Positions 1 through 64,000 of a stretch of 64,000 bases of DNA are shown in pieces. Source of the DNA: an uncultured Clostridia bacterium (GTDB lineage Bacteria; Bacillota; Clostridia; Christensenellales; UBA1242); assembly GCA_934747255.1 (NCBI GenBank), contig CAKVGH010000001.1, forward strand, positions 18,023-82,022, given 5' to 3'. The notes beneath the pieces are model-generated. The model searched no databases and had not been told where the DNA came from. It saw only the letters and a list, made by a program, of their open reading frames with translations. Numbering within the stretch: position 1 is the first letter of the stretch; every line of letters starts with the position of its first letter. Both the position numbers and the translations under genes were made by a program.

Positions 1-1026
1 CAGCGACTTGCTTGGCTTTGACTTTGCCGTAGGCATAAATGGTGACAAATAGTCCTTTGAAGACTCTATTTGTGGCAAAATGTAATTTTTGAAATCACTT
101 GAAAGTTTTTGTGGAGATTGCTCGTCAATGTTATCACCAGATACTTCCTTTTGCACATTTACAAGTGATTGTTGCAATTTTTTGAGTCGTGTTTCCTTAA
201 ATAGTTGTATGATTAAAAAAACTATTCCCACAATTAGCAAAACTAACACAAATATGGTAAAGATAAATGTAAATATAGGCGAATTGTTACTATACAAACT
301 ATTTAATTTTGAGTAAAAGTCGCCCATAAACAAGCCTTTTTCCTTTGCGAATGTCAAATACACACTCATAAAGTTGTTTGTAAAGTGCATTATCATACAA
401 GGGAAAATACTATCACTAACAGAACCAACAAAGCCCATTATAATTCCAAGAATTGTAGCATAGAAAAATTGTTCTATGTTAAGGTGCATTAGTCCAAAGC
501 AAAGTGCACTAATCAAAATTGCATACTTGTAGTTTGTTTCGTTGCCGACCTTTCGCATAACAAGTCCCCTATGCAAAAATTCTTCGCAAAATCCCGGCAA
601 AACTGCCACAAATAATACCCCTAGCAAAAACTTTGGAAAAGTATCGTAGGTATAACCCGCACTACCGCTAGAATACGAATAGCCAAACATTGATAAAATT
701 GAACTAAAAAAACTTGCAATAATTATATTTAGAAAAAACATTAGCAGTCCAATAGCAAAGCAAATTAAAATTGACTTGAAATTGATTTTTTTGAAACCGA
801 AATCCTTAAAAACTTGCTTTGGTTTGCTTTTGAAAAGCCAGATAGAAAGCAAAAATGGAATGGTAAAAATCACTCCAATTTGAATAACAATAGTTGCAAC
901 ATTGCTTCTTATCATTGCGTCTTGTATCCACGAAAATGCACCCAAACTGGACGCAATTCTTACGCAAACAAAAGTAAGCAGTGCGATAAAATAAATTAAA
1001 TATGTTTTGAATATTGTTTTGTTCAT
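1..1026 (-). CDS. CPBP-family (CAAX/Abi-type) intramembrane protease; 3' end runs off the window
   Basis: Absent from the ORF track because the frame stays open to base 1. Hand translation from the ATG (revcomp of 1024..1026) gives MNKTIFKTYLIYF..., multi-TM, with CPBP motifs FCEEFLHRG, FGLMHL and MHFTNNF. Confidence 0.7.
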   Translation of the reverse strand, partial: MNKTIFKTYLIYFIALLTFVCVRIASSLGAFSWIQDAMIRSNVATIVIQIGVIFTIPFLLSIWLFKSKPKQVFKDFGFKKINFKSILICFAIGLLMFFLNIIIASFFSSILSMFGYSYSSGSAGYTYDTFPKFLLGVLFVAVLPGFCEEFLHRGLVMRKVGNETNYKYAILISALCFGLMHLNIEQFFYATILGIIMGFVGSVSDSIFPCMIMHFTNNFMSVYLTFAKEKGLFMGDFYSKLNSLYSNNSPIFTFIFTIFVLVLLIVGIVFLIIQLFKETRLKKLQQSLVNVQKEVSGDNIDEQSPQKLSSDFKNYILPQIESSKDYLSPFMPTAKSKPSKSL

Positions 1027-1036
1027 ATATGCTCTC

Positions 1037-2236
1037 TTAATTTACAAAAAATTGTGCCACTACCATAACAATCCATAAAAACGCACCGAATAGCAAACTC
1101 AAAATCAAAAATAAATCTGGCTTTTTTTGTGTGTTTGTTTGATTTATACTCTCACTTTTAGTGGTTAATGCGTTTTGTTCTACATCGCTTTGCTTTTCTT
1201 TGTTCAGTAATTTAGCATTACTATCACTTGAATTTTGAGAACTATTTTCATCTACAATGGTAATAACCTGATTTTTTTCAATTTCTTGACAATTTTTTGT
1301 TAGGCTATTTTGACTATTTTCCAAATTATTGTCTTGTTGTGGCACTATACTATCTATATTCGTTTTTTTAGCATTTTTTGACCAATTCTCAAAAGAAAAA
1401 GCCTTACATTCGCAATTTTTTGTGCATTTTTTTAATAGCACAAGCAACAAGTAAATAACGATTACGCTAACTATTGCAAGTAAAAATGGCAAAATGTGGT
1501 CAATTACTGTTGTATATGTTGTTGTGACTGGGGTTTCGGTTGTGCTTCCTTGTGCAATAAATGATAATAGTAAAATATAAAAGTTGTTGAAAAAGTGTAG
1601 TATCATCGAAGACAAAATAGAACCAGTAATTACAACCACACTGGAAAGTACCATTCCAAGAACAAATTGATAAATACTCTGCTCAATGCTCAAATGCATT
1701 ATGCAAAACATTAGTCCACTAATGACTATCGCTGTCCACTCGCCCTTTTTTCGCAAGCCATTTAGAGCAATACCCCTAAACAAACTTTCTTCACAAAAAG
1801 CAGGCATTACCGCAACAACAAATACGCTTAACAAAAACATTCCAAAATTGGATAGTTTTAGAAAACTAAAACTTGTCGAAGTATAGCCTAATTGACTCAA
1901 TACATAGCCCATATAGTCAACTAAACTGGAAAAACCATACATTGCCACCAAACCGATAGCAATTACAATAATAATCTGTAAAAAATTGAGATTAAATTTA
2001 ACTCTGCACGCAGATTTTATATTAGTTTTTGTAATCTTATTATAGACCAAAAAACAGCCTAAAAATACCAACTGATTTATAGACAATGCCACATAGTAGT
2101 AAGTAGTATCATCTATTGCAGGAAAAAATCCTTTCAATAGCATTACTGCCACCGAGCCAATCAAAAGTGGTGCTACAAGCGACATTAAAAATGCTATCGA
2201 ACTATCTTTTGAATTGTATTCTAACCTTGTGCCCAT
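1037..2236 (-). CDS. CPBP-family intramembrane protease paralog with a long polar N/Q/S-rich tail and a C-terminal TM helix
   Basis: Motifs FCEESLFRG, FCIMHLSIEQ and ILHFFNNF. Start refined to MGTRLEY (ATG at 2236) because AAGGAGA lies just upstream. Confidence 0.7.
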   Translation of the reverse strand: MGTRLEYNSKDSSIAFLMSLVAPLLIGSVAVMLLKGFFPAIDDTTYYYVALSINQLVFLGCFLVYNKITKTNIKSACRVKFNLNFLQIIIVIAIGLVAMYGFSSLVDYMGYVLSQLGYTSTSFSFLKLSNFGMFLLSVFVVAVMPAFCEESLFRGIALNGLRKKGEWTAIVISGLMFCIMHLSIEQSIYQFVLGMVLSSVVVITGSILSSMILHFFNNFYILLLSFIAQGSTTETPVTTTYTTVIDHILPFLLAIVSVIVIYLLLVLLKKCTKNCECKAFSFENWSKNAKKTNIDSIVPQQDNNLENSQNSLTKNCQEIEKNQVITIVDENSSQNSSDSNAKLLNKEKQSDVEQNALTTKSESINQTNTQKKPDLFLILSLLFGAFLWIVMVVAQFFVN

Positions 2237-2412
2237 ATTATCTCCTTGACAATGTTTTATCTTATTTGCAAAAAACAATTAGTTGATTAACAAATCATAC
2301 CTATAAAATTATCTTTAATAATATATAATAATTTTAGTAATTATAACTTAATATCTTTATTATTGCAATAAAATTAAAATAAAAATCAGTGCTAATGCAC
2401 TGACTTAAAAAA

Positions 2413-2586
2413 CTATCTGTTTCTTTTTCTAGCTTCTTCGGACTTTAATTTTTTCTTAACGCTTGGTTTTTGATATGCTTCTTTTTTTCTTAAATCTCCG
2501 ATGATGCCGTCTTTTTGACATTTACGCTTAAATCTTTTGATTGCGCTATCAACTGATTCGTTTTCGCCAACTCTTACTAAACTCAA
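2413..2586 (-). CDS. rpsU: 30S ribosomal protein S21
   Basis: [27 protein letters not shown]...[16 protein letters not shown] is the canonical S21 sequence. The likely start is TTG at 2586, after AAGGTGGTG; the track start is GTG at 2598. Confidence 0.85.
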
Positions 2587-2961
2587 CTTACTCACCACCT
2601 TGTTTTATAATTTCAAGCACGATTATATCTAAAAAGCATTATTTTGTCAATGCTTTTGGGTCAATTTGCTTAAAAATTTGCACATTAAATTTTTAATGAA
2701 AAATAAAATTGTTTTATAACATATTTGTCGAGTTTTAATAGTAATTTTTGATAAACAATGCTTTTACTCTCTTTTAAGTTATTTAAGCCGAAAAACCTAA
2801 TAAAAACTCTAATTACTTCGGTATAATGTTTGTAAAAAAATGTGCATTTTTGCTAAAAAATAACATTAGTTATAACTTTTTAACTACTTTTGCAAAATGG
2901 GGTTTTTGCTATGCCAAAAGATGTATAATGTGCTTGTAAAAATTATGTAAGGAGAAAAATT

Positions 2962-3360
2962 ATGAGTAGAAATTCACAGGCAAAAGCCTTAATTAAAGAA
3001 CTTGCAATGCAAGCAAAGGAAAGATTAAAAAATTCAAATTATTCGCAAATTGATGGAAGTTTTGGTTACAAAAAGCCATTTGATAGACGAAATTATAAAG
3101 TCCTATCAAAAATGGATTGCAAAAAGCCAGATATTACAATAAAAATTATTAACGATACCGTAGATGAAGAAAATTTTAACCGTAGAGTATACGCTCTTTT
3201 ACAAGAAAACGAAGATATTTCTAACCCACTTAACAAATTGATTGATAAGGAAGCATTTGATTCTTTTAGTGAATTTGAACAGGAAAAGTACATTTTGGAA
3301 CTTGCCGACAAATACACCAAAGCAAGAGAAAACTATCTGCAACAATCATCAGGTTGTTAA
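2962..3360 (+). CDS. hypothetical small charged protein
   Basis: AAGGAGAAAAATT-ATG RBS. No recognisable family. Confidence 0.4.
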   Translation: MSRNSQAKALIKELAMQAKERLKNSNYSQIDGSFGYKKPFDRRNYKVLSKMDCKKPDITIKIINDTVDEENFNRRVYALLQENEDISNPLNKLIDKEAFDSFSEFEQEKYILELADKYTKARENYLQQSSGC

Positions 3361-3913
3361 ATTTTTTTGGTTAAAAATTTTTATTAGGATTATCTCTAAA
3401 AAATTTTCCAAATAACAATTGGTTTTTAATAAATTTATCAGCAAGCAAATTGTTTTTAACTACTAAAAAATAACAATTAAAACCACTCAACGCTAAATCA
3501 ATTTTCAAAAGGTTTTATTCACCCCACCCGCAACAATAACCAACATTTTACACAAAAAAGACACTTAATACAAAGTGCCTTTTTTGTTAAAATATTTTTA
3601 GTAATTTTTTGTATATTCAAATGAATATAAAATTGATTTTTTACTCATTTATTTTTTTACCCAATTTTTATAAGTTACAATATTTCTTACTTATACTATC
3701 TTTTCCAAACTGTCTTTTAATAATTTGTAAAGCATAATCTTTAATGTGATTATTTCGTAATGAAGACGCACATAAATCTTGCAAAAATATTGGTTTAATA
3801 TTGTTGTAAATTTTGCATATCAACAACAATTATATTCTTCATACAGTTTCCAGCCTTTTTTAATTTCGCTAAAAATAAAAAACCAAACTCAAAATTAGGG
3901 TTTGGTCTTTGTT

Positions 3914-3996
3914 TGGTGCGGATGAAGGGACTTGAACCCCCAAGGTTTCCCGCTAGATCCTAAGTCTAGTGCGTCTGCCAATTTCGCCACATCCGC
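3914..3996 (-). tRNA. tRNA-Leu(UAG), CCA encoded
   Basis: Hand-folded cloverleaf: GCGGATG acceptor, anticodon loop CTTAGGA, long variable arm, GGTTCAAGTCC T-arm. Confidence 0.85.
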
Positions 3997-4042
3997 ATAA
4001 AATAAATGTTCCATTCCGCAAATACTAGGGAACGGAACACTT

Positions 4043-4118
4043 TGGTGACCCATCGGGGATTCGAACCCCGGACAACCGGATTAAAAGTCAGGTGCTCTAC
4101 CAGCTGAGCTAATGAGTC
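4043..4118 (-). tRNA. tRNA-Lys(UUU), CCA encoded
   Basis: GACTCATTAGCTCAGCTGGTAGAGC..., anticodon loop ACTTTTAAT, GGTTCGAATCC T-arm. Confidence 0.85.
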
Positions 4119-4212
4119 ATAGTTGACAACTATATTATTATATTGAAATAATTTACAGTTGTCAATGTTTTTTCAAAAAAATTTCAAATAGGTGTTATAG
4201 CAATTACGCTAA

Positions 4213-4287
4213 TGGTTGGGGTGGCAAGATTTGAACTTACGCGTGAGGGAGTCAAAGTCCCTTGCCTTACCGCTTGGCTACACCCCA
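4213..4287 (-). tRNA. tRNA-Gln(UUG), CCA encoded
   Basis: TGGGGTGTAGCCAAGCGGTAAGGC..., anticodon loop CTTTGAC, AGTTCAAATCT T-arm. Confidence 0.85.
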
Positions 4288-4303
4288 TCAGGCCTATTTG
4301 AAA

Positions 4304-4380
4304 TGGTGCGTTTGAAGAGATTCGAACTCCCGACCCTCGCCTTAGAAGGGCGATGCTCTATCCAACTGAGCTACAAACGC
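4304..4380 (-). tRNA. tRNA-Arg(UCU), CCA encoded
   Basis: GCGTTTGTAGCTCAGTTGGATAGAGC..., anticodon loop CTTCTAA, AGTTCGAATCT T-arm. Confidence 0.85.
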
Positions 4381-4387
4381 ATAATAT

Positions 4388-4461
4388 TGGAGCGGGTGAT
4401 GGGAATCGGACCCACGCAGCCAGCTTGGAAGGCTGGAACTCTACCACTGAGCTACACCCGC
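4388..4461 (-). tRNA. tRNA-Gly(UCC), CCA encoded
   Basis: GCGGGTGTAGCTCAGTGGTAGAG..., anticodon loop CTTCCAA, GGTCCGATTCC T-arm. Confidence 0.85.
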
Positions 4462-4471
4462 AACGCAATTT

Positions 4472-4500
4472 AATATATCACAAAACAATCAATATGTCAA
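4472..4500 (-). promoter_or_regulatory. sigma-A-type promoter for the Gly-Arg-Gln-Lys-Leu tRNA operon
   Basis: On the minus strand: TTGACA, 17 nt, TATATT, ending 11 nt before the tRNA-Gly 5' end. Confidence 0.55.
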
Positions 4501-4662
4501 CTATAAATTTTTGAATATTAAAAAAAATTTTGAAAAATATTATTATCAAAAAGCAAAAATATTATTTGCAAATATTAAAATGCAAAGCATATCAAATCAA
4601 TGTTAAAAAAACGCTTGAAAAATCTATAATAATATGCTAAACTTTTGAAGTTTGATAAATAT

Positions 4663-4738
4663 GCTCTCGTCGTCTAGTGGCCTAGGACGCTGGCCTCTCA
4701 CGCCGGTAACACGGGTTCGAGTCCCGTCGAGAGTACCA
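4663..4738 (+). tRNA. tRNA-Glu(CUC), CCA encoded
   Basis: GCTCTCGTCGTCTAGTGGCCTAGGAC..., anticodon loop CTCTCAC, GGTTCGAGTCC T-arm, G1-U72 wobble. Confidence 0.8.
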
Positions 4739-4741
4739 AAC

Positions 4742-4796
4742 AAAAACCATCAGTGCGATAGTGCAAATTGCAATTATTCATCGCTGATGGTTTTTT
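4742..4796 (+). terminator. rho-independent terminator after tRNA-Glu
   Basis: A long hairpin (CCATCAG...CTGATGG with inner GCGAT/ATCGC pairing) followed by TTTTTT. Confidence 0.7.
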
Positions 4797-4994
4797 ATGC
4801 TTTGAAATTTTTTACGATATACATTTTTTTTATCAATTACTTTTTTACTCTTAAAAAATTGCTTTTTTTATCTAATACAAAATATGCACAAATTATTGAA
4901 ACCAAAACTATTGCTGAAATAATAACGGCACTTAAATTTGTTAAAACTCTTTCAATTAGATATTCAAGTGCTATTTTACGAAATATCAAAAAAA

Positions 4995-5573
4995 TTATTG
5001 AAAGTTCTTTTCTAGCAACATAAATGGTTTTTTGCAACTAAAATCTGTGCCTAACTTTAAGCCAAAGCTTTTTATTAGGTTTTCTAAAATTTCAAATTTT
5101 TCTTCTTTTGATTTATTTTTTATTGTTTCAAACTCTTCTACTTCAATAAAATTTCCTAGTCCCTTTACACACTGAATATTAAGACAAACTTCGCCTTTTT
5201 TTAATTCATTATTTTCGTTTACATAGTCGCACCAATTTGTAAGTCCCAAATAACTAAAAATATTTTTTGCCTTTTGAATGTCATCAATGACCAATTTTTC
5301 TTTTACTTCATCAATGACATTGCCATTATCGTCCAATTGTTTATTTTTGTAGATAATATATTTTTTATCGAGATTTTTTCCAGTAATATTTCTAATAATT
5401 ACCGAATTTTTTAACAATTCTTTGTACGATACTTTTTTTATTTCTTCCCTATCGAATGTCGTAAAGTATGTGTCGTGATTAAAATATTGTTCAATAAATT
5501 TATAGCCTAATTGTTCAAGGCATTGTTTGACTTTTTCAATATTATCATTTACTTGCACGCAAATTTCTGTCAT
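4995..5573 (-). CDS. CYTH-like (class IV adenylate cyclase / triphosphate tunnel) domain protein, possibly degenerate
   Basis: Size about 190 aa. N-terminal EICVQV stands where ExExK normally does; C-terminal GNFIEVEE motif. RBS AGGAGAAAAACT-ATG. Confidence 0.4.
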   Translation of the reverse strand: MTEICVQVNDNIEKVKQCLEQLGYKFIEQYFNHDTYFTTFDREEIKKVSYKELLKNSVIIRNITGKNLDKKYIIYKNKQLDDNGNVIDEVKEKLVIDDIQKAKNIFSYLGLTNWCDYVNENNELKKGEVCLNIQCVKGLGNFIEVEEFETIKNKSKEEKFEILENLIKSFGLKLGTDFSCKKPFMLLEKNFQ

Positions 5574-5727
5574 AGTTTTTCTCCTATTACAATAAATTTT
5601 TTTATAAAAGTATAAATTATTATTTACTGATAAAATCTAATTTTTTCTATAATTTTACTAAAAAATCATACTTTTTGCAATTTTTTCATTAAAAAATATG
5701 GCTTTTTGCCATATTTTTTTTGATTTT

Positions 5728-6918
5728 TTAGTTTTGTGTAACTGTATTGTTTTGTGATGCAACTTTTCCTAAACCACCGCTTAATGTAACATTATTGAGT
5801 GAAACAGTTGCGTACGAAACTGCCGTTTGTCCTTCCTTGTAGGTTGAAACTTCTTCAACGCCGTAGCCATTTACACTACTAAAACTTCCGCCATTAACAG
5901 TTATGTTTAATGTTTTTTTGTAGCCTACTGCTGAATCAACAATCAATGCACTACCTGTTGGTTCTGCACCATTGCCGTTATATTTTGGAGCACTATATGT
6001 TCCAGTCGCTGTAACAGTACAATTATCTAAAACATAAGTACCACTCTTTGTATAAATTCCAGAGCCACCATTAAATGTGCAATTTGTAAAAGAATAGTTT
6101 GCATTAGATGCCAAATATACACCAAGATTTTCTTCTCCGCCTTCCATTACAACATTTTGGAAAGTGAATTTTGCTCCTTCACAAGAGCCATTTGTATAAA
6201 AGCCACCATAGTAACCATAAAGTTTTACATCTTGAACAGTAATGTCCAAATTATCTTTTCCATTTGCCATTAGTCCATAATAGCAACCATCTTTATCTGT
6301 TTTAGAGCCAATCGAGCCAGTTTTTTTACTGTCTTTAACTGTTGCTTTAATACCATATTCAAAGTAAACATTAGTTTTGTTTACCAATCCATAAGTACAA
6401 AGATTTAATTCTTCTTCGATATTATGTCCATTAAGGTCAAGCACAAAATCGTATGCTCTTAAAACACTCTTTACTGTGATATCACCATTGTATGCGCCAT
6501 CTGTGTAACCTGCAATATTTTCATAAAGCACGATTTCGTTAGCCACTTCAAAAGCATTAAGTAGTTCTGCTCTTGTTCTTACAGCAAGAGAGTATGTACC
6601 ACTATTATTGACAACTCCTTCGCCAGACAACTTACCTTGCACCATAAGTGTACCATTGTTTGTAATTGTTCCAGCATTTGTTAAAGTTACATCTTGTTTG
6701 ATAGTTACTATAACATCGCTAGCAATTTCCAACTTTTCACCACTAGGAATTTCCATGTTAGATACAACTACAATATCTTTGTTGTTCGCATTTGCTAATG
6801 CACCTTTTAATTCTTCAAATGTTGTTACTTGAAGCTTTGCATTTCCACAAGCAACCAAGCAAAGTGATGACAACACTAATACAAGTATGCTTGCAAACGC
6901 AAGAAATTTCTTTTTCAT
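5728..6918 (-). CDS. secreted lipoprotein with beta-helix-like N/G/T-rich repeats
   Basis: Signal peptide plus lipobox MKKKFLAFASILVLVLSSLCLVAC-GN; repetitive NxG/TxT-rich body; GGAGG RBS. Confidence 0.55.
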   Translation of the reverse strand: MKKKFLAFASILVLVLSSLCLVACGNAKLQVTTFEELKGALANANNKDIVVVSNMEIPSGEKLEIASDVIVTIKQDVTLTNAGTITNNGTLMVQGKLSGEGVVNNSGTYSLAVRTRAELLNAFEVANEIVLYENIAGYTDGAYNGDITVKSVLRAYDFVLDLNGHNIEEELNLCTYGLVNKTNVYFEYGIKATVKDSKKTGSIGSKTDKDGCYYGLMANGKDNLDITVQDVKLYGYYGGFYTNGSCEGAKFTFQNVVMEGGEENLGVYLASNANYSFTNCTFNGGSGIYTKSGTYVLDNCTVTATGTYSAPKYNGNGAEPTGSALIVDSAVGYKKTLNITVNGGSFSSVNGYGVEEVSTYKEGQTAVSYATVSLNNVTLSGGLGKVASQNNTVTQN

Positions 6919-7094
6919 TTTTCTACCTCCATTAACCTTATTATATTTATCATATTTCCCATTGTCAAAAAAAATCCATACTTTTTTTGCATTTTCTGTC
7001 TAAATATAATTTTTATTAGTTTTCGTAGTTTTATTTTTAGTATGCAAGTTAAAAACAAAAATCATAACTTTTTAGGTTATGCTTTTTATCAAAA

Positions 7095-7526
7095 TTACAT
7101 TTCAAAAGAATTAGGGAGTAAGTCTTTCACACAAAATTCTTTATATTCTGTTAATGACTTTGCACAGATAATTTTAGAATCTGGCATAAATTCTGCCATA
7201 ACTTGCCTACACATTCCGCAAGGGTATGTAAAGTTTTTGTCATTTGATATTACCACCAGTTTTTCAAACTCCTTTTCACCATTAGATATAGCCGAAAAAA
7301 TCGCACTCCTCTCGGCACAACAACCTACCGGAAAACTTGAATTTTCAACATTAGTTCCAACAAACACCTTACCACTTTTTGTTAGTAGAACTGCTCCCAC
7401 TGGAAAATTTGAATAAGGAGAATATGAATTGTCTTTTGCTTTAATAGCCAGTTTAATTAAGTCTTCATTTGAAAAATTTTCACTTTTTTCCATATTTTTC
7501 TTTAATTTTTGCATATTTTTCTCCAT
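7095..7526 (-). CDS. cdd: cytidine deaminase (start ambiguous between 7526, 7514 and 7493)
   Basis: Zinc-ligand motifs CAERSAIF and PCGMCRQVMAEF; YSPYSNFPVGAVLL N-terminal block. Confidence 0.85.
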   Translation of the reverse strand: MEKNMQKLKKNMEKSENFSNEDLIKLAIKAKDNSYSPYSNFPVGAVLLTKSGKVFVGTNVENSSFPVGCCAERSAIFSAISNGEKEFEKLVVISNDKNFTYPCGMCRQVMAEFMPDSKIICAKSLTEYKEFCVKDLLPNSFEM

Positions 7527-7772
7527 TTTTTTTGATTTTTTATAAATTTACGCTTATATTTTATCATATAACAAAAAATTATCATAATCATAAAATCTCT
7601 CGTTTCAAAAATTTATGGCGATTTTAGAAATAATTAGGTATTGCATTCTTGCACTAAAATTAAAAAAATAGTATAATAAATATTAAGTATTTTTGTTAAT
7701 ACAAACTAATGACACAAATTTTTTATTTTGAATAATCACTTAAATTCAATATAAATACTATCAGGAGAAATT

Positions 7773-9092
7773 ATGAAAAATACAGTTACTATTACCCCAG
7801 AAAAACAAAAAACATCGCCATTGCCAAGACTTTTAACATTGTTTACACTAATTGCGATAATAGTAGTTTTTATTACTGGTATTGGAATTTTAATAGGTAT
7901 CAATGCAAACAGGAATATAAATAATATCGAAAGTGTAGAAGTAAATGTTAAGTCGGTGTTAAGCCAAGAAGACAATAATCAAATTTCTATCATTACAACC
8001 GAAAATACGGAATACATAATTTTCTCCGTAATTGGCGAACACTTAAACTTTTATGAAGTAAAGGTGCTAGAAAACAATTCCGTAAAACTATTTGTTCTAA
8101 AAAACAGCAATAATGTTTTTGGTGTTGAAAGTTCCGTTTATAATCTTGACACTCAAACTGCGTTAAAAATTGCAAGCGACGACATCAAAATAGGTATTGG
8201 TTTTCTAAGTGGCTTTGCTGTTTTGTTTATTCTTTTATTAGTATTACATATACTTAAAATCAAAAAAGTGCGTAAAACAACCGAAATTGATGTTTTGGAA
8301 AAATGTTTTAACATTCCATTTAACTCACCCGCCCGAAACAAATTTGTATTATTTGGAATGTTTCCACTACTTGCCGTGCTTGTTGGATTTATAATTGCAG
8401 TTTTAATCGAAGGCTCAAAAGATGATACAACGACAAAATTTAATATTTTGATTTGGACAACACTTGCGATATTTGTAGTATTTGCTGTATTCTGCATTGT
8501 TGGAACTATTCTTATTCAAAAAAAGACCCGAAAATTCTTTGATAAAATTTATTCTTTTAATCTCTACGAATACGAAGATGAAGTTGAAAATTCTTTTCTT
8601 GACTTACAAAATGACATTTTATTCAAGTTTGACGAAAACGGCTTTATTACCGACCACGAAAAAATGCGTGAAATTGAAAGTCAAATGTTCGAAGATATGG
8701 CACAAGAAGAAGCTGTGCAAAATCACGAAGTCGATAAAGAGATTTTCAAAAAAGCCCTTGCAAATCAGTTTGATGAAAGTATTTTGAAAGACCAAAATTT
8801 GCCCGACTTTATTCCGTACGCAGACCTAAAATTATACTTGCGAGTAGTATTTAGACCTGACGGAACGATTATGGCATACATCTTCTCCAATCTGCCACAA
8901 GAAAACCAATTTAACCTTAAAAAAGACATTATGATTGAACTATCGCCTGACTCCTATTACTATATCAAAAAATATCATATCAAGGTTGATGGACTAATAA
9001 AATTTATGAATAATCGCCCAAAGCTAATGAAAAAATATTGCAAAGGCAAACCAAATATTCAGGACTTAACTGACTCAAATGATAATTTATAA
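7773..9092 (+). CDS. hypothetical multi-pass membrane protein
   Basis: AGGAGAAATT-ATG RBS and several hydrophobic helices. No family recognised. Confidence 0.4.
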   Translation: MKNTVTITPEKQKTSPLPRLLTLFTLIAIIVVFITGIGILIGINANRNINNIESVEVNVKSVLSQEDNNQISIITTENTEYIIFSVIGEHLNFYEVKVLENNSVKLFVLKNSNNVFGVESSVYNLDTQTALKIASDDIKIGIGFLSGFAVLFILLLVLHILKIKKVRKTTEIDVLEKCFNIPFNSPARNKFVLFGMFPLLAVLVGFIIAVLIEGSKDDTTTKFNILIWTTLAIFVVFAVFCIVGTILIQKKTRKFFDKIYSFNLYEYEDEVENSFLDLQNDILFKFDENGFITDHEKMREIESQMFEDMAQEEAVQNHEVDKEIFKKALANQFDESILKDQNLPDFIPYADLKLYLRVVFRPDGTIMAYIFSNLPQENQFNLKKDIMIELSPDSYYYIKKYHIKVDGLIKFMNNRPKLMKKYCKGKPNIQDLTDSNDNL

Positions 9093-9288
9093 TATAATGG
9101 CTAAAATGCTGTAAAATGCGACTTTTAGCCTTTTTTTTATTGATTTTTTGAGATTTTTTATTAAAATATGAGATTTTTTTGAGTTTTTTATGGGATTTTT
9201 TATTTTTCTATTTACTCAATTTACACAATATAGTTTACGAAAAATTAAAAAACAACAAAAAAGCCATACCAAATTGGGTATGACTAAT

Positions 9289-9376
9289 TGGCGGAAGATA
9301 CAGGATTTGAACCTGTGGTGGATTGCTCCACACCTGTTTTCGAGACAGGCACATTCGACCACTCTGACAATCTTCC
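9289..9376 (-). tRNA. tRNA-Ser(CGA), CCA encoded
   Basis: GGAAGATTGTCAGAGTGGTCGAATG..., anticodon loop CTCGAAA, long variable arm, GGTTCAAATCC T-arm. A terminator hairpin lies at about 9258..9285. Confidence 0.85.
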
Positions 9377-9686
9377 GTGTCGCATTTGCAGTATTAAATT
9401 TTTGTAATGATAAACTCTTTATGGTGCTTGATTAAACGATATTTTGTTTAATGAAAATTAAAAGCGAACCAGTAGTTGCAAGCCAAAAAATAAATTTAAT
9501 AATCAAAGATAATTCAAAAAACATACATTGCTTAAAATATCTTTTATGAAAACTTAATGGTTATTTTTTCTTACCTGCAAATTATAATACAATTTTAGCA
9601 AAGTTGCAAGTGTTTTTTTATAATCAAAAATTTGTTAAAAAATATATTGACACGCAAGCAAAAAATGTGTATAATGATAAAGTTTT

Positions 9687-9763
9687 GGTGGAATTGGCGC
9701 AGTTGGCAGCGCACAAGTTTGTGGCACTTGGGGTCAAGAGTTCGAGCCTCTTATTCCACCCCA
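9687..9763 (+). tRNA. tRNA-His(GUG) with G-1, CCA encoded
   Basis: G-1 plus GTGGAAT acceptor pairing with ATTCCAC-C73; anticodon loop TTGTGGC. Confidence 0.85.
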
Positions 9764-9765
9764 TT

Positions 9766-9790
9766 AGCACGGCATTATGCCGTGTTTTTT
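9766..9790 (+). terminator. terminator after tRNA-His
   Basis: CACGGCA-tta-TGCCGTG hairpin followed by TTTTTT. Confidence 0.7.
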
Positions 9791-9963
9791 ATTTCACTTT
9801 TTTTATCATAAAAAAACTTTATTACCTACTACAAGTTTGATAATAAAGTTTTTTTGATTTTAATTACAGCCAGATGGAACAATGGTTTTGTTTTTGTATT
9901 ACTTTGAAAACTGCTATTTCACAGCAAAAAAATCTGGTTTATTTTTCAAATACTCATTAAATA

Positions 9964-10302
9964 TTATAATGCTTCGTACTTTGGTTGAATTTGATTTTTC
10001 TTCAATTCCTTCAAAAACAGCGGAAAATTTTTTTCCAAAGTTCTATCAACAAACTCGTGATTTGAGATAATTGTTGCCTTGCCGTCCTTGATTACGAGTT
10101 GATTAAAGTATTTTTCGTAATACCATTTGTGAGTGTCCATAGAACTCGCAATCTTCTTTAAGCCGTGTCTGTCCATAACTTTTTGAAGCGATGGAAAATA
10201 TGTTACAACGATACTTCCGTCCGGCTTTCTTTCGTGGAACGCATAAAAATCGCCAGCCCCATAATAATTTATAAAAGTTTTAATTTGTTTGTTATTAAGC
10301 AT
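9964..10302 (-). CDS. hypothetical protein (accessory, next to the integrase)
   Basis: AAGGAGAAAT RBS. No family recognised. Confidence 0.35.
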   Translation of the reverse strand: MLNNKQIKTFINYYGAGDFYAFHERKPDGSIVVTYFPSLQKVMDRHGLKKIASSMDTHKWYYEKYFNQLVIKDGKATIISNHEFVDRTLEKNFPLFLKELKKNQIQPKYEAL

Positions 10303-10565
10303 AATAATATTTCTCCTTAACTTTATTTTATCACATAAGTTTTACCAATGCAATACCAACTTAAAAAATTGTGATGATGATTTTTGTAACGCTTGTTTTG
10401 TGTTTTCTAAATTTATTTCAAATATTTTTAATATGTTTTCCAAATTAAACTATCGCTATCTTTGCCAATTTTTTTATAAAAGCACAAAACATTTAATTAA
10501 AATTTCGAAAAACCTTTTAATTGCGTTTTTGCTAAAACTCGCTTTTTTTATAAAAAACTTAAATT

Positions 10566-11840
10566 TTATTGGTTTTTTCGCAATTTTTTTAACATTCTTT
10601 GATATTTTTTAATTTTTGTTATCAATTCTTCTTCAGTAATATTTTCCGATTCTGGTAAAATTTCTTGATTAATATTGTATGTTTGATTGATAAACGAAAA
10701 AGCATTTGAAACCATTTTAGCACTATTTATTTTGCTCTTAAAATCAAGATGCGAATATATATTTGCCGTAGTCGAAAAATTTGAATGTCCTAACCATTCT
10801 TGAATTTGCTTCATTGACACATTTTGTGCCACCATTATACTAGCGCAACTGTGTCTTAAATCATGAAATCGTATATGCTTCAAATTATACTTTTTTTGTA
10901 TATCGTTAAATCCATGTGTCAACCTGCTTGGCGTAATTAAATTGCCCATATTGTCCACACACACATACTCATTGTCAAAATTGTTATACTCATTTCCAAG
11001 CATTTTTTTGTTCCGCTCTATCTCTTGTTGTTTTTCTCTTAATATTGCATCAACCTGCGTAGTCAAAGGCAGTTCTCTATTACTCGATTTTGTTTTGAGA
11101 GTGTTTGATTTGTACAAAACATATTTTCCATTTATTTTTACTTGAATCACTTTATGTTCTATTGCTATTTTTTTATTTTCAAAATCTATCGCACTCCACT
11201 TTAACCCTAAAACTTCACTTCTCCTTAAACCATAAATAGCCGAGAGCATTATCGGCAACTTTAATTCTTCATTTTTTATTAAGTTAAACAAATCTTTCAT
11301 TTCATTTACATTATAGAACTGTCTTTTGATTAGGTTTTCCTTTGGCTTTTCAACTTTATTTATTGGGTTATAAACTAGCCAATCATTTTTAACTGCGTAC
11401 TCAACACATTGATGCAATGTAACATGAATATGTCTTATCGTATTTTTACAAATACCTTCTTGCAATAAATATGAATAAAAACTTTCTATATCAATAGGCA
11501 TAAGCGCTCCCAATGCAACACCTTTTTGTTTGAAGTAAGTAAAAATTTTTTTACCGTACTTTTGATAATTTTCAAAGGTCGATGGTTCTATTTTCATTTT
11601 CTTAATTCCCAACCAAATCATGTAATAATCTCCAAAATTTTCTCCCGCCATTTTGCTATAATTTTTGTTGGAATAATTAGAATTTAATATTAAAATTTCT
11701 TCCAATTTTTGTTTTAATATATGTTCTTCCGTACCTTCTTTTAGGTGCGTGCTTACCCACTTTTGTTTTTTTCTACCGTTTTCTAAAACTGTAAACACGG
11801 CATAGTATGTGCCATTCTTTTTTTGCAAACTACCTTTCAT
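10566..11840 (-). CDS. tyrosine site-specific recombinase (phage-integrase family)
   Basis: C-terminal catalytic block HDLRHSCASIMV...WLGHSNFSTTANIYSHL (R, HxxR, Y); N-terminal KKNGTYYAVF arm-type/SAM-like region. Start refined to MKGSLQKK (GGAGAG RBS). Confidence 0.85.
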   Translation of the reverse strand: MKGSLQKKNGTYYAVFTVLENGRKKQKWVSTHLKEGTEEHILKQKLEEILILNSNYSNKNYSKMAGENFGDYYMIWLGIKKMKIEPSTFENYQKYGKKIFTYFKQKGVALGALMPIDIESFYSYLLQEGICKNTIRHIHVTLHQCVEYAVKNDWLVYNPINKVEKPKENLIKRQFYNVNEMKDLFNLIKNEELKLPIMLSAIYGLRRSEVLGLKWSAIDFENKKIAIEHKVIQVKINGKYVLYKSNTLKTKSSNRELPLTTQVDAILREKQQEIERNKKMLGNEYNNFDNEYVCVDNMGNLITPSRLTHGFNDIQKKYNLKHIRFHDLRHSCASIMVAQNVSMKQIQEWLGHSNFSTTANIYSHLDFKSKINSAKMVSNAFSFINQTYNINQEILPESENITEEELITKIKKYQRMLKKLRKNQ

Positions 11841-11853
11841 CACTACTCTCCAT

Positions 11854-12054
11854 TTACTTTTTTTGATTATTAAAATACTCAAACACATCTTGTTTTGAAA
11901 TAAACATTTTATTTCCACAAAACATTGTTTTGAATTTTTGCTTTTTAATAAAATAGTATGCTTGACTTTTCGTCAGCCCAAAAAGTTCTTGAATGTGCCA
12001 TATTCTTAAAACATCTAAATTTTCAATTATTTCAAAATAATTCATTGATTTCAC
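11854..12054 (-). CDS. excisionase-like / MerR-type HTH DNA-binding protein
   Basis: 66 aa; the ELFGLTKSQAYYFIKK HTH resembles the excisionase-family DNA-binding domain; lies immediately upstream of, and coupled to, the integrase. Confidence 0.55.
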   Translation of the reverse strand: MKSMNYFEIIENLDVLRIWHIQELFGLTKSQAYYFIKKQKFKTMFCGNKMFISKQDVFEYFNNQKK

Positions 12055-12262
12055 CTCCCCCTAAACAAAATTTTACTTCTTTTATAAAATTTTCTTTAGT
12101 GCTTAAAACAGTTTTTAATACTCAAAATGATTATTATAAACCTACTGAAATTCAACACAAATTTCAAATCAAAAAATTCAATGACTTTTTTAGAAAATTA
12201 GAAAAAAATTAGATAAAACACATAAAAAACTCACTATTTTCTGTATTTTTTAACATTTCACC

Positions 12263-12289
12263 AAAGTTTGACAGCAACAGGCGCTTGGT
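12263..12289 (+). repeat. 27-bp inverted-repeat arm A (AAAGTTTGACAGCAACAGGCGCTTGGT), candidate recombination site
   Basis: Perfect reverse complement of 13718..13744. Flanks on both sides are unrelated. Confidence 0.9.
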
Positions 12290-12849
12290 TCACAAGTTCA
12301 AAAGCAGGAACATCTCAAAATATTGATGGTACATTTGGTACAATCAGTATCAATTATGCTGATGGAGAAGCTGCAGCTTGGTCAGCTCTTGATGTAACTG
12401 GCGGAAATGAAAAAGTAATGCCTGGTTCAAGCATTCAACTTAATGGTGGTACAGTTACAAATTCTAGTAATGTTGCTTCTTACATTAAAGTAAGCATTGT
12501 AAATCTAGTTGTAAAAATTGATGATACTGAATTAACTGAAGCTCAAATCAAAGGTTTATTTGGTGTTACTGAAGTTCCTGCATTTGCAGTAACAGCTGGT
12601 GATGGCGTTGAAGCAACATCAAAAGACGGTATTTACAAAGCTAACGCTGGTAAAACTGTTACTTTGAATAATATTAACTTGACTATCGCTAAAGCAGTTA
12701 AAAATGGTACTGCTTTGTCTGCAGATGGTTTAACAGTTAAAGATGGTTCAGTAATTAACTTTACATTCCAAATCAAAGTAGCTGCAGTTCAAGCTGATTA
12801 CATTACTCTTGACGAAGCAGAAACTGTACTTAATGGTTTATTTGCTTAA
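12268..12849 (+). CDS. TasA/camelysin-like fibre subunit body (T1) lacking start context and signal peptide; possible silent cassette
   Basis: Begins at LTATGAWFTSS, the motif that follows the signal peptide in the intact paralogs. The upstream frame has no ATG/GTG/TTG after a TAA and no RBS. Family motifs VMPGSS and VAAVQADYIT. Confidence 0.5.
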   Translation: MTATGAWFTSSKAGTSQNIDGTFGTISINYADGEAAAWSALDVTGGNEKVMPGSSIQLNGGTVTNSSNVASYIKVSIVNLVVKIDDTELTEAQIKGLFGVTEVPAFAVTAGDGVEATSKDGIYKANAGKTVTLNNINLTIAKAVKNGTALSADGLTVKDGSVINFTFQIKVAAVQADYITLDEAETVLNGLFA

Positions 12850-12860
12850 TAGAACATTGT

Positions 12861-12889
12861 AAAAGAACGGTTTAATTCCGTTCTTTTTG
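12861..12889 (+). terminator. terminator after T1 (AGAACGG-tttaatt-CCGTTCT + T-run)
   Basis: Hairpin plus T-run. Near-identical copy at 13137..13165. Confidence 0.7.
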
Positions 12890-12916
12890 TGTTTTTAATA
12901 AGGAAAAGGAGAAAGT

Positions 12917-13150
12917 ATGTTTCAAAAATACAAAGACATAAACGGTGATTCAAATGTTGTTGGATACGAAATTTTAACTGACGGAATAATTATAGAGTTT
13001 GGTGGACATTGGCGTTATTATTATAATTATTCTAGTGCAGGAAAGACTAACATTGAAATTATGAAGCGATTAGCACAACAAGGTGATGGTCTAAACTCTT
13101 TTGTAAAAAGAACAAACCTACCTTATGTATGGAAAAAAAGAACGGGTTAA
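12917..13150 (+). CDS. KTSC-domain-like small protein
   Basis: 77 aa. The VVGYEILTDGIIIEFGGHWRYYYNYSSAG...MKRLAQQGDGLNSFV pattern fits the KTSC fold. Strong AAGGAGAAAGT-ATG RBS. Confidence 0.45.
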   Translation: MFQKYKDINGDSNVVGYEILTDGIIIEFGGHWRYYYNYSSAGKTNIEIMKRLAQQGDGLNSFVKRTNLPYVWKKRTG

Positions 13151-13165
13151 TTCCGTTCTTTTTTT
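13137..13165. terminator. bidirectional terminator between the KTSC gene and T2
   Basis: A-run, then AGAACGG-gttaatt-CCGTTCT, then T-run. Overlaps the KTSC stop codon. Confidence 0.7.
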
Positions 13166-13187
13166 AACTTAATTATTGTATAATCAA

Positions 13188-13754
13188 TTAAGCTGCTTTT
13201 TGAAGATTAAGTGCTGCTGCAGCGGCTGCTTCATCAGCAATGTTTTCAGCTTGGATTGCTTTAACAGAGTAAGCACCAATTGTGAAACTAGCAACTGTTT
13301 GAACTGTTGTTGAATATTCAAGGCTTGTGTTAACTTGATAGAAACCCTCTCCATCTTTTGCACCAATACCAGTACCAGTAACTGCTAAATCAATTACATC
13401 AAATTCAGCTTCAGTTGATCCATTTGTAAGTTTTCTCATTTGAACATATTTTCCGTCAGCATTTACAAGGAATACATAAGCGTCAACAGATGCAATGCTT
13501 TCATCGGCTCCTTTCAATGTTGCTGTAACTTTGAATGTTGTACCATCTGCCTTAATGTAGTCACCAGGCATAACTTCATCATTAGCTACAGTTGTTGTTT
13601 TGTCGCTACGATATGCTTGAATTGTACCAGCTGTTGCCTCCAAACTAATGTCGATCCATCTATCTCTTAATGTAAATGAACCATTATTGTTGCCCTTAGC
13701 ATCGCCACTTGCTGTATACCAAGCGCCTGTTGCTGTCAAACTTTTATTTAACAT
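13188..13754 (-). CDS. TasA/camelysin-like fibre subunit body (T2) with only a 5-codon leader (MLNKS) and no RBS or signal peptide; possible silent cassette
   Basis: MLNKS-LTATGAWYTAS..., motifs VMPGDYIKA and VKAIQAENIADEAA. No Shine-Dalgarno before the ATG. Confidence 0.5.
   Translation of the reverse strand: MLNKSLTATGAWYTASGDAKGNNNGSFTLRDRWIDISLEATAGTIQAYRSDKTTTVANDEVMPGDYIKADGTTFKVTATLKGADESIASVDAYVFLVNADGKYVQMRKLTNGSTEAEFDVIDLAVTGTGIGAKDGEGFYQVNTSLEYSTTVQTVASFTIGAYSVKAIQAENIADEAAAAAALNLQKAA
13718..13744 (-). repeat. 27-bp inverted-repeat arm B
   Basis: Plus strand reads ACCAAGCGCCTGTTGCTGTCAAACTTT, the exact reverse complement of 12263..12289. Confidence 0.9.
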
Positions 13755-13893
13755 TGTTTTAATAGATTTTTTTGCAAATTTGAAAGGCTTATATTTTATA
13801 TATCTTATTACTAAAATAAACTCTTTTTATTGGCACTAATTCTTGTATATATAATACTAGTGTGTTAAAATTCGGGCAACTAGGAGTTATTTT

Positions 13894-15402
13894 ATGGAAA
13901 ATTTAAGTGACAAAAAAATTTTGAGAATGTTTGAAGATAATTCAAATGAAATTGAAAGATTGAGAGAACGAAATAAGACAAATTTGGCAAATATTCAAGA
14001 AGCGATTTCTGAATTACAAGGTTCAACAGTCGATCCCGAGCAGGTGGAGCAACTAGAACAAGATGTCGATTCATTGGAAGAAAGTGTCAACAAAATCAAA
14101 CAACAAATTAGTATACTTCAAGGCGAAGTAGACCCAACTTATAGCGGTAAAACTTACAGTGATTATCCTGCAGGTACAATATTGCAAACTTACGATAAAT
14201 TGGAAAGACAACTTGATATGAATAGTTCCACAGTGCTTACAAGTCCTAAAATTTATTTCTGTACCGAAGCGGGTTCAACTGGAAAAATTAGATTATACAC
14301 AAAATTTAAGCAAACCGTCACAGCCACAAGTGTGTTAATGAAAGTATATCTTAATGGGACGAAGATTGCAGAAGAAACATTTGAAATCATAATGGCAAAC
14401 AATGATGTGCATATTTTAAGAAATTATTTCGACCTAAATTTTAATGCAGACAGCAAAAGTAACTATTTTTACATAACACTAGAAAGTGAAGGAAGTGCAA
14501 ATAGTAATAATATCAATCTTAATGCTTTAACTTTGGAGTTATTTGCCCCAAATGCCGACATTATCACTCGTCCTTGTCCATTTGATGCAGTCTATGCTAA
14601 CGGTAAATATTACCTAACAAACTGCATTGATGGAACCGTAAAAACTGCCGTAATTGATGAAGAAAGTTTTACAAAGGTGGAAGATATTGCTTGGACAAGC
14701 ACAAATATAGTTGCTGAAGAATGTAAAACCACTTTTTCGATGACGATTTTCAATGAAACCTACAAGCCACTTGACCCTTACTATGTGAAACATAAAAATG
14801 ACAAATATTATTTTGGAACACTCGAAAATAATATTGAGTCGTGCGAAATGACTATGGTAATGAATGCGGACCCTGTTTTTTACTCAAACGCAAATCCACA
14901 TTTTATTGTTGCGAGATTTAACAATACATATATGACTCGTGGATATTATAATTTAGCAAATAGCACAAATCAAATGGGGTTTGCTACAGGCGGTAATGTT
15001 GGTAAATTATATATAAGAGTTGGTGGGTTAAAATACAACAACATCAATTATACTACAAAAATGACGCTAGCAAGTGCTATTATTACCGCTGATGGCGAAG
15101 TTCAATTTAGACCAGCACACACAGGTAGTAACAACTTTATTAGTCTTGGCTATGGTAGTGATGTTAGTGTGATTTTAACTTCTTTTACCAACTCAAGCAT
15201 TTTCTCTGTTGCGGTTTTTGTAAAAAGGTTTGATAAAATTATTAGATATGACATAAATGTACAGTATTCGACATACACCATAACAAAAACAACAGAAATC
15301 GGTTCTTACGAAAAAGTATTCTTTATGCCTAATAATGCTTATTTTGCCATAAAAAATAACCAACTATGTTACTACAAAATTCCACTAGAAGCCCGAGAGT
15401 AA
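13894..15402 (+). CDS. coiled-coil stalk + conserved beta-rich head protein (CC1), no signal peptide; paralog of 16644..18818
   Basis: N-terminal heptad region of about 85 aa. Blocks shared with CC2: KTYSDYPAGTILQ, LELFAPNADII, YYLTNCIDGTVKTA, TTEIGSYEKVF. GGAG RBS. Confidence 0.6.
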   Translation: MENLSDKKILRMFEDNSNEIERLRERNKTNLANIQEAISELQGSTVDPEQVEQLEQDVDSLEESVNKIKQQISILQGEVDPTYSGKTYSDYPAGTILQTYDKLERQLDMNSSTVLTSPKIYFCTEAGSTGKIRLYTKFKQTVTATSVLMKVYLNGTKIAEETFEIIMANNDVHILRNYFDLNFNADSKSNYFYITLESEGSANSNNINLNALTLELFAPNADIITRPCPFDAVYANGKYYLTNCIDGTVKTAVIDEESFTKVEDIAWTSTNIVAEECKTTFSMTIFNETYKPLDPYYVKHKNDKYYFGTLENNIESCEMTMVMNADPVFYSNANPHFIVARFNNTYMTRGYYNLANSTNQMGFATGGNVGKLYIRVGGLKYNNINYTTKMTLASAIITADGEVQFRPAHTGSNNFISLGYGSDVSVILTSFTNSSIFSVAVFVKRFDKIIRYDINVQYSTYTITKTTEIGSYEKVFFMPNNAYFAIKNNQLCYYKIPLEARE

Positions 15403-15409
15403 ATATATC

Positions 15410-15443
15410 AAAAACCCTAGCATAATTTTTGCTAGGTTTTTTT
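15410..15443. terminator. terminator between CC1 and T3
   Basis: A-run, CCTAGC-loop-GCTAGG, then TTTTTTT. Confidence 0.7.
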
Positions 15444-15493
15444 AATGATTTTCAATTTTTATAAACAACTTAATATTCCAAGTGAATTTAATT

Positions 15494-16189
15494 TTACATA
15501 CTATCAAGCAATGTTTTTAATTCAGTAAAGGCTTGTGTTGCATTAATGTTGTAATATTGAATAACTGCCACCTTGTATGTATTGCCATTTGAACCGATTG
15601 TGATTAAACCATATTTAGCGCCAAGGGCAGTCAACTTTTTGCCTTGAGCAGAGTTTCCAATGCTACTAGAAGATGTTGACCCATCTAGGCTGTATGTAGT
15701 GCCGTCCACTTGAACTGTTACGACTTCGCCTTTGATAGTTAAAGCATTGGCAGAGCCTTGTTGAATCATTTGTGCTTGTTTGGTTGTTGTCACTTCCGAC
15801 AATGCGCCGTTGGAAACTACATAGTATTTATTTGTAGAATCTAATTTAATCAAATACCAAACCTTGTCCGTATCGGCTGTGCCATCAGCATCATAAGTGA
15901 TTTTAATAGAACTGCTTGTAACTTTGTCGCCCGGCATAATTATGCCCGTACCACCCTTTCGGTCAGTAATAGCTTTGCCATTGGCATCTACATGTTGATA
16001 GCCACCAACATCTATCGCAACTTTACCAAATGTTGCGAACCTAAATTCAGTGGAAGAACCAGGAGTCGATGCACTACTGCTCGAAGTAAACCAAGCACCA
16101 GTGGTGGTTAAAATAACACTCGCTAAAAACAACAATGCAACGCAAAGTATCAAAAAAGATTTATTTGCTTTTGACTTTGATGTTCTCAT
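15494..16189 (-). CDS. TasA/camelysin-like secreted fibre subunit (T3), intact signal peptide
   Basis: MRTSKSKANKSFLILCVALLFLASVILTTTGAWFTSSSS (SipW-type signal pattern), IIMPGDKV, VAVIQYYNI. Start refined to the ATG after AAGGAGAG. Confidence 0.6.
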   Translation of the reverse strand: MRTSKSKANKSFLILCVALLFLASVILTTTGAWFTSSSSASTPGSSTEFRFATFGKVAIDVGGYQHVDANGKAITDRKGGTGIIMPGDKVTSSSIKITYDADGTADTDKVWYLIKLDSTNKYYVVSNGALSEVTTTKQAQMIQQGSANALTIKGEVVTVQVDGTTYSLDGSTSSSSIGNSAQGKKLTALGAKYGLITIGSNGNTYKVAVIQYYNINATQAFTELKTLLDSM

Positions 16190-16643
16190 CTGCTCTCCTT
16201 TTTGGTTCAAGCCCAATTCCATTTGTAAATATTATATATAATATTTATTTGTTTGTAAAACAAAAATAGCCCTAAATTAAAATTTGTAAACCATTTTTTT
16301 AGTTAAATTTTACTAAATTTTTGAAACAAAAAACAGTACCATCATTTGAATACACTTGATTTTTTTTATAAAAATACAAAGTTGTCTAATATCACACGCA
16401 TAGCATTTAATAATAGTTGTATATTTATAATATAAGTGAAACACTGTATCATTTTTCACAAACCTAGTTAATTAGATTTATTAAGGATTTTTTCTTAAAA
16501 CTTTTATTCTGCTGATAGAACTTATTGTAAAAATGTTGAAATTTGCTATTTATTGAAAGTTAGTATCAATAAAAATTTTGGCACAGATTATTGAAATTCT
16601 CGGTTTTTTATGCTTAAAATGTTAAAAATTTTAGGAGAAAATT

Positions 16644-18818
16644 ATGGAAGAAACAAAACTACAACGAATTTTAATGGAACTGCGAACCGACCTTGATATG
16701 CTACTTGAAAGGTATTACAGCGGAGCAACTAAGGAGATGCAAGAGAAATTGAGTAGTCTTTCCACATTGGTTACAGAACTTCAAACAAAAGTCGACACTC
16801 TTGATAGCGACAACACCACGAACAAAACCGATATAGAAAGCATTAAGGCAGATATAGTAAATATTAAGTCGCAGTGCGAAGAATTTACCACCAATATAAC
16901 AAATCTTCAATCATCAGTAACGCAAAATACAAGCGATATTGCCGATTTAACAACTAGGGTAACCACCGCCGAAACCGACATTGACGACCTGCAAACACTC
17001 ACTGCTTCGCACACCGAAACTCTTAATGACCATTGGGACAAAATGATGATTCTATTAGCAGAAGAAATAAGTATGACAACAAAAATGTCAAACGCCGAAG
17101 AACGAATTACTGCACTAGAAAATAGTTCCGCAACTGGCAATCCGGAAATCAGCAAAGCAGATATAACAGCCCTGCAAACACAGGTTGATGCACTTGAAAC
17201 CGAAGTCGATAGCCTATCAACCAAGGTTACCACAAACACGACTAACATTGCCGATTTGACCAGCAAAGTTAATACTAATACAACTAATATTGCCACCAAC
17301 ACCGCCGACATTGCCACACTAAAAACAACCACCGAAAATATCACATCAACTGTGAGTGAACTGCAAACAACTGTTGCAACTAACACACAAAATATCAGCA
17401 ATTTGCAATCAACGATTAGCACAAACACAACAAATATTCAAACCAACGCTGATAACATTAGTACATTGCAATCGCAGGTTAATACCAACACTGAAAATAT
17501 CGCAACAACCACCGCAAACATTGCTACTAACACAGCAAATATAGCAACAAATACGACCAATATTGCAACTCTTATGGCTTTTAGAGACAGTTTACTTACA
17601 CCAACAGACCCATTTTACAACCCAAAAACTTTTAGCGATTATCCAGCAGGTACAATTTTGCAAGGCTATGCAAAGTATAGTAGAAAATATCATTTAGTAA
17701 TGAATACTCTAAAGACTCCAACTGTCTTATTTACTGCAGAACTGGGTTCAAGTGGTAAAATATTTTTTAGAATAAAATTTTCATCAACTATAACATTCAA
17801 TGGCACTATTAACTTGTACCAAAATGGCAATTTAGTTTATCAAGAACAATACTCATTTAATAACACTAGTAAAGAATTCGATTTAGAAAGAACTGTCAAC
17901 GGTTTAACATTACAACAATCGAATTTATTTTACTTGCAAATAAACTCAAATAATACTCTTCAATATACATTAACATTCTATGAGTTACAATTGCTTGCTC
18001 CCAATGCAGAAATTGTTAATTCAATTTCACCTTTTAATGTTGAGTACTTTGAAAACAAATATTACATTAGCGATTGTAGTAGTGGAATAGCAAAAATTGC
18101 CGAAATAAATGTTACTGATATGCATAATATGGATAATTTGAGTTGGACCAATACAGGAATTGAATGTTTAACATACAAAACAACATTTGATACTAAAAAA
18201 TTTGCAGATACTTACGCGCCAAATAAAAGAATCGACTATTATCAAAAAGCAGATACAAAAATATACTTTGAGAATAAGTTAAATAATGAAATATCAAATA
18301 CGCAAGAATTTTGTAACCTTGATTGGATTCCAGTCAATGAATCTACTACTTACTTTACAGCTATTTTTAAGAATAGTTTTGCACTGACAAATGCCACATA
18401 TTACTCGATGTTTAATTATGTAAATTCTACAAATAAACCATATTATTTTACAACAGGGGCTCGTTATTTACAACCTTATAATGATTTCGTTTCAAGGAGA
18501 TTTATTATATATACAAAAGAGACTGGAGAGAATTTCATAAAAAGACTAGATTCATACACTAATTTTTCTCTAAATATTGGCTTAGGAACAAATATTCATT
18601 TTTATTATAAATCATATAATGATGATATAATTTTATTTGATTGCTATATGAAATATTATGATAAAATAATTAAAAAAACAATCTCATTTACAAATACTAA
18701 TGGGTTTTCTATAACTTCTTCTACGGAAATAGGTGCTTATGAAGAATATTTTGAAGGTGCAAACAATGATTACTTTGTTGTTAGAGCAGGCAAACTAGAA
18801 TATCACAAAAAACAATAA
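16644..18818 (+). CDS. long trimeric-type coiled-coil stalk + conserved beta-rich head protein (CC2), no signal peptide
   Basis: About 300 aa of heptads including runs of TNTxNIA (the IxxNTxx pattern). The head is paralogous to CC1: KTFSDYPAGTILQ, LQLLAPNAEIV, YYISDCSSGIAKIA, STEIGAYEEYF. Confidence 0.6.
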   Translation: MEETKLQRILMELRTDLDMLLERYYSGATKEMQEKLSSLSTLVTELQTKVDTLDSDNTTNKTDIESIKADIVNIKSQCEEFTTNITNLQSSVTQNTSDIADLTTRVTTAETDIDDLQTLTASHTETLNDHWDKMMILLAEEISMTTKMSNAEERITALENSSATGNPEISKADITALQTQVDALETEVDSLSTKVTTNTTNIADLTSKVNTNTTNIATNTADIATLKTTTENITSTVSELQTTVATNTQNISNLQSTISTNTTNIQTNADNISTLQSQVNTNTENIATTTANIATNTANIATNTTNIATLMAFRDSLLTPTDPFYNPKTFSDYPAGTILQGYAKYSRKYHLVMNTLKTPTVLFTAELGSSGKIFFRIKFSSTITFNGTINLYQNGNLVYQEQYSFNNTSKEFDLERTVNGLTLQQSNLFYLQINSNNTLQYTLTFYELQLLAPNAEIVNSISPFNVEYFENKYYISDCSSGIAKIAEINVTDMHNMDNLSWTNTGIECLTYKTTFDTKKFADTYAPNKRIDYYQKADTKIYFENKLNNEISNTQEFCNLDWIPVNESTTYFTAIFKNSFALTNATYYSMFNYVNSTNKPYYFTTGARYLQPYNDFVSRRFIIYTKETGENFIKRLDSYTNFSLNIGLGTNIHFYYKSYNDDIILFDCYMKYYDKIIKKTISFTNTNGFSITSSTEIGAYEEYFEGANNDYFVVRAGKLEYHKKQ

Positions 18819-18821
18819 AAC

Positions 18822-18851
18822 AAAAAACAACTCATAAAGAGTTGTTTTTTT
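18822..18851. terminator. bidirectional terminator between CC2 and T4
   Basis: A-run, CAACTC-ataaa-GAGTTG, then TTTTTTT. Confidence 0.75.
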
Positions 18852-18876
18852 GTACATAATACTAATTACCTAATAA

Positions 18877-19515
18877 TTAAGCAATTACAATTGCTTCAAG
18901 CAATGGCTTTGCAGCTTCAGCTGTCAAGTTGTTAGCTTGGATTGTCTTAACTTGGATACCTTGTCCTTGGAAGTTAAGAGAGAATGTACCAGTTACATCG
19001 CCATAATTTAGGCTTGTTTTAACTGTGTATACATCGCCTGCAATATCAAATTTATCAACAGCACCTGTTACAGCACGATTACCTTCTGTAGCAAGAACGA
19101 TTGCATCGCCTGCATCAGAATATGTTACTTCTGACCAATTTGCGCCACCATCTACTGATACAATGTAGTAGAAAGCTACTTTAGAATTAGCTGTAATTGT
19201 TGCCTTTGCACCTTGTGTAAATGTTACTTTATCGCCAGGAAGTACAACATAAGCTCCTGCTTCATTTGTAGCGCAGTCTTCTGAACCTACACCTTTTGGA
19301 CTTGTTGTTACTTTAACTGTGTTAGTTGCACCTGCATTTACTGTAAGTGTCATCCAATCACTCATAACAAAGTCAACTTTTCCACCTTGGCCATCTTGTT
19401 TAGATGAACTTGTGTACCAAGCACCTGTTGCTGTCAAAATCATGCTTAAGCAAAGCAAGATGCTTAAAAGAACGATAGCAACTGTTGATTTTCTCATTTT
19501 CTTTGAGTTTACCAT
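18877..19515 (-). CDS. TasA/camelysin-like secreted fibre subunit (T4), intact RBS and signal peptide
   Basis: AAGGAGAAAAACAA-ATG; MVNSKKMRKSTVAIVLLSILLCLSMILTATGAWYTSSSK; VVLPGDKVTF; VKTIQANNLTAEAA. Confidence 0.65.
   Translation of the reverse strand: MVNSKKMRKSTVAIVLLSILLCLSMILTATGAWYTSSSKQDGQGGKVDFVMSDWMTLTVNAGATNTVKVTTSPKGVGSEDCATNEAGAYVVLPGDKVTFTQGAKATITANSKVAFYYIVSVDGGANWSEVTYSDAGDAIVLATEGNRAVTGAVDKFDIAGDVYTVKTSLNYGDVTGTFSLNFQGQGIQVKTIQANNLTAEAAKPLLEAIVIA
19405..19438 (-). repeat. third copy of the candidate crossover site, inside intact T4
   Basis: The T4 coding strand reads TTTGACAGCAACAGGtGCTTGGTaCACAAGTTCA. This matches 12267..12300 at 32 of 34 nt, and matches 22 of the last 23 nt (TTTGAC...GGT) of the 27-bp core. 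Confidence 0.85.
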
Positions 19516-19844
19516 TTTGTTTTTCTCCTTTTTTTATTTTATTTTATTTACAACCTTTCGTTATAAACATTCATAGTATAATAAACGGCAAAATTAAAGG
19601 CAAATATTTTTAACCACTTTTTCAAAATTTTTTTATTTTTTTTGTTTTTTTTGGTTTGTCGCAATTTGTCAAAGGTTTTTGGGCAAAAATGTTTTAACAT
19701 TTTTTTGATATATAATGTTTTAATCTATATAATATATATTTATATATAATAATACAGCCTTTTGAAAGTTTTTTGGGCAAAATTTTGCAAGTATCAAAAA
19801 AGACAAGGCAAAAAATTTTATTTGTGGTAAAATGTCTTAAACAA

Positions 19845-22163
19845 ATGAAAAAAATAATAAATTATAGACCGCTACTGGCTTTGTTTTTGGGATTGTGTAT
19901 AGGTACAACTTGTGCCTGTGCTATTTTTAATATCAATTCTGCCAACTTTGTGGACTATTGTGTTATTATTGGTGTGCTTATTTTAACAACTTCCCTGCTC
20001 CTACTAATGAAAGGCGAAAAACATTTATCTTACTTAAAAATGGGAATAACGCTTTTACTATCAATAATACTTGGAGTATGCCTTGTGTTTGGGGTTGTTG
20101 GAAAAAAGATTAGCGACACGGAAAGAGTTTTTGACGAAGTGGGCAGAAACTCGGTTCATACCACAATTGAAGCGAGAGTTTGTTCCACCATACTCGATGG
20201 CGGGAAACTATCGGCAGTGCTGGGCAATGTAAAATTAAACGGAAAATCTTACGGCAAAATGAAAATTAAAATTTCGTTTGGCGACAGCAAAGTGACTGTT
20301 GGCGATAATTTATCTTTTGAAGCAGTAATTTTTAGCAATGAAGTTATAGCCGAAACAATCAACACAAAAATGATGTTTGACAATATTTACTACTATGGTT
20401 ATGCCAGCGGAAGCGAGATTGTTTGCACAAAAAACAATGCAAACTTAATCGAAAGAGTCCGCATTAAAACCGACAACACCTTAAAAGAAAGTTGTGACGA
20501 AAACTACGGAATCTTAAAAGCCTTGCTACTAGGCGACAAAAGTGATATGGAGCAAGACACCTACGAAAACTATAAGTTGAGTGGACTGGCTCACATACTA
20601 TCAATTTCGGGCTTACATATTGGCTTTATAGCAATGATGATATACTTTTTGCTAAAAAAACTCAAAGCCAACACCAAAGTGCAATTTTTTGTTACAGCAA
20701 TACTTTTGCTACTATACTGTGCGTTATGCGGGTTTATTAGTTCGGTTGTAAGAGCCACGATTATGAGCATTTGCCTAATGCTAGCAAATGTAATTGGCGA
20801 ACGAAACGACCATATTTCCAGTTTGAGTTTAGCGGGCATAATACTACTATTTATCAACCCTATTTATGTAATAGACATTGGTTTTCAACTATCATTTTTA
20901 TCGGTGTTTGGCATACTTGTATTTGCTAGGTCGATAACAAAATTCTTTGTTAAAATTCACTTGCCAAACTTTATTGCAAGCAGTTTTGCAGTGACATTAT
21001 CAGCAACAATTTTAACACTCCCAGTTTTAATCAAAACTTTTGGGTATATTTCGCCAATAAGCCTAATTGCCAATCTTGTAATACTACCATTATTCTCAAT
21101 ATTTTTTAGCATACTGTTTATAGCATTTTTAATTAACTTAATCATACCGATTGGCTTTATGTTTTCGTTTTTATCTACCATATTTAGTTGCATTAGCGCA
21201 GTGACAACTGTTTTAGCCAAAGCGGGCGTTATTAAAACGGACTTTTCGCCAGTACTATCAACATTCGCCTACTACACATTTTTACTACTTGCAAGCAGAC
21301 TTAATATGTCAAACAAACTATTAAAACAATGTATGTGCATTATATGTGCGGTGGTTTGCGTTGCCTTTTCGGTTGACGAAATTATCAGGAGCAACTACAA
21401 CTTTCACGAGTATTTTTCGGTAATCAAGACCGTTGAAAACTCGTGTATGATACAAGCACGCAGTGGCAATAACACGCTTGTTTACGCAAGCAACGATAAT
21501 AGTTACGACTTTGAAAATTTGAGTTCGCATTTCAAAAACTTTTTGATTAGAAAAGTTCATACAATAATCGTTCCAAACTACACACCAGAACAAAACGAAG
21601 TGATAATAAAACTCATCGAAAAGTATAAAACTGATACTTTGTTTTTGCCTGCCAGCGAAAAAGAAAATAGTTCACTTTTATATTCAAAACTTGGCAAAGT
21701 GGTTAGAATACGATATGACGATTTTTACTATCTAGCAATCGACAAAGTTTACAGGTTAAAGGGCTTTAAGATTGACGGAAAAGTAAGGGCTTACTGGGTG
21801 GAATATTCCGATGGACCATATTACGAAGAACCATTGTTTGACTACGAGTTAATGCAAAAAGTAAAGGAAGCAAGAGTACTAGTTTTGTGTGACAAGTTAA
21901 CTCTTAATCAAACCGACAAATTGATTGAATTACTTGGCTATATTAACTACTACGACCCTATTCGGTATGTGTTATCAAATGATTACAACGAATCACTGAA
22001 AAAACTAATTGCATTTGACAAAATTGGTATTACAGATGTTATAATAAAAAACACAAAAAAACTTTCGGTGGAGCAACAGGCGTATATCGACAGTCTTGAT
22101 GGCGTAAAATTAAATAACAAATATTGGCTAGACTTTAATTATAGGAGAACAAAATTGATATGA
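19845..22163 (+). CDS. comEC: ComEC/Rec2 DNA-internalisation channel protein (C-terminal metallo-beta-lactamase motifs degenerate)
   Basis: Hallmark LSGLAHILSISGLHIGF and a polytopic core. Start refined to MKKIINYRP. Synteny with holA. Confidence 0.8.
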   Translation: MKKIINYRPLLALFLGLCIGTTCACAIFNINSANFVDYCVIIGVLILTTSLLLLMKGEKHLSYLKMGITLLLSIILGVCLVFGVVGKKISDTERVFDEVGRNSVHTTIEARVCSTILDGGKLSAVLGNVKLNGKSYGKMKIKISFGDSKVTVGDNLSFEAVIFSNEVIAETINTKMMFDNIYYYGYASGSEIVCTKNNANLIERVRIKTDNTLKESCDENYGILKALLLGDKSDMEQDTYENYKLSGLAHILSISGLHIGFIAMMIYFLLKKLKANTKVQFFVTAILLLLYCALCGFISSVVRATIMSICLMLANVIGERNDHISSLSLAGIILLFINPIYVIDIGFQLSFLSVFGILVFARSITKFFVKIHLPNFIASSFAVTLSATILTLPVLIKTFGYISPISLIANLVILPLFSIFFSILFIAFLINLIIPIGFMFSFLSTIFSCISAVTTVLAKAGVIKTDFSPVLSTFAYYTFLLLASRLNMSNKLLKQCMCIICAVVCVAFSVDEIIRSNYNFHEYFSVIKTVENSCMIQARSGNNTLVYASNDNSYDFENLSSHFKNFLIRKVHTIIVPNYTPEQNEVIIKLIEKYKTDTLFLPASEKENSSLLYSKLGKVVRIRYDDFYYLAIDKVYRLKGFKIDGKVRAYWVEYSDGPYYEEPLFDYELMQKVKEARVLVLCDKLTLNQTDKLIELLGYINYYDPIRYVLSNDYNESLKKLIAFDKIGITDVIIKNTKKLSVEQQAYIDSLDGVKLNNKYWLDFNYRRTKLI

Positions 22164-23149
22164 AATTTGCAGAATTGAAAAAAAGTTTATTATCGGCGGT
22201 TATGCCTTGCTACTTTGTTAGCGGCGATGACCCATTTTTGCGAGAAAATTCTTGCTCACTAATTGAAAAACAAATTTTTGGTCAAATTATAAAAAACAAC
22301 CTAAACAAGCAGGTGTTTACGAGTGACGAACTCGACCCAGTAAAGTTTATAGATACCCTAAACACCGTGCCGTTTTTTGCAGAAAAAAAGTTGGTTATCT
22401 TAAAAGTTTACGAGCCAAAAAAAGACACCACTTTGCTCAACTTATTAAAGGAATACATTAAACTTCCAAACGACCAAACTTGCCTTGTAATCGTGGATAA
22501 TTCGTCAAGCGAAGCCGTGCAATCATTAAAGCCACTTTGTACATTTGTGGACTGTTCTAGGCTTGAAAACAAATTGTTAAAACAATGGATAACTCACAAA
22601 CTTGCAACGGGCTATGCAAATCTCTCCCCTACTATAACCGCTGAAGCAATAGACACTTTAATTGACTACACCAACGGCTACTTATCAAAAATATCACTCG
22701 AACTTGACAAACTTGTTAGTTACTCTGGTGGCGAAATCGAAATTAGTCACATTGAGCAAATTGTTCCAAAAGATTTGGAATACTCAATTTTTGAACTTAC
22801 AAACAGTTTGGCTAGTGGTGACATTAAAAAAGCCGAACTAATAAAAAACGATATTATGAACAATCGTAAAACGACAAACAACATTTTAAGCGTAGTTCAA
22901 AATTATTTTAGACGACTATTCTTTGCCATAACAAGCGCCAAATCTTCCACCGAAATTGCTTCTATTTTGGGCGTTAAAGAATTTGCTATTACAAAGTCGA
23001 AGGAAGTTGCTCGAAAGTTTGGAGCAAGAAAATTAAAAAGTATTGTAGAACTTTGTGCCGACCTTGACTACAAAACAAAAACTGGTGTTGTATCCATTGA
23101 AAACGCAAACAATTACTTACTACTATTTATATTTGATTGTATCAAATAA
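22160..23149 (+). CDS. holA: DNA polymerase III delta subunit
   Basis: ATGA overlap with comEC; N-terminal YFVSGDDPFL block; size and conserved comEC-holA synteny. Confidence 0.75.
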   Translation: MKFAELKKSLLSAVMPCYFVSGDDPFLRENSCSLIEKQIFGQIIKNNLNKQVFTSDELDPVKFIDTLNTVPFFAEKKLVILKVYEPKKDTTLLNLLKEYIKLPNDQTCLVIVDNSSSEAVQSLKPLCTFVDCSRLENKLLKQWITHKLATGYANLSPTITAEAIDTLIDYTNGYLSKISLELDKLVSYSGGEIEISHIEQIVPKDLEYSIFELTNSLASGDIKKAELIKNDIMNNRKTTNNILSVVQNYFRRLFFAITSAKSSTEIASILGVKEFAITKSKEVARKFGARKLKSIVELCADLDYKTKTGVVSIENANNYLLLFIFDCIK

Positions 23150-23690
23150 AATTGTTAAAAAACATTTTCAATCGTAAAAGTCATCTAACAAAAATGTAAT
23201 AAAAACTTTTACTAAAAAGCAATACCAACTATTCAATAAAATTAAATAAAAAGTCACCATACACTATGGTGGCTTTTTACAAAAGATAGATGTCGGTTTA
23301 TTTTTTTGAACTATCATTAACCGCAAAATTTTTTAAGAGATAAATGTCGGTTTATTTTAGTATTAAATGTAATTTGTTTGTTATTTAATAGATTATTTTA
23401 TTAAACTCAATTTTTTACTACAATTAAATTTTTTTTATTATTTTTTTTGCTTTAACACAACATTTTGTATGTTTTTGATAAAATAAAATATTTTTGTCAA
23501 AATCTTTTTTTTATTTTTTATTTTTTCATTATTTTGCTAAATTTTTATAATTTTTTGTAATTTTTGTCGATATTTTGTGTTTTTTTAATGATTTTTATCA
23601 CTTTTTTTATTTTTTTTGAAAAATTTATAATTTATGTCGAAAATTTTTATTGCGAAATTAACTTTTATTAAAGCCCTGCAAAACAAATTC

Positions 23691-26003
23691 TTAAACTCTT
23701 TCAAAAATTCTGGCAGCAATAACTGTGCAATCATCTTTTAGTTTTTTCGATGACAATTCTATCGCCTTTGCAAGAATTTCATCACTCATTGTTTGCGGAT
23801 TAGTTGTATCTATCAAAGAAACAAACTTTTGCAGTTGTTCTATTCCACCAAACGAGTCAACAATGCCATCGCTACACATAATAATCATATCTTGTGAATT
23901 GATATTCTTTTTGATAATTGAGGGCTTAATTTCTTCCAAAATACCGAGTGGCAAAGCACCTGCTTGTAAAATCTCGGTTTCCCCACTATGTTTGATAAGT
24001 CCTTCGGGAGCACCCACTTTTACAAGGTCAGCGGTAGCACTATTAAGGTCCACCACGCACAAATCGAGTGCAGAATAGTTCTCTTCACTATTTATACTCA
24101 AAAAGCGATTGACAGAGTTTAGTATGATTTCATTATCAAAACCTGCTTTGTAAAAGTTTTCTATCAGGCTTATTGCAGTATCACTTGTGTTTTGTGCTTG
24201 CTCGCCACTGCCCATACCATCACAAAGAGCAAGCAAAACCTTATCTGGCGAAAGTTTTATAAATGAATAACTATCTCCGCTTACCGAGTTTTTATGTTTT
24301 GGACAACCGCTACTGCCGTATATTAAATCATATTTTGGTGCGGTAATATAGGTATTAACCACAAACGATGGCACTTGACTAGGCGTGGACGAAGAAAGGA
24401 GCATTTTTGTTTTGCATACTTTGGCGAGTACTTTCAAAATGTTATTTTCATTTGCATCATTTTCTCTCACAACCATTGTTACGCACGAAGTTTGAGTGTC
24501 TTTTTCGTATACCACCACTTCATTGGCTAAAATATTGCAGTAATTTAATTCATCAATGATTTGATTTTCCTTTGCCGTATCAAACTCGATAAGTTTTAGC
24601 GTATCAGTCGCCAAGATTTTAAGCAGTTGCGATACTCCTGCAAGTTGGTCAGCAATTAGTACTCTGCTGGTATCCATCGACACTACCATATTTGCGTATT
24701 GCTTGTAACTAACAATAAGTTGATTTATTGCTTGCAAAATTATATTTACTCTTGAACATCTTGTCGACAAAAACGCAGGCACATCTAAAATATTTGTGCG
24801 TCCCCTTTCAAAGCCAGCACTAATTATGTCGTCAAACACTTTGTTTGTTTCGTCTGCAAGCGACCTTAAACACTTGTATCTTTCTGGACAATCTGCACAG
24901 ACCTTTTGCATTACTTCTTGTGCTAGCATTTTTTTTGCTTCTTCTAGTGGTAAAACACCCTTTACGGTATTTCTAAAAGTGTTATTCATTTCGTAAAATA
25001 TATTTGAAATTTCAAACATTCGCTTTGACAATTCGTTTCGACTACGATTAACAACATCTCGTGACGCTTGATTTTTATTTTCTCCACCAATCAAAATTTT
25101 TAATATGGACAAAGTATCTTTTTTGATTAAAACAAATAGTCCTACGCCAATGAATGTGGAAAGAAAAGAAAATATCGAATACCCTGAATAGAGATTAAAA
25201 TAAAGTCCCAAAACCAAATCTGCAAGCAATACCGCCACAGCGGAGTAGTAACAATGACTCGTTCTAAACGATAGTCCAGCGAGTCCTAAAAGAGCATAGC
25301 CTGCACACATAGTAAGGTTGTTTGAATAAAGTGCTTCGCCCAGTCCCAGCACGACAGAGATTATCATTGAACTAGCGCCATCATAAAGATAAATCGCAAG
25401 CATTATTATAAAGATAGAAAATATTTTTGACAGCGATATATTCCAAATTGTGATTGTAGAAAGTCCAAGATTTATGCTCATTAGAATCAAGCAAAGCGAA
25501 ATTATTTCGTCAATAGTGAGTTTTAAGCCTATTCCCTTAACTAAAAAAGCCTTAAAGATTTTAATGCACGCAAGCATAAAAATTATTGCTACCATAATGC
25601 TTATCACAGCACTTAACAATGCTTCGTTAGAACCTAAACTATATAATATAAGCATTGTGTGACAGACGAATGCATAAATGCATAACAGCCAAATTTTTAT
25701 TGGCGACTTAATCGCCTTGTGAATGTATGTAACAATTATCATAAACCCACTGCAAGACAGTGTGAGCCACAAGTTTGTTAATTCAAAACAAGATAAGTAC
25801 CCTGTTAAAATGAACATTAAAGATAAAATAAATACATTTTGATTACACCAACACAGAGCTAAAAATAGTCCTATTGCAAACGGAAATATATTATTTTTAA
25901 TCCCCGCTTTCCATAACACAAAAAACATTGCAAAGAATAACAAATATTTTATAGCACCTAGTGCATTTACTATTTTTTTTGACTTAAAGATTTCGGCTTT
26001 CAT
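23691..26003 (-). CDS. spoIIE: stage II sporulation protein E (PP2C phosphatase with polytopic N-terminus)
   Basis: About 10 TM helices, then the PP2C block SGDSYSFIKL...LCDGMGSGEQA...CSDGIVDSFG. Start refined to MKAEIF after GGAGAAG. Confidence 0.85.
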   Translation of the reverse strand: MKAEIFKSKKIVNALGAIKYLLFFAMFFVLWKAGIKNNIFPFAIGLFLALCWCNQNVFILSLMFILTGYLSCFELTNLWLTLSCSGFMIIVTYIHKAIKSPIKIWLLCIYAFVCHTMLILYSLGSNEALLSAVISIMVAIIFMLACIKIFKAFLVKGIGLKLTIDEIISLCLILMSINLGLSTITIWNISLSKIFSIFIIMLAIYLYDGASSMIISVVLGLGEALYSNNLTMCAGYALLGLAGLSFRTSHCYYSAVAVLLADLVLGLYFNLYSGYSIFSFLSTFIGVGLFVLIKKDTLSILKILIGGENKNQASRDVVNRSRNELSKRMFEISNIFYEMNNTFRNTVKGVLPLEEAKKMLAQEVMQKVCADCPERYKCLRSLADETNKVFDDIISAGFERGRTNILDVPAFLSTRCSRVNIILQAINQLIVSYKQYANMVVSMDTSRVLIADQLAGVSQLLKILATDTLKLIEFDTAKENQIIDELNYCNILANEVVVYEKDTQTSCVTMVVRENDANENNILKVLAKVCKTKMLLSSSTPSQVPSFVVNTYITAPKYDLIYGSSGCPKHKNSVSGDSYSFIKLSPDKVLLALCDGMGSGEQAQNTSDTAISLIENFYKAGFDNEIILNSVNRFLSINSEENYSALDLCVVDLNSATADLVKVGAPEGLIKHSGETEILQAGALPLGILEEIKPSIIKKNINSQDMIIMCSDGIVDSFGGIEQLQKFVSLIDTTNPQTMSDEILAKAIELSSKKLKDDCTVIAARIFERV

Positions 26004-26296
26004 AACTTCTCCTACTCCAAAGAGTATAAAACGAATCATCTTCAACCGCTAGTGAAAATTTTTTGTAAAAACCTAAAATAAAGTCATTTTTTTGAAAAAT
26101 ATAGCAAAAAATGTTGATTTTTTATTGTTTTTTTAATTATTTTGCAATTTTTTATTCATTGATGACATTTTTCATTATCAAAAAAACTCACTCACAAAAG
26201 TCGGTTTTTAATTTGAAAACAGTTAAATATTCACGGTATTAAATAAAACAATCATAAATCGTACTTCCCTTTAATAAATTATTTTAGGAGTAAATT

Positions 26297-26575
26297 ATGA
26301 ACGAACAAGATACCATAAAAAAACAAGAGCCATCAAAAATTGTCATTACAAATCAATGCTTGACAAACATTAGTGGCGTAAACAAAGTTATCAGTGCAAC
26401 AGAAAATCAAGTGAGTTTGGTTGTTGCCAACGAGAATATGATTATTGATGGCAAAGACCTTCATGTATTAAAACTTGATACAGAGTGCAAACTGCTTGAC
26501 CTTGAAGGCAAAATTTCATCAATAAAATATACAAAACAAAAGGAAAAAAATTTTTTTAAGCGACTTTTTTCATAA
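26297..26575 (+). CDS. yabP: sporulation protein YabP
   Basis: ISGVNKVISATENQVSLVVANENMIIDGKDLHVLKLD... is the typical YabP pattern; yabP-yabQ-divIC synteny. Confidence 0.8.
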   Translation: MNEQDTIKKQEPSKIVITNQCLTNISGVNKVISATENQVSLVVANENMIIDGKDLHVLKLDTECKLLDLEGKISSIKYTKQKEKNFFKRLFS

Positions 26576-26581
26576 ACGATT

Positions 26582-27163
26582 ATGCTTCACGAAACGCTTT
26601 TGCAAGGACAAGTCTTTTTATGTATGCTATACTTTGGATTATGGTGTGGCATACTTTTTGAATTGAAAAATATTATCGAAAAGACTTTTTTTAATAACAA
26701 AATTATCTGTGTAATTTTAGACACCTGCTTTGTGGCTATATCAAGTGTCATTTTTGTTTTGGGTAAAAATATTGTAAATTTTGGCGAGTTTAGGTTGTTT
26801 CTTCTACTCAGTTTTTGTTTTGGTGCTATTTTAGAACATTTTTCGATAGGCTTTTTAGTTGAAAAATTATTTAATTTGATATATACTAATGTTATAAAAT
26901 TTTTCAAATTGTTAATATGCAAAATTAAGTCTAGGCTAGAAAAATCAAAACAATTAAGACAAAAAAAGAAAGAAGAAAAGTCAAAACAAAAAGCACAAAA
27001 GAATGCTCAAAAACAACAAGAAAAACAATTAAAAAAAGAGAAAACAAAGTCCACACGCAAAACAAAAAAACATTCAAAGAAAGAAAAAACAAAAAAGCCA
27101 AAAAGAAAGGAAAAATCAAATGAACACAAAACTTTGGAACATAATAAAATATATAGCCATTAG
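26582..27163 (+). CDS. yabQ: spore cortex protein YabQ with an extended lysine-rich tail
   Basis: Small membrane protein directly after yabP. C-terminal stretch of about 75 aa rich in K/E/Q. Confidence 0.65.
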   Translation: MLHETLLQGQVFLCMLYFGLWCGILFELKNIIEKTFFNNKIICVILDTCFVAISSVIFVLGKNIVNFGEFRLFLLLSFCFGAILEHFSIGFLVEKLFNLIYTNVIKFFKLLICKIKSRLEKSKQLRQKKKEEKSKQKAQKNAQKQQEKQLKKEKTKSTRKTKKHSKKEKTKKPKRKEKSNEHKTLEHNKIYSH

Positions 27164-27401
27164 CATTATCGCAATAATGTTTATCATATTGACTGTTCAA
27201 TTTGTTTCACTAGGCTCATTGAATAATAAAAACAACACCTTATCAAAGGAACTTGAAGATTTAAGCAATCAATATATTCAAAAGCAAGAAACAAAAAATA
27301 ATCTTGAAAACAACTATTCACAGTTTGTTGAAGATGAATGTAAAGAAAAATACGATATGAAAAACGAAAAAGAAGAAGTACTTGTTGTTAAACAAGACTA
27401 A
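27120..27401 (+). CDS. divIC: septum-formation initiator DivIC/FtsB family
   Basis: N-terminal TM helix, then a coiled coil (LSKELEDLSNQYIQKQETKNNLENN). Synteny after yabQ. Confidence 0.65.
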   Translation: MNTKLWNIIKYIAISIIAIMFIILTVQFVSLGSLNNKNNTLSKELEDLSNQYIQKQETKNNLENNYSQFVEDECKEKYDMKNEKEEVLVVKQD

Positions 27402-27755
27402 AATAAAATCAATCGTTTTCAATTATAAATTAAAAATTTGATGAAAATTTGATATAAAATTGAAAATATCAAACATAATTATCCATAAATAATAAAAAAT
27501 AATGCCAGTTGTGGCATTTTTTTTATTAAATAGTGATTATGAGAAAAACTTTTTGAACAATAATTTTTTATAATAAAAAAAGCAAAAATTTGAGAACAAA
27601 AAAATTGAATCATTAAAAATTCGGCTTAAAATTTCGTCATTACTATAATTATAGAAAAAAGTCAAATTTTTTTAACAATTTTTTGAAAATAGTTGCCATT
27701 TAATTTGCTTTTTGTTAAACTAAATTTAAGAGAATAATTTTGGAGCATATACATT

Positions 27756-28796
27756 ATGGTTGAGAACATTTATTATCAAAATGCCAAAGATAAAATAGTA
27801 GAATTTATAGGTCACGAGTGGCCTAATTTTCCACAAGGTTTACTCAATCAATACCTAAATTTCTTTACAAAAATCAGCAATTACGAAGAAGAAGGAATGG
27901 CTATTCACCCAAATATCTTAATTACTAATGATATTGACACTCTTGACAGAGCAATCACTGCTTCCTATGCACTCGAACTATTTGTTGACGATAGCGAAGC
28001 AATGTTTATTTCCAGAATGAAAGCACTTGCACCTTTCTGCATTCACGACTGGAGCATTTATGTTAGCGTTGAGCAAGACAAATACAAATATGGTATTTAC
28101 AAATGTATAAATTCTATTAAAGACAAAGATTTTAACACCGTTTTGTTTGAAAAAAGGTCGTTAAAGGACAAAACTGACAAACTATTTGCATTTTTAACAA
28201 ACTCACCTATGACAAATATTATTTTTGTTAAAGGACTAAAAGAAGACGAATTAAGAATCAGTTTTGGTTTAACTTCAAAAAAGATTTTAGATTACAAAGA
28301 AGAAATCAAAGAGTTTGTTGACGCAAGTTTCTCTAAACTACGAACAACAAAAAAGAAACTTGGCGAGATTAAAACTCTCTACTCCAACCTATTTGAAAAT
28401 GTATTCAAAAATGTCCACGGCACTATTTGTGTTGTAATCGATAAGGACTACAAAGATGATGGCTATTTGAGTGATGGCGTTTGGCTTAACGAACCTATTT
28501 GCTTTAACAAACTATTTTCACAATCAAGAAGTGCTAGTGAATCTAAACTAATTGGAATAACAAATTTATTTTTGGATATGCTCAACTATGATGGTATTAC
28601 GGTTGTAGACAACCTAGGTAGAATTAGAGCATACAATGTTTTTGTTAAAACTGATTTATCTAATACAATTAACATTTATGGCGGTGCTAGAAAGAGAGCA
28701 GTCTTCTCTATCGTAAATTCTCGTAAGAAAAAAATTATAGGCGTTTACTTTAAGAGTCAAGAAGGTGAAGTATTCTATCAAAGAGTAAGAAAGTAA
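27756..28796 (+). CDS. protein with an unknown N-terminal domain and a divergent DAC (diadenylate-cyclase/DisA_N)-like C-terminal domain
   Basis: The C-terminal blocks HGTICVVIDKD, DGITVVDNLGRIRAYNVF, GGARKRA and IIGVYFKSQEGEVF align in order with DAC blocks (hGALIVI, DGAvII..g.I.AA, GTRHRAA, vVSEEtG.IS). Confidence 0.4.
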   Translation: MVENIYYQNAKDKIVEFIGHEWPNFPQGLLNQYLNFFTKISNYEEEGMAIHPNILITNDIDTLDRAITASYALELFVDDSEAMFISRMKALAPFCIHDWSIYVSVEQDKYKYGIYKCINSIKDKDFNTVLFEKRSLKDKTDKLFAFLTNSPMTNIIFVKGLKEDELRISFGLTSKKILDYKEEIKEFVDASFSKLRTTKKKLGEIKTLYSNLFENVFKNVHGTICVVIDKDYKDDGYLSDGVWLNEPICFNKLFSQSRSASESKLIGITNLFLDMLNYDGITVVDNLGRIRAYNVFVKTDLSNTINIYGGARKRAVFSIVNSRKKKIIGVYFKSQEGEVFYQRVRK

Positions 28797-29067
28797 AAAT
28801 GATAAAAACTATAAAAGTTTTAGTGAGATTTACCCAAAATCATAACACTAAAACTTTTTTTATTGCCTATTTAGCCCAGCAATTTCAAAGCAATAAAGTT
28901 TTGAAATCTTTTATAGAATAAGTTTTTAGGCAAAATACCTATAATATACAAAAAGTTTAATGACCAAAAAGATTAAGTTTTAATGCTGACCAATATCAAG
29001 TTTTAATAATACAATAATTATTATTTACAAAATCAACAAAATTTGTTTACAAAGTAGGAAAAAACTA

Positions 29068-29096
29068 TTGACAAACACACATAAAACCATTATAAT
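29068..29096 (+). promoter_or_regulatory. consensus sigma-A promoter of the rplJL operon
   Basis: TTGACA (29068..29073), 17 nt, TATAAT (29091..29096). Confidence 0.7.
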
Positions 29097-29102
29097 TTTT
29101 CA

Positions 29103-29240
29103 GTAAATAAAATATCTATGCCAAAGACCGCAAGTGTCGTGAGACTTAAATATCTTGCCGAGGTAAGTATAACGAGAACTTTTATGATGTTCCTTGTGCT
29201 TTTGGCATAAGGAATTTTGTTTTATAACACATTATAAAAG
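29103..29240 (+). promoter_or_regulatory. ribosomal protein L10 leader (autoregulatory 5' UTR)
   Basis: About 150 nt of structured leader (ATGCCAAAG...CTTTTGGCAT long-range pairing, inner GCCGAGG region) between the promoter and rplJ, as in Firmicute L10 leaders. Family call is by position and shape only. Confidence 0.5.
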
Positions 29241-29251
29241 GAGGAAATATC

Positions 29252-29737
29252 GTGAACGAAAATTTGAAGCAAAAACAAGAAGTCGTTGCTGAAATTAAAG
29301 ACAAGTTTTCAAGAGCAAAAAGTTTAGTATTCGTTAATTACAGCGGTACTACTGTTGACCAAGTTACACAACTTAGAACAAACATTAGAAAAGCAAATGC
29401 AGAATACAAAGTTTACAAAAACAAACTTATGCTTAGAGCATTAAACGAACTTGGAATTAGTGGCACAGATAGTTACTTTGAAGGAACAACAGCTGTTGCT
29501 ATCAGTTACGATGACGAAGTTTCACCAGCAAATGTTATTTGCAATGCTGGAAAAGACAACAAAAACCTTACAGTAAAATTTGGTATCGTAAACGGAAGCG
29601 TTGTAGATGCTGACTATGTTAAAATGTTATCAAACATTCCAGCAAGAGAAGTTTTACTTGGTATGTTGGTTGGTATGTTGCAAGCACCTATTAGAAACTT
29701 GGCTTGCACAATCAAGGCTATTGCCGAAAAGGAATAG
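29252..29737 (+). CDS. rplJ: 50S ribosomal protein L10
   Basis: GTG start after AAAGGAGGAAATATC; SLVFVNYSGTTVDQVTQLR...YKVYKN block. Confidence 0.9.
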   Translation: MNENLKQKQEVVAEIKDKFSRAKSLVFVNYSGTTVDQVTQLRTNIRKANAEYKVYKNKLMLRALNELGISGTDSYFEGTTAVAISYDDEVSPANVICNAGKDNKNLTVKFGIVNGSVVDADYVKMLSNIPAREVLLGMLVGMLQAPIRNLACTIKAIAEKE

Positions 29738-29781
29738 TCTATTAGGGTAACCTAAAATTAAAAATTAAGGAGAAATTAAAA

Positions 29782-30156
29782 ATGGCAGATTTAAGCAAAT
29801 TTGTAGAAGAAGTTAAAGGTCTTACAGTTGTTGAACTTAACGACCTTGTTAAAAAATTAGAAGAAGAATTTGGTGTTAGCGCAGCAGCAATGGCAGTAGC
29901 AGCACCAGCAGCAGGCGCAGCAGCACCAGCAGCAGAAGAAAAATCAGAATTCAATGTTGTTGCAACAGCATTTGATGCAACACAAAAAATCGCTGCAATC
30001 AAGGTTATTAGAGAAGTTACAGGTCTTGGCCTTGGCGAAGCAAAAGCATTGGTTGAATCAATTCCAAGCGTAATCAAGGAAAATGTTCCAACAGACCAAG
30101 CAAAAGCTCTTGCTGAACAACTTAAAGCAGCAGGTCTTACTGTTGAACTTAAATAG
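29782..30156 (+). CDS. rplL: 50S ribosomal protein L7/L12
   Basis: Ala-rich hinge, then [24 protein letters not shown]...[11 protein letters not shown]. Confidence 0.95.
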
Positions 30157-30176
30157 TAATTTATTTATAATGTGTT

Positions 30177-30206
30177 AAAAAATCACCTTTCAAGGTGATT
30201 TTTTTT
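30177..30206 (+). terminator. rplJL terminator
   Basis: AATCACC-tttcaa-GGTGATT hairpin followed by a T-run. Confidence 0.75.
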
Positions 30207-30402
30207 GCATTTTTTAAGATATTTTTGCTATCATAATTCCACTATTCGTTATCTTTGCAACATTGCCATCATTTTACTCTTTTTTGCAAACAATTTTAAT
30301 CATATCTTTAATATTAAAATTTTTTATATTTGTTAAATTGGCACAATAAAAAAACTGGCATTGTAGAAAATTGCTTTTTTCTACTCCGCATAGTTATTTT
30401 TA

Positions 30403-31035
30403 TTAAAAATCTGTTTTCAAGTCGTTATAGAATATCGCCTTGCTAACGCCGATATAAAGTAATGCCCAAAGCGCACCGATTACAGTCAAGCAAAGCAAAT
30501 ACCAACCGATATTGCTTAATCTTAATTTAGCGAGCCTACTTTTGTTTCCCTTAACCAATCTCTTGCTTTGTTTTAATGCTTCCCCCGCTTTTATTTTATC
30601 GCCGTTATATAGTGAAAACGAAGTCATTGAATAAGACAATTCAAACATAAAGAATGGAAACACTGCCAACACCAAGCCGAATATAAAGATAAAAAACTTC
30701 ATAAACATAATCTTAAAAATTCTAAAACTTTTTTTGCCAAATCCCGCAAACAAGTCCTTGGTACTTGCGGATAATTTGCTTGATAAATTCAAGCAAAATG
30801 TTTGATAACCATAATATAGCAAGCACAAAAGGTAAAGCCCAACCAAGCATAGCGGAGCAATTATGTACCACTTTGGATTGAGTACACTTGGCACAACCAC
30901 GCCAGCAATCACTGCCAAACTCAAAAATAAGTAGAGCATCATATTTTTTGCACTATACCACCAAGAGCCAGCCAAGTTATCTTTTGTCATTTGTTTTATT
31001 TCATCATTTTGTTTATAGAAAAAACCTTTTTTCAT
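30403..31035 (-). CDS. DUF975-like integral membrane protein
   Basis: N-terminal IKQMTKDNLAGSWWYSAK pattern and a 4-5 TM layout. Start refined to MKKGFF after AGGTGG. Confidence 0.5.
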   Translation of the reverse strand: MKKGFFYKQNDEIKQMTKDNLAGSWWYSAKNMMLYLFLSLAVIAGVVVPSVLNPKWYIIAPLCLVGLYLLCLLYYGYQTFCLNLSSKLSASTKDLFAGFGKKSFRIFKIMFMKFFIFIFGLVLAVFPFFMFELSYSMTSFSLYNGDKIKAGEALKQSKRLVKGNKSRLAKLRLSNIGWYLLCLTVIGALWALLYIGVSKAIFYNDLKTDF

Positions 31036-31044
31036 CTCTACCAC

Positions 31045-31578
31045 CTATTTAGAAAATTTATTTTTATAATTTTCCTTACATTCTTTTATAATTTGCATTG
31101 CTTGATATTTATCTCTAATTTCGCCAACTTGAGTAATTTTATTTGGTTCTAAATCTTTATAAACCTTCAAAAAGTGGAGCAATTCTTCCATCATATACTT
31201 TGGCAAATCTTCTAATTTTTCGTAGCAGTTATAAAGTGGGTCATCAAATGGAATAGCGATAATTTTTTCGTCATCTAGTCCACAATCGTTCATAGTAACA
31301 ACACCGATAGGATAACATTTAACAAGCGTTAGTGGGTCAAGACTCTCCGAACACAAAATCAAAACATCAAGTGGGTCGCCATCGCCAGACAATGTTTTTG
31401 GAATAAACCCATAATTTGCTGGGTAATGCGTGCTTGTACTCAACAATCTGTCAAGAATAATCAAGCCAGTTTCCTTGTCGAGTTCGTATTTCTTTTTTGT
31501 TCCCTTGGCAATTTCCACAACAGTAATAAATTCCGTTTCGGTTATTCTTTTTTCGTCAATATCGTGCCAAATATTCAT
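31045..31578 (-). CDS. ppa: inorganic pyrophosphatase (family I)
   Basis: VVEIAKGTKKKYELDKETG...YPANYGFIP...DGDPLDVLIL signature. Confidence 0.9.
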   Translation of the reverse strand: MNIWHDIDEKRITETEFITVVEIAKGTKKKYELDKETGLIILDRLLSTSTHYPANYGFIPKTLSGDGDPLDVLILCSESLDPLTLVKCYPIGVVTMNDCGLDDEKIIAIPFDDPLYNCYEKLEDLPKYMMEELLHFLKVYKDLEPNKITQVGEIRDKYQAMQIIKECKENYKNKFSK

Positions 31579-31594
31579 AAAAATCTCCTTTGAG

Positions 31595-32221
31595 TTATTT
31601 TAAGCAAGTTTCATCTAAATATGTTGCTTGCATATCTGCAATATGTAGTAAAAGTGCGATAGGGTAAGAGTAAAAAACATCACTCAACGCATAACTTCCG
31701 CCCTTTACCCTATAATCAAAACCGCCCATGTGCCAGTTTATTGACATTGCTTCAAGACGAGTTAATCTTAAAAATCCACTTAAAATATAAACACTTTTTT
31801 CGCCGTGGCCGTAAGGTAATTGGTCATTTGTTACAAACACATCTTTTTCCACCCAGTCAAAATAGCCTTTGCTATCTTTTCGTGAGCCACCATCGTAGTA
31901 TTCTTTAACATTCTTTGTTTCCTTTTCAAAAGTATCGACTTTACAGATGTCGTGAAACAAAGCCATAAGTGCAATACTTTCCGCCGAGCAATATTCGTCT
32001 AAACTGTCGCCATACTCATCTTTTAGTAATCTTAAAAATCTCTTGTAAACATTCAAAGAATGGTCGCATAGTCCACCTTCATAATTGCTATGAAATTTTG
32101 TGCTTGCTGGTGCTGTGAAAAAATCAGTTGTAACAAGCCAGTCGATTAGTTTGTCAACGCCTTCGCGCTTAATATTGTTTTTTACTATTTCCAAAAATTC
32201 CTGTTTTTTATCCATTATCAA
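31595..32221 (-). CDS. HD-domain phosphohydrolase
   Basis: FHSNYEGGLCDHSLNV and LFHDICK (H...HD) motifs. Confidence 0.65.
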   Translation of the reverse strand: MIMDKKQEFLEIVKNNIKREGVDKLIDWLVTTDFFTAPASTKFHSNYEGGLCDHSLNVYKRFLRLLKDEYGDSLDEYCSAESIALMALFHDICKVDTFEKETKNVKEYYDGGSRKDSKGYFDWVEKDVFVTNDQLPYGHGEKSVYILSGFLRLTRLEAMSINWHMGGFDYRVKGGSYALSDVFYSYPIALLLHIADMQATYLDETCLK

Positions 32222-32530
32222 ATCTACCTTATATTTAATAATTATATCAATTTATCTAATATAAATCAAACAAATATTATATTTGAATTTTAATGTAAGC
32301 ATTTTATTTAAGGCCTGTTTTATTGAGTTATCAACATTTCAAAAAAATATTTTCAAATTAAAAAACATTTATTTTAGTTATTTAATCATCTAAAATGAGT
32401 CATTATAAATAATTAGTTTTTTTGAAAAAATTAAAAAAATTTGTCGAATTTTCTAAAAATTATGCTATTTTGAGTGTTTTTTATAAATAATTTTATTGAA
32501 AAATTAAAAAAAAGATTTTATAATTAAAGT

Positions 32531-33883
32531 ATGATTAACGCATTAAAAACATTGGAAAAACAAAATTTAATTTCAAAAGGCGAAAAAATTGGAGTTGCAG
32601 TTAGTGGTGGCATTGATAGTATGTGTCTGCTCCATTTTTTGAACGAGCAAAAAAGTCAACTTGGCTTTGACTTATCTGTTATAAATATTGACCACAACAT
32701 TAGAGAAAACAGCAAAAATGACAGTGAGTTTGTAAAAAGTTACTGCAAACAAAGTGGTATTACCTTTCACTCCTTCAAAGTTGATGTTCCAGAATTTGTA
32801 AAGCAAAACAAAGTCACTGTGGAAGAAGGTGCAAGAATTTGCAGATATAAGGTATTTGAAAATTTACTCAACAAAGGCATTGTGGACAAAATTGCTATTG
32901 CTCATCACAGGCAAGACCAAGTGGAAACAATACTGCTAAATATTTTTAGGGGAACGGGACTTAAAGGCGCAAGCGGAATGGATTATCAATCAAACAGGTT
33001 TATTAGACCATTGCTTGATACATCAAAAGCAGAAATTATCACTTATGCCCAAGAACATAACATTGCATTTGTGGAAGATGAAACAAATGCCGATACCGAC
33101 TACTCTCGAAACTTTATTAGACAGGAAATTTTACCAAAAATCAAAGAACATTGGCACAATGTAGAAGATAATATTATTTCATTTTCAAAAATTTGCAAGC
33201 AAGATGACGAATACATAAATTCAATTATCAATTTTGACAACATTATTGTAGAAAAAAACTTGGTAAAAATTCCATTGAACTGTTTTATTTACAAGCCAAC
33301 CATTACCACTCGAATTATTAGATATGCTCTAACCCACCTTAATGCTCTAAAAGATTTTGAACAAAAGCATTTTGCAATAATTACTAACCTTGCTCAAAAA
33401 AGTGAAAATGGCACAAAGATAAATTTACCAAACAAACTTATCGCAACAAAGGAATATGACTACCTAACTTTAATGCTCAAAAAACCAAAGCAAGAATATC
33501 AAAAAGCGCCTTTCGTTTTAGGTAAAAATAGAATTTTTGGAACTAACATTGAAATTAAAAAAGTTAGAGTAAAAAACTCTGGACTTGACGAAATGAAAAA
33601 ATATTTATTAGAGCCTAAAACACTTGTTTTTGACTATGACAAACTACCAAAAGATGTTTGCTGGCGAGTAAAACAAAATGGCGATATGTTCCAAAAATTT
33701 AGCGGTGGTACAAAAAAATTAAAAGACTATTTTATTGATAAAAAAGTGCCAAGTAGGTTGCGAAATGAATTACCTTTACTTGCTAGTCAAAACAATATTT
33801 TACTAATAACAGGGCTGGAAATTAGCGACCAAATCAAAGTGGATTTAGACACAAAAACTCTTTGTATTATCAAAAATAATTAA
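32531..33883 (+). CDS. tilS: tRNA(Ile)-lysidine synthetase
   Basis: PP-loop VAVSGGIDSMCLL, HHRQDQVETILLNIFRG, C-terminal substrate-binding domain. Confidence 0.85.
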   Translation: MINALKTLEKQNLISKGEKIGVAVSGGIDSMCLLHFLNEQKSQLGFDLSVINIDHNIRENSKNDSEFVKSYCKQSGITFHSFKVDVPEFVKQNKVTVEEGARICRYKVFENLLNKGIVDKIAIAHHRQDQVETILLNIFRGTGLKGASGMDYQSNRFIRPLLDTSKAEIITYAQEHNIAFVEDETNADTDYSRNFIRQEILPKIKEHWHNVEDNIISFSKICKQDDEYINSIINFDNIIVEKNLVKIPLNCFIYKPTITTRIIRYALTHLNALKDFEQKHFAIITNLAQKSENGTKINLPNKLIATKEYDYLTLMLKKPKQEYQKAPFVLGKNRIFGTNIEIKKVRVKNSGLDEMKKYLLEPKTLVFDYDKLPKDVCWRVKQNGDMFQKFSGGTKKLKDYFIDKKVPSRLRNELPLLASQNNILLITGLEISDQIKVDLDTKTLCIIKNN

Positions 33884-34066
33884 AAAAAATCAATTTTTTT
33901 GACAAAAAACAATAAAAAACTCACTTTTTTGTGAGTTTTTTTATTATTTTTATCCAAAATGAATAACTTTATAAATTGATTTGAAATTTGAAAAATTTTA
34001 TTATTTATTTATTTTTAAGTTAAATCAACCAATAGAAAATTGGTAAAATATTCTATCAAACTTAAT

Positions 34067-34717
34067 TTACTCGCCCAAAGTTTTTTCGTTTTCTTCTTCG
34101 TGGCTGTTATCTTTTTCTAGCGAATTTTCTTTTTCCAAATTAGATAATTTTTCTTCTTCGTCCAAGGATAAGTTCTCCAATTTCTCTTCTTCTGTTCCAG
34201 TTGCACCCGCAGTGGTCATATCGTTAGAGTCGCTATTGGTTTCCTCATCGCTTGCCTTACCATCATTTTGCTTTTTATCAAGTACCCAAACAAGAACACA
34301 ACCAATAATGGCTAAAACAGTATTCATTATAATACCAAAACCGATATAGATGCTGTACTTAATACAGAATATTATAACAAACAAAAGTGTAACCAAACTT
34401 AATATTGTAATTGCCATAATAAGAGTTTTTACTAACTTTTTGTAAGTCCAATCTTTATATGACTTTTTAATTTCCACCACGCCATATTCTTTCAAAAAGC
34501 CCAAAAACGAAATGTTTATTAGTAGCAATAATCCAATTATGTAAAAGAACTGAAAGAATGCTATTACAAATCCCAAAAATCCTGTTTGATATACATCAAG
34601 CAATTCTATTCCAGTTGCTGATGCACAATAAGTAAGATTTAACAAAACTAAAAACAAAAATGAAAACCCAAAAGCAATGAGTGGAAATGCTAGTTTTGAA
34701 ATATTTTTCTTTTTCAT
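34067..34717 (-). CDS. hypothetical membrane protein with an acidic C-terminal tail
   Basis: AAAGGAGAAAAAGT-ATG RBS; 4-5 TM helices; E/D/S-rich C-terminus. Confidence 0.4.
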   Translation of the reverse strand: MKKKNISKLAFPLIAFGFSFLFLVLLNLTYCASATGIELLDVYQTGFLGFVIAFFQFFYIIGLLLLINISFLGFLKEYGVVEIKKSYKDWTYKKLVKTLIMAITILSLVTLLFVIIFCIKYSIYIGFGIIMNTVLAIIGCVLVWVLDKKQNDGKASDEETNSDSNDMTTAGATGTEEEKLENLSLDEEEKLSNLEKENSLEKDNSHEEENEKTLGE

Positions 34718-34994
34718 ACTTTTTCTCCTTTATATTATATATTACAATTATTATACAATATTTATTTTACATTATAAAAATAAAAAATATTCAAATATGA
34801 TTTTTGTAAAATAAAATTTGTTAAAAAATGTATTTTTTGCGTTTTGCAAGTGTTTTCTAGCCAAATTAAAAGTCATTGAGAATGAGTATTTTTTACAAAA
34901 AAAATTTGACAAAAATATGCCTTTTTTTAATTTGACAAAGTGCTTTTCAAAGTGATAACTTGTATGTAATTTTATTGTTTAAGGAGAAGCGCTT

Positions 34995-37175
34995 ATGGTT
35001 AAAGTAATCAAAAAAAGTGGAATACTGGAAGATTTTGATAGGAAAAAAATTATTAGCGCTATCGAAAAATCTGCAACGAGAGTTATGGTTAACTTAACAC
35101 CAGACGAAGAAAACAAAGTTTGCGAATTTGTAGAACAACAAATTGCTCATCTAGAGAGCGTACCCGTGCTAAATGTACATAATCTTGTTGAAACTGCTCT
35201 TGACAACATTAACAAGGCCGTGGCTAGAAGTTATCGTGAATACAGAGATAACAAGGCTTCGTTTGCAAGAATGCTAGACAGAGTTTACAACAAAAAACTA
35301 GGGCTAAACTTTATCGGGGACAGAAGTAATGCAAATGCTGATAGTGCCATTATCACAACTCAAAGAGCAATAGTTTACAACGAACTCAATAGCGAATTAT
35401 ACAAAAAATTCTTTCTAACTAGCGATGAAGAAAAGGCTATGAGTGAAGGCTACATTTATATTCACGATAGAGGTAGCAGACTGGACTCTTTCAACTGCTG
35501 TCTTGCCGATGTTAAAGAAATCTTAACTGGTGGTTTTGAAATGGGAAATTTGCACTATAATGAGCCTAAAACCCTTGATGTTGCGTTTGACTTAATCGGC
35601 GATATTGTAATGAATATGGCTTCGTGTCAGTATGGCGGTTATACTATTAGCGAAATCGACAAACTTCTCGCCCCTTATGCTCAAAAAAGTTTTGAAAAGT
35701 ACAAGAAAGAATATATAAATATTTTAGATGAGTCTTGCGAAAAATTTGACGAAATACAGGCAACAAAGAATGCCGAAGTATACGCAAACAAAAAAGTGGA
35801 AAGAGATTTTGAACAAGGCTGGCAAGGGTTAGAAATGAAACTCAACTCTGTTGGTTCTAGCCGTGGCGATTACCCATTCACTGCTGTTTCGTTTGGACTT
35901 GGAAAAAGCAAGTTTGAAACAATGTGCTCATCGGTAGCAATGAGAGTTAGAAAAAACGGACAAGGAAAAGACGGCTTCAAACACCCAGTATTATTCCCTA
36001 AACTCAGTTTTTTGTATGACGAAAACATACACGGAAAAGGCAAGGACTATGAATGGCTATTTTTAGAAGCCATTGACTGTTCTAGCAAATCAATGTACCC
36101 TGATTACATAAGTTGTACTGGCGATGGCTATTGCGGAGATATTTACCGAAAATACGGCAAAACAATCTCTCGTATGGGTTGCAGAGCAACACTTGCTCCT
36201 TGGTACGAAAGAGGCGGTTTTGAGCCTGCCGATGAAAACGACTACCCAGTATTTGAAGGCAGAATGAATATGGGGGCTATATCTATTCACTTTCCAATGA
36301 TACTTCAAAAAGCAAAACTAATCTACGAAAAAGAGCCAGAAAAATATACTGATATTGACGAAGTATTCTTTAAGGAACTCGACTACTACTTGGCACTCAT
36401 TAGAAAAATTCATAACCGAACCTTTGAATATTTTAGTCACAAAAAGGCTGGTACTAACCCACTCGCCTTCTGTCAAGGTGGAATTTACAAAGGACACTTT
36501 AATCCAGATGATGAGATAGGTCGAGAATTTTTAAGACCAATGACTGCTTCGTTTGGAATTACCGCTCTTAATGAAACACAATTTTTATACAACGGAAAAT
36601 CACTTGTTCAAGACCAAGGTTTTGCTATCAAAATTTTGGACTACCTTGACAAATACAAAAAACAAGCAACCAAAGAAGATAAAATTTTGTATGCTCTATA
36701 CGGAACGCCAGCCGAATCACTTTGCGGACTTCAAGTAGAGCAATTTAGAAAAATGTATGGCGAAGTTAAAGGCATAACCGACAAACCTTACACTTCAAAC
36801 AGTTTTCACTGTGCCGTATACGAAAACATCACTCCAATTCAAAAACAAGACATTGAATACAAAATGTATCATTACTGCACAGGTGGAGCAATACAATATT
36901 GTAGATACCCACTAGGATACAACATAGAAGCAATGATTACAATGGTTCGTAGAGCAATGAAAATGGGCTTTTACGAAGGCGTTAATTTACAACTTGATTA
37001 CTGCGAAGAATGTGGCAATCAGTTTATAGACAGCGACACCTGTCCAAAGTGTCATTCTGGTAAAATTACTAGAATAGAAAGAATGAATGGCTATTTAGGT
37101 TATTCAAGAGTAAACGGCAGAAGTATGTACGCTGACCACAAACTTGCCGAATTCAAAGATAGAGTTAGTATGTAG
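34995..37175 (+). CDS. nrdD: anaerobic ribonucleoside-triphosphate reductase (class III) with N-terminal ATP-cone
   Basis: ATP-cone VIKKSGILEDFDRKKI; Zn ribbon CEECG...CPKCHSG; glycyl-radical motif RMNGYLGY. Confidence 0.9.
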   Translation: MVKVIKKSGILEDFDRKKIISAIEKSATRVMVNLTPDEENKVCEFVEQQIAHLESVPVLNVHNLVETALDNINKAVARSYREYRDNKASFARMLDRVYNKKLGLNFIGDRSNANADSAIITTQRAIVYNELNSELYKKFFLTSDEEKAMSEGYIYIHDRGSRLDSFNCCLADVKEILTGGFEMGNLHYNEPKTLDVAFDLIGDIVMNMASCQYGGYTISEIDKLLAPYAQKSFEKYKKEYINILDESCEKFDEIQATKNAEVYANKKVERDFEQGWQGLEMKLNSVGSSRGDYPFTAVSFGLGKSKFETMCSSVAMRVRKNGQGKDGFKHPVLFPKLSFLYDENIHGKGKDYEWLFLEAIDCSSKSMYPDYISCTGDGYCGDIYRKYGKTISRMGCRATLAPWYERGGFEPADENDYPVFEGRMNMGAISIHFPMILQKAKLIYEKEPEKYTDIDEVFFKELDYYLALIRKIHNRTFEYFSHKKAGTNPLAFCQGGIYKGHFNPDDEIGREFLRPMTASFGITALNETQFLYNGKSLVQDQGFAIKILDYLDKYKKQATKEDKILYALYGTPAESLCGLQVEQFRKMYGEVKGITDKPYTSNSFHCAVYENITPIQKQDIEYKMYHYCTGGAIQYCRYPLGYNIEAMITMVRRAMKMGFYEGVNLQLDYCEECGNQFIDSDTCPKCHSGKITRIERMNGYLGYSRVNGRSMYADHKLAEFKDRVSM

Positions 37176-37184
37176 GAGATTATT

Positions 37185-37298
37185 ATGGATAATAAAGAAA
37201 AGATTTTAGCAGACGGTTTAACTGAAGATGAAATGGCAGAAATTATAGAACTATTTATCGAAGAAGAACAAGTTGAAGAAAATTTGTTGGAAGAATAA
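37185..37298 (+). CDS. possible 37-aa acidic micro-protein between nrdD and nrdG
   Basis: Below the track size cutoff. GTAGGAG RBS 7 nt before the ATG. MDNKEKILADGLTEDEMAEIIELFIEEEQVEENLLEE. Confidence 0.3.
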   Translation: MDNKEKILADGLTEDEMAEIIELFIEEEQVEENLLEE

Positions 37299-37419
37299 TA
37301 GCACTTAAAAAGTATTGATTTTAACAAAAATATGAAAAAACTAATAAAAATTGCAAAAATATTGAAAATTTTTCGTTATTTTTGCATTTTTTCTATAAAA
37401 AAAGAAAAAAGGAGTAAAT

Positions 37420-37929
37420 ATGAATTATCATAACATACTTCACGATAACCTAATAAACGGCGATGGAATAAGAGTTGTGTTATTTGTAAGTGGCTGTTCC
37501 TTACATTGCAAGAATTGTCAAAATCCACAAACTTGGGACAGATTTGGTGGAATAGAATTTGACAAAAATGCTAGGCAAGAAATTTTTGACGAACTAAAAA
37601 AAGACTATGTTAGCGGACTCACGTTGACTGGCGGTCACCCACTAGAACACTACAATTTGAGTGAGTTAACAAACTTGTGCAAAGAGATTAAGAAAACATA
37701 CAAAGACAAAACTATTTGGCTCTACACGGGCTATGTGTATGAACAAGTTTTGAAGGACTACAAGCAAGGCAAATATCCAATTTTGGACTATGTTGATGTT
37801 TTAATTGATGGACCTTATATCGAAGCACAGCGAGATATTTCTCTAAAATGGCGTGGTTCAAAAAATCAAAGAGTTATTGACCTAAAAAAATCTCTGCATA
37901 GTGAAAACATCGTTCTATGGTGCGATTAG
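37420..37929 (+). CDS. nrdG: anaerobic RNR activating protein (radical SAM)
   Basis: GIRVVLFVSGCSLHCKNCQNPQTW CxxxCxxC cluster motif; synteny with nrdD. Confidence 0.9.
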   Translation: MNYHNILHDNLINGDGIRVVLFVSGCSLHCKNCQNPQTWDRFGGIEFDKNARQEIFDELKKDYVSGLTLTGGHPLEHYNLSELTNLCKEIKKTYKDKTIWLYTGYVYEQVLKDYKQGKYPILDYVDVLIDGPYIEAQRDISLKWRGSKNQRVIDLKKSLHSENIVLWCD

Positions 37930-38093
37930 TTTATATTTTATATATAATTAAAATAATATGACACTATTGAATTTAATAACAAAAAAATCGTTGCAATTTC
38001 ACAACGATTTTTTAATATCTTTTACACCTAAAATATGTTTTATTATATTAAAACAAACTCATTGATGTTTCCATAAAGTCAAAAGGTATTTTT

Positions 38094-38882
38094 TTACATA
38101 ATAATGTTATCTTTAATAATTTTCAAAACTTGATTATGAACTTTTTTGTTGCTAATCAAAGCACCTTTAATAGATTTGTCATATCGTTGGTCATTACCAA
38201 ACAAATCAGTAACTTTACCACCCGCTTCTTCAACAATAACTTTTACCGCTGCAATATCACAATGCTTATGAGTCGTACCTACAAATATAGCCATAGTATA
38301 ATCTCCTGTTGCCACGCAACAACTTACTCTTGCAATACTGCCTATGTCGTTTACACGAGTAACTTTTCGTAACTCCTTAAACACATCAATCACATCTATT
38401 TTTTCTTTTGTCCACATATCACAGTGACACACTGCTCTAATGTCGTCTAAATCATAGTCATTTACATTGATTTTTTCATCGTTAATAAAAGCACCGTGAC
38501 CTTTTATTGCAGAATACATATTGTTCATAAATGGGTCATAAACCACACCAACAACAGAAACACCATCAATAACTAACGCAAGAGAAAACACAGCAACTGG
38601 AATATGTCTAGCATACATCGCAGTACCATCAACTGGGTCACACACCCATTTGTATTTACTTTCACCAAATTGCTCTTCTTCTCCATCGACTGCGTGATTT
38701 GGATACTGCTCTTTAACTCTTTTTATCAAATATGAGTTAATTTCTAGGTCGGCTAGCGTTACTATTGTTTTATCGCCTTTATATTTACCGCCATTATCTA
38801 AAACAAAATATTTTTTCATTATTTCGCCAGCATCTCTTGCTAGGCTTTTAGCAAATGTTAAATATTCCAAGTAATTTTCCAT
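38094..38882 (-). CDS. inositol-monophosphatase family protein (SuhB/HisN-like)
   Basis: WVCDPVDGT motif and a C-terminal GG-containing block. Start refined to MENYLEY after AAGGAGAA. Confidence 0.75.
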   Translation of the reverse strand: MENYLEYLTFAKSLARDAGEIMKKYFVLDNGGKYKGDKTIVTLADLEINSYLIKRVKEQYPNHAVDGEEEQFGESKYKWVCDPVDGTAMYARHIPVAVFSLALVIDGVSVVGVVYDPFMNNMYSAIKGHGAFINDEKINVNDYDLDDIRAVCHCDMWTKEKIDVIDVFKELRKVTRVNDIGSIARVSCCVATGDYTMAIFVGTTHKHCDIAAVKVIVEEAGGKVTDLFGNDQRYDKSIKGALISNKKVHNQVLKIIKDNIIM

Positions 38883-38935
38883 AATATTCTCCTTTGTTAG
38901 TTCCAAATTATGTCAAATCAAGTCAAGTTTTAGCA

Positions 38936-41638
38936 CTAATTTTTACCACAGCAGTTTTTGTATTTTTTACCGCTACCGCAAGGGCAAGGGTCATTTCTAC
39001 CAATTTGTTTTGTTGTTCTTCTAACGGTTTGAGAGCCTTTTTCAACAGGAGTTGCATTGGCTTTAATATTTTTCTTTTGTTCTTGCATTGGTCTTTGAAC
39101 AACCTTTTCGATATGAGCATTCAAAATCATTTTTGCTGTATTTGTACGAATATTTGAAATCATATTTTCAAACATATCGTAACCTTCTTGTTTGTAGGCT
39201 GAAACTGGGTCTGTACGAGTTAAAATTTCTCGTTTTAACATTGTCATTGTGTCGATATGTTCTACCCACGCATTGTCAACCTTGTTAAGAAGTACCCATC
39301 TTTCTAGACGCTTAAAGCCGTCATCAAGTTGCATAATTTCGTTTACTTCTTTTTCCTTGTCGTCAAGGCGTTTTAGAGTTGCTTCGTAAGTCATATCAAC
39401 AATATCACTTACTTCTTTTCCTTCGACATTTTGTTCATTGAATAGGTTAGTATCTTTTGGCAAAATGTATTCTTCTAGTCGCTTATTTAGGTTATCTAAA
39501 TCCCATTCATAGTAGCCTTTATCTTCACTAATATTTTCTCTAACCGTTGTTTCGATTAGTTCGTGAACCATATCCAAAATTTCATCGTGGAAATCATCGC
39601 CTTCAAGCAACTTATCTCTTTGACCATAGATAACATTTCTTTGTTCGCTCAATACATCATCAAATTGAAGCAATGACCTACGAACAGCAAAGTTATTACT
39701 TTCCACTCTCTTTTGAGCATTTTCGATTTGTCTAGAAATAAATTTCATTTGGAAAAGTGGTTCATCTTCACTCATCTTAAACATATCAGCAATTCGTTTT
39801 AGTCTGTCGCCACCAAAAATTCTTGCAATATCATCTTCAAGCGAAATAAAGAATATACTTTCGCCTGGGTCACCCTGACGACCACTTCTACCACGAAGCT
39901 GATTGTCGATACGCCTTGATTCGTGACGCTCTGTACCGATAATATAAAGTCCACCTAGGTTGATTACTTCTTCCTTTTCCTTGTCGGTTTCCTTTTTGAA
40001 TTCGTTATATAATTCATTGTATCTTGCCTTTGCTTCTAGTAGTTTTTCGTCAGTAGTTGGAGCAAATGAAGTACAATCAATAATGTATTGTTCTTCAAAA
40101 CCCTCTTGCTTCATTCGTTGTTTTGCCAAAAATTCAGCATTACCACCAAGCAAAATATCAGTTCCACGACCAGCCATATTGGTTGCAATAGTTACAGCAC
40201 CAACTTTACCTGCTTGGGCAACAATTTCACTTTCCTTTTCGTGATTTTTAGCATTCAATACATTATGCTTAACACCTGCTTTTTTGAGCGCTGATGAAAT
40301 TTCTTCACTCTTTTCAACCGTAACAGTACCAACTAGAATTGGTTGTCCTGTTTGATGACGAGATATGATTTCGTCAATAATAGCATTGAGTTTACCTTTT
40401 TTGGTAGAATAAACAATATCAATATCGTCTTTTCTTCTAATAGGCTTGTTTGTTGGAATTGTTACAACATCGAGTTTGTAAATCTTGTTAAATTCGGTTT
40501 CTTCGGTCTTTGCTGTACCTGTCATACCCGACAACTTTTTGTAAAGTCTAAAGTAGTTTTGGTAAGTGATAGTTGCAACTGTCAAGTTTTCGTCATTTAC
40601 CTTAACGCCTTCCTTGGCTTCGATTGCTTGATGTAAGCCATCACTAAATCTTCTACCCGGCATAACACGACCAGTAAATTCATCAACGATTAAAACTTCG
40701 CCTTTTTCGTTAACGATATAATCGCTGTCTAGGTGCATCATAAAGTTGGCTCTTAAAGCATTGTTGATGTAATGGTTGATTTCCATATTTTCAACATCAG
40801 AAAGGTTGTCGATACCATAAAATCTTTCTGCTTTTTCAACACCTTTTTCGGTTAACCTGATTTGCTTTCTTTCTTCGTCAATTTCAAAGTCTTCATCACG
40901 CTTTAACCCCCTAACAAATGCTTGGGCTTTGTCGTAATCTTCGCTACTTCTAAAACCTTTACCACCGCTGATAATAAGAGGCGTCCTTGCTTCATCAATT
41001 AAAACGCTATCAACTTCGTCCACAATAGCAAAGTTGTGTCCCCTTTGCACTTTTTGTTCCAATCTAACGCACATATTGTCACGAAGATAGTCAAAACCAA
41101 ACTCACTATTTGTTCCGTAAGTAATATCTTTTTTGTAGGCTTCACGCTTTTTGTTGTCGTCCATTCCAGAAAGTGTAATACCAACACTTAATCCCTGAAA
41201 TTCAAAAACTTTGCCCATCCATTCGCTATCACGCTTTGCCAAGTATTCGTTTACTGTAACGATATGCACGCCCTTGCCAGATAGAGCATTCAAAAAGGCT
41301 GGTAATGTTTCGGTAAGTGTTTTACCTTCACCAGTTCTCATTTCGGCAATACGACCTTGATGAAGGGCAATTCCGCCCAAAATTTGAACATAATAGTGTT
41401 TTTGTTTTAATACTCTGTAACTTGCTTCTCTGTTGCAAGCATAAGCATCTGGCAAAATGTCATTTAGAGTTTCGCCATTCGCCAATCTATCTTTCAAAAC
41501 TTGTGTTTGTGCTTTTAATTCATCATCTGTCATAGAAGCATATTTTTCATCAAGAGCAACTACCTTGTCGGCAATAACTTTTAACTTTTTAATGTTTCTT
41601 GAATTATCAGATGCAAATAAATATGAAAATAATCCCAT
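38936..41638 (-). CDS. secA: preprotein translocase ATPase SecA
   Basis: MRTGEGKT Walker A, DEVDSVLIDEARTPLIIS, C-terminal zinc motif CPCGSGKKYKNCCG. Confidence 0.95.
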   Translation of the reverse strand: MGLFSYLFASDNSRNIKKLKVIADKVVALDEKYASMTDDELKAQTQVLKDRLANGETLNDILPDAYACNREASYRVLKQKHYYVQILGGIALHQGRIAEMRTGEGKTLTETLPAFLNALSGKGVHIVTVNEYLAKRDSEWMGKVFEFQGLSVGITLSGMDDNKKREAYKKDITYGTNSEFGFDYLRDNMCVRLEQKVQRGHNFAIVDEVDSVLIDEARTPLIISGGKGFRSSEDYDKAQAFVRGLKRDEDFEIDEERKQIRLTEKGVEKAERFYGIDNLSDVENMEINHYINNALRANFMMHLDSDYIVNEKGEVLIVDEFTGRVMPGRRFSDGLHQAIEAKEGVKVNDENLTVATITYQNYFRLYKKLSGMTGTAKTEETEFNKIYKLDVVTIPTNKPIRRKDDIDIVYSTKKGKLNAIIDEIISRHQTGQPILVGTVTVEKSEEISSALKKAGVKHNVLNAKNHEKESEIVAQAGKVGAVTIATNMAGRGTDILLGGNAEFLAKQRMKQEGFEEQYIIDCTSFAPTTDEKLLEAKARYNELYNEFKKETDKEKEEVINLGGLYIIGTERHESRRIDNQLRGRSGRQGDPGESIFFISLEDDIARIFGGDRLKRIADMFKMSEDEPLFQMKFISRQIENAQKRVESNNFAVRRSLLQFDDVLSEQRNVIYGQRDKLLEGDDFHDEILDMVHELIETTVRENISEDKGYYEWDLDNLNKRLEEYILPKDTNLFNEQNVEGKEVSDIVDMTYEATLKRLDDKEKEVNEIMQLDDGFKRLERWVLLNKVDNAWVEHIDTMTMLKREILTRTDPVSAYKQEGYDMFENMISNIRTNTAKMILNAHIEKVVQRPMQEQKKNIKANATPVEKGSQTVRRTTKQIGRNDPCPCGSGKKYKNCCGKN

Positions 41639-42037
41639 TAAAAATCTCCTAACTATCGCATATTAGTCAATAATATAATACAACATTTACCTTTTTTTGC
41701 AAACAAAATCAAATAAATTAAATCATATATTTATAATAAATTTGTAATATTTACTATTATGTTGAAGCAAAATAAGTAGACACTTTTTTAATCTTTTCAA
41801 CTAAAAGTACACCCCAAAATTTAACTGCAGTAAAATAAATAGAATAATACATACTTAACGGCTTTACAATAAAAAATGTCCTAGAAAACAAAAAAATATT
41901 TTTTCAAACTTAATACCAAACATTTTCATTCAAACAATCAGCAAATATTTCCTGTCAAAGTTCTTGATAATTTTCCTTTATTCTCTTTGATATTACATCT
42001 CATATTAACCCCAAAATGATTTTTTTACAAAATACAC

Positions 42038-42066
42038 TTGACAACTACTCAAAAATAGTATAAACT
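42038..42066 (+). promoter_or_regulatory. sigma-A-type promoter for tRNA-fMet
   Basis: TTGACA, 17 nt, TAAACT, ending 18 nt before the tRNA. Confidence 0.5.
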
Positions 42067-42084
42067 TAATGAGTCAATAAATAT

Positions 42085-42160
42085 CGCGGGGTGGAGCAGC
42101 TGGCAGCTCGTCGGGCTCATAACCCGAAGGTCGATAGTTCGAGTCTATCCCCCGCAACCA
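42085..42160 (+). tRNA. initiator tRNA-fMet(CAU), CCA encoded
   Basis: C1-A72 mismatch, three consecutive G-C pairs closing the anticodon stem (GGG/CCC), anticodon CAT. Confidence 0.85.
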
Positions 42161-42162
42161 GT

Positions 42163-42194
42163 AAAAAGAAGCACGGCTTGGTGCTTCTTTTTTT
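42163..42194 (+). terminator. terminator after tRNA-fMet
   Basis: AGAAGCAC-ggcttg-GTGCTTCT hairpin followed by a T-run. Confidence 0.75.
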
Positions 42195-42372
42195 ATTTTC
42201 TTCGGGCTATATGCTATGCTGGCAAATAACAGAAGTGAAGTATCAATTGAAGGATGTTTTTGTTTTCTTACTAAGAGTTATATTATTTTCAATTTCATTA
42301 AAAACACTAATTATAGATTTACAAATTAAATAAAAAAATGTATTATTAAATTATGAAAAAAAGTTAAATCGA

Positions 42373-44508
42373 TTGTTCGATAGTGAATTGTACGAATGGG
42401 AATGTTCTGATATTATTATGTTTTGTGATTATCTTACTTCTTTTGAAAGTTTAAAAATCGATGATTTCATAAATCAATTCGAATACATCAATCAAATAGC
42501 ATTTAATTGGAGCAATTTTGAAAGAAAAAGTTTTTACAGGGCTTTTTTTGAACAAATATATCACATCAATTGTGATAGCATACTTTCTTTTATTAATGGG
42601 CTAAATGATTTTTCTCTCAAAAATAAATTTAATATCTTGGCAAACGAAAATTTTTCAAAGAACAATTTTTCAGCTATTATAGAAATAATATCTTATCTAT
42701 TTTGTGACTTACCATACTTCCTACTCTCCTATTCGGACGATATTTTAGATTTTATTTATATCTCATTAAAACAAAGTTCAGCTTATACAAAGTTTTCTAA
42801 AAACAAAGTTTCAATAAATGAATATGAACCAATTATGCTTTTTTTAGAAAAGTTTTTATTAAAAAATCTTAATGATTTTAATTTTTGTTTTAATAATCAA
42901 ATGAATCAATCAGAAATTAATAGTTTTTCTTGGAACTCAATTTCCAAAGGACTCTCTTGTTTGTATTATTATAAAAACACACTTGGTAATGAAAATGAAT
43001 GCTTTTCTTTATCAAATGTAAAAAATATCATTGCATGTAAACAAAATCTTGGAGACTTATCACTGGACGAATTTTTATACAATTTAATATTAAATGGAAG
43101 AAAAGATATTTTTGAAGAATTATTAAATATTATTATTTTTAATCCTAAAGAGTTTTTAGAATGTTTTACGCATTGTTATAAATTATATGAAATAACCTGC
43201 ATTCCCGACAAAACACTTGCTTTGTTTATAAAAAATAAAACACTATTTACTGTAAATTATAAATTAAAGTGTGAATTCTTTTTGGATAGAGTTAAATCTT
43301 TAGCCTTCGATATTCAAAAAATAAATAAAAATCTTATTAATAAAATTGTTACAAATAGCTTATGGTTGATTGAATTAATTAAAAAATGTATTGATATATA
43401 TAATATCGAAAAAACAAATAAATGCATAAAATTTATCACTTACTTCGAAAGACGCTATACTGAAAATTCATTAGTAAAAGATAATAATAAAAAATACACA
43501 CTAGATATTGATAGTTTATACAACAAAGAAGAAATACATTCGTTTACTGAATCCTTAACAACTGATAGAATGGAAAAAGAAATATTTAATAAATTATTAA
43601 CTCTTAACAATTTTCCTATTAATACTGGATTTAATTACTCATTCAACTACATACTTTACCCTTTTAATAAATGTAGTTTTGAAATAAATGATGAAGATGG
43701 TACAAGTACAGACGAAATTGAGTTGAAAGACTATTTACTTAAACAAAATATTAATTTAACAAATTTAGACTATTCATATATAAGAACAATATGGAATGAG
43801 TATGATGATATTTTTAACTTACAGAATAATAGTGATTTCAGAAAAATTTTTAACAACACAATACATCTGGATTTAACGGAATTATGTACAAATATTATAT
43901 CATTAAATGATTATTCAGAAAAAATAGAAATAGAAAATAAAAATCGTGCTTTTCAAAAGATTTTGCCATATTTATATAACGATATATTAAAAAATAATTC
44001 TAACCTATTTAGATTAATTGATAAAAATCAAATTATAATAAATATGTTTGCCACTAGTGAATTTTTATTAAAATCCCAACAAAATCCAAATAAGATTATT
44101 GAAAGCGATTTAACATTTATAGCAGTAAATTCGATAAAAGCAACAGAACTATTTTTTGAAAGTACAATAAATTTTATTGTAAATAATAATTCTAAACACA
44201 TAAAAAATCTGTATATTAAAAATATAAAAGGAGATTTTGTTAACATTAAAAATAGTTCTTGGAGTGAGAAGTGTACAATTGGAAATATGCATATTTATCT
44301 TTCTAAAAATATTTTTGAAGGCAATATTAAAAAACAAGATTTAGATGAATTTAATAAGTTAACTCAAAATTGGATTAACACAATTAGAAATGATTATCTA
44401 CATAAAAAACGAATCAATAACATTACAATCACAAATGACTGTATAAACACATCTATGGAAGTAATTAATAAAGTTTTAATGTTAGTGAAAAAATTAATTA
44501 AAAGTTAA
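42373..44508 (+). CDS. large, very AT-rich hypothetical protein with a C-terminal HEPN-like Rx4H motif (start uncertain)
   Basis: 711 aa, rich in N/I/K/F. WINTIRNDYLHKKR lies 34 aa from the C-terminus (R-N-x-x-x-H, as in many HEPN RNase families). No RBS at the TTG track start. Confidence 0.4.
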   Translation: MFDSELYEWECSDIIMFCDYLTSFESLKIDDFINQFEYINQIAFNWSNFERKSFYRAFFEQIYHINCDSILSFINGLNDFSLKNKFNILANENFSKNNFSAIIEIISYLFCDLPYFLLSYSDDILDFIYISLKQSSAYTKFSKNKVSINEYEPIMLFLEKFLLKNLNDFNFCFNNQMNQSEINSFSWNSISKGLSCLYYYKNTLGNENECFSLSNVKNIIACKQNLGDLSLDEFLYNLILNGRKDIFEELLNIIIFNPKEFLECFTHCYKLYEITCIPDKTLALFIKNKTLFTVNYKLKCEFFLDRVKSLAFDIQKINKNLINKIVTNSLWLIELIKKCIDIYNIEKTNKCIKFITYFERRYTENSLVKDNNKKYTLDIDSLYNKEEIHSFTESLTTDRMEKEIFNKLLTLNNFPINTGFNYSFNYILYPFNKCSFEINDEDGTSTDEIELKDYLLKQNINLTNLDYSYIRTIWNEYDDIFNLQNNSDFRKIFNNTIHLDLTELCTNIISLNDYSEKIEIENKNRAFQKILPYLYNDILKNNSNLFRLIDKNQIIINMFATSEFLLKSQQNPNKIIESDLTFIAVNSIKATELFFESTINFIVNNNSKHIKNLYIKNIKGDFVNIKNSSWSEKCTIGNMHIYLSKNIFEGNIKKQDLDEFNKLTQNWINTIRNDYLHKKRINNITITNDCINTSMEVINKVLMLVKKLIKS

Positions 44509-44532
44509 ATTGAAGATATAAAAGGACAAAGT

Positions 44533-44937
44533 ATGGAACAAAAGAGAATTATTGCGGTGGCTGGAATTATTGAAGGTGCTGACGGAAAAATTTTATGCAC
44601 ACAAAGAGATAAAAGCAAAAATGATGAAGTATCATTTAAGTGGGAGTTTCCCGGTGGAAAAATGGAATATGGCGAAACAGCCAAGCAAACAATCGCCCGA
44701 GAATTAAAAGAAGAATTGGACATTGATGTGATAGTTGAAAACCTATATTACACTGTCGAATTTGACTACCCTAATTTTCATTTATCAATGCCTGTTTACA
44801 AATGCAAAATGTTGAGCAAAAACTACAAGCTTAATGTACACAAAAGTGCAATGTGGTTAGAAAAATCCAAGATTTTAAGTCTAGACTGGGCACCAGCAGA
44901 TTTATTGATAGCAAAGCAGATACTAAAACAAGGCTAG
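44533..44937 (+). CDS. Nudix hydrolase (MutT/CTP-pyrophosphohydrolase-like)
   Basis: Canonical Nudix box GKMEYGETAKQTIARELKEELDI. AAGGA RBS. Confidence 0.8.
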   Translation: MEQKRIIAVAGIIEGADGKILCTQRDKSKNDEVSFKWEFPGGKMEYGETAKQTIARELKEELDIDVIVENLYYTVEFDYPNFHLSMPVYKCKMLSKNYKLNVHKSAMWLEKSKILSLDWAPADLLIAKQILKQG

Positions 44938-45252
44938 ATTTTTGGTGCTATGGAGTGGAACTTTTGAATGACCATTAGGCAAATATATTGGATATAAACT
45001 ATTTTATCTAGTGCAATTACACCTGATCATATAAAATTTTATACTATACTTTTTAGATTTTATAGTAATACAACTAGAATTTTGAAAAATCGTTATTTTA
45101 TTTAAGAATATAATTTATGTAACAAAAACAAATATGCAAAATAAGTAATAAATACCAATTTTACTGACAAGTTTATTAAGTTAACAGACTATTTTTTATG
45201 AGTTCATTTAATAAATTTCTAAATATGCAATTACCATTTTTAATTACCGATT

Positions 45253-45284
45253 ACAACAAAAAACACTACTTTAAGAAAGTGTGT
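45253..45284 (-). terminator. terminator of the MoxR-vWA operon
   Basis: On the minus strand: CACAC(T)TTCTTAAAGTAGTG hairpin followed by TTTTTG. Confidence 0.5.
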
Positions 45285-45386
45285 CGAATAAATCATTTGG
45301 CAAACTTATAATAAGCAGTGTTTTTTATTTTATTTTTATTTTTTATATCTTTATAAAGTTATATGGTTTTATAGTTTTACACAGAC

Positions 45387-46634
45387 TTATTGCACAAGAG
45401 TTTCGCTATCATTGTTTGAGTCATCTTTATTACTTTCGTCTTTTGTATGTTTGTTGTTTTTCTTTTCCAATGCTTTTTTTATCAATTTATCTCTATATAT
45501 TTCAGCAGGTGACTTTCCATAATCTATTTCTTCTTGCGTCTTATATTGAAGAGATAATTCTTCTAGTTCTTGTGCTGTTTTAACAGTAAATGCCTCGGTT
45601 AAAAAATTATCTTCTTCAAAATCTACATTTAGTTTTGTTGGTTTAGTTTGCAAAGCAGTATTATTCAAGGTATCGGTTTTTATGTTTTGTCCATTAAGAT
45701 AACTTAAAATTAAGTTATTTTGCCAAAAATCATCGTTTGCGTTTTCAAGGTTAGTAACAAATGGAATACCAGAAATTAAGCCGTTTTTTGCTTGAACTTT
45801 TATCTTAAAATGACGCTTAAAATTTTTTTGAATTGCTATTTGAGTTTCATCAACATTCAAAACTTTCCATTTGATTGGCTCAACTTTTACCCATAAATAA
45901 TCGCCTTCTACATTATTTAACAAATTGCCGTCACACAAATTTCTGTCTATGTTATTCAACTCTTTATCTGTACGATTTATTCTTGTTCTAACATACAATT
46001 TTTTGTCATAAACAAATTCTTCGTTTTTAATAAATCTGGAAATTTTTTTATCAAAATAGCCTAGATATGTTTTGCCTGTTGCAACCAAAATGTTTGACTT
46101 GTAAAGTTGTTCCAATCTTTTATTAAAATTTTTACCAACATAGTTTGAAGGAAACTCTCCCACTTCAATATAATAGTAGTCTTTTCCCATTTCGTCAACG
46201 CCAGTTCTTAACTGCTTATCAAGTGGTCCGCCAAATTTTATTAAGCCTTCAATATCAAAACTAGCTCGCGGAACTATTGTGAGTGAGTTCCTATCTATTG
46301 AGTCCCAATTGATTAGTGAATGACCAAAGTTGTTTGTAGATTGAACTAATCTGCCAAACCCTTCGGTACATTTATACATAAAGAAACTTTGAATAGGATA
46401 AAAGCAAAATCTATTTTGATGATAAAATGGATTTTCTAATGCAAAAGCACCACAACATAAAGCATAATCGTTGGCTATAATTACTTTCATTTGAGGCTCT
46501 TTTTGAGAATCAATCTCTTTTAGAGTTGGTAAATGAAACAAATTTTCAGTTTTTATATGTCTTGTTTTGCCTTCGTTCAAAATACAAATTTCATTTTCAG
46601 TAACTTTTATTATCTCTCGTAAATCGACTGACAT
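45387..46634 (-). CDS. hypothetical 415-aa protein, last gene of the MoxR-vWA operon
   Basis: GGAGG RBS, 64 nt after the vWA gene stop. No recognisable catalytic motif. K/D/E/N-rich tail. Confidence 0.45.
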   Translation of the reverse strand: MSVDLREIIKVTENEICILNEGKTRHIKTENLFHLPTLKEIDSQKEPQMKVIIANDYALCCGAFALENPFYHQNRFCFYPIQSFFMYKCTEGFGRLVQSTNNFGHSLINWDSIDRNSLTIVPRASFDIEGLIKFGGPLDKQLRTGVDEMGKDYYYIEVGEFPSNYVGKNFNKRLEQLYKSNILVATGKTYLGYFDKKISRFIKNEEFVYDKKLYVRTRINRTDKELNNIDRNLCDGNLLNNVEGDYLWVKVEPIKWKVLNVDETQIAIQKNFKRHFKIKVQAKNGLISGIPFVTNLENANDDFWQNNLILSYLNGQNIKTDTLNNTALQTKPTKLNVDFEEDNFLTEAFTVKTAQELEELSLQYKTQEEIDYGKSPAEIYRDKLIKKALEKKNNKHTKDESNKDDSNNDSETLVQ

Positions 46635-46698
46635 TTCGCCTCCTGTTAATAATTATTGAAACATTTTATCATTAAAATTTTTTCTTACATAATATAAT

Positions 46699-48246
46699 TT
46701 ACATTGTAAGTTGTTCATCGTCTTCTAATTTGGTTTTTTTCTTAAAATCCATAATGTCTTGTGGGTCAACAAATATAACTTTTCCATTGTCTGGGTGAAA
46801 ATGTGGATTTTGAAAAGATACCCAAATTATATCTTTTCGTGGATTTACAATACCAGCATCGCCACCGTCTTGACCATCTGTAAAACATATTTTGTTAATA
46901 TTTTTATCTTTTGAAAATGACTTACTTGCAACATCAAAATTTGTTCCGCCATAAATACTTATTCTTAAATTATCAATATCTTTTTCGGTTTTGATTTCCT
47001 GAAAACCTGAAAAGTCATCAGCAAAGAATCCTACTTTGATTTTTGAATTTTTTAAGATAGTTTTTACTTGTCTTAAAAATGCTCGCAACAATTCTTCACT
47101 AACCGAACCACTGACATCAAGAATAATCTCGGTTTCTGCTTGCTCATCATATTCATAATCTTCAATTCGCATAGCATAGTTATTATCTTTTGATGAGAAC
47201 TTTCTGCCCCATCTTTCGTCTTCTATTTCCAACTCTTTTTTCAATCTTCTTTTCCAGTTATAAACTGCTTTTGATGCACTTCCAACTGGTCCTAATGCTT
47301 CATCTATGCCAGCATTACCGCCATCTCCATTGTTTCTAATGTTTTCTTGAAGTTGCTCTTTAATTCTCTTTGCCAAAGCCTTTCTTTCTTGACGGTTTTT
47401 ATCGAACTCTTTTTTCTCGTCAATATTTTCACTTTCGCCTTGTTTTTTATCTTTGCCGTCTTTTGCTTGTTGGTCTTGATTTGCTCCCGATGAAGATTGC
47501 TCTTTATTAGGTTGTTTTTTATCAGCATCATCTTTTTGTTTTGATGATTTATTATCTGCATTTGCAGATTTTTCGTTCTTCTCTTTTTCAGCTTGCTTTT
47601 CGGCTTCTTCTACTGCCTTTTTCCACATATCGTGAGAAGGATAATTTTTGTTTTTATTATCATCATTTTGATTTTGGTCAGCAGATTGATTACCACCATT
47701 TTGATTTTGTTGTTGATTATTATTTTGATTTTGTTGACTTCCACTTTGATTAGAGTTTGATTGTCCACCTTGCGATTGTTGTTGATTGTTTTGATTAGAG
47801 TCATTAGACTGGTTTATCTTTTGTTCTTCTTGCTTCTTTTTTTCTTCTTCTAAAAGTTTGTTATAATATTGTTCGGCATTATAATTTATCGCATCTTCAA
47901 AATCTACCCCGCCTTCTACAAATGGCAAATTGTCTTTTTTGAGTTGTTGATTTATAACAGCATCGGTTGCTATATTCCACAAATATCCGTCTCTGTCTTT
48001 ACTTCTTAAAATATGATTAAAAGCAATATGACACACTTCGTGAGCAAATATAAAAATTTGTTCATCATTAGTTAACGACTGCATAAATTGTTCATTAAAG
48101 TAGATAGTTTTTCCGTCTGTTCCAGCAGTAGGTACTGAATCATTTGCAACTTGATATTTAACCTTGTTTATTACCGAACCAAAATAAGGATACTTAATAA
48201 GTAACCTTTTTTTGATTGCGTCAATATCTAACTTTGGTGAGTCCAT
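46699..48246 (-). CDS. HExxH metallopeptidase-like domain + Q/N-rich linker + vWA domain protein (DUF2201-like architecture)
   Basis: N-terminal FAHEVCHIAFNH (HExxH), about 170 aa of low complexity, C-terminal MIDAS-like ILDVSGSVS...GGTNF. Confidence 0.6.
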   Translation of the reverse strand: MDSPKLDIDAIKKRLLIKYPYFGSVINKVKYQVANDSVPTAGTDGKTIYFNEQFMQSLTNDEQIFIFAHEVCHIAFNHILRSKDRDGYLWNIATDAVINQQLKKDNLPFVEGGVDFEDAINYNAEQYYNKLLEEEKKKQEEQKINQSNDSNQNNQQQSQGGQSNSNQSGSQQNQNNNQQQNQNGGNQSADQNQNDDNKNKNYPSHDMWKKAVEEAEKQAEKEKNEKSANADNKSSKQKDDADKKQPNKEQSSSGANQDQQAKDGKDKKQGESENIDEKKEFDKNRQERKALAKRIKEQLQENIRNNGDGGNAGIDEALGPVGSASKAVYNWKRRLKKELEIEDERWGRKFSSKDNNYAMRIEDYEYDEQAETEIILDVSGSVSEELLRAFLRQVKTILKNSKIKVGFFADDFSGFQEIKTEKDIDNLRISIYGGTNFDVASKSFSKDKNINKICFTDGQDGGDAGIVNPRKDIIWVSFQNPHFHPDNGKVIFVDPQDIMDFKKKTKLEDDEQLTM

Positions 48247-48254
48247 ATTTTCTC

Positions 48255-48638
48255 CTAATCAATAATTTTGCAATATGCTTTAATGTTTTGATTAACCTTT
48301 TTTATATCGCTTGCTAAAACGATAATCTTGCACTCTTTTGGTAGTGCGACTCCACTGATAGTTTTGTACTTGATAAGTTCGTAAAACTTTTCTTGATTGT
48401 ACTCATCAACACTATCAATTTTATCAATAACAATAGTTTTACTTGCTCCATTTTTTACTATATCGTAAAACCATTTTGGTGATTTTAAGCCTTCTTTTTG
48501 TGCGGTTATTCCAAGGTCATAAGAATTTAGCGTTGCAGGTAAAATTGTGGCTGAATCGAAATCTTCCTTTTTTAATTTTGTAGTTAGTATTACAGAATTT
48601 GTTGCGTCATTTAATATCTCTAACACATTATTTAACAT
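48255..48638 (-). CDS. small AAA-like protein lacking Walker A (degenerate half-ATPase)
   Basis: TIVIDKIDSVDEYNQEKFYELIKYKTISGVALPKECKIIVLASD parallels the Walker-B/sensor region of the upstream ATPase (VLFIDELTNVKPTVQSLIYSIV...LPDNAVVIGAGN). The start overlaps the ATPase stop (AAGGAG-atgtca-ATG). Confidence 0.45.
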   Translation of the reverse strand: MLNNVLEILNDATNSVILTTKLKKEDFDSATILPATLNSYDLGITAQKEGLKSPKWFYDIVKNGASKTIVIDKIDSVDEYNQEKFYELIKYKTISGVALPKECKIIVLASDIKKVNQNIKAYCKIID

Positions 48639-49692
48639 TGACATCTCCTTCATCTTCCATAATTCCAGCAATTAACAATGCTCTATCGTCATTTTCTCCA
48701 ATCCAAGTCAAATCAAATTGAGCAAGTACTTCTTCGCCCAAGTATTTTTTAACAAATACTCTTACTGGTTTAATTTGTTTTTCATTCGCATCAGTTAGTG
48801 CCATTGCTGTTGCAATTTTTTTATCTACGCCCATTTGAACCAATCTATTTTTATCATAGTTTTTATTTAAGACATCTTCAACTGACAATGGTATTTCCTT
48901 AACATATTGAACGAAATCAGCAGTCAACTCTGCACCGATAGCCATTAAAAGACTGTTTGGATTTTTGGTTGCATACAAAAGATGGCTTGCAATTTCCCAT
49001 TTTCTAGGGTCAACGCAAATTTTTGGTTCATCTTCATCATAGTCACTATATAAGACATTTTCTCCCCTAGACCTAATATAACTATAAATTGCTGGGTGCA
49101 ATTTTTTGCTTGGTTTTTCGCTAACTTCTATTTCTTCTGCCTTTGATGTATCGCTTATATCATTTGCCCAGTTAAGAAAATCAGCAACATTTACTTCGTA
49201 GTAAATATGGCAAAATCTTCTATACAAAGCACCTGTCAATGGGTATGCTGCACTTACATCAGCCGCTTCGTTACCTGCACCAATAACAACCGCGTTGTCT
49301 GGAAGTGGCCAAAGACCATCTTTTCCTTTTCTGTCCAAAACAATAGAATAAATCAAACTTTGAACTGTTGGTTTTACATTGGTCAACTCATCGATAAATA
49401 ACACATGCATTTTATTTGGTTCATCTTTGCACTTTTTTACCAACTGTGTGTACCAAAGTGGTGGAATATACTCCCCTGTTTCACGATTCAAAACACCGTC
49501 TATTTCTTCTGGGTTCATTTGTGGTCTTAAAGTAATAAAGGTTGCTGTTGGGTCAATTTGTCTTACTCTCGAAGATTTACCAACACCACTAGGTCCGTGA
49601 AGGAAAACGCTGACATTTGCTTTAACACAATCTAAAAGCATTTGGTCGTTTGTTAAAGGCTTAAAATTAAAATTATATGGATTATTTTTCAT
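48628..49692 (-). CDS. MoxR/AAA_5-like AAA+ ATPase
   Basis: Walker A LHGPSGVGKS, Walker B VLFIDELT, sensor GAGNEA, arginine YRRF. Start refined to MKNNPYNF after AAGGAGAAAAGTT. Confidence 0.7.
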   Translation of the reverse strand: MKNNPYNFNFKPLTNDQMLLDCVKANVSVFLHGPSGVGKSSRVRQIDPTATFITLRPQMNPEEIDGVLNRETGEYIPPLWYTQLVKKCKDEPNKMHVLFIDELTNVKPTVQSLIYSIVLDRKGKDGLWPLPDNAVVIGAGNEAADVSAAYPLTGALYRRFCHIYYEVNVADFLNWANDISDTSKAEEIEVSEKPSKKLHPAIYSYIRSRGENVLYSDYDEDEPKICVDPRKWEIASHLLYATKNPNSLLMAIGAELTADFVQYVKEIPLSVEDVLNKNYDKNRLVQMGVDKKIATAMALTDANEKQIKPVRVFVKKYLGEEVLAQFDLTWIGENDDRALLIAGIMEDEGDVNVK

Positions 49693-49891
49693 AACTTTTC
49701 TCCTTACGCTTAATAATAACATAAATGTTATTTATTTTCAATACTTTTGAAAAAATTGTTGCTTTCTTTTTTTATTGCATTATAAAAAACAGTATCAATT
49801 AGTTTTGATACCATTTTTTATCTTAAAAATTAAAAGGAGCAATAATGAGTTTAATTAAGAAATTTCATAAAGATTCTAGCACAAAAACTGA

Positions 49892-50899
49892 TTATTCTAG
49901 CGGAGAAATATTGACTATTTTTTCGTTTTGAATATCAATTAAATATGTTTTTACCTTTTCCTTTTTGCTATCTACTAGTGTAACTGTGTTTTGATTAAAC
50001 AAATGACTTAAATCATATACTTCGTCAAAATCGCCAAAATATTGCGACAAATGATTTTGACTAATTTTGTTTGAAAGTTCTTGCGATAAATATTGCTTGC
50101 AAAGAGAAAGATTTTTTACTCTCGCACTTTCAAAAAAAGCAAGTTTAGTCAATTTAGTATTATATAAGATTTTTGGCGAGTTTTTTAGGTAAACCGCATA
50201 TTCTTCTGCTAACACCAATTTATCGTTTGATAATTGATACTTTTTGACAAGTCCTTGTTTTTGCATACTTGCAAACTTTGTAAGTGATAAAAAGCCTTGT
50301 GTAGTCTGTTCAATTGAAGTAATATCATCTTCCAAAATAATTTCATTTTGCTCATTGAGTACTATTAAATGATTTTTATCGCCAGCAAAAAGTTCAAAAA
50401 ATATCAAGTTGTTATGCGATGTAACACTTGCTCGATTACAAATAAGGTTTCTAGTGATAATAGTTTCTCCACCACAGATTATGTTTAATTTTTCGTCTTG
50501 ATATACTTCGTAATCATTAAAAAGAGTGCTTATTTTATCAAGCGTAACCATTGATGAAACAAACTGTTTTTTGTATAGTCTTAACAAGTAATTTTGCCTA
50601 TCTACTCTATAAAGTTTTGCAAAAACATTGTTTGAATTAAACTCATTAACATTGCTAGTCAAAGCAAATGAGTATTCACAAAGTCCGCCACAGCAAGTTG
50701 GACAGACTCTTAAAAAACTATCGTCTTGGCTCACACTAACATTATTTTCCATACCACTCTTAATTAAATAAGAGTTATTATCAACCATTAAGATGCAATC
50801 AAAATCACTAAAAATTATCAAATTCATATTCTGCCTCAAACTATTATATTCGTCAAAAAAGTATTTTATTTGCTGATTAAGATAAACCTTTAAGGACAA
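49892..50899 (-). CDS. hypothetical protein (start uncertain; CPTCCGGLC Cys cluster)
   Basis: Long ORF. The track start is TTG, only 20 nt from the divergent gene. An internal ATG (MNLIIFSD) is also plausible. Confidence 0.35.
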   Translation of the reverse strand: MSLKVYLNQQIKYFFDEYNSLRQNMNLIIFSDFDCILMVDNNSYLIKSGMENNVSVSQDDSFLRVCPTCCGGLCEYSFALTSNVNEFNSNNVFAKLYRVDRQNYLLRLYKKQFVSSMVTLDKISTLFNDYEVYQDEKLNIICGGETIITRNLICNRASVTSHNNLIFFELFAGDKNHLIVLNEQNEIILEDDITSIEQTTQGFLSLTKFASMQKQGLVKKYQLSNDKLVLAEEYAVYLKNSPKILYNTKLTKLAFFESARVKNLSLCKQYLSQELSNKISQNHLSQYFGDFDEVYDLSHLFNQNTVTLVDSKKEKVKTYLIDIQNEKIVNISPLE

Positions 50900-50919
50900 A
50901 ATTGTTATGGAGATAAAAT

Positions 50920-51780
50920 ATGAAATATAATTGGACAGATGCAGAAATAAAATCGCTATTTAATAAGGTAGAAGAATGTAAGAAAAATTCAAAGCCCGTT
51001 TTGGACGCTTTTTACTTTCACGCCAAAAAATATAGTCGTAAGCCACTTTCGGTACGGAATTTTTATTATCAAAAAATTGATGAGATAGTTGAAAACAAAA
51101 AGTTGCAAAAGCAACTTGCAATCAACATTAAACTTCACGAAAAAGATAATTACGCCAAGTTTGATGAACGCCAAACCGAAAAATTACTTGCGTTTATCAA
51201 ACAAAGACAAAAGGAAGGCAAATCAGTTAGGAGTGCGTGTATGGAACTATCAAACAATGATGCAACAAAACTTGTTAGGTTGCAAAATAAATTTAGAGCA
51301 GAACAATTAAAACTAAAAAAACAAAATGATATCGCAAAAAGCGAACTATCTTCTACTAGCAAAAATGTTAAGTCAAACGAGGTTTTTACCCCACTAGATG
51401 AAAATGCTAATTTAATAGCCAACAATGGCACAAAAAATTCCATACAAAACAATAATCAAAATGTAATATCTTTCCCCGTTGAAAACAAACTAACTCAAAC
51501 TCCACTAAACGATGCCGAAATTCAAAGTTTGTTTTTAGGACTTGTTAAACTAATCAAAAAAACAGCCAAACACAGTTTGGAACAAGAATTTCAAAAAGAA
51601 CGAGATAATTTTTCCGTTATAATTCGTGACAACGCAATAGAACTCGCTGGGAAAAGTGAAAAATTAGGGCAAGTGCTTTGCGAAAACGAAAAACTTTCAA
51701 AACAAGTGATTGACCTAAAACAAAAACTTGAACAATTACGAGCCGAATTTAGCCAAAAATTAAATTTAGAAAAAAATTAA
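50920..51780 (+). CDS. Myb/SANT-like (RsfA-type) N-terminal domain protein with a C-terminal coiled coil
   Basis: NWTDAEIKSLFNKVEE...AFYFHAKKYSRKPLSVRNFYYQKI resembles the W-x-x-x-E/L...R-N Myb-like pattern of RsfA-family regulators. GGAG RBS. Confidence 0.35.
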   Translation: MKYNWTDAEIKSLFNKVEECKKNSKPVLDAFYFHAKKYSRKPLSVRNFYYQKIDEIVENKKLQKQLAINIKLHEKDNYAKFDERQTEKLLAFIKQRQKEGKSVRSACMELSNNDATKLVRLQNKFRAEQLKLKKQNDIAKSELSSTSKNVKSNEVFTPLDENANLIANNGTKNSIQNNNQNVISFPVENKLTQTPLNDAEIQSLFLGLVKLIKKTAKHSLEQEFQKERDNFSVIIRDNAIELAGKSEKLGQVLCENEKLSKQVIDLKQKLEQLRAEFSQKLNLEKN

Positions 51781-51796
51781 AAAAAATTTTGAAAAA

Positions 51797-51823
51797 TTGG
51801 CACTCAATAGTTGACAGTGCTAG
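51797..51823 (+). promoter_or_regulatory. CIRCE-like inverted repeat (putative HrcA operator)
   Basis: TTgGCACTC-N9-cAGTGCTAg matches the consensus TTAGCACTC-N9-GAGTGCTAA at 15 of 18 positions. Confidence 0.5.
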
Positions 51824-51839
51824 CGAATAGAGTTATAAT
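51811..51839 (+). promoter_or_regulatory. consensus sigma-A promoter of hsp20
   Basis: TTGACA (51811..51816), 17 nt, TATAAT (51834..51839). The -35 lies inside the CIRCE-like repeat. Confidence 0.65.
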
Positions 51840-51896
51840 ATTGCCGATTGATAACTAAAAAGGCAATCAATCCGTATTATGTTGGAGGTATTTAAT

Positions 51897-52343
51897 ATGA
51901 AAAAAGATTATAACGATTTAGCATTATTTGATGAAGGTGATTTGGGATTATCTATCTTAAACGACTTGTTTGGAGTTCCAAAATTTAGACGAGATGAAAG
52001 AGAAATGAATCATCTACTAAAAACTGATATTAAGGAAAACGAAGATAGTTATGCCCTAGAAGTTGAAATGCCTGGTGTAAATAAGCAAGACATCAATTTG
52101 GAACTTAAAAAAGGTTACTTGACTATCTCTGCTGAAAAGCATTCATCAAATGATGAAAAAGACAAAAAAGGCAATTATGTGCGTAGAGAAAGATTTTATG
52201 GTTCAACAAGCCGTTCGTTCTATGTTGGCAACGATGTAAAAGAAGAAGACATTAAGGCAAGCCTTAACAATGGCGTTTTGAACATTGAAATTCCAAAAGT
52301 AAAACCACAAATCGAACAAACAAAGAAAATTGAAATCAAATAA
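51897..52343 (+). CDS. Hsp20/alpha-crystallin small heat-shock protein
   Basis: DIKENEDSYALEVEMPGVNKQDINLELKKGYLTISAEK...GVLNIEIPK. Start refined to the ATG after GGAGG. Confidence 0.85.
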   Translation: MKKDYNDLALFDEGDLGLSILNDLFGVPKFRRDEREMNHLLKTDIKENEDSYALEVEMPGVNKQDINLELKKGYLTISAEKHSSNDEKDKKGNYVRRERFYGSTSRSFYVGNDVKEEDIKASLNNGVLNIEIPKVKPQIEQTKKIEIK

Positions 52344-52568
52344 TAACTCTGTTTTTCGATAAAAAATCAAAAAGTTTACCATTTTTTAATAAAAAAACTG
52401 CATTTTATTGCAGTTTTTTTAATTTTTTTATAAATTTCAATTAGTTTTTATGCCGCCATTTTGAAAATAACTTTTATAAAAGCATATTTTATCTAATCGC
52501 TTTGTCTACTCTTTTTTATTCTCTGTAAAAAATTATTTATCATAATTTTGAGTCAACAAAGACGGTTA

Positions 52569-54359
52569 CTACATTTTTTCTGGTGCGTTTACCGAAATGC
52601 AATTTAGAGCATTTGCCATAACTTCCTTAACGCACTTAACAAAAGCCATCATTGATTTTGTATGCGACACATTTTCGGTATCAATTAGCCTAATATCTGT
52701 TCCCCATATCGAGTGGAAAAGTGAAGCAAAATCTCTCAAATAATCAACAATCAAGTGTGGCGAATGTTTTTCGGCTGACGACAAAATTACTTGTGGGTAT
52801 TTTGCCATAAACACAGTGAGTTCCTTTATGAGTTTTGGGCAATCTGTCATTAGTCCCTGCAAATCTTTTTTGTCAAATTCGTAATCACTACCAAACTTTG
52901 CCTTGTAATTTCTTAAAACAGAGTTTGCTCTTGCATAAGCATACTGAATATAGTAAACCAAATTTTCTTTTGATTTTTCCTTAATCTTTACCAAATCAAA
53001 AGTCATTTGTGTGTCGGCACTTTTTGAAAGCATAAAGAGTTTTAATTCATCAACATTTATCGTCTTTGCAACATCGCTGAGTAATACAAATGTGCCTTTT
53101 CGTTTAGACATTTTGAAAGGTTCGCCATTTTTTTCTAGTGCTACCATTTGGCAAAGAATAATCTCTAATTTTGCTTGGTGATTTGAAATTGCGTCAACGG
53201 CACTTGTAATTCGCTTAACATAACCGCCGTGGTCTGCACCGAAAATGTTAATCATTGTATTAAAGCCCCTATCAAACTTATCTTTATGATAGGCTATATC
53301 GCTTGCAAAATATGTTGTTGTTCCGTCTGGTCGCATAACAACTCTGTCCTTGTCATCGCCAAACAATGTTGACCTAAACAATGTTTGAAGTTCGTTAGAA
53401 TACTTTGATTCTTCCTGTTCTTCTTCGTTAGCACTGCCACCAATTGGAGCATCAAGTTTTCCTTTGTAAATGTAAGAAAGTTCTTCCTGCTCGCCGTTTT
53501 CGTTTGTAACTACCTTTTTCATTTTAGATAGATAGTCAATCGCTTCGGTTATTTTTCCAGCATTTACAATATCGGTTTCGGATACAAAAGAGTCATATTC
53601 AAGCCCTAAAAGTCTTAAATCTCCCTTAATGATTTCCATCATAGCATCAACGATTTCTTTTTTGAAAATTTTATAAAAATCTTCTTCACTCATTGACACA
53701 TATTTGTCGCCATATTTCTTTGCGAAAGAATTTGCATAGTCAACCAAGTATTCACCTGGATAGCAACCTTCTGGCATACTTTCGTTTTTATGCAAGCCAA
53801 AATTTTGTTCATATCTAAATTGCACAGATTTTACCAAAGTTCTTATTTGAACGCCGTAGTCGTTAATGTAGTACTCTTTTGTAACATCGTAGCCTGCTTT
53901 ACGCATAAGCCTGTCAATAGCAAGACCAAGTATTGCCCCTCTGCAATGTCCCACATGAAGTGGACCAGTTGGATTAGCAGATATAAATTCAAGCAAAACT
54001 TTACCCTTTGGGTCACCTTTGCCAAAATTATCTTTTTCAGCAAGAATACCAGCCAAAAAATCTTCCCACAAACTTTCCTTAAATACGATATTTATATAGC
54101 CATTAACTACACTAACTTGTTTTACATAATCTAGTTCCGCAATCTTACTAGATAGTTCTTGTGCAATAATGTTTGGAGCTTTTTTTAGTACCCTAGCAAA
54201 AACCATCGCTACATTTGTTGAATAATCACTACCTGTTTGTGTTGGTGGAATACTAAACTTAACATTACTAGCAAGTCTTTCGTTTTCGTCATAGATAGAT
54301 CCTACATAGTCTTTTATTACCTTTAATAAGTCTTCATTTACAATTTTGAATAAATCCAT
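52569..54359 (-). CDS. argS: arginyl-tRNA synthetase
   Basis: HIGH-type motif SANPTGPLHVGHCRGA, KMSKRKG, C-terminal DALR-type anticodon-binding domain. Confidence 0.9.
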   Translation of the reverse strand: MDLFKIVNEDLLKVIKDYVGSIYDENERLASNVKFSIPPTQTGSDYSTNVAMVFARVLKKAPNIIAQELSSKIAELDYVKQVSVVNGYINIVFKESLWEDFLAGILAEKDNFGKGDPKGKVLLEFISANPTGPLHVGHCRGAILGLAIDRLMRKAGYDVTKEYYINDYGVQIRTLVKSVQFRYEQNFGLHKNESMPEGCYPGEYLVDYANSFAKKYGDKYVSMSEEDFYKIFKKEIVDAMMEIIKGDLRLLGLEYDSFVSETDIVNAGKITEAIDYLSKMKKVVTNENGEQEELSYIYKGKLDAPIGGSANEEEQEESKYSNELQTLFRSTLFGDDKDRVVMRPDGTTTYFASDIAYHKDKFDRGFNTMINIFGADHGGYVKRITSAVDAISNHQAKLEIILCQMVALEKNGEPFKMSKRKGTFVLLSDVAKTINVDELKLFMLSKSADTQMTFDLVKIKEKSKENLVYYIQYAYARANSVLRNYKAKFGSDYEFDKKDLQGLMTDCPKLIKELTVFMAKYPQVILSSAEKHSPHLIVDYLRDFASLFHSIWGTDIRLIDTENVSHTKSMMAFVKCVKEVMANALNCISVNAPEKM

Positions 54360-54716
54360 AATTTTTTTCCTTTTATTTTTATAAGCAATTTATTATATCA
54401 TAATATTACAAAAAAACAATTAGTTTTTTGGTTGTTTGTTTTTTTGGAATTAAAAAATCGCTAGAAGTTTTCTAACGACTTTTTTATTATTTTTGTTTTG
54501 AAAAAAGAAAAATTTTCAATTTTTTTATGAAATTTTACTGATTTTTTTGAAAAAAACTGCATTATTTCATATTTTTTTACATTTTTTCCAAAAAATTTTT
54601 GCAATCGTAATCAATTCAATAAACTAACATTTTTATCTACAAATAGTAAAAATTTGTTTTCACATTTTTCTTTTAATAATTATTGAATAATAGTTTAAGT
54701 GCAAATGATTTGAAAA

Positions 54717-55229
54717 TTAAACCCATTGTTCTACTTGTTCGTCATCAGCATAAGTTTTAATGCCAAAATGTTTTTGAGCAAGTTTAACTGCTTCCAAAAT
54801 TTGATTTTTACCAACATCGCCCCAACCTAAAAGTTTAATTGCTTGATTTGGAGTTGTAAAAAGTCTGTCGTAAGTATCCCCATTGTCTGGGTCAGGTTGT
54901 TTAACCCCCACTTTGTCCACTAACGCTGTCATACGCATTTGAGCATAAGGTGGCTTGCCATTTTCTTCATCAACTTCTTGGTAACCAACACTTATCAATT
55001 TTGACTGCAATGTGGTATTAAGCTCTTCCACCATTTCTCGTCTTAAAGTAGCGTCCCTGCTATCATCAAAATTTTCTGGTGTTCCGCCCCCAAACGAATA
55101 AACTCTTCTGTCTTTTTTGTTTTCAACCTTTAACAAAACCAAACCATCTGCATTGAAAACAATTCCGTAAACCTGAGTCACCTTTAAGTTTTGTGGTACA
55201 TTACCACTATGCCAAACAAATTTTGCCAT
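54717..55229 (-). CDS. Nudix-like hydrolase (box slightly degenerate)
   Basis: GGGTPENFDDSRDATLRREMVEEL. Start refined to MAKFVWHSG after AAAGGAGGGAAAAAGT. Confidence 0.5.
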   Translation of the reverse strand: MAKFVWHSGNVPQNLKVTQVYGIVFNADGLVLLKVENKKDRRVYSFGGGTPENFDDSRDATLRREMVEELNTTLQSKLISVGYQEVDEENGKPPYAQMRMTALVDKVGVKQPDPDNGDTYDRLFTTPNQAIKLLGWGDVGKNQILEAVKLAQKHFGIKTYADDEQVEQWV

Positions 55230-55418
55230 ACTTTTTCCCTCCTTTTTATTAACTTTAAGCAGTATAACAAAATATAAAATATTTTGCAATACTTAAATAA
55301 AAAAATAAACCTAGCCGTTTTATAAAAAATTTAATATAGTTTTGATTAAATTTGAATACTAAAATATATTTTATAAAAATAAAAAATCACTTATCATAAG
55401 ACAAAGTGATTTTTATAT

Positions 55419-55494
55419 TGGAGCTACTGGGCGGGCTTGAACCGCCGACCTACGCGTTACGAGTGCGTTGCTCTACCAACTGAGCCACAGTAGC
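55419..55494 (-). tRNA. tRNA-Thr(CGU), CCA encoded
   Basis: GCTACTGTGGCTCAGTTGGTAGAGC..., anticodon loop CTCGTAA, GGTTCAAGCCC T-arm. A terminator hairpin lies at 55381..55415. Confidence 0.85.
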
Positions 55495-55746
55495 ATATCA
55501 TACTTTTTGTTCTTCTGCTATCCTTTTTTGTTTATAAGGGGTTTTTGTTTACGGTAGCCCCAAGGTCTTCCGGTCGCAATTACAAATTGCTCTCCGCTTT
55601 GGCTAACAATATTTAGTTTTAATTAAATTTATATTAGCGTTTTATCAGTTTTATGTTTAATAACAAAATGGCGACAAAATTTTAACAAAAAAATGCGACA
55701 ATAAATATTATCACATTTTTTATTTATTTTCAAGTAAAATAAAGTT

Positions 55747-57075
55747 TTAATCAATATTACTAATTATTACATCTACAAAAAACTCCACATCTTGCATATA
55801 GTCCCATTTATTATCAAGGGTGTCCAAATATTTATACCACTTTTTTGGAGCAAAACGCTCAAAAGTAGTATAGGTATCAAACAAGTCCAATTTAAGTTCT
55901 TTTGTCAAATTTACGGCACTTGAAATATCTAGTTTTATTTTTTCCACAATTTTGGCTTTTGCCTGTGGGGACAAAAAGTCTATGTTATCGTTCGTAACAG
56001 ATGATGATGAAAGTTCGTTTTTAATTTCTTCCACTCGTAATTTGTAGTTGATTGTATAATATACTCTTGGTTTATTGTTTTTAGAAAATCCAATAGTTTT
56101 AGTAGTTAAGGCCGCTCTAATACTCAAAGATAAACTTGCATTTGTCAAAACATCATCAGTAACATTATCAACAGTAAATAGTCCTTTTGTTCCATTATTT
56201 GTTAAAACTCCAAACCCAGCAACTTGTTCGGCATCAAGAATTTTTACTAACTTTCCTTCATTAAAAATTGCTGTTTTTCCATCATTTGATAAATACTGTT
56301 GTTTTTTTGAGTCTTGACTATCACCGCCTGACGAACTTGAACTATCGCTAGATTGACCACCGCCTTCACTCGTTTCTCGGCCACCTGACTGACTATCACC
56401 ACCACTTGAATCTCCGCCTTCTCCGCCACCGCCAGAACTAGATTCACCAGTTTGTAAGGCAGAAATGCCATTATACTCTTGGGTAACAAGTGACATTACA
56501 GGTACAAAACAAGCCCCATGATTTTCGTAGTAAACCTTGTAAAAATTTGATAAAAGCATAGATTTTGACTTTAAATATTGATTATTAAACTGAGCAATAT
56601 CATTTAGGTTTCGATTAAAGTTTTTATCAATCTCAACAGCCTTTTTTAATATTGCTTTTGATGAGCCTTCACAAAAAATTAGTTGAGCATTGTAATTCAC
56701 TCTTTTGCTTCTTAATACTTGGTCTATGATTTCAATGATATTATCATCTTTTAATGATTCACCAATTAAAATAGTACTACAATGTGAAAGTCCTAAAATT
56801 TTACCAATGTGAATAGATAGTCCGTTAATTGCTTCGGTACTATTTATTCCAATCGAACTTATTACTTGTGCATTTTGATTATATGTGGTTTCATATCTAG
56901 GCACTATAATTTCTGCCGATACTTCGTACTTTTCTTCCGCCAATTTGTCAACACCCATTGCAACAACAATACTCCTGTCTTCGGTTTGTGCGTGCAAAGA
57001 AATACTACTAGGTACAAGTAGAGCCATTATAATGATAAAAATAATCCAAAGGCTATTTTTCCACAGACTTCTCAT
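55747..57075 (-). CDS. gerAC: Ger(x)C-family germinant receptor C subunit with a G/S-rich insert and no lipobox Cys
   Basis: EDRSIVVAMGVDK N-terminal block; operon position after gerAA and gerAB; overlaps gerAB by 23 nt. Confidence 0.7.
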   Translation of the reverse strand: MRSLWKNSLWIIFIIIMALLVPSSISLHAQTEDRSIVVAMGVDKLAEEKYEVSAEIIVPRYETTYNQNAQVISSIGINSTEAINGLSIHIGKILGLSHCSTILIGESLKDDNIIEIIDQVLRSKRVNYNAQLIFCEGSSKAILKKAVEIDKNFNRNLNDIAQFNNQYLKSKSMLLSNFYKVYYENHGACFVPVMSLVTQEYNGISALQTGESSSGGGGEGGDSSGGDSQSGGRETSEGGGQSSDSSSSSGGDSQDSKKQQYLSNDGKTAIFNEGKLVKILDAEQVAGFGVLTNNGTKGLFTVDNVTDDVLTNASLSLSIRAALTTKTIGFSKNNKPRVYYTINYKLRVEEIKNELSSSSVTNDNIDFLSPQAKAKIVEKIKLDISSAVNLTKELKLDLFDTYTTFERFAPKKWYKYLDTLDNKWDYMQDVEFFVDVIISNID

Positions 57076-58159
57076 TTAGCACTCTCCTTTTTACATTTAC
57101 TAACATAATAGGCAAAAACATTGGCACAAAATATTGAATAGCTAACACAAAGTATTTGAGCACTGACGCAATGGCACTAGTCATTAAAATTTGCGAAAAC
57201 CACGCCATTAGAATTAGCGAACAAGCAAGAGCCACAACGCTAGCACTGACAAATTTTTCATTTGGAGTTGATACCGAAAAACAATAGGTAAAGCAATTAG
57301 TTGCAAAATGCACATAGAACCCCATTGCAACAAACTCGGCTATCGGCCACAAAAATACAATAACCCAAGTAAACCTTCCGCTTGTGGAAAGTCTTGGAAT
57401 ATATTCGGTTACATCTACAATTGTAGTTTTGTAAGTATCTGCAATCGCACCAAACAATGAGTAATGGATAAATGCAAGTGCGACTACTATTGACATTGCC
57501 GACAAATAACTCAATGTAACCTTACCAAAAAAGTTTTTTTCGATTTTTATTTTACCCATTATCATCATTAGTAATAGAAAATCTCCAAACCAAAAGGCAT
57601 AATCCAAACAACTACTCAAAACAGACTTCATTCCGTTTTTTACGAAAGGCAAAAATGCAAAAAAGTCAACCGAACTAACCGAGAACAAAAACGCCATTAT
57701 TATTGCCATTGCTATAAAGTAAATGAAAATTTCTAGCGACCTACCCATAGCATTTAAGGGCTTTGTTGCAACATAGCCAAGCATCAACCCTACGGGAAAC
57801 AAAAAAGTAAACCAGTTTAAGTCCACATAAGCAGTTTCGGTATAAAACTCATAACACTCTCTAATGAGCATTGCAACTTTCATTGCAAATAATAATCCTA
57901 AAACAAAAAATAAAATTTTTGCAATGACTTTTCCACAACCTTTTTCAAAAAATTCTCGCATAGTAATATTTGGAAAGGCTTTTTTGATGGCAAAAATTAG
58001 TAGAAAGAAAATCATATCAATAGCCGTCATTATTAAAATGGCAAGCCAAACCGCATTTCCAGACCTACTGATAATAAGCGATGGCAAAACAAGCAACTTT
58101 GTTGCACAGGTAATTATAAAAATCATCAAGCACGATTGCCTTGTTGTTAAGTCTTTCAT
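57053..58159 (-). CDS. gerAB: germinant receptor B subunit (APC-type permease-like, about 10 TM)
   Basis: Polytopic 368-aa protein starting directly after the gerAA stop. MKDLTTRQSCLMIF resembles the typical GerAB N-terminus. Confidence 0.75.
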   Translation of the reverse strand: MKDLTTRQSCLMIFIITCATKLLVLPSLIISRSGNAVWLAILIMTAIDMIFFLLIFAIKKAFPNITMREFFEKGCGKVIAKILFFVLGLLFAMKVAMLIRECYEFYTETAYVDLNWFTFLFPVGLMLGYVATKPLNAMGRSLEIFIYFIAMAIIMAFLFSVSSVDFFAFLPFVKNGMKSVLSSCLDYAFWFGDFLLLMMIMGKIKIEKNFFGKVTLSYLSAMSIVVALAFIHYSLFGAIADTYKTTIVDVTEYIPRLSTSGRFTWVIVFLWPIAEFVAMGFYVHFATNCFTYCFSVSTPNEKFVSASVVALACSLILMAWFSQILMTSAIASVLKYFVLAIQYFVPMFLPIMLVNVKRRVLNEKSVEK

Positions 58160-59614
58160 TTATTCTCCTACATTTTTTATTCTCTTTTTCTTTTGGCTTG
58201 GAATAGCAAGCGGTCTTGTATCTCTTGCTATGACATCTTTTTTAACTATGCCGTCAACAAGGTCATCTTGTATTCGTGGAGCATAAGGTGCTAAATATGG
58301 TGTGCCATACGAATTAAACGCACTTAAATAAAGTACCATAAGCATTGCCCCTAAAATAATACCAAAAAGCCCTATTGTGCCACCCACAAAGGTAAAGACT
58401 ATTCGCATAAGTGATAGTTGTGCCGATTGGTCGGGAACGGTGTAAAAAGAGATTCCTGACAGCGCCACAATCATTACCGCTGGTGGACTAATAAGCCCCG
58501 CTTTTACTGCCGTATCGCCAAGTACTAACGCTCCAACAATGCCAAGAGCAATACCAAGATATTTTGGCATTCTCAAACTGGCTTCATACAAAATTTCAAA
58601 CAGTATTATTACAAAAAGCATTTCCATAAATGGTGGAAACGGCAAGCCCTGAATACTATTCATCAAAGTGACTAAAAATTTTAACGGAACAACCCTATAA
58701 TGATAAAGTTGAACTGCAACATATAACCCCGGCAATAGCATTGAAATTGTTACGCCAAAAAATCTTATCATTCTAATAAAACTAATTCTAAAACTGCCTT
58801 GATAGTAGTCGTCACTATTTTGCAAATCTTCAATGAGCAAAAATGGTAGAGTCAAAACTATTGGGCTTCCATCAACAACAATGGCAACTCGTCCTTCCAA
58901 CATTTTTGCCACGGCAATGTCTGGTTTTTCGGTTTTTCCCACCTGCTTAAAAATTGTATTTTTATTTTCTTCCAAAAAATTTACTAAATAGTGCGAATCT
59001 ATAATTCCGTCTATCTTGATTTCCTTTAACTTATCCAAAACCTTTTGCACAACTTTTTTGTCAGCAATATCGTTAAGATACATTATATTAACCTTTGTTT
59101 TGGTGTAATTTCCCAAACTCAACTGCTTTATTTTAAGGGCACTGGTAGGCAACCTTTTTCTAATTAAGACTGTATTTGTTTTTATACTCTCAACAAAGCC
59201 TTCTCGTGGTCCAAAGATGACCGCAGATGTTGGCGGTTCAACAATGCTTCTTTCTTCAAACTGCGTTATGGCACACTTAATAGCATAAGATTGACCATCT
59301 ATTATCATAAGAGCATTGCCGTCTAAAACTGCTTTTTGGCACGCTTCCATTGTTTCAAGTTTTTCCTGTCCGCCCACCATCAAAACATTTTTCATTAAGT
59401 AGTCAACCAACTTTGTTTTGGGTAATTTTTTCAAGTCCTTTAATGGCTTTATAATCTCCTGCGAAAGTCGTTTTAGGTCAACAAAATTCTGCACATAAAA
59501 TATGCAGTATTTTTTCTTCAAAAACTCGCCTTCGTAAACCACAATATCTTCATTTTCGTTTAACATTTGTTTTAATTGTTGTTTGGTTTTTTCAATACTC
59601 TTTTTTATAGTCAT
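58160..59614 (-). CDS. gerAA: germinant receptor A subunit
   Basis: Soluble N-terminal domain plus C-terminal TM bundle. Blocks GPREGFVESIKTNTVLIRKRL and ISPPAVMIVALSGISFY are typical of GerA/KA proteins. AGGTGA RBS. Confidence 0.8.
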   Translation of the reverse strand: MTIKKSIEKTKQQLKQMLNENEDIVVYEGEFLKKKYCIFYVQNFVDLKRLSQEIIKPLKDLKKLPKTKLVDYLMKNVLMVGGQEKLETMEACQKAVLDGNALMIIDGQSYAIKCAITQFEERSIVEPPTSAVIFGPREGFVESIKTNTVLIRKRLPTSALKIKQLSLGNYTKTKVNIMYLNDIADKKVVQKVLDKLKEIKIDGIIDSHYLVNFLEENKNTIFKQVGKTEKPDIAVAKMLEGRVAIVVDGSPIVLTLPFLLIEDLQNSDDYYQGSFRISFIRMIRFFGVTISMLLPGLYVAVQLYHYRVVPLKFLVTLMNSIQGLPFPPFMEMLFVIILFEILYEASLRMPKYLGIALGIVGALVLGDTAVKAGLISPPAVMIVALSGISFYTVPDQSAQLSLMRIVFTFVGGTIGLFGIILGAMLMVLYLSAFNSYGTPYLAPYAPRIQDDLVDGIVKKDVIARDTRPLAIPSQKKKRIKNVGE

Positions 59615-59748
59615 AATTCACCTAAATTTAGTATGTATAAATTTTGAAAAAATAATTAAAAAATTGTCATTTTTTGCTAAAAACTTTTAATTACTACAAA
59701 AAAGAACCCTTTATAGAGTTCTTAAAATTTTATAAAATATATATCTAA

Positions 59749-60930
59749 TTAAATAGTGTAAACACTTTCGTTTGAATCAATATAATAGTTATAGCCATTG
59801 GCTTTTATGTATATTTTACTTCCAGCCAAATATGTTGATTTTGGCAAAGTAATACCACAAACTTCACAACTTGTATCTATCCAAGTATTATCAATTCGTA
59901 TGGCATAAGTTTTAGCATTTGGCGTAGCGTCCCAACTTATAAAGACATTGTCGCCGTCTATTACAACTTTGATATTTGTTACACTACTTAATTTTTCTGT
60001 TTTAGTGTAAGATACCACATCTGTAAACGCACTTGTTATGTAATTGCCTGTACCTATCGCTTGTACTTTGAATGAATAAACACCCGCATTACTTACAAGA
60101 GAACTGAAATCGTAAGAATTTTTTGTTGTACTAAACTCTTGACTATTGTTAACTAAAATTTTATAGCCAGAACAATTTTTAACCGCCTTCCAAGACAAGG
60201 TTAAACTTGACTGGTCAAATCTCAAATTTGTTGGAGCGGACAAATTTAATGTTTTTTGATATGTTACAGCATTACTATATGCACTATCAAAGTAGTTTTC
60301 ACTACCAATTGCTTTTACGGCAAAACTAAAACTTGTTTTTGTCATAGTTCCAATATAGCCACTTACATCAAACGCATTTGCCGAAGTTGTAACTATGTAA
60401 TTACCGCTATCATAGACATTGTAGCCAGTAGAATTACTAACCGTTGTCCAAGTTAAATACATATCATCTATTGCCAAGTTTGGTGTTGATAGTTGATGTT
60501 TATTAACAAACTCTTGTGGCTCTGTTGATAATGAATCGCTAAAATCTTCTCCACCAATACATTTACAATAGTAGTAGTATGATTTTGCATCTACAAACAA
60601 GTCAGTTACATCAAGACTATATTTTTCATAAGGTTTTGTTTCATCGTAATCTTTTGTCAAAAATTCGGTGTATTCATAAATATCTTGTGGAGATGCTCCA
60701 TCGTAAATATAAAACGCATAGTAGGAAGCAAAAAGGTTATTGTTTGCTACTAACATTTTTTTTTCGCCGTCAAATTGTAATGCCACGGTTGGTGTTTCTA
60801 GTCTAGGTTTCGAGTCGTCCTTTTTGAAAAAAACAAAAACGCAAAGAACGGCAACAACCGTTCCCACAACTATAAAGGTAAGCAATGCTATAAGCCACCA
60901 TAGGTTTTTAGTGTCTTTTTGTTCTTCCAT
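59749..60930 (-). CDS. N-terminally membrane-anchored protein with four FN3-like repeats
   Basis: TM helix WWLIALLTFIVVGTVVAVLCVFVFF. Repeats of about 90 aa carry L(T/S)W...SGY patterns (LTWTTVSNSTGYNVYD, LSWKAVKNCSGYKILVN, ISWDATPNAKTYAIRID). The ATG lies 2 nt after the upstream stop. Confidence 0.55.
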   Translation of the reverse strand: MEEQKDTKNLWWLIALLTFIVVGTVVAVLCVFVFFKKDDSKPRLETPTVALQFDGEKKMLVANNNLFASYYAFYIYDGASPQDIYEYTEFLTKDYDETKPYEKYSLDVTDLFVDAKSYYYYCKCIGGEDFSDSLSTEPQEFVNKHQLSTPNLAIDDMYLTWTTVSNSTGYNVYDSGNYIVTTSANAFDVSGYIGTMTKTSFSFAVKAIGSENYFDSAYSNAVTYQKTLNLSAPTNLRFDQSSLTLSWKAVKNCSGYKILVNNSQEFSTTKNSYDFSSLVSNAGVYSFKVQAIGTGNYITSAFTDVVSYTKTEKLSSVTNIKVVIDGDNVFISWDATPNAKTYAIRIDNTWIDTSCEVCGITLPKSTYLAGSKIYIKANGYNYYIDSNESVYTI

Positions 60931-60932
60931 TA

Positions 60933-61676
60933 TTAACCCCAATTATTTCTAAAACTCTCTTTCCACGAAGTTGGTGCTGTTTCCCAAGTTGATTCAATCG
61001 CTTGGAAGCCACCTTCGCCTGCTTGCAAACATTCAACCATCATATGCATAGTTACTTGTTTACCTTGAAAACTATTATCTATTTTGGTACTAACTTTTAT
61101 GCTATCAGTTACTTCTACCGACTGATTAGCAAGTAATGTGCTTTTTAGATAATAATATCCATCAGCACCTTCAATCCAGTTGTTTGTCCACTCTGGGTTA
61201 GTACTATTTATTGAAAACATATTTGCGTAATAATTTTCCCCAATAGTGCTGTAAAATTTTACTCTAATAAATACTTGTGCGGTACTGCCTTCTATATCAA
61301 TACTTTTAATAACAAACTTGATTTTTAGCGAGTCACCTGGCATAACATTTTCTTTCTTCTCTGGATGCTCGTCAAACTCAATCAACTCATAGTTTGCTTG
61401 CAAATCAATGGCAATATCCATAGGTGATGTTGGTTTTGGAAATACAAATAGCAAAAGTGTGCCAGCGATAATTACTGACATTAAAATCGCAAAAATAGAC
61501 CAAATCAATTTTTTATTGCTCTTGTTGATTATTATTTCTGGATTATCAAGCAAAACATCTTCGGTCAAAATCACCTTTTGTGGCATATTATCTGGTGATT
61601 TTTGTTTTATATCTACCGATTGTGAGAGTTTACTCAAATCTGGCTTAATATCAGAAATTTTGTTATTTTCTTCCAT
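60933..61676 (-). CDS. TasA/camelysin-like domain protein with a cytoplasmic N-tail and TM anchor (T5)
   Basis: TM helix LIWSIFAILMSVIIAGTLLLFVF, NVMPGDSLKIKF, and C-terminal VECLQAGEGGFQAIESTWETAPTSW paralleling T6. GGAGG RBS. Confidence 0.5.
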   Translation of the reverse strand: MEENNKISDIKPDLSKLSQSVDIKQKSPDNMPQKVILTEDVLLDNPEIIINKSNKKLIWSIFAILMSVIIAGTLLLFVFPKPTSPMDIAIDLQANYELIEFDEHPEKKENVMPGDSLKIKFVIKSIDIEGSTAQVFIRVKFYSTIGENYYANMFSINSTNPEWTNNWIEGADGYYYLKSTLLANQSVEVTDSIKVSTKIDNSFQGKQVTMHMMVECLQAGEGGFQAIESTWETAPTSWKESFRNNWG

Positions 61677-61902
61677 AATCAACCTCCATTTAGTAATATT
61701 TTACAAAATTAGCACACATAAATCAACAATTTTTACGCCATATACTAATATTTATTATTATTATTTTAATCAATTATATAAAAATTATAAATTGTAAAAT
61801 TTTGGGTTACGACAAATTTTTTTGCTTTGAATAGTTTTGATTAAACTTCACAAACTACTTTTGATTAAGCCGAAAGGCTAAAAATAAAATAAGGAGAGAA
61901 GT

Positions 61903-62550
61903 ATGGAAAAGAAAGAACAAACAAAACCACAAGGCGAAAGAGTTCAACCAAAAGTAACCCTTAAAAGAAGAAAAAGTTCTGGTAGTACTATTGCAATCAT
62001 TGCATTGTCAATACTCCTAGGCGTTTCTGTAATCTTTGGCGTTACGGCTGCATTCTTTACCGCAAATGCTGGCGGAACTGGTAACATTACTTTGGGTAAT
62101 CCTGTAAACATCAACTTGACACAAGGTGGTGCTTCCGTTTCCTCACTAACTTTTGCTGGAACAGCAATGCCGGGAACTGTTTATGACCAAGTTATTGGTG
62201 TAAGCGTTCCTACAGATTCTTCTGACTGTGTTGTTAGAGGAAAATTAACTATCGCTGACGCCGATGGTGCTACTACACCAGTCGAAGCCGTTACAAACGC
62301 TTCTTGGGCTAAAGGTGACGATGATTACTATTACTACAATGGTATTCTTAAATCAAATGACACTGCTGGTTTCGTAACATCACTCACTGTTCCAAAATCA
62401 CTAACTAACACTGCTGCAAACAAGGTTTACACTATTTCAGTTCAAATAGAAGCAATCCAATTTGCAAATGGTGCTGCTAGCGAAGTTTGGACAACTGCTC
62501 CAAGTGCTTGGACAACTGCTTATGGTTCAGGTACAGTATCAGGAAGCTAA
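61903..62550 (+). CDS. TasA/camelysin-like secreted fibre subunit (T6)
   Basis: Signal region IAIIALSILLGVSVIFGVTAAFFTANAGG, AMPGTVYDQ, VQIEAIQFANGAASEVWTTAPSAW. AAGGAGAGAAGT-ATG RBS. Confidence 0.6.
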   Translation: MEKKEQTKPQGERVQPKVTLKRRKSSGSTIAIIALSILLGVSVIFGVTAAFFTANAGGTGNITLGNPVNINLTQGGASVSSLTFAGTAMPGTVYDQVIGVSVPTDSSDCVVRGKLTIADADGATTPVEAVTNASWAKGDDDYYYYNGILKSNDTAGFVTSLTVPKSLTNTAANKVYTISVQIEAIQFANGAASEVWTTAPSAWTTAYGSGTVSGS

Positions 62551-62584
62551 AAAAATCGCCCATAAATTTGGGCGTTTTTTTATT
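62549..62584 (+). terminator. terminator after T6
   Basis: A-run, CGCCCA-taaatt-TGGGCG, then a T-run. Confidence 0.75.
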
Positions 62585-62625
62585 TTTTTATATTTTTTGA
62601 AAGGCTAAAATTCTTTATTACCAAA

Positions 62626-64000
62626 TCACTGAATTTTGTTTAATAACTTTTTACCTTTGATAAACAGTATGCTTACGCACACAACTAAAAGTACAAGATA
62701 AATTGCACCGCTGATTAAGGCGATTAAGTGCAAACTAAAATTAGGTAGTAAAAGAAATAACCCAAGTGGAATTAAAGATAAAACCATTCCACCAAACATT
62801 GTAATCAAACACGCAACACTTTGCTTTATAACTTGCGTTTCTTCCTCCCACTCCATTTTTGGAAATAATAAATTTATAAGCAGTCCACCATACGATAGTA
62901 AAACCGCAAACAAAACTGGAACGCATAGAGTCATTAAAAAATCAAACAAACTTAATTTTAGAAATATTAGCAATAAAATGCTAGACAAAATAATAGCAGG
63001 CACAGTCATAATTATTTGAAGCAATGCTTTGGAATTAAAAATATATTTTTCCTTTATTGGCGAACTTTTAAGTATCCAGAAGTTTTTACCTTCAAGGGAT
63101 ATTGTTGAACAACTAATAATTGCAGTAGAAAGCGAAAATAAAAATATTAAAGTGAGAATTCCCGCAAACATTTTGTTATTAAGACTTACTCCCAATTTGT
63201 TTGAGAAGCCTTCCACGCCTAGCGAGCAAGCCATAATGGAAATTACTATCATTAGCAGTGGCGAAAGAATGGTATTTGACACAAATGCAGACGATTCTGC
63301 ATAAAACGAAACTTCTTTTTTTACCATACTTTTTAATGGAGATTTTGCATTACTAAAAATTAATTCCTTTTTGCTGGATTTATATCCAACGCCCGATTTT
63401 CCTAACGATAACGAGTATAAAATAATCCCCAAAATAAATGGAATGATAGTGAGTATCAATAACCAAATGAACGAAATAGCATCTCCACCAAGCAAAAATT
63501 TTGTAAGCATAAATGTTATTGGTCTATCGCTAAAATATACACCTGCATTTTCTGGACTAATAACTCCATAACCAAAAGTTTTGACTAAAAGTAGTGCCAT
63601 AACAAGCATTAAAATAAACACCGAAAATAGCGATTTAATTAGGTTTGCGTGTTTTGATTTATTAAATATTCTACTTATTATAAATCCGCAAATATATGAT
63701 ATTCCCACCGAAAATAGTGGTAAACTTACAACTAAAAACAGCGAGCATAAAAGTATAGTCAAACTAAAACCTTCATAAATCATATAGATAACAACAAAAG
63801 GCATTACGAGTGCAAAACAAAGCAAATTATCTAAAATATACTTGCCTATTGTTTTGCTTAAAACTATGTCATATTTTTTAATCGGCAAAGATAGTAACAT
63901 ATCTTCGTCTGTTTGTTTTTTCTTTGAAGCAGAACGCATTACACCTAATATTAGTAAAACCGAAAACGCAACTAACACTCCGTGAAAGACGCATATTTGC
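62626..64000 (-). CDS. polytopic membrane protein (ABC-2 / putative-ABC-exporter-like permease?); 5' end beyond the window
   Basis: At least 10 hydrophobic helices. The frame stays open upstream of the GTG track start through base 64000. Confidence 0.35.
   Translation of the reverse strand, partial: QICVFHGVLVAFSVLLILGVMRSASKKKQTDEDMLLSLPIKKYDIVLSKTIGKYILDNLLCFALVMPFVVIYMIYEGFSLTILLCSLFLVVSLPLFSVGISYICGFIISRIFNKSKHANLIKSLFSVFILMLVMALLLVKTFGYGVISPENAGVYFSDRPITFMLTKFLLGGDAISFIWLLILTIIPFILGIILYSLSLGKSGVGYKSSKKELIFSNAKSPLKSMVKKEVSFYAESSAFVSNTILSPLLMIVISIMACSLGVEGFSNKLGVSLNNKMFAGILTLIFLFSLSTAIISCSTISLEGKNFWILKSSPIKEKYIFNSKALLQIIMTVPAIILSSILLLIFLKLSLFDFLMTLCVPVLFAVLLSYGGLLINLLFPKMEWEEETQVIKQSVACLITMFGGMVLSLIPLGLFLLLPNFSLHLIALISGAIYLVLLVVCVSILFIKGKKLLNKIQ

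Follow-up and report, generated by a model that had tools for sequence, protein, structure and literature searches.

A probable chromosomal shufflon for variation of a secreted protein in an uncultured gut Clostridia bacterium

Results

Organization of the locus

The locus lies in the window, by which we mean the whole 64,000-nt stretch of DNA analysed. It contains three copies of a short site, named a, b and c, and related secreted-protein genes, two of which (T1 and T2) lack a 5′ end and two of which (p212 and p242) are intact. Each copy of the site parts a 5′ flank, referred to as a dock, from a mature domain with its own terminator, referred to as a cassette. The features are as follows, in window coordinates.

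10566..11840, minus: tyrosine recombinase, 424 aa, ORF extendable to GTG 11918 (Pfam PF00589 Phage_integrase, E=1.1e-26; PF13102)
11854..12045, minus: excisionase-type (HTH_17) helix-turn-helix protein, 63 aa (Pfam PF12728, E=4.7e-05; 24 bits, below the 27-bit cut-off)
12046..12267, plus: left dock LF, predicted to be non-expressing; no start codon and no RBS in the cassette frame
12263..12289, plus: site a (IR-L of the initial annotation); functional core TTGACAGCAACAGGCGCTTGGT, 12268-12289
12290..12849, plus: cassette T1m, mature-domain coding sequence including the stop codon; own terminator hairpin 12861-12887
12917..13150, plus: orf77, small KTSC-like passenger gene between T1 and T2 (PHROG phrog_17428, E=1e-15)
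13188..13717, minus: cassette T2m, mature-domain coding sequence; terminator hairpin 13135-13163
13718..13744, minus: site b (IR-R of the initial annotation); core 13718-13739
13740..13893, minus: right dock RF1, ATG-TTA-AAT-AAA-AGT (MLNKS); no hydrophobic signal region, no Shine-Dalgarno sequence
13894..18818, no strand assigned: passenger block of the large invertible segment (502-aa gene, p242, 724-aa gene)
13894-15402, plus: 502-aa coiled-coil protein, passenger block
15494-16222, minus: fixed paralog p242 with its own signal peptide, within the passenger block
16644-18818, plus: 724-aa coiled-coil protein, passenger block
18877..19415, minus: cassette 212m, mature domain of the gene predicted to be expressed at present; terminator hairpin 18822-18850
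18877-19515, minus: intact paralog p212 (EXP signal peptide plus 212m), adjoining comEC
19416..19437, minus: site c, TTGACAGCAACAGGTGCTTGGT, inside p212, with a C-to-T change relative to a and b
19438..19603, minus: expression dock EXP, the 5′ end of p212, next to comEC
19603-19575, minus: EXP promoter-like sequence TTGCCT-17-TATACT (hexamer scan)
19530-19525, minus: EXP RBS AAGGAG, strong, with the ATG at 19515
19515-19438, minus: EXP signal peptide MVNSKKMRKSTVAIVLLSILLCLSMI, 26 codons, fused to three cassettes in public assemblies

Three copies of a 22-bp site

The initial annotation had singled out a perfect 27-bp inverted repeat at the 5′ ends of T1 and T2. A search of the window confirmed this repeat, AAAGTTTGACAGCAACAGGCGCTTGGT, at 12263-12289 on the plus strand, with its exact reverse complement at 13718-13744. 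Allowing up to 3 mismatches revealed no further copy in the window, none arose in 100 shuffles, indicating that the repeat is beyond chance, and the identity widens to 32 nt at 94%. As proposed, the repeat encodes (K/Q)S-LTATGAW, the junction 3′ of the hydrophobic signal region in p242 and p212, and T1 and T2 diverge straight past it, their mature parts being 32.5% identical.

The claim that identity holds at the DNA level proved correct for T1 and T2 but too narrow, since p212 also holds the 22-nt core. The p212 copy (TTGACAGCAACAGGtGCTTGGT, 19416-19437, minus strand) has 1 mismatch to the T1/T2 core and escaped the 3-mismatch search over 27 nt. The locus thus shows the shufflon pattern of at least three short sites in mixed orientation, identical at 21-22 of 22 positions, with the 22-bp consensus TTGACAGCAACAGG[C/T]GCTTGGT encoding LTATGAW. 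The corresponding stretch of p242 encodes LTTTGAW and differs from the core at 6 of 22 nt, which argues that site identity is held at the DNA level and is not forced by the protein. With these 6 mismatches, and always collinear with its neighbours, p242 was discarded as a possible fourth site.

EXP alone carries expression and export signals

T1 and T2 had been described as devoid of an RBS or signal region, and this held; neither has a Shine-Dalgarno sequence. The T1 frame is open only from 12226 onward, a TAA preceding it, and its first ATG, GTG or TTG is TTG 12268, within the repeat, leaving T1 startless before the repeat; T2 has only MLNKS. LF contains three TTAGAAAA-type repeats (∼12190-12218). 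These were not enriched within the window alone and are retained as candidate arm or accessory binding sites because of their conservation across species, the motif recurring in L108/L109 and L026, in their LF docks, and in L027, in its RF1-like dock.

RF1, whose intergenic region is common to the divergent 502-aa gene, probably represents the decayed remains of a 5′ end, used today as a parking site. Its equivalent in L027, from another species, reads MRHKKGSRKL followed by LTATGAW and adjoins a 507-aa homologue. Exactly one dock, EXP, has a promoter-like sequence, RBS, start codon and export signal, a pattern that resembles the vsa locus discussed below; the promoter scan overall performed no better than on shuffled sequence. 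Judging from these signals, the p212 5′ end appears to be the single expression site, LF and RF1 being predicted to be incapable of making a secreted protein.

The recombinase and its excisionase-like neighbour

The tyrosine recombinase noted initially as lying nearby was confirmed ∼420 bp left of site a, with the HTH_17 gene between them. Its 424-aa product, as delimited by gene callers, matches the PHROG phrog_1 integrase (E=5e-61) and combines an arm-binding-like/SAM-like N-terminal part with a catalytic domain of the R...HxxR...H...Y type, the catalytic motifs GLRRSE, HDLRHS, LGHS and NIYSHL all being present. This protein is presumably the invertase of the locus. The 63-aa HTH gene was called in all contigs; it lies directly upstream of the recombinase gene in the same operon, and its product is a candidate directionality or accessory factor.

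Rfam matches in the window were restricted to tRNAs and an L10 leader. A tRNA-His gene lies 0.8 kb past the recombinase gene, and no att-type direct repeat of at least 12 nt from the tRNA-His/tRNA-Ser region, such as would bound an element, was found in the window; a mobile element bounded by a tRNA gene was consequently rejected.

Four arrangements occur in public assemblies

The segment 12290-13717 had been proposed to be invertible, and the inverted junctions this predicts do occur in public metagenome assemblies. The T2 end was joined via the repeat to the excisionase/recombinase flank in contigs L009 and L115, and T1 was joined to the MLNKS flank in nine contigs. The p212 5′ end had recombined at the same sites in proteins P0004 and P0006 and in contigs L013-L020, L023 and L024. 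Since p212 shares the sites, the locus becomes a three-site, four-arrangement shufflon with the p212 mature part as third cassette. Inversion among three sites reaches exactly four arrangements, and all four were found in independent assemblies produced by three assemblers.

Arrangement A: window, L001, L002 and L004
Arrangement B: L009 and L115
Arrangement C: L013, L014 and L018-L020
Arrangement D: L023 together with L011, from the same sample

Of the nine conceivable dock-cassette junctions, eight were seen, including LF-212m on L024; the missing one, RF1-212m, is unreachable by inversion. T1m was seen fused to all three docks (193 aa with LF, 198 aa with RF1, 219 aa with EXP), as was T2m (183, 188 and 209 aa, respectively). 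212m gives 212 aa with EXP and, cut off from the signal peptide on LF, 186 aa (L024/P0013). The public protein collection contains these chimeric products as exact sequences, the EXP fusions being P0011 (212m), P0006 and P0010 (T2m) and P0004 (T1m). Each cassette was therefore found in frame with the expression site, again a vsa-like feature, and all these products start MVNSKKMRKSTVAIVLLSILLCLSMI-LTATGAW.

All breakpoints fell inside the 22-nt core (30/30 junctions). The C or T at core position 15 travelled with the cassette and the 5′ flanking bases with the dock, likewise at 30 of 30 junctions, which places strand exchange in TTGACAGCAACAGG, the first, dock-proximal 14 nt of the core. The passenger block turned as one unit with no internal change, being collinear but reversed in L013-L019; orf77 flips with T1/T2 and has the opposite orientation to the recombinase gene in L115.

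Outside the junction, contigs of arrangements A, B and D matched the window at 99.9-100% identity, indicating that the inversions are recent. The natural arrangements, with breakpoints confined to the sites, vary between samples and strains: one lineage, ∼98.5% identical to the window, is mostly in state C and the lineage of the window itself mostly in state A, so that switching may be slow or selection may favour one arrangement. The only hint of orientations coexisting within one clone or sample comes from contigs whose ends coincide with a site, namely L010 and L006, which share a sample, and one end of L013.

Weak resemblance of the cargo to camelysin and TasA

The description of the cargo as TasA-like found limited support. 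Some family members match Peptidase_M73 (PF12389; 9 of 43 aligned members), the best being P0061 (29.2 bits against a cut-off of 22.5 bits, residues 10-111), but T1, T2, p212 and p242 do not, and these four gave no Pfam or NCBIfam profile match. Profile comparison with Bacillus subtilis TasA gave a probability of only 4.6%. Two AlphaFold models were mostly beta-strand with a mean pLDDT of 69; Foldseek comparison of both with the PDB returned nothing at E < 0.04 and TasA was absent from the matches, and a sequence-profile search of the PDB gave weak sialidase matches only. No signal peptidase (SipW-like) gene was recognised among the window ORF translations, a minority of which were profile-searched. 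Literature searches found neither camelysin combined with a shufflon nor anything relevant on TasA/SipW and inversion.

The protein family comprises ∼115 clusters, in which the signal peptide and LTATGAW DNA are almost invariant over more than 100 very divergent mature domains. Phage or host immunity probably exerts strong diversifying pressure on this family.

Related loci

L108 encodes a recombinase 80% identical to that of the window and has an LF-type dock beside xis-int as well as a dock with a signal peptide. Its layout differs in that the inverted sites flank xis-int itself. Both of its sites carry a G3-to-A change, also present in L026 and L027. More distant recombinases (∼50-51% identical; L110-L114) reside in MobL/HTH_17 elements beside defence genes; they share the order HTH_17 then Int, and no cassettes were found beside them.

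JGI metagenome loci matched by the recombinase proved to be unrelated mobile elements and were set aside: among the 80 listed, identity was at most 43% and none had a TGAW cassette. A search for the site in GTDB species genomes returned a chance match in Vitreoscilla only, and the organism is apparently absent there with the site.

A multiple-inversion model and its alternatives

Sites, docks and chimeric junctions are present, four arrangements occur in natural populations, and the parts are conserved in a related lineage. We consider it very likely that the locus works as a chromosomal shufflon, a multiple-inversion system through which a predicted secreted protein, distantly camelysin/TasA-like, would vary in antigenicity or function. 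The tyrosine recombinase, possibly aided by the excisionase-like HTH protein, would invert DNA between opposed sites, exchanging strands in the first 14 nt of the core. EXP would express, while LF (next to xis-int) and RF1 (MLNKS) would store cassettes. Two flips are envisaged, of the 1.4-kb T1-orf77-T2 segment and of the 7.1-kb span from site a to site c, and of the four arrangements two would express 212m, one T2m and one T1m. We infer an appreciable rate of switching within a clone; the fused proteins are predicted from their sequences to be secreted and processed at the junction.

This model enlarges the initial proposal of a shufflon- or hsdS-type segment with leaderless cassettes. The inverted junctions were found, but the system is larger, with three sites and four arrangements. 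Inversion of 12290-13717 does occur but alone never yields a secretable protein, the expression site being 5.7 kb away at p212. The narrower possibility of a two-state switch of this segment, in which T1 and T2 are stand-alone leaderless proteins and the MLNKS dock is the expression site, is very unlikely. In its favour, that dock offers an ATG together with weak promoter-like hexamers, and a short-leader dock is kept beside a 502-like gene in another species (L027). However, it lacks a Shine-Dalgarno sequence and a hydrophobic signal, whereas ∼100 family members all have the near-invariant signal peptide, and both T1m and T2m are naturally fused to the p212 signal peptide. Such fusions make a complete secretory precursor, which would explain why the site sits at the signal-peptide/mature junction.

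The existence of the inversions themselves could be disputed, the alternative junctions being assembly chimeras formed via the short repeat. We find this extremely improbable. Although inverted repeats are known to mislead assemblers and some contigs are short or of low coverage (745 bp for L023, coverage 1.7 for L009), the final k-mers (k141 for MEGAHIT, at least 55 for metaSPAdes) greatly exceed the 22-27 bp of the repeat. Over 15 samples and three assemblers yielded the same junctions, two rearranged junctions were found within one long contig, for instance L013 (38 kb) and L014, the combinations seen were the topologically allowed ones only, and the C/T marker was consistent throughout the 30 junctions.

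Alternatively, the inversions could be real but rare products of RecA-dependent recombination or gene conversion between paralog 5′ ends, next to an integrase that is a mobile-element relic at tRNA-His. The arrangement follows strain lineage in part. Moreover, relatives of the integrase (∼50% identity) belong to mobilisable elements with no cassettes nearby and tRNA-His lies 0.8 kb away, so the integrase could be a remnant whose link to the inversions is only positional. Yet a 22-bp homology interrupted by a mismatch reaches, at best, the lower length limit for efficient RecA action; p242, which shares the flanking signal-peptide homology, never recombines; and A, B and D share what is essentially one background. 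The int-xis-LF dock also remains beside cassettes in L108 despite the changed layout, the site sequence is altered in step at all copies in the L108 lineage, and the att-type direct repeat of the tRNA end was not found. We therefore judge RecA-dependent exchange unlikely and retain the multiple-inversion model.

More speculatively, and with the balance well against it, int-xis may be a domesticated module of a mobilisable element that uses arm-type sites (TTAGAAAA) and a cofactor, with the signal-peptide/LTATGAW DNA acting as a portable handle for foreign cassettes. Arm-type sites and an excisionase-like cofactor would make switching directional or regulated rather than purely random, and a near-invariant handle would let cassettes from other strains join the expression site. 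If true, cassette capture could operate across the whole family, affecting surface-fibre subunits of gut Clostridia.

Discussion

The type of system is known; what is new is the host group, human-gut Clostridia, and the protein family. The locus provides a fully mapped case, with three cassettes, one probable expression site and four arrangements, all in public metagenomes. Short-read assemblies and gene calls will often mislabel such cassettes as leaderless or truncated genes. The pair of 22-bp site and recombinase is compact and a possible tool.

Programmed inversion described in the gut microbiome mostly concerns Bacteroidales promoters and restriction-modification specificity genes. To our knowledge, examples in which whole secreted bodies are swapped in uncultured spore-forming Clostridia are scarce. 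Joining of a fixed 5′ part to one of two 3′ parts is familiar from the Moraxella pilin genes (tfpQ/tfpI, Piv) and from the phage Mu G and P1 C segments, two-state systems that use a Piv/transposase-like enzyme or a serine invertase. Unlike these, the present locus has a tyrosine recombinase, three cassettes and four arrangements.

By comparison, the switching logic appears to match that of Mycoplasma pulmonis vsa and of shufflons. As described for vsa (HvsR) in PMC2268961, one expression site gives the promoter, RBS and 5′ coding region, the silent genes have no 5′ ends, and interwoven site-specific inversions, acting at a short in-gene site, place a silent 3′ part behind the expressed 5′ end; the gene for a tyrosine recombinase adjoins the locus (PMC2268961, citing Bhugra 1995, Shen 2000 and Sitaraman 2002). 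Single expression site, 5′-less silent copies, in-gene site and adjoining tyrosine recombinase are thus common to both systems. They differ in the constant part, which here is the signal peptide of 26 codons and in vsa measures 714 nt, and in the cargo, here predicted to be Sec-type secreted and distantly camelysin/TasA-like, in vsa a lipoprotein with tandem repeats. The host here is a spore-forming gut Clostridia bacterium. The recombinase here belongs to the phage/IME-integrase type; its N-terminus is arm-binding-like and it is paired with an Xis-like protein, whereas the vsa enzyme is Xer-like, and here there are three cassettes and an extra dock with a vestigial start codon.

The R64/IncI shufflon (Rci, sfx, pilV) likewise uses multiple inversion by a tyrosine recombinase to join a constant N-terminal part to alternative C-terminal segments in a surface filament. 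Rci recognises asymmetric sfx sites, as stated in PMC11852207. The sites are short and asymmetric in both systems, with one side conserved; here it is the cassette side that is conserved and the dock side that varies. Our locus is chromosomal rather than plasmid-borne, exchanges the mature protein in full, not just its C-terminal tip, and has three sites against seven in R64.

Finally, the hsdS shufflons of Streptococcus pneumoniae (ivr/SpnD39III), as presented in PMC4948785 and PMC7672463, place a complete expressed gene beside promoterless partial genes, with in-gene inverted repeats, an adjacent tyrosine recombinase gene and several arrangements. There, half-domains of a cytoplasmic specificity subunit are exchanged, whereas here entire secreted mature domains would be exchanged at the signal-peptide junction.

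Inverted repeat and its genomic setting

The 27-nt sequence AAAGTTTGACAGCAACAGGCGCTTGGT at 12263-12289 recurs at 13718-13744 as its exact reverse complement. Allowing ≤3 mismatches revealed no further copy in the 64-kb window, and shuffled sequence (n=100) gave 0 copies. Two convergent ORFs, T1 and T2, each have one copy of the repeat at the 5′ end; between them are a 77-codon gene (orf77) and a terminator hairpin in duplicate. The repeat encodes S-LTATGAW, the peptide that follows the signal region (lysine-rich, then hydrophobic) at the same position in the intact paralogs p242 and p212. Past the repeat, the T1 and T2 proteins are 25-33% identical to one another and to the paralogs. The first start codon available to T1 is a TTG within the repeat, T2 starts at ATG-MLNKS, and neither is preceded by a Shine-Dalgarno sequence. 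A tyrosine recombinase is encoded close by. All factual elements of the initial annotation, which had described two convergent leaderless ORFs sharing this repeat near a recombinase, were confirmed.

Features of the locus
10566-11840: tyrosine recombinase, 424 aa, left of the repeat (PF00589, E=1e-26; all catalytic motifs)
11854-12045: HTH_17 (excisionase-type) gene, 63 aa, left of the repeat
Also left of the repeat: a 112-codon ORF; tRNA-His and tRNA-Ser
12268-12849, plus: T1 ORF, repeat at 5′ end
13188-13754, minus: T2 ORF, repeat at 5′ end
15494-16222, minus: p242, intact paralog
18877-19515, minus: p212, intact paralog

The window is low-GC (31%) chromosomal DNA of a spore-former, with genes for SpoIIE, GerA-type germination proteins, SecA, ArgS, NrdD, ComEC and HolA. 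SecA is 81% identical to a homologue from a 'Clostridiales bacterium' MAG, and related contigs all derive from human-gut metagenomes. To the right of the repeat follow, in order, a 502-aa coiled-coil protein, p242, a 724-aa coiled-coil protein, p212 and comEC. The 502-aa (13894-15402) and 724-aa (16644-18818) proteins are paralogs with an N-terminal coiled coil and a common C-terminal domain of ∼400 aa that matched no family; the 724-aa protein has TNTxNIA-type repeats and differs by 42 bp between strains (710 vs 724 aa). Each gene is divergently paired with one cassette-family gene. This pairing recurs in other species (L025, L027, L108; homologues of 507, 565, 593 and 617 aa), which suggests a functional partnership.

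Flanking orf77 is a 28-nt palindromic hairpin, AAAAGAACGG-TTAATT-CCGTTCTTTT, present twice (12861-12888 and 13136-13163; 96% identity). The two copies act as the T1 and T2 terminators. A number of public contigs end at 12870, a break that this repeat probably causes. The product of orf77 (12917-13150), inside the small invertible segment, matches phrog_17428 (E=1e-15) and phrog_24656, the latter corresponding to part of a virion structural protein, and looks like a small KTSC-type domain.

A third site within p212

Public contigs L013-L020 show the order revcomp(19421-13718) + (12263-13740) + (19411 onward), which requires a third site inside p212. Alignment identified this site, TTGACAGCAACAGGtGCTTGGT, at 19416-19437 on the minus strand, identical to the repeat core at 21/22 positions. 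It had escaped the 27-mer search because the five bases 5′ of it differ. The p242 equivalent differs from the core at 6/22 positions, yet encodes LTTTGAW. We refer to the core copies as sites a (12268-12289), b (13718-13739) and c (the p212 site), to the 5′ flank of a site as its dock, and to the 3′ part as a cassette (mature domains T1m, T2m and 212m).

Docks and terminators
12046-12267: LF dock, beside xis-int, without start codon
13740-13893: RF1 dock, MLNKS only, no Shine-Dalgarno sequence
19438-19603: EXP dock, beside comEC; promoter-like TTGCCT-17-TATACT, AAGGAG nine bases before ATG, 26-codon signal peptide MVNSKKMRKSTVAIVLLSILLCLSMI
12861-12887, 13135-13163, 18822-18850: hairpin terminators, one per cassette

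Some strains (L003, L005; protein P0008, 181 aa) have lost 21 bp, GACAGCAACAGGCGCTTGGTA, bounded by a pair of ACAGCAA microhomologies (window 13718-13744). The loss eliminates site b, so that the reading becomes MLNKS-FTASG. Such a deletion would lock T2 in the RF1 dock, leaving a two-site switch (a and c). In L020 (2280-3095), comEC beside the expression dock is broken after ∼107 codons; next comes a prepilin-type (N_methyl) gene of 271 aa on the opposite strand. Either the contig is chimeric or this strain has an insertion of its own.

Alternative junctions in public assemblies

We searched public assemblies for exact proteins from the locus. In L009, from a Hadza gut metagenome, window 12849-13744 continues through the repeat into revcomp(12289-10513), so that xis-int is next to the segment's T2 end, the inverted orientation. 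L115, a contig recorded in three samples, has the same junction with orf77 and T1 inverted too, and a homology search with T1 found a 198-aa MLNKS + T1 protein on nine contigs. The proposed inversion of 12290-13717 is thus seen in public contigs, but is incomplete as a description, since the third site in p212 takes part. Protein clusters at 90% identity hold exactly the expected chimeras.

Dock-cassette fusions
EXP (signal peptide MVNSKKMRKSTVAIVLLSILLCLSMI): T1m, 219 aa; T2m, 209 aa; 212m, 212 aa
LF (start at TTG in the site): T1m, 193 aa; T2m, 183 aa; 212m, 186 aa
RF1 (MLNKS): T1m, 198 aa; T2m, 188 aa; 212m, not seen

Among these, int-xis-LF is joined to 212m in L024 and the signal peptide to T1 in L023. 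A further public protein, P0021 (217 aa), has exactly the window's signal peptide followed by LTATGAW, with a mature domain unlike T1, T2 or 212m; close strains therefore differ in cassette repertoire.

Enumerating inversions between oppositely oriented sites gave exactly four arrangements (A, the window's own, to D), of which two would express 212m, one T2m and one T1m. 212m and RF1 form the opposite ends of one segment, which bars any inversion from joining them. In our census (30 junctions, 21 public contigs), 8/9 dock-cassette pairs were seen, RF1-212m alone being missing, a pattern that is as expected from conservative inversion and hard to obtain by assembly error. In 30/30 junctions the dock kept AAAGT (GATT at EXP) on the 5′ side of the core, and the cassette kept its C/T at core position 15 (C, T1m and T2m; T, 212m), placing the exchange within TTGACAGCAACAGG. 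Of the two sides of the site, only the one facing the cassette is conserved.

State A contigs L002 and L004 are 100% identical to the window background, state B contig L009 has one mismatch in 2.6 kb, and state D contigs L023 and L011 are on the window's background; state C prevails in a lineage with ∼98.5% identity to the window. The presence of A, B and D on one background indicates recent flipping of the locus in a single lineage. In no sample did two junction contigs conflict. L010 stops at 13716 and L006, from the same sample, begins at 13750, while L013 stops at 19421; contig ends placed so precisely at a site are a hint of mixed populations.

Recombinase and site conservation

Relatives of the recombinase were found at 98, 80, 74 and 57% identity, and below these, at ∼50%, are integrases of MobL-bearing mobilisable elements, in which an HTH_17 gene precedes the integrase gene and the neighbourhood lacks cassettes. 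In L110-L114, relatives at ∼51% lie at the end of such an element (MobL relaxase, HTH_17, Int), which carries a defence island (Piwi/pAgo-like, DpnII-MboI, EcoRI methylase, GmrSD/HNH); DNA past the integrase differs from contig to contig, and one source assigns one of these proteins to Candidatus Caccovivens faecavium. In L108 (the 80% relative), a cassette with its LF-type dock is kept, diverging from xis-int, and the expression dock directly follows int, so that two inverted sites flank xis-int itself. Both sites read TTAACAGCAACAGG[C/T]GCTTGGT. This G3-to-A form also occurs in leaderless cassettes of two other metagenomes (L026 and L027), one of which adjoins the 507-aa homologue of the 502-aa gene. 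Sites in one genome thus vary in step, a requirement for recombination partners. At all of these loci, TTAGAAAA is repeated two to four times in the LF-type docks, at a distance of 45-90 nt from the core. Arm or accessory sites are one possible role for these repeats, but in the AT-rich window the motif does not stand out statistically.

The cassette protein family

An exhaustive HMMER search (E ≤ 0.001) found only 115 clusters at the 50% identity level. The first 35 residues are near-invariant, MV(N/K)SKKMSKSxxAVIVLxxLLVLSxxLxxTGAWFT, and mature parts are strongly divergent, 12-36% identical to 212m over its length except for P0013, a strain variant (92%); PGD and (A/T)(I/V)Q..N are conserved. 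The initial label 'TasA-like' is reasonable but weak: 9/43 aligned members matched PF12389 (Peptidase_M73, camelysin/TasA), one above the curated cut-off, but the window's own proteins matched no Pfam or NCBIfam model, and two beta-rich AlphaFold models (pLDDT 69) had no significant match in the PDB. A fibre or biofilm subunit function is conjectural. A second cluster of related secreted proteins (59749-62550) holds a 215-aa protein with ...GVTAAFFTANAGG that weakly matches the BsaA/SipW-dependent family TIGR04090 (E=3.6e-4), a 249-aa protein with a VMPGD motif and a 397-aa membrane-anchored protein; it has no copy of the recombination site.

Origin of the junctions and comparison with known systems

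The junctions are very unlikely to be assembly chimeras: final k-mers far exceed the repeat in length, the same junctions were seen in >15 samples and with three assemblers, long contigs contain two of them together, and no disallowed combination occurs. RecA-mediated exchange is unlikely, the repeats being short and mismatched; it would also leave unexplained why p242 never participates and why the int-xis-dock unit is conserved along with the site sequence in L108. The narrower two-state model of leaderless proteins in the initial annotation is superseded, since signal-peptide fusions of all three cassettes exist. Under site-specific inversion, the adjacent tyrosine recombinase would catalyse the exchanges, perhaps with a role for the Xis-like protein, and the signal-peptide fusions would be secreted.

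We found no published description of this system. In Mycoplasma pulmonis vsa, interwoven inversions place promoter, RBS and 5′ coding region before silent 3′ parts, with a tyrosine recombinase encoded next door (PMC2268961); the logic of expression site and silent 3′ parts is the same here. The site asymmetry resembles that of the R64 shufflon sfx sites (PMC11852207), and more broadly the locus is akin to shufflons and hsdS inverting loci. It differs from these in that the cargo is a Sec-type, distantly camelysin-like protein, the exchange point is exactly the signal peptide/mature protein junction, the host is an uncultured gut Clostridia, the putative enzyme is a mobile-element-type integrase with an excisionase-like partner, and a second, vestigial dock (RF1) is present. 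We conclude that the locus belongs to an already known kind of inversion system.

Follow-up and report, generated by a model that had tools for sequence, protein, structure and literature searches.

Does a gene that carries, at the junction between its signal peptide and mature domain, the same short sequence as two nearby leaderless cassettes serve as an expression site for those cassettes? This question is raised by T4, T1 and T2, which lie within the 64-kb stretch of DNA analysed here (the window), from an uncultured Clostridia bacterium of the gut. Our analysis indicates that positions 12263-19438 very probably form a three-site, four-state multiple-inversion system, or shufflon, in which the bodies of secreted proteins are swapped on one expression site.

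The copy of the sequence in T4 (E site, 19405-19438, minus strand, core 19438-19424) lies inside the predicted expressed gene, encodes LTATGAWYTSS, and matches the 34-mer TTTGACAGCAACAGGTGCTTGGTACACAAGTTCA with 0 mismatches. The recombinase-proximal copy (R site, 12263-12300, plus strand) contains the 34-mer at 12267-12300 with 2 mismatches and a 15-nt core, TTTGACAGCAACAGG, at 12267-12281. A second silent copy is located at the T2 junction (M site, 13713-13744, minus strand, core 13740-13726). By chance, 0 matches to the 34-mer are expected (100 dinucleotide shuffles), and the window contains exactly three copies of the 22-nt core TTGACAGCAACAGGYGCTTGGT, at 12268-12289 (plus), 13718-13739 (minus) and 19416-19437 (minus). 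These searches bear out the preliminary description, in which the T4 junction matched the T1 junction at 32 of 34 nt and lay in inverted orientation to T1 and in direct orientation to T2. The longest exact run that E shares with R or M is 15 nt, and inspection of the aligned sites revealed no obvious dyad symmetry. In contig alignments, the E site is the breakpoint in every E junction and the R site in all R junctions. The M site is the breakpoint in L001-L004, L014, L026 and L027, and in L119 and L120 its core has been lost through a 21-bp deletion. A C/T polymorphism (GG[C/T]GC) and an F/Y codon always stay with the body, which places the exchange 5′ of both; the crossover interval maps to the 15-nt core.

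The E site is preceded by a constant expression module (19439-19610, minus strand), which comprises the leader coding sequence (19515-19439), a ribosome-binding site and an upstream region. As had been described, T4 (18877-19515, minus strand) possesses a ribosome-binding site, AAAGGAGAAAAACAAAATG, and a full signal peptide, the hydrophobic leader MVNSKKMRKSTVAIVLLSILLCLSMI followed by LTATGAW. The promoter presumably lies in the upstream region of the module, where a weak sigma-70-like match is found at 19603-19575, in AT-rich DNA for which the promoter scan performed no better than shuffles (40 matches versus 38.3 expected). In the window arrangement, the T4 body (18877-19404, minus strand) occupies the expression site. 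The T1 body cassette (12268-12849, plus strand) has neither a ribosome-binding site nor a leader upstream in the window, and the T2 body cassette at the M site (13188-13754, minus strand) has only MLNKS ahead of LTATGAW and no signal peptide in the window sequence. Both cassettes are predicted to be silent in this arrangement.

Inversion between these sites predicts specific chimeras, which were sought by exact look-up among approximately 15 billion proteins and in junction contigs from public metagenome assemblies (consensus sequences from different samples, 98-100% identical to the window). In these public data, the constant leader is fused to three different bodies. The predicted 219-aa chimera of T4 leader and T1 body exactly matches P0005, and a 745-bp contig (L008) joins window positions 19584-19405 to 12267-12865 at 98.9% and 100% identity. 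The reciprocal product is seen in L025, where 9304-12300 is joined to 19438-17783, placing the T4 body without a leader (P0003) beside the recombinase and ahead of the 724-aa gene. For this species, each of these two junctions, E to T1 and R to T4, is represented by one contig only. The T4 leader fused to the T2 body is represented by near-identical alleles (P0008, P0012) and by at least 8 contigs. A simple T1/T2 flip is recorded in L026 and L027, which join 10513-12297 to 13744-12849 at 99.8-100% identity. Among the proteins, MLNKS fused to the T1 body (P0004) is also found, as is a T2 body that lacks a leader and lies in the R context (P0009, P0011). In addition, the 38-kb contig L001 consists of window positions 29502-19411, then 13740-12263, then 13707-19421, at 98.5-98.8% identity. 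In this contig, the block holding the 502-aa gene, T3 and the 724-aa gene is inverted relative to comEC and the T1-T2 block is not, the outcome expected of two nested inversions. MLNKS fused to the T4 body, a junction that inversion cannot make, was absent from the exact look-up among approximately 15 billion proteins. Deletion between E and M, which are direct repeats in two of the four states (S0 and S1, below), was not seen among the few contigs that span both sites. The predicted fusion of the T4 leader to the T1 body, and that to the T2 body which a prior T1/T2 flip would allow, are both found in public sequences. The strain comparison proposed in the preliminary description recovered all four states that three-site inversion allows among public assemblies.

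These observations support the following model. At site E, next to comEC, a promoter region, ribosome-binding site and 26-residue signal peptide would remain constant and be fused in frame, at the LTATGAW-coding sequence, to one of the three bodies T4, T1 or T2. The other two bodies would be stored leaderless, one at R beside the tyrosine recombinase and one at M behind the 5-codon stub. Conservative site-specific recombination of inverted copies, with exchange inside the core, could invert the T1-T2 block alone (1.5 kb) or the full 7.1-kb segment, and the latter would passively carry T3 and the 502-aa and 724-aa genes. The arrangements are S0, the state of the window (E:T4, M:T2, R:T1); S1 (E:T4, M:T1, R:T2); S2 (E:T1, M:T2, R:T4); and S3 (E:T2, M:T1, R:T4). 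The data directly show the three sites, all four arrangements, chimeras that are exact and in frame, and the crossover interval. The model suggests that switching is frequent within a clone and that only the gene at the E site is expressed and secreted. Such a switch would probably serve to vary, antigenically or functionally, an extracellular or surface protein of a gut commensal.

T3 (15494-16189, minus strand), a passenger on the invertible segment, is a paralogue that has a promoter, ribosome-binding site and leader of its own. Although it encodes LTTTGAWF, nearly the same peptide, it lacks the nucleotide identity of the crossover site, differing from the 15-nt core at 5 positions (TTTAACCACCACTGG versus TTTGACAGCAACAGG) and having only GGTGCTTGGT in common. 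Its own leader is kept in 9 of 9 cluster members, in keeping with the earlier view of T3 as a fixed gene. The 502-aa coiled-coil protein (13894-15402, plus strand), convergent with T3, points one way with respect to comEC in the window and in L018, and the opposite way in L001 and L002. The 724-aa coiled-coil protein (16644-18818, plus strand), convergent with the T4 body, still adjoins that body after inversion (L025, L037), and the pairing of a T gene with a convergent gene of the 502/724 type is seen again in other species. A 77-aa ORF (12917-13150, plus strand) with weak PHROG matches to virion structural proteins sits between the T1 and T2 cassettes and flips with both. A terminator-like hairpin (12861-12887, plus strand) follows T1, with a near-identical copy located after T2 and the 77-aa ORF, at 13135-13163 (repeats D15, I14).

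Several other explanations of these data must be weighed. The third copy could be no more than a conserved signal-peptide cleavage region shared by paralogues, T4 itself not recombining, and the preliminary description had regarded conservation of the 34 nt in genomes lacking a nearby recombinase as favouring this reading. Such conservation exists in part: single-copy relatives without a nearby recombinase retain 25-26 of the 34 nt, owing to the LTATGAWF peptide encoded there, and the leader is approximately 82% identical across species at the DNA level. However, only in this species do leaderless cassettes with identity at 32-34 of 34 nt occur in combination with rearranged junctions, and T3 never recombines. 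Conservation without recombination at T4 is refuted by the contigs and exact chimeric proteins in which the T4 leader precedes the T1 or T2 body, and by the T4 body joined to the recombinase flank, and it retains scarcely any probability. It is equally far-fetched that the junctions are assembly chimeras formed at the repeat. Repeats can misjoin short-read contigs, but the 15-nt exact run that E shares with R or M falls far short of the 141-mers used for the k141 contigs and is also below the k-mers in common assembly use, so the junctions require real spanning reads. Moreover, the same junctions recur across independent pipelines, including k141 (MEGAHIT-style), NODE (SPAdes-style), Logan and 'MERR22' scaffolds, and both the reciprocal junctions and the predicted flip of 5.7 kb of intervening genes are observed. 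Alternatively, the arrangements could be real but rare, fixed strain-level rearrangements, produced by RecA-type or illegitimate exchange at short repeats and not by a programmed, reversible switch. Each assembly holds one arrangement, no sample was found with two incompatible junctions, and the S3 contigs differ from the window by approximately 1.5% and are therefore from different strains. This reading is nonetheless improbable, given that sequences 98-100% identical show four states, all broken within the same 15-27 nt, including S1 contigs at 99.8-100% and the S2 contig at 98.9-100% identity to the window. An identity of 15 nt is very short for RecA-dependent exchange. Further points against rare fixation are the dedicated recombinase gene abutting the locus, the maintenance of leaderless cassettes with intact reading frames, and the end of L001 within a crossover site, as from a branching assembly graph.

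Site-specific inversion, as we favour, could also be catalysed by an unlinked enzyme, with the adjacent integrase and small ORF being a mobile-element remnant near tRNA-His. The adjacent gene (10566-11840, minus strand) encodes a tyrosine recombinase of 424 aa, counted from M27 of a 450-aa ORF, that looks like an ordinary phage or mobile-element integrase (Pfam Phage_integrase, 1.1e-26, and Phage_int_SAM_5; PHROG phrog_1 integrase, 5.4e-61). tRNA-His (9688-9763) and tRNA-Ser (9289-9376) lie just beyond it, and no T cassettes lie near the closest relatives found for it (approximately 42% identity, 80 loci). Invertases that act globally, on distant sites, have been described, such as RecV of C. 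difficile (PMC7446863). Against a remnant, no direct repeat of the tRNA end of at least 13 nt, as expected from an att site, is found elsewhere in the window, and all contigs that extend to the recombinase (L018, L025-L027, L119) place it within approximately 430 bp of the R site. Recombinase and leaderless cassettes occur together here and are both missing from the single-copy relatives L030, L031 and L033. In addition, its catalytic-box motif, FHDLRHS, is the sole such signature that a simple motif scan detected in the listed ORFs of the window. An unlinked enzyme is therefore rather unlikely, and adjacency suggests that the phage-type tyrosine integrase is likely the invertase. The small ORF directly upstream of it (11854-12054, minus strand, 63-66 aa) is predicted as a 63-aa gene throughout the related contigs and is 97% conserved in L037. 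It has no match in Pfam, NCBIfam or PHROG, and possibly encodes an Xis/HTH-like accessory protein.

The T proteins appear to belong to the TasA/camelysin (Peptidase_M73) group as a divergent branch and to carry a signal motif of SipW type, as judged from weak matches of relatives only. Among 141 family-profile relatives, 28 match Peptidase_M73 and 20 match TIGR04088, the model for SipW-dependent signal peptides; P0171 scores 23.9 bits (cut-off 22.5), and the P0159 alignment covers nearly the whole model. The four T proteins of the window match neither model, profile searches of PDB sequences did not find TasA, Foldseek with two AlphaFold models (pLDDT 70 and 79) gave no significant match, and the 64-kb window contains no SipW-like peptidase motif. 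As in TasA, camelysin and other SipW-dependent proteins, the hydrophobic N-terminal leader ends in TGAWFT(D/S), resembling the SipW-cognate motif, and a PGD motif occurs in the small, beta-rich bodies. The N-terminal 35 residues of the family are nearly invariant and the bodies approximately 30% identical, and leaderless members are found in other lineages (P0084, P0115, P0201). No report of TasA-family genes varied by DNA inversion was found in the literature searched.

The locus belongs to an already known kind, that of shufflons and vsa-like expression-site switching. In the vsa system of Mycoplasma pulmonis, as described in PMC2268961 (which cites Bhugra 1995, Shen 2000 and Sitaraman 2002), site-specific inversions place the expression site before the 3′ part of hitherto silent, 5′-truncated genes, and a tyrosine recombinase gene lies near the locus (HvsR, vrs sites), as it does here. 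The constant part is 714 nt in that account, whereas at the T locus it is the 26-residue signal peptide only. The T locus also differs in host (spore-forming gut Clostridia versus a mollicute), in its targets (TasA/camelysin-like secreted proteins versus lipoproteins with tandem repeats), and in having only three sites and four states. The recombinase of the T locus is phage-integrase-like.

The R64/IncI shufflon (Rci, sfx) is likewise similar. It shares with the T locus a constant N-terminal segment, interchangeable C-terminal segments, an adjacent tyrosine recombinase and a varied product that is a surface or extracellular fibre-associated protein, the PilV tip adhesin in R64. Multiple inversion among short-site copies in mixed orientation is a further likeness (PMC5430464, PMC11852207). 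In contrast to that plasmid-borne system, the T locus is chromosomal, its target is not a type IV pilin, its crossover falls at the signal-peptide/mature junction, and its invertible DNA also holds three complete unrelated or paralogous genes. The T-locus recombinase matches only generic integrase/Xer-type models. The architecture also resembles the hsdS shufflons (S. pneumoniae ivr/PsrA; PMC4948785, PMC7096588) and the gene-altering programmed inversions of Milman et al. (2023, NAR, PMC9881135), which combine a complete gene with truncated, inverted, pseudogene-like cassettes and a recombinase close by, and the size asymmetry of gene and cassettes fits the predictor used in that work. The families given there are HsdS, phage tail, SusC/RagA, PilV, Type II R-M and some DUF proteins, and a search of its text found no mention of TasA, camelysin or signal peptide. 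Compared with those systems, the swap at the T locus covers the entire mature domain of a secreted protein.

One 26-residue leader is fused in frame to the T4, T1 and T2 bodies of these paralogous, probably secreted proteins (P0001, P0005 and P0008 in a public protein collection). The preliminary description had credited T4 (18877-19515, minus strand) with a strong ribosome-binding site and a full signal peptide, and both are present: AAAGGAGA stands ahead of the ATG, which is followed by the leader MVNSKKMRKSTVAIVLLSILLCLSMI and then by LTATGAW. T1 (12268-12849) starts right at LTATGAW, with neither a ribosome-binding site nor a leader upstream, whereas in T2 (13188-13754, minus strand) MLNKS alone precedes LTATGAW, and T3 (15494-16189, minus strand) has a leader of its own. 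A promoter scan returned matches at background level in this AT-rich DNA, and any promoter is placed here only by where the ribosome-binding site and leader lie. Two 28-nt hairpins with GC stems (12861-12888 and 13135-13163), which are 96% alike, flank a 77-aa ORF (12917-13150) that separates the T1 and T2 cassettes. The hairpins are terminator-like and may serve the T1 and T2 cassettes, and the 77-aa protein matches internal segments of virion-structural PHROG families (1.1e-15 and 6.5e-13).

The window holds three copies of the crossover site in both orientations, which are R on the recombinase side at T1 (12263-12300, plus), M at the MLNKS stub of T2 (13713-13744, minus) and E, the expression site on the comEC side, at T4 (19405-19438, minus). 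A search of the window with the 34-nt sequence of the T4 signal-peptide/mature junction, which is the E copy, recovered the T1 junction (12267-12300, plus) with 2 mismatches, and 100 dinucleotide-preserving shuffles gave a chance expectation of 0 for such a match. This similarity had been noticed from the sequence, as had the orientation of the T4 site, and both hold: the T4 site has the opposite orientation to the T1 site and the same orientation as the third copy, at T2. The window contains exactly three copies of the 22-nt core TTGACAGCAACAGGYGCTTGGT. Exact identity extends over 27 nt between R and M and over only 15 nt between E and either of them, with the core TTTGACAGCAACAGG at 12267-12281 in R, 13740-13726 in M and 19438-19424 in E; T3 differs from the 15-nt core at 5 positions. 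A GG[C/T]GC polymorphism, C in the T1 and T2 bodies and T in the T4 body, always stays with the body, as does an F/Y codon, whatever the upstream context. Because both follow the body, the exchange takes place 5′ of the C/T base, inside TTTGACAGCAACAGG or at its edge.

Were inversion to occur only between inverted sites, exactly four states would be reachable. We aligned public metagenome contigs encoding the predicted proteins to the window (98-100% identity), and the comparison of strains that the preliminary description had called for yielded all four states, with breakpoints inside the sites and reciprocal junctions included. The window itself (S0) has T4 at E, T2 at M and T1 at R, and L018-L022 share this arrangement at 100% identity. 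S1, with T4 at E, T1 at M and T2 at R, is seen through the R/T2 junction of L026 and L027 (window 10513-12297 joined to 13744-12849, 99.8-100% identity), a simple T1/T2 flip. S2, with T1 at E, T2 at M and T4 at R, is seen through L008, in which window 19584-19405 continues into 12267-12865 (98.9% and 100% identity) and the T4 leader is joined to the T1 body, as had been anticipated for an inversion between the T1 and T4 sites. The reciprocal junction is carried by L025 (9304-12300 joined to 19438-17783), where the recombinase is followed by the T4 body and then the 724-aa gene, an R/T4 junction that is compatible with S2 or S3. S3, with T2 at E, T1 at M and T4 at R, is seen in L001 and similar contigs. 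L001, from a 38-kb contig assembled at k=141, runs from 29502-19411 into 13740-12263 and then into 13707-19421; its block of 502-aa gene, T3 and 724-aa gene is flipped relative to comEC, its T1-T2 block is inverted twice, and its structure recurs in L002, L003, L004 and L014. These contigs, together with proteins P0008 and P0012, bear out the further expectation that nested flips would bring the T2 body to the T4 leader. No product of an E-M deletion was present among the fetched contigs, few of which span both of these directly repeated sites.

We built the proteins expected under the inversion model and queried a collection of about 15 billion proteins for exact matches to them. The T4 leader with the T1 body (219 aa) is present exactly as P0005, and MLNKS with the T1 body is present as P0004, a cluster representative for which 9 contigs are listed. 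The T4 leader with the T2 body occurs as two slightly differing alleles (P0008 and P0012), the T4 body without a leader as P0003, and the T2 body in its recombinase-proximal context as P0009 and P0011. The one predicted chimera absent from this look-up is MLNKS with the T4 body, which corresponds to the M/T4 junction that inversion is unable to reach.

In this species the E/T1 and R/T4 junctions are supported by one contig each, and the two are mutually reciprocal with an exact protein match. An origin of the junctions as assembly chimeras was rejected, because the shared runs are too short, the 15-nt run at E being far below the 141-mers of the k141 assemblies and below common assembly k-mers, and because the junctions recur across several pipelines and samples. 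Conservation of the signal-cleavage region, which the preliminary description had named as the contrary explanation, can be judged from relatives of the locus. A family-profile scan of GTDB genomes found 4 loci in 3 MAGs (Christensenellales, 'Eubacteriales' and 'Clostridia'). In L030 and L031 the T gene is single-copy and has window-like neighbours, with neither a recombinase nor a leaderless cassette in its flanks; L031 retains the order holA-comEC-T, only the holA end and other window neighbours are visible in L030, and L033 has a lone T gene among housekeeping genes. Since the single-copy relatives keep 25-26 of the 34 nt in the site region, the peptide LTATGAWF alone imposes partial conservation on the DNA. 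Simple conservation therefore accounts for part of the similarity, but the constraint of LTATGAWF explains neither the leaderless cassettes nor the rearranged junctions, and mere coding-sequence conservation was rejected in favor of inversion at the crossover sites. Leaderless family members are also found in other lineages (P0084 on L037, P0115 and P0201), the contigs of P0115 and P0201 being too short to reach a recombinase. L037 has an inverted arrangement with a different T4-type cassette, and cassette inversion is therefore not limited to one strain. The S1 contigs are 99.8-100% identical to the S0 window, a near-identity that is suggestive, within limits, of ongoing reversible switching. 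What we say of within-clone switching and its rate, and of promoter activity, secretion and function, we infer from sequence.

Further variation was seen among the contigs. A 21-bp in-frame deletion of GACAGCAACAGGCGCTTGGTA in L119 (1863-1900) and L120, from two samples/assemblies, corresponds to window 13719-13739 and removes the M core, converting MLNKS-LTATGAWY-TAS to MLNKS-F-TAS and leaving the R site intact. This natural variant should be 'locked', with T2 kept out of the shufflon. In the Hadza I-L_K samples, hadza-I-L_K_3 (L026) has the R/T2 junction, K_7 (L119) has R/T1 along with the M-core deletion, and K_21 (L012) has M/T1; if 'K' denotes one host, these differing junctions would be within-host variation. 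L011, L012 and L013, from three assemblies, all end at window 13242, within the T2 body some 55 nt from its 3′ end and close to a stretch with 76% similarity to the 3′ end of T4 (repeat D8, 13225-13265 versus 18911-18951). This common end could reflect T2 alleles that co-exist in those samples, or a further branch point there. In L004 (1-861), as also in L016, the match upstream of the E module is lost at window 20074, inside comEC, and the protein encoded by L004 beyond this breakpoint has 271 aa and a prepilin-type N_methyl domain; a structural variant or a misjoin might account for the divergence.

The candidate for the enzyme is a tyrosine recombinase encoded beside the T1 site (10566-11840, minus strand), about 430 bp from R, with a small ORF of 63-66 aa between the recombinase and R. 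The recombinase matches Pfam PF00589 Phage_integrase (1.1e-26, residues 204-393), a SAM-like domain and PHROG phrog_1 (5.4e-61), and its C-terminal catalytic domain carries the H-x-L-R-H box as FHDLRHS. The NCBIfam matches are limited to generic models (Xer, integron-integrase and FimB-like 'tyrosine-type DNA invertase'), and every score falls far short of the cut-off. The recombinase adjoins R in every contig that reaches it, recombinase and leaderless cassettes are both present here and both missing from the single-copy relatives, and a simple motif scan found no second recombinase signature inside a listed ORF of the window. We consider this adjacent integrase, of a generic phage type, to be probably the invertase; an unlinked invertase encoded away from the locus is less probable. 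The nearest relatives of the recombinase to emerge from a scan of metagenomes, 80 loci at about 42% identity, have flanks without T cassettes, which neither favours nor excludes the adjacent integrase in this role. Just past the recombinase lie tRNA-Ser (9289-9376), tRNA-His (9688-9763) and a 112-aa ORF (9964-10302), a layout that resembles integrase-bearing islands. A search of the window for att-like repeats of the tRNA-His and tRNA-Ser ends, as expected if the integrase belonged to a tRNA-inserted element, found no meaningful repeat of at least 13 nt.

T1-T4 themselves have no matches in Pfam, NCBIfam or PHROGs. Their homologues share a near-invariant 35-residue N-terminus, MVNSKKMSKSTVAIVLLSLLLVLSLILTATGAWFT; identity among the bodies is about 30%, and MPGD and, at the C-terminus, IQAxN are conserved motifs. 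When 1.84 billion representatives were searched with a profile, 747 relatives emerged, and 141 of these were scanned with family models. Peptidase_M73 (camelysin/TasA) matched 28 of these 141 (best 9.7e-07) and TIGR04088 (SipW-dependent-type signal peptide) matched 20 (best 3.7e-05), and the TasA and BsaA models matched once each. With 23.9 bits, P0171 exceeds the Peptidase_M73 cut-off of 22.5, and P0159 scores 22.2 bits over model positions 6-191 of 196. It is reasonable to call the T proteins 'TasA-like', through transitive homology only. Two AlphaFold models (pLDDT 69.9 and 79.3) predict a beta-sandwich with a C-terminal helix; within the limits set by model quality, a Foldseek search of the PDB for a TasA fold gave no match at E <= 0.001, and TasA is not among its top 50 entries. 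PDB sequence profile searches with the two family alignments, A1 and A2, returned no TasA, the sole match being a spurious acyl-CoA dehydrogenase, and a simple motif search of the 64-kb window for a SipW-like peptidase found no GSMxP-type motif.

Downstream of every complete T gene lies a convergent gene of 500-740 aa, which in the window is found at 13894-15402 (the 502-aa partner of T3) and 16644-18818 (the 724-aa partner of the T4 body). Convergent partners are also found in L030 (7971-9404), L031 (12253-13560), L032, L035, L036 and L037, and other species show this pairing too, whether or not they have the shufflon. The partner protein has an N-terminal coiled coil and a shared C-terminal domain, lacks a signal peptide and has no family match. 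In L037 the T4-type body is about 36% identical and its partner 63%, with T3 and the 502-aa gene at 98-99%, and such values suggest that T body and partner co-vary. The repeat region of the 724-aa gene varies in length between strains, since L018, otherwise 100% identical, encodes 710 aa through an indel at about 17500-17530 in a TN(T/A)xNI-rich coiled-coil repeat, and L011 has the gene split into 229 aa and 485 aa. In one Christensenellales MAG, L028 (4022-5092) and L029 (4442-5683) have a 95-97% identical upstream region and leader, 90% identity downstream and different T bodies. The two contigs may represent a pair of paralogous loci, or else a further variable locus that was assembled in alternative ways.

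The locus fits the architecture used as a predictor in a study of gene-altering programmed inversions (PMC9881135), and the target families listed there include no TasA/camelysin-like or SipW-signal proteins. Literature searches for inversion in connection with SipW or camelysin gave nothing of relevance, and programmed variation of a secreted TasA/camelysin-like protein is, as far as we found, unreported. The mechanism is of a classic, already known kind, an expression site with silent cassettes switched by site-specific inversion; what is new is the target family, the host group of uncultured gut Clostridia and the placing of the crossover in a signal-peptide motif. Tentatively, and with some doubt as to the whole, this may be the first shufflon acting on a TasA/camelysin-type, SipW-signal extracellular (fibre or matrix) protein, with a phage-type integrase and a small Xis-like partner domesticated as invertase and a crossover site built into the signal-peptide cleavage motif. 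The T protein and its co-varying 502/724-aa coiled-coil partner could then define an undescribed, antigenically variable surface structure of these Clostridia, cassette-inverting in some lineages and fixed in others.

Such a locus suggests strong diversifying pressure on the T protein, from host immunity, phage or adhesion specificity. It also bears on the assembly and annotation of MAGs: gene calling gives the leaderless cassettes odd TTG starts, one long contig stops inside a site, and near-identical strains differ in gene order. With three sites, four states and a 15-nt core, a compact tool may be possible if the recombinase is confirmed. Uncultured spore-forming gut Clostridia would vary an extracellular protein as mycoplasmas vary Vsa and IncI plasmids vary PilV, and in functional terms the system would work like the vsa locus of Mycoplasma pulmonis, and like the R64 shufflon (Rci/PilV) and the hsdS shufflons.

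Follow-up and report, generated by a model that had tools for sequence, protein, structure and literature searches.

Gene content of the locus

The locus lies in a window of 64,000 nucleotides, the whole stretch of DNA analysed, from an uncultured gut Clostridia bacterium. Four genes for paralogous proteins (T1 to T4) are interspersed with two genes for coiled-coil proteins (CC1 and CC2) and a 77-aa ORF, all seven ORFs having the order, coordinates and strands given in the original prediction (Table 1). The predicted lack of a signal peptide in T1, T2, CC1 and CC2 was borne out, T3 and T4 both carrying hydrophobic ones, and SpoIIE, YabQ and GerA/B/C-like genes in the window are consistent with the proposed spore-former. 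The label KTSC of the 77-aa ORF, in contrast, is without Pfam support at E <= 0.1; this ORF matches phrog_17428 and phrog_24656 (E ~1e-15), a domain of large phage (virion) proteins. The terminator-like hairpin of T1 has a second copy, 96% identical, at 13136-13163 (repeat search).

The T1 side of the array adjoins a tyrosine recombinase gene, called with 424 aa and the start MKGSLQKK in other assemblies, whose product matches Pfam Phage_integrase (1e-26), Phage_int_SAM_5 and the PHROG integrase family phrog_1 (4e-61) and is ~40% identical to integrases of gut phage contigs. The small gene directly upstream matches Pfam HTH_17 under the gathering score (4.7e-5), and both genes together adjoin slot A in every contig reaching that far. 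A tRNA-His gene lies near the recombinase gene (9688-9763), and comEC adjoins the fixed expression site (slot C).

Table 1. Features of the locus, in window coordinates
Feature	Position	Strand	Remarks
Tyrosine recombinase (phage-integrase type)	10566-11918	-	450 aa; candidate invertase
Small HTH_17/excisionase-like (Xis-like) gene	11854-12054	-	directly upstream of recombinase gene
Recombination site sA	12263-12300, core 12267-12289	+	promoterless slot A; from repeats, core pattern, contig breakpoints
T1	12268-12849	+	ORF list; body cassette, ORF start at sA, predicted silent in window arrangement
Terminator-like hairpin 3' of T1 body	12861-12887	+	
KTSC-like 77-aa ORF	12917-13150	+	inside T1/T2 segment, moves with it
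T2	13188-13754	-	ORF list; body cassette in slot B, stub MLNKS
Recombination site sB	13707-13744, core 13718-13740	-	from repeats, core pattern, contig breakpoints
CC1 promoter region	13830-13893	+	TTGGCAC box, N6, -35-like TTGTAT, 17 nt, TAAAAT
CC1	13894-15402	+	ORF list; 502 aa
Bidirectional terminator-like hairpin, CC1/T3 gap	15416-15436	both	
T3	15494-16222	-	ORF list; full TasA-like gene
CC2 promoter region	16578-16643	+	TTGGCAC box, N6, TTGAAA, 18 nt, TAAAAT, Shine-Dalgarno
CC2	16644-18818	+	ORF list; 724 aa, CC1 paralog
Terminator-like hairpin, CC2/T4-body gap	18822-18850	-	
T4	18877-19515	-	ORF list; body cassette 18877-19404, predicted to be the expressed one in window arrangement
Recombination site sC	19405-19438, core 19416-19438	-	GGT replaces GGC; from repeats, core pattern, contig breakpoints
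Fixed expression site, slot C	19439-19603	-	TTGCCT-17-TATACT promoter-like, Shine-Dalgarno AAGGAG, ATG at 19515

The T proteins

T1 to T4 are paralogs with 23-29% identity to one another (23-30% for the T1, T2 and T4 bodies), all of them showing the motifs TGAW[FY]T, PG[DS] and V..[IV]Q. Their proposed membership of the TasA family gained support from their relatives: 18 of 95 family members match PF12389, and hhalign aligns CC-linked T proteins with PF12389-positive relatives at 99.9% probability. The T proteins share with TasA and camelysin of Bacillus (PF12389, Peptidase_M73) an N-terminal signal peptide and three motifs: one of the A-[WY]-F-[TS]-[DS] type after the signal peptide, PGD, and A-[IV]-Q at the C-terminus. 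Unlike them, T1 to T4 themselves fall under the Pfam threshold and show no structural match to solved TasA, an AF2 model of T4 (pLDDT 74) giving no TasA match in the PDB; also unlike TasA of Bacillus, there is no tapA-sipW-type operon partner in the window, from which sipW is absent. To our knowledge, the pairing of T and CC genes has no counterpart in Bacillus. On sequence grounds, the T proteins are classed here as divergent secreted proteins of the camelysin/TasA family, and are probably surface fibre or matrix subunits. A second TasA-like cluster is present at 59.7-62.5 kb of the window; the original prediction had noted neither this cluster, nor the recombinase and Xis-like genes, nor the inverted repeats described below.

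Recombination sites at the signal peptide junction

The 5' ends of T1(+), T2(-) and T4(-) carry inverted DNA repeats that are 94% identical (I1/I2 94% complementary), and a 23-nt core, TTTGACAGCAACAGGYGCTTGGT, occurs in exactly three copies, one at each of these ends (3 matches in 64 kb versus 0 expected). The core lies within the codons for LTATGAW, which are identical in the three genes except for GGC versus GGT. Of the three core-bearing 5' ends, that of T4 is alone in possessing a promoter-like site and a Shine-Dalgarno sequence, and also alone in encoding a signal peptide, MVNSKKMRKSTVAIVLLSILLCLSMI in slot C, the expression site contributing 26-33 residues; the DNA of slot C is nearly identical in another species (L018). 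The T1 and T2 ORFs begin at the recombination site, with neither a Shine-Dalgarno sequence nor a signal peptide. We read T1 and T2 as cassettes of an inversion shufflon, promoterless and truncated at the 5' end, and their silence would be the reason that they have no signal peptide; slots A and B are considered silent solely because neither a promoter nor a Shine-Dalgarno sequence is present there.

T3 has its own promoter-like site (TTTACA-17-TATAAT, 16259-16231), Shine-Dalgarno sequence and signal peptide. It encodes LTTTGAWFTSS by other codons, positions 16090-16114 being only 72-80% identical to the sites; this drift at synonymous positions indicates that T3 is not exchanged, and no recombinant T3 is on record in the public sequences searched.

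Rearranged contigs and their states

Every predicted rearrangement is present in public contigs from gut metagenomes that belong to the same species; they come from different samples and assembly sources (ENA NODE, k141 and scaffold contigs, and Logan). Their breakpoints map exactly to sA, sB and sC, with at least 20 contigs showing the same junctions. The T4 signal peptide is joined to the T1 body in P0004 (219 aa) and L022, and to the T2 body in P0009, P0013 and L008 (209 aa), i.e., all three mature bodies (T1, T2 and T4) occur behind one signal peptide in different contigs. The T1 body is found on the slot-B stub in P0001 (198 aa), while the slot-A stub carries the T2 body in P0010, P0012 and L021 or the T4 body, promoterless beside the recombinase gene, in P0007 and L020 (with a cut copy in L008). 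The 77-aa ORF has flipped orientation along with segment 1 in L021.

The topology of the sites permits four states only, and each of the four is matched by a contig, each from different samples: state 1 in the window, L001, L002 and L004; state 2 in L021; state 3 in L022; and state 4 in L008, L009, L013 and L014. Among the contigs and proteins searched, none has the T4 body in slot B, a combination that the topology forbids. L021 (state 2) and L008 (state 4) are 100% identical over 1084 nt, a segment over which both differ from the window by ~1.2-1.7%; two states without sequence divergence therefore indicate that one lineage switched recently.

A probable inversion shufflon and its candidate catalyst

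The locus is very probably a three-site, four-state inversion shufflon that swaps T bodies behind one signal peptide in a gut Clostridia chromosome. A fixed site beside comEC would supply the promoter, the ribosome-binding site and the signal peptide; the 23-nt core would sit in the L-T-A-T-G-A-W junction codons, with inverted copies at the 5' ends of two promoterless cassettes; and inversion between sites would exchange the whole mature protein part, so that T4, T1 or T2 would be exported by the cell with a common signal peptide, the two non-exported bodies being kept as a silent store. T3 and both CC genes, within the invertible DNA, would retain their own promoters, and each T gene would be matched with a convergent CC gene (signal-less stalk, jelly-roll and propeller head). 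The switch most likely gives antigenic or phage-receptor variation.

The most likely catalyst is the neighbouring tyrosine recombinase, together with the Xis-like protein, although this full-length phage-type integrase, situated next to an Xis-like gene and tRNA-His, could also be left over from an integrated element and not be a dedicated invertase. It seems improbable to us that the inversions, while real, are made by RecA-type recombination or by a recombinase encoded elsewhere, with int-xis as an element remnant. In its favour, the integrase is of ordinary phage type and lies near tRNA-His, and longer inverted repeats exist at T 5' ends in other species, with no recombinase in the available flank: 101 nt in L027, at an invertible-looking pair of T cassettes, and 145 nt in L007. 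The recombinase is absent within 10 kb of these two loci and of L017, L023, L024 and L026 (the L018 contig ends before the recombinase side), and the L027 pair therefore suggests that some exchange in the family may rely on a recombinase acting in trans or on homologous recombination. At the present locus, however, the identity shared between sites extends over just 23-34 nt, a short stretch for homologous recombination to act on efficiently, and the GGC/GGT SNP is consistent with moving along with the body, in which case crossover would fall within the first ~15 nt of the core. Moreover, T3, which has the peptide motif without the DNA core, is never exchanged, int-xis is fixed beside slot A in every contig, and the window repeat search did not find the tRNA end repeated in direct orientation as an att-like site.

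The CC proteins and their phage connection

The C-terminal region predicted to be shared by CC1 and CC2 is 32% identical over 431 aa (E = 6e-46), with all four of the sequence blocks originally quoted. An AF2 model of CC1 (pLDDT 83.5, pTM 0.78) together with Foldseek delineates a coiled coil (residues ~4-75), a jelly-roll (~98-219) and a beta-propeller-like head (~230-495); the coiled-coil stalk of CC2 is ~320 aa long. No Pfam domain is found in the head, in line with the initial remark that no partner of this architecture was known, and the CC proteins form a small uncharacterised family without signal peptides. The expected co-occurrence with TasA-like genes holds in every chromosomal lineage inspected, a CC gene lying shortly upstream of the T gene with which it converges in the window, L007, L017/L023, L018, L024, L026 and L027. 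The TTGGCAC box also lies 5' of CC genes in L007, L018 and L027, and near-matching variants in L017, L019 and L026.

A match of the CC heads to a known prophage tail-fibre family, with phage structural genes alongside in relatives, had been named as one of two observations that would speak against the predicted appendage system. It was found in part: the C-terminal part of P0021, a Phage_base_V spike protein within the sheath/tube/gp25 baseplate module of a contractile-tail phage, is homologous to the whole CC head (~440 aa, 30% identity, E = 7e-59). However, neither the window nor the surroundings of the CC-T loci in its chromosomal relatives contain genes for phage structural proteins. Like the central spike of contractile-tail baseplates (Phage_base_V / gp5-gpV type), CC proteins have a helical or coiled segment before the head; unlike it, their N-terminus is a coiled coil instead of an OB-fold, and they are chromosomal, away from tail genes and T-paired. 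Since a CC-type head serves a phage as the tip of its baseplate spike, the analogy suggests that CC may contact the cell surface or the fibre.

The spike homology, the adjoining int and xis genes and the virion-domain matches of the KTSC-like ORF could all be taken to indicate a degraded prophage host-range module resembling the Mu G, P1 C or p15B Min segments, with tail-fibre-like CC genes and an invertible region, and not a host surface system. We nevertheless hold this to be quite unlikely. The shuffled genes are those for the Sec-type secreted T proteins and not those for CC, and tblastn with CC1 as query yields no match among 50,697 GenBank phage genomes or in IMG/VR. In addition, the CC-T pair lies upstream of comEC-holA-spoIIE in several species although the CC proteins are only 36-57% identical, and this constancy of position indicates long vertical residence.

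The original prediction had instead seen T1, T2 and CC as functional signal-less appendage subunits, exported by piggy-backing or assembled onto the spore surface in the mother cell, which we find very unlikely. A hydrophobic N-terminus is indeed missing from 136 of 137 CC proteins, the organism has sporulation genes, and the CC jelly-roll weakly resembles the Bacillus endospore appendage subunits Ena1B and Ena2A in Foldseek, but these matches (target length-normalised TM-score 0.52-0.59, E ~2e-3) are to a generic jelly-roll only, and the CC promoters look sigma-A-like with the TTGGCAC box upstream, no sigma-E or sigma-K consensus being evident by inspection. For T1 and T2 the idea is largely refuted: both start exactly at the recombination core, both bodies occur naturally fused to the T4 signal peptide, and a signal peptide is present in all 117 other T-family members retrieved. 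Finally, the rearrangements are almost certainly not metagenome assembly chimeras at short repeats, for although L004, L022 and L029 end at or near repeats, the recurrent junctions come from various assembly sources and samples, long contigs such as L008 cross both junctions with consistent flanks, and only the topologically allowed states are observed.

Comparison with known inversion systems

In the R64/IncI1 shufflon, several short sites in both orientations and one tyrosine recombinase, Rci, generate alternative pilV products, swapping the C-terminal tips of the PilV adhesin behind a long constant N-terminal part. The Clostridia locus resembles it in its multi-site inversions, the alternative forms of one surface protein and a single (here candidate) tyrosine recombinase, but replaces the entire mature protein, the signal peptide alone being constant, and is chromosomal, in a Gram-positive-type organism, and not plasmid-borne. 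Gene-altering inversions have been catalogued for hsdS, phage tail, SusC/RagA, pilin and other genes (PMC9881135), and share with the present locus inverted repeats within coding sequence, an adjoining recombinase and alternative alleles; camelysin, TasA and signal-peptide-junction switches each have 0 occurrences in the main text of that study, and our literature searches turned up no relevant work linking TasA, camelysin or SipW to invertible DNA. [quoted passage not shown] The Clostridia locus likewise links one expression site to silent genes by in-coding inversions close to a tyrosine recombinase gene; however, its constant part, the signal peptide, takes up ~100 nt, against 714 coding nt in vsa, it encodes secreted proteins of the camelysin/TasA family in a spore-former and not lipoproteins of a wall-less pathogen, and there are only three cassettes, with unrelated CC genes inside the invertible DNA. 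The mechanism proposed for this locus is thus a known one, in a variant that would be new.

An invertible array of T-gene cassettes

The locus is a multi-site inversion system with three recombination sites, four arrangements and a single complete 5' end. P0001, a public protein recovered in a search for T1 homologs, joins the N-terminus of the T2 slot (MLNKSLTATGAW) to the T1 body, i.e., the mature part of the protein. Combinations of body and slot read from protein clusters at 90% identity (slots A, B and C being the 5' positions of T1, T2 and T4) show that all three bodies occur behind one signal peptide, while the T4 body in slot B, which is topologically impossible, is absent from the record.

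Protein lengths (aa) of the T bodies joined to the promoterless stub of slot A, the MLNKS stub of slot B and the signal peptide of slot C
Body	Slot A	Slot B	Slot C
T1	193	198	219 (P0004)
T2	183	188	209
T4	186	not found	212

When public contigs (L-numbers) are aligned to the window, co-linear blocks flip exactly at sA, sB and sC, the recombination sites of the three slots. Two segments and three sites permit only four states by topology, and each is matched by an observed contig: slots A, B and C hold T1, T2 and T4 in state 1 (the window, L001, L002 and L004), T2, T1 and T4 in state 2 (L021), T4, T2 and T1 in state 3 (L022), and T4, T1 and T2 in state 4 (L008, L009, L013, L014 and L015). Three shorter contigs (L003, L005 and L006) have the local order of state 1, and L020, in which int-xis is followed by the T4 body and then by inverted CC2, is compatible with state 3 or state 4. 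The rearranged contigs (NODE, k141 and scaffold contigs from ENA, together with Logan contigs) stem from different assembly sources and samples, which makes an assembly artefact very unlikely. Moreover, L021 (state 2) and L008 (state 4) are 100% identical over 1084 nt and both depart from the window there by ~1.2-1.7%; one strain lineage thus appears in two states, an identity that argues for recent switching within that lineage.

All seven ORFs of the original prediction were recovered as described. T1-T4 are paralogs (23-29% identity, with the common motifs TGAW[FY]T, PG[DS] and V..[IV]Q), and signal peptides occur in T3 and T4 but not in T1, T2, CC1 and CC2. The observations of the original prediction stand and its interpretation stands in part, but the central step, which took the missing signal peptides as a sign of unusual export, gives way to the inversion system.

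Recombination sites and the adjoining recombinase

A repeat search identifies a block of 32-34 nt common to the 5' ends of T1, T2 and T4, with inverted copies that are 94% identical. The 23-nt core, TTTGACAGCAACAGGYGCTTGGT, has exactly 3 copies in 64 kb versus 0 expected, and no exact match in JGI metagenome contigs. The block codes for L-T-A-T-G-A-W with codons that are identical in T1, T2 and T4 except for GGC versus GGT; T3 encodes LTTTGAW via different codons and, unlike the other three, does not keep the synonymous positions, so that protein sequence does not account for the conservation of the site DNA.

Coordinates of features in the window and in related public contigs
Feature	Sequence	Position	Strand	Basis or remark
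tRNA-His	window	9688-9763		ARAGORN
Tyrosine recombinase gene	window	10566-11918		Phage_integrase 1e-26; phrog_1 4e-61
Site sA, T1 5' end	window	12263-12300	+	repeat search
Terminator-like hairpins	window	12861-12888; 13136-13163		96% identical
Site sB, T2 5' end	window	13707-13744	-	repeat search
TTGGCAC boxes	window	13830-13845; 16578-16593
Site sC, T4 5' end	window	19405-19438	-	repeat search
T leader and signal-peptide DNA	window	19439-19600
T leader and signal-peptide DNA	L018	5224-5405
T leader and signal-peptide DNA	L017	13588-13780
Second TasA-like cluster	window	59749-62550
397-aa protein gene	window	59749-60942	-	hydrophobic N-terminal segment; no Pfam match
T-like gene, membrane-anchored	window	60933-61682	-	T profile E = 2e-9
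T-family gene with signal peptide	window	61903-62550	+	T profile E = 3e-17
450-aa ORF	window	62626-63978		multi-pass membrane protein
Inverted repeat, 145 nt	L007	6349-6493; 12188-12332		92%
Divergence from window	L015	2400-3260
Fic-domain gene	L017	11964-13010
Phage-like baseplate module with P0021	L025	10001-11812		central spike
Inverted repeat, 101 nt	L027	11633-11733; 12811-12911		96%

The T1 and T2 ORFs start at the block and lack a Shine-Dalgarno sequence, and 5' of the block in T4 lie a promoter-like TTGCCT-17-TATACT, an AAGGAG Shine-Dalgarno sequence and the signal peptide; by sequence, slot C has all three elements and slots A and B have none, and the latter two would be silent. T3, CC1, CC2 and the 77-aa KTSC-like ORF are passengers within the invertible DNA. 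These passenger genes have their own terminators, and T3, CC1 and CC2 also their own promoter-like sites, in a promoter scan that overall is at chance level (52 sites versus 49.5 expected). Surface variation would be the purpose of the switch.

Both the tyrosine recombinase gene and a gene for an HTH_17 Xis-like protein directly adjoin T1, and the recombinase gene is present in every contig that extends to slot A; this integrase and its Xis-like partner would catalyse the inversions. In other species, the loci inspected (L007, L017, L023, L024, L026 and L027) have no copy of this gene within 10 kb. Where contigs reveal it, the GGC/GGT polymorphism in the core goes with the body: slot C has GGT when it holds T4 and GGC when it holds T2. 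The crossover would then fall within the initial ~15 nt of the core, T-TTGACAGCAACAGG, although the two states represent different lineages.

P0011 (181 aa; L003 and L005) is a slot-B variant, MLNKSF-TASGD, with a deletion of 21 nt over the recombination core, and the core search finds sB missing from both contigs. Because the deletion removes the core, the slot-B site should be locked.

The label 'KTSC' for the 77-aa ORF has no Pfam support at E ≤ 0.1; in PHROGs the ORF matches a domain of large phage proteins (~1e-15). Two copies of a terminator-like hairpin (AAAAGAACGG..CCGTTCTTTT) bracket it, so that it sits between terminators, with no obvious promoter. No Rfam families were found within the locus.

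The window is chromosomal and, as had been proposed, derives from a spore-former; it encodes SpoIIE, YabQ and Ger-type germination genes as well as comEC, holA, secA, nrdD and tilS. ARAGORN predicts a tRNA-His adjoining the recombinase region, which is below the gathering threshold of the Rfam tRNA model; att-like direct repeats of its 3' end were found neither bounding the cluster nor near the cluster's other end. The second 450-aa ORF, considered as a second integrase, was rejected because it encodes a multi-pass membrane protein that is unrelated. Elsewhere in the window lies another TasA-like cluster, which has neither a CC gene nor an inverted repeat; it comprises a T-family gene with a signal peptide, a membrane-anchored T-like gene and an adjoining gene for a 397-aa protein. 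Past the point inside comEC where it departs from the window, L015 has a gene for a 271-aa protein bearing a prepilin N_methyl domain, which reflects either an insertion particular to that strain or chimerism of the contig.

T proteins as members of the TasA/camelysin family

T1-T4 do not match PF12389 (Peptidase_M73) at E ≤ 0.1, nor do they reach its curated family threshold, and sequence searches of Pfam, NCBIfam and the PDB give no direct family match. A profile of CC-linked T proteins, however, recovers 196 relatives, a few of which bear PF12389: Peptidase_M73 (camelysin/TasA) is matched by 18 of 95 aligned relatives at E ≤ 0.01 (best ~1e-6), and hhalign of CC-linked T proteins versus PF12389-positive relatives gives 99.9% probability (E = 1.4e-33, 177 columns). 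The designation 'TasA-like' holds at the level of the sequence family, through these relatives and not through direct database matches, with fold and fibres putative. AF2 gives T4 a beta-rich model (pLDDT 74) in which N-terminal residues 31-51 are of low confidence; in Foldseek the model has no PDB match at E ≤ 0.001, TasA included, and non-significant Ig-like matches only.

Members of the T family have a strikingly conserved signal peptide, MV[NK]SKKMSKS..AIV.L..LL.LS..L..TGAWFT, but divergent mature parts; a signal peptide with the AW[FY]T[SD] junction is found in T3, T4 and 117/117 relatives. The NCBIfam signal-peptide models gave no matches, and no signal peptidase, including sipW, was found among the scanned window ORFs. 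T genes have a conserved sigma-A-like leader that is distinct from the element upstream of CC genes.

Between species (window, L018 and L017), near-identity extends over the T leader, with ACTATGAATGTTTATAAC following the -10 element, and over the signal-peptide DNA. Since the mature T proteins of these species share just ~30-55% identity, selection seems to act on the DNA or RNA itself.

CC proteins and their pairing with T genes

CC1 and CC2 are paralogs, as originally predicted, with a common C-terminal region of 431 aa (32% identity, E = 6e-46). The AF2 model of CC1 (pLDDT 83.5, pTM 0.78) consists of helices (4-75), a jelly-roll (~98-219) and a beta-propeller-like domain (~230-495). In Foldseek searches of the PDB, the propeller domain matches generic propellers (sialidase, prolyl oligopeptidase and WD40), and the jelly-roll gives partial matches including the spore appendage subunits Ena1B and Ena2A, Cry domain III and BcsB. 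The matches to Ena1B (7a02) and Ena2A (9i0y) are weak and partial and reflect a generic fold (target-normalised TM-score 0.52-0.59, E ~2e-3), and the sequence has no GXX collagen repeats, looked for as a mark of BclA-type proteins of the exosporium nap. The family is small, with 139 clusters at 50% identity in 1.84 billion representatives; a Pfam domain is found in the head of 0/79 members, and a hydrophobic N-terminus is absent in 136/137 full-length members.

Upstream of CC starts (~50-85 nt) lies a TTGGCAC-N6-TTG(A/T) box, also seen in L007, L018 and L027. The element is conserved as TTGGCAC-N6-TTGAAA, and TGGCAC-N6-TTG has 4 copies in the window versus 0.42 expected, two of them at CC1 and CC2. 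The box resembles a sigma-54 -24 element, but this reading was rejected, since its distance to TTG is too great by one base and there is no -12 GC. A sigma-A -35 hexamer fits the motif's second half, followed after 17-18 nt by a -10 element, and the box is probably an activator site joined to this hexamer.

The co-occurrence of CC and T genes is borne out: wherever a chromosomal CC locus has sufficient flanking sequence, a convergent T gene lies downstream of the CC gene, directly or past one gene (two pairs each in the window, L018 and L007; further loci in L017 and L023, with a Fic gene between, and in L024, L026 and L027). The neighbours of CC1 and CC2 are T genes, comEC, holA and tRNAs, and a position of the CC-T pair upstream of comEC-holA-spoIIE is common to several species. 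A GTDB scan added just two CC loci. In L017, from a related species, it is a Fic-domain gene that separates the CC gene from the convergent T gene.

Two of these loci carry longer inverted repeats at T 5' ends. In L027, a 101-nt inverted repeat surrounds two tail-to-tail T bodies, one with a truncated and one with a complete signal peptide. A CC gene adjoins this pair, whose surrounding 10 kb contain no recombinase, and the end of contig L029 falls inside the same repeat. In L007, a 145-nt inverted repeat corresponds to two complete T 5' ends (leader and identical signal peptide) that enclose two CC genes and a 164-aa ORF. L018 keeps the expression site and core of the window almost base for base. 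On this basis, the family may repeatedly use the conserved 5' end of T genes to exchange cassettes.

A CC-type head in a phage baseplate module

P0021, a public protein encoded on a 95.5-kb contig (L025; GC 29%, similar to the window), shares 30% identity with CC1 over the entire head (E = 7e-59). It carries an N-terminal Phage_base_V OB domain that scores at Pfam's threshold (24.1 bits, cutoff 23.8), followed by a full CC-type head, and it represents the central spike of a contractile-tail phage-like baseplate module. On one side of the gene is a putative hub gene and on the other a weak gp25-like gene; matches to sheath, gp19 tube and Tail_P2_I, weak and short of the Pfam cutoffs, occur in the vicinity together with a precomputed T4_baseplate match, and no T gene is present within 10 kb.

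The original prediction had named CC heads that match a known prophage tail-fibre family, with phage structural genes alongside in relatives, as speaking against it, and this applies in part. A CC homolog does occur in a phage tail/baseplate gene module, but phage structural genes flank neither the window locus nor its chromosomal relatives, and the window CC proteins have no phage attachment domain. In Pfam and PHROGs, CC1 and CC2 have coiled-coil matches only, those of CC2 in PHROGs being confined to the coiled coil; Foldseek matches of the CC1 model to viral models are partial and of low TM-score. As the locus has no flanking phage structural genes, and as CC1 is without matches both by tblastn in 50,697 phage genomes and in IMG/VR, where the search patterns used found no relatives of the CC profile or of P0021, homology to P0021 does not make it a prophage. 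We read the head as a shared, putatively surface-interacting domain, carried as a spike tip in the phage and on a coiled-coil stalk in the host.

It is conceivable, if rather unlikely, that gut Clostridia resembling Christensenellales have in the convergent CC-T pair a surface appendage module not described before, in which a Sec/SipW-exported TasA-like fibre works with a trimeric coiled-coil stalk-and-head protein that gets to the surface despite lacking a signal peptide; that a contractile-tail phage captured the head as a baseplate spike tip to target the appendage; and that the shufflon is the counter-move of the host, altering the fibre so as to evade phage adsorption or host IgA.

Relation to known inversion systems

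These results add a clear, population-validated programmed inversion in an uncultured Gram-positive-type gut anaerobe and bring the camelysin/TasA family, made up of extracellular fibre or matrix proteins, within the range of cassette switching. Unusually, the site lies at the signal-peptide junction, and a single export signal thereby serves three unrelated-looking mature proteins. The locus also cautions that 'signal-less' paralogs adjoining a recombinase may be silent cassettes. CC proteins emerge as a conserved, unannotated partner family whose head also occurs in a phage baseplate spike; for this human gut lineage, which is common but poorly known, that provides a concrete hypothesis on surface variation and phage receptors.

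In its logic the locus is close to the R64 Rci shufflon. Closest is the vsa/HvsR system of M. pulmonis, in which inversion joins a promoter and 5' coding region to silent 3' genes (PMC2268961). A full-text literature search turned up no account of DNA inversion or shufflons involving TasA, camelysin or SipW, and the main text of a systematic catalogue of gene-altering inversions makes no mention of camelysin, TasA or signal peptides (PMC9881135). The inversion mechanism itself is of a known kind. New are the camelysin/TasA-type cargo family, a site placed at the signal-peptide junction, by which the whole mature protein is swapped, and the conserved CC partner.

Follow-up and report, generated by a model that had tools for sequence, protein, structure and literature searches.

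The window, i.e., the whole stretch of 64,000 nucleotides that was analysed, contains an initiator tRNA-fMet gene with anticodon CAT (42085..42160, plus strand; found by ARAGORN and by the Rfam tRNA model at 60.8 bits), flanked by secA (38936-41638, minus strand) and followed by a long open reading frame. The ORF runs on the plus strand from a TTG codon at 42373 to 44508 and encodes 711 amino acids; an alternative start at ATG 42418, which is the one chosen by gene callers in public assemblies, would yield a product of 696 aa. The tRNA bears the marks of an initiator (a C1xA72 mismatch, A11:U24 and an anticodon stem with three G:C pairs), and the original prediction, made from the DNA letters, was correct in placing the ORF directly after tRNA-fMet. 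It had given the gene the span 42161-44508; the 212 nt at the 5' end of this span are leader rather than ORF, and were included because 42161 is the first base past the tRNA.

Within this leader, a hairpin with a 12-pair stem and a T run (42163..42192, plus strand) resembles an intrinsic terminator and is the sole terminator-like site within 41600-45400. Because this hairpin closes the tRNA transcript, the ORF requires a promoter of its own. A promoter-like site, TTTACA-17-TATTAT (42318..42346, plus strand), agrees with 10/12 consensus positions and lies 27 nt upstream of the TTG start; with 30 such matches observed in the stretch against 31.6 expected in shuffles, it is to be read as a consensus match only. 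On the other side, a Nudix hydrolase gene (44533..44937, plus strand; Pfam NUDIX) begins 24 nt past the ORF. It has its own ribosome-binding site (AAAAGGA), no terminator stands between the two genes, and it may be co-transcribed with the ORF. The Nudix protein matches the PADLOC candidate PDC-S07 (E 3e-42), and a MoxR-vWA cassette follows it.

The 711-codon ORF is a real gene. At its base composition, the probability that 711 codons would stay open by chance is about 2e-32, and the remaining five frames of the ORF contain 30-117 stops each. Its product is predicted to be cytoplasmic: No transmembrane segments are predicted in the 711 residues, and hydropathy on the Kyte-Doolittle scale reaches a maximum of 1.59 in a 19-residue window. 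The protein divides into an N-terminal region of ~557 residues (42373..44043, plus strand) and a conserved, HEPN-like C-terminal domain, residues 558-711 (44044..44505, plus strand).

That this gene is very AT-rich, as originally claimed, was borne out by a composition scan. This 1.04-Mb genome has 459 ORFs that reach 250 aa or more, with a mean GC content of 33.3% (sd 2.9), and the 21.8% of this gene (25.7, 22.1 and 17.7% at codon positions 1, 2 and 3) is the lowest value of all; it is lower even than that of non-ORF DNA (24.8%). The shortfall arises mainly at codon positions 1 and 2, i.e., from an amino-acid composition rich in N, I, K and F, and the GC3 of 17.7% is slightly under the 21-34% of native neighbours. 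A metagenome homologue of the gene has a GC content of 19%. Very low GC is reportedly also a feature of lactococcal abi genes.

Examination of gene content in relatives revealed that this is an accessory gene. It is absent from 40/40 of the closest genomes, including three of the same genus, and is therefore not conserved and syntenic throughout its relatives. Nine public metagenome contigs carry it intact and in the same context, those compared being identical in DNA or protein, such that no presence/absence polymorphism within the species was detected among these contigs (9/9 carry the gene). The description of the gene as an orphan does not hold strictly, in that it belongs to a small and patchy family: When about 1,600 genomes of Clostridia and Firmicutes, together with a single metagenome contig, were searched with profiles, 10 members were recovered. 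The prevalence of the family is about 1% of genomes (3/401 genomes of the same family, 2/401 of the order, 5/399 of the class and 2/401 of the phylum). Other searches returned little: a word-index protein search with the gene product gave self-matches only, an exhaustive HMMER search gave a single relative, itself a fragment, and scanning viral contigs, JGI metagenomes and GTDB genomes with patterns produced no matches.

Homology within the family is limited to the C-terminal domain of about 150 residues; a BLASTP comparison with the member from G541, for example, produced a match confined to residues 550-704. Across members, this domain is preceded by about 250-650 unrelated residues. For the N-terminal ~557 residues of our protein, no similar sequence could be detected, not even among the N-termini of other members, and there was no match in Pfam, PADLOC, NCBIfam or PHROG; a full-length AlphaFold model built from the single sequence had a pLDDT of 36 and was unusable. 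Conservation of the domain, polar residues included, extends over genomes ranging from 19% GC to one that is evidently much higher.

The members of the family are always solitary, and their neighbourhoods are unrelated to one another. Adjacent genes include hrcA-dnaK (hrcA-grpE-dnaK-dnaJ in G541), uvrC (in G928), rplA (in L025) and genes for glycerate kinase, a PHP protein and an LRR protein, and around most members there are no hallmarks of defence islands. One member has a transmembrane and coiled-coil N-terminus and a downstream gene that, judged from its sequence alone, is PIN-like (VapC-like). The Nudix gene is absent beside the other members, and the Nudix homologues of relatives are located elsewhere in their genomes; a conserved two-gene system made up of the Nudix gene and the ORF was rejected on these grounds.

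The feature that had drawn attention to the C-terminus was a HEPN-type motif, RNDYLH. It lies exactly where it was reported, at 44386-44403 (R672 to H677), and is the sole Rx4-6H in the protein. Extended by one residue, R672-N673-D-Y-L-H677-K678 (44386..44406, plus strand) constitutes a putative catalytic Rx4H motif whose RNxxxH is kept in 9/10 members within a consensus of W..xIRNGYFHKD, the remaining member having VDAKFD instead. When the protein is shuffled, R[NDHQ]x3-5H appears anywhere in 8% of cases and inside the last 150 residues in 1.6%; taken by itself the motif is suggestive, and it gains meaning because it is conserved in relatives. A polar residue (N, D or H) straight after the motif R is typical of HEPN (PMC3710099), and N673, which is kept in 9/10 members, is such a residue.

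Three further elements are conserved in the domain. E563 (44059..44061, plus strand), within a motif [AST][ST]xE[WFY]L in predicted helix 1 (alignments A7 and A8), is present in 10/10 members, as are the K and E of a K[AS][VIT]E motif in predicted helix 2, here K589-A-T-E592 (44137..44148, plus strand). In HEPN domains, helix 2 carries an acidic residue that is conserved and usually part of Ex3[KR] (PMC3710099), and E592 is a candidate for it in the predicted structure; the Ex3[KR] spacing that is usual in that helix is not conserved in the family, E563-x3-K567 occurring in this protein only. The third element is a TxGxL/M block, C634-T-I-G-N-M639 (44272..44289, plus strand), which lies in the insert described below and of which T635 is present in 9/10 members.

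Four helices are predicted for the domain, at residues 554-568, 577-604, 654-676 and 684-710, with an insert (605-653) between the second and third that varies in length among members. An AlphaFold model of the domain based on a two-sequence alignment (A1) reached a pLDDT of 68 and a pTM of 0.70, the other four models being poor (pLDDT 42-53). [quoted passage not shown] When compared to the PDB by Foldseek, 7 of the top 11 matches were HepT/HEPN toxins, which ranked first, but these matches were not significant (E 0.35-0.7, probability 0.5-0.77, TM 0.35-0.52) and generic helical bundles attained similar scores. A Foldseek comparison to the viral structures of BFVD produced nothing significant.

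Sequence databases yielded no HEPN, Abi or defence HMM from Pfam, PADLOC or NCBIfam that matched the protein or its domain. By hmmscan, no member tested matched Pfam at E<=10; the PF07751 (Abi_2) HMM did not match the protein at E<=10 and found nothing in its own genome. None of the 5027 models of PADLOC-DB 2.0 matched the protein or the domain, and seven other members tested against PADLOC gave chance-level matches only (E 0.01 and 0.27). Nothing meaningful was found in PHROGs with either the protein or the domain, and sequence searches of the PDB, including those with profiles, gave only chance matches.

Comparison of profiles was more informative. By hhalign, the family matched Abi_2 (AbiD/AbiF) at P=0.0025 and a probability of 12%, with RNxxxH aligned on RNxxAH. 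The P-value fell as members were added (0.16, 0.0097, 0.0064 and 0.0025) while the motif alignment stayed constant, and column shuffles equalled the real score in 1/300 cases. Because Abi_2 was selected for sharing the motif, this signal is partly circular; with the motif and all that follows it removed, the score was 22.0 (P=0.009), which was reached by 0/200 shuffles. The C-terminal domain appears, then, to represent a previously unmodelled family whose closest resemblance, weak but reproducible, is to the Abi2/AbiD-AbiF branch.

Taken as a HEPN-like RNase domain, the C-terminus is moderately supported: the conservation of the motif, its position at helix 3 and the similarity to Abi_2 speak for the claim of the original prediction, and the lack of a match to any Pfam, PADLOC or NCBIfam model counts against it. 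An unlikely alternative is that the domain is helical but unrelated to HEPN, its Rx4H likeness being convergent and the array E...K..E...RNxxxHK serving to bind a ligand, a nucleotide or a protein, or to perform a different catalysis. In its favor are the absence of any significant match to HEPN models or structures, the hhalign probability of just 12%, the many unspecific fold matches that helical bundles yield and the moderate confidence of our model. Against it stand several independent features that together fit HEPN, namely the polar N after R, a motif located where helix 3 ends, an insert separating helix 2 from helix 3 and an acid that is invariant in helix 2, as well as a similarity to Abi_2 that survives removal of the motif and the HEPN toxins that top the Foldseek ranking.

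Among known HEPN proteins, those most like ours in sequence are AbiD-AbiD1-AbiF (Pfam PF07751), single-gene lactococcal abortive-infection proteins that Anantharaman et al. 2013 (PMC3710099), who cite Chopin et al. 2005 on lactococcal Abi systems, place within HEPN. As in Abi_2, the gene is a solitary single gene of very low GC, a hydrophobic residue precedes an RNxxxH at the end of a helix, a W lies upstream, and an [ST]xGx[LM] block occurs ~40 residues before the R, where it aligns with the SFGxL of Abi_2. In contrast to Abi_2, the HEPN-like domain is C-terminal and follows long unrelated sequences, whereas at the sampled loci the frames coding for Abi_2 proteins are open over about 240-360 aa, of which the matched domain takes up about 180 aa. 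Moreover, the family has a K after the H ([HK][KD]; 9/10), the A that precedes the H in Abi_2 is missing, and no alignment with Abi_2 extends over the domain's first half (E563, K589..E592).

The HepT/HEPN toxins (HEPN-MNT, DUF86; PDB 8yuf, 8xeh, 7ae2, 8xdj and 6m6w), which are the best-ranked structural neighbours, resemble the domain in size and in having an Rx4H motif ~35 residues from the C-terminus, but the tyrosine of their Rx4HxY is absent here (HKK instead) and no MNT antitoxin gene was found near the ORF. In overall architecture, the family resembles AbiJ, AbiA-CTD and other Abi proteins, which combine a C-terminal HEPN with variable N-terminal domains (PMC3710099, Table 1): It shares with these the variable N-terminus, the C-terminal HEPN-like domain, the patchy distribution and the solitary genes. 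It differs from them in that there is no Pfam or PADLOC match, the N-termini fit no described NTD, and there is no reverse transcriptase.

The explanation that we favor, to which we assign a probability of about one half, is that the gene encodes a single-chain effector of a rare family, with a C-terminal HEPN-like RNase domain that acts in abortive infection. We infer the RNase activity from the HEPN likeness of the domain, and the anti-phage role from the architecture, rarity and context of the gene. The product would be a cytoplasmic effector from an accessory family that is patchy in Clostridia and other Firmicutes, and its C-terminal ~150 residues would fold as a four-helix HEPN-like domain. 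The N-terminal part, specific to each member and proposed to be a sensor or regulatory region, would hold the RNase in check until it is freed by a trigger, for which a component of a phage is the most plausible candidate; the infected cell would then be halted by cleavage of its RNA, in the manner of abortive infection. A more specific version, which we advance tentatively and with some doubt, is that the members make up an undescribed gut-Clostridia family of single-protein abortive-infection effectors, of which this protein is the first to be noticed, i.e., a new HEPN branch (IRNGYFHKD) with N-terminal sensors that are replaced so frequently that no resemblance is left even where two members come from one bacterial family, and that the gene is kept in a reduced 1-Mb genome beside the candidate conflict genes PDC-S07-like Nudix and MoxR-vWA.

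The evidence for the domain would be identical if it were a HEPN-type RNase with a role outside of defence, be it a toxin or addiction module that is self-contained or a nuclease for stress or RNA turnover in a few lineages, in which the N-terminal region acts as an internal inhibitor or substrate adaptor. We consider this to be rather improbable. Members do adjoin housekeeping and stress genes (those of G541, G928 and L025) with no recognisable defence islands, and one sits beside the PIN-like gene, but a prevalence of ~1% and absence from congeners speak against a general cellular role. There is no conserved small antitoxin-like gene adjacent to members, and a composition this extreme, together with N-termini that are not homologous, is seen more typically in conflict genes. 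Finally, the gene is very unlikely to be a fast-evolving or decaying, lineage-specific sequence without current function, AT-rich through drift to the genome's mutational bias and not through foreign origin: a GC deficit that is only slight in GC3, an N-terminal region without any match and the loss of the motif in one member agree with decay, but the length of the open frame, a GC content under that of non-coding DNA, a domain conserved between genomes of widely differing GC and the intact copy in each of the nine contigs do not.

If the gene is indeed an abortive-infection effector with a HEPN-like domain, the HEPN RNase superfamily would gain a branch overlooked by the current Pfam, PADLOC and NCBIfam models, and the gene would point to a single-gene immunity or toxin module in gut Clostridia that are uncultured and small in genome, a group with a little-known defence repertoire. 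With ~150 residues and three or four candidate catalytic residues, the family is a compact system for tests, and the occurrence of one effector domain on unrelated N-termini provides a natural series that could reveal how HEPN effectors are gated. Should this reading be wrong, the domain would nonetheless be conserved, of unknown function and deserving of a model in family databases.

The original prediction also held that the gene had been inserted at a tRNA integration hotspot, which our analysis did not uphold. There is no integrase gene among the neighbours of the ORF, the tRNA 3' end is not repeated within 41600-46800, and no tandem or RNA antitoxin-like element was found, such that a tRNA-targeted integrated island is not supported. 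Nor was an empty site found among three congeners, because each has other genes after the same tRNA. The adjacency of secA and tRNA-Met is kept in the genus (G001, G002 and G003) and the genes beyond the tRNA differ; the tRNA-fMet site is a rearrangement point within the genus. As a separate observation, the place after the tRNA is occupied in G001 by a different AT-rich orphan.

With A at 42% and T at 36%, the 711-codon frame at 42373-44508 on the forward strand should meet a stop about every 10 codons by chance, and the probability that all 711 stay open is about 2e-32. The other five frames of the region contain 30-117 stops, and we therefore rejected a chance open frame. The frame is counted from a TTG; public gene calls use the ATG at 42418, giving 696 aa, and neither start is preceded by a convincing ribosome-binding site. 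Its GC content of 21.8% is below that of DNA outside ORFs (24.8%) and is the lowest among the genome's 459 ORFs of 250 aa or more, which average 33.3% (sd 2.9), so the unusual composition claimed in the original prediction is borne out by a genome-wide GC scan.

That prediction also described the gene as an orphan, which does not hold in the strict sense. The protein has no model match in Pfam, PADLOC, NCBIfam or PHROGs, and among 5.8 billion proteins, searched by word index, it recovered nothing but itself; exhaustive HMMER comparison with 1.84 billion representatives contributed a single relative, P0003, a 155-aa sequence with 36% identity to residues 558-705. When the C-terminal alignment was taken through repeated rounds of profile search against whole genomes, eight further members emerged, from the same bacterial family (G541, 707 aa; G545, 744 aa), order (G908, 422 aa), class (G1137, 785 aa; G062, 838 aa; G146, 564 aa; G928, 698 aa) and phylum (G1549, 540 aa, rich in Ala, Arg and Gly and evidently of high GC). 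Pfam has no match for any of the eight, nor does PADLOC for the seven compared with it. About 1% of genomes carry a member at every taxonomic level searched, and 40 related genomes, including three of the same genus, contain no homologue, so the gene is not conserved in all relatives. The 711-aa protein is thus best regarded as belonging to a new, rare family. The short length of P0003 is a scaffold-gap artefact: the sequence is the final part of a longer frame of 19% GC, broken by a gap of 10 Ns (L025 467-476), on a 1,258-bp metagenome contig, where a weak collinear match extends upstream and the frame adjoins rplA, recognised from its C-terminal sequence.

Conservation within the family is confined to the last 150 or so residues, and BLASTP aligns the 711-aa protein with the G541 member over residues 550-704 only. 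Three residues (E563, K589 and E592) are invariant in all 10 members, and T635, R672, N673, H677 and K678 are kept in nine, with a family consensus around the motif of W..xIRNGYFHKD. The RNDYLH motif lies at 44386-44403, exactly where it had been placed, and is the only Rx4-6H of the protein; taken alone it is less telling, as about 1.6% of shuffled versions of the protein have by chance a motif of this type in their C-terminal 150 residues. In the G928 member (L078 7293-9386) the R, N and H are lost (VDAKFD) along with the TxG block, and E563, K589 and E592 are kept; from its sequence, this is probably a catalytically dead version. Because the N-terminal regions vary in length (about 250-650 aa) and have no detectable similarity, the C-terminal domain is an effector-like module attached to a variety of partners. 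In the G1549 member the usual N-terminus is replaced by a predicted transmembrane helix and by a long stretch resembling a coiled coil.

Two members have neighbourhoods or architectures of their own. The G1549 gene (L081 112-1731) is followed at 2183-2674 by what looks, by sequence only, like a PIN (VapC-like) gene. In the G146 member (L077 2688-4379) the conserved domain lies internally, as about 140 residues follow it; since an uncharacterised 342-aa gene ends 14 nt upstream, the two genes may form an operon.

As defined by Anantharaman et al. (PMC3710099), HEPN domains are four-helix up-down bundles of 100-120 residues in which helices 2 and 3 are often separated by an insert, the motif lies at the end of helix 3 with a polar residue following its R, and helix 2 carries a conserved acid. 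An AlphaFold2 model of the C-terminal domain (pLDDT 68, pTM 0.70), whose basis is a shallow, two-sequence alignment and whose four companion models were poor, predicts helices at 554-568, 577-604, 654-676 and 684-710, with a partly low-confidence insert at 605-653 that includes a short helix (636-647). In this model R672-L676 end helix 3, H677 opens the following loop and E592, the candidate for the conserved acid, lies in helix 2; judged by its helices, insert and motif position, the predicted domain has the topological features of HEPN. Foldseek against the PDB placed HepT/HEPN toxins on top (8yuf, 8xeh, 7ae2, 7ae9, 8xdj and 6m6w), but these matches lack significance (E 0.35-0.7, TM 0.35-0.52), and the hits also include FAT domains and designed helical bundles. 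A BFVD structure search with the domain returned nothing significant.

Profile-profile comparison by hhalign with 13 Abi_2 (PF07751) domains from Clostridia genomes gave P values of 0.16, 0.0097, 0.0064 and 0.0025 (the last with a probability of 12%) as the query grew from two to four, nine and 10 members. Every comparison paired the same positions, TxGxL with SFGxL, W with W and RNxxxH with RNxxAH, and one in 300 column shuffles of the query reached the real score. Because Abi_2 had been selected for sharing the motif, the motif and everything after it were deleted from both alignments; the score was then 22.0 (P 0.009), reached by none of 200 shuffles (highest 16.9). This reproducible but sub-threshold signal points to a distant relatedness to the Abi2/AbiD-AbiF branch. 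Membership of PF07751 itself can be rejected, as the 711-aa protein fails its HMM.

The proposed HEPN identity is moderately supported by conservation of the motif, a matching topology, HEPN domains as the best fold neighbours and a weak profile similarity to Abi_2 that persists once the motif is deleted, although the fold matches fall short of significance and Pfam is silent. We infer that the protein, whose family joins a HEPN-like C-terminal domain to unrelated N-terminal regions, is probably the gated RNase of a single-gene conflict system, its RNase activity, gating and anti-phage function all being putative.

Upstream of the gene lie secA (reverse strand) and, at 42085-42160, a tRNA whose anticodon is CAT and whose sequence is that of a bacterial initiator, with C1xA72, A11:U24 and an anticodon stem containing three G:C pairs; a terminator-like hairpin (42163-42192) follows the tRNA, and a promoter-like site (42318-42346) lies between hairpin and ORF. 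The secA/tRNA-fMet pair is kept in all three congeners, each with different genes after it: an AT-rich gene for a 250-aa membrane protein whose N-terminus is HTH-like, followed by cysS and tyrS, in G001; maf and a Big_3 protein in G003; and, in G002, genes of which three of the four tested have no Pfam match. Because each congener differs downstream, the tRNA-fMet site is, on sequence comparison, a breakpoint with lineage-specific cargo, and it appears to collect lineage-specific AT-rich genes. Insertion at the tRNA, as originally proposed, is no more than plausible, since neither an integrase, nor a repeat of the tRNA end, nor an empty site was found. All nine metagenome contigs with the downstream Nudix gene also carry the ORF upstream of it, and those compared are identical in DNA or protein; the presence/absence comparison among these nine therefore revealed no polymorphism or sequence variation with which selection could be tested.

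The Nudix gene (44533-44937, 134 aa) begins 24 nt downstream of the ORF with no terminator between, and its product matches PDC-S07, listed in PADLOC as a candidate phage-defence model, over its full length (E 3e-42). Since homologues with 44-57% identity sit elsewhere in related genomes, it may be a MutT-like housekeeping gene. The next four genes carry Pfam hits and are readable as a MoxR-vWA conflict cassette, which, with the Nudix gene, gives the locus a defence-island flavour. Other family members, however, have housekeeping genes as their neighbours.

Two further observations concern G001 (assembly 91% complete, 3% contamination). The 250-aa orphan after its tRNA (L020 3336-4088; about 21-24% GC) has no Pfam hit; its N-terminus resembles an XRE-type HTH and is followed by several hydrophobic helices. 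G001 also has a second secA-like gene (contig C17 3627-6074), divergent at 42-55% identity, which may be either a paralogue of the SecA2 kind or a contaminant, and a weak Nudix-like match (8528-8698) lies about 2.5 kb downstream of it.
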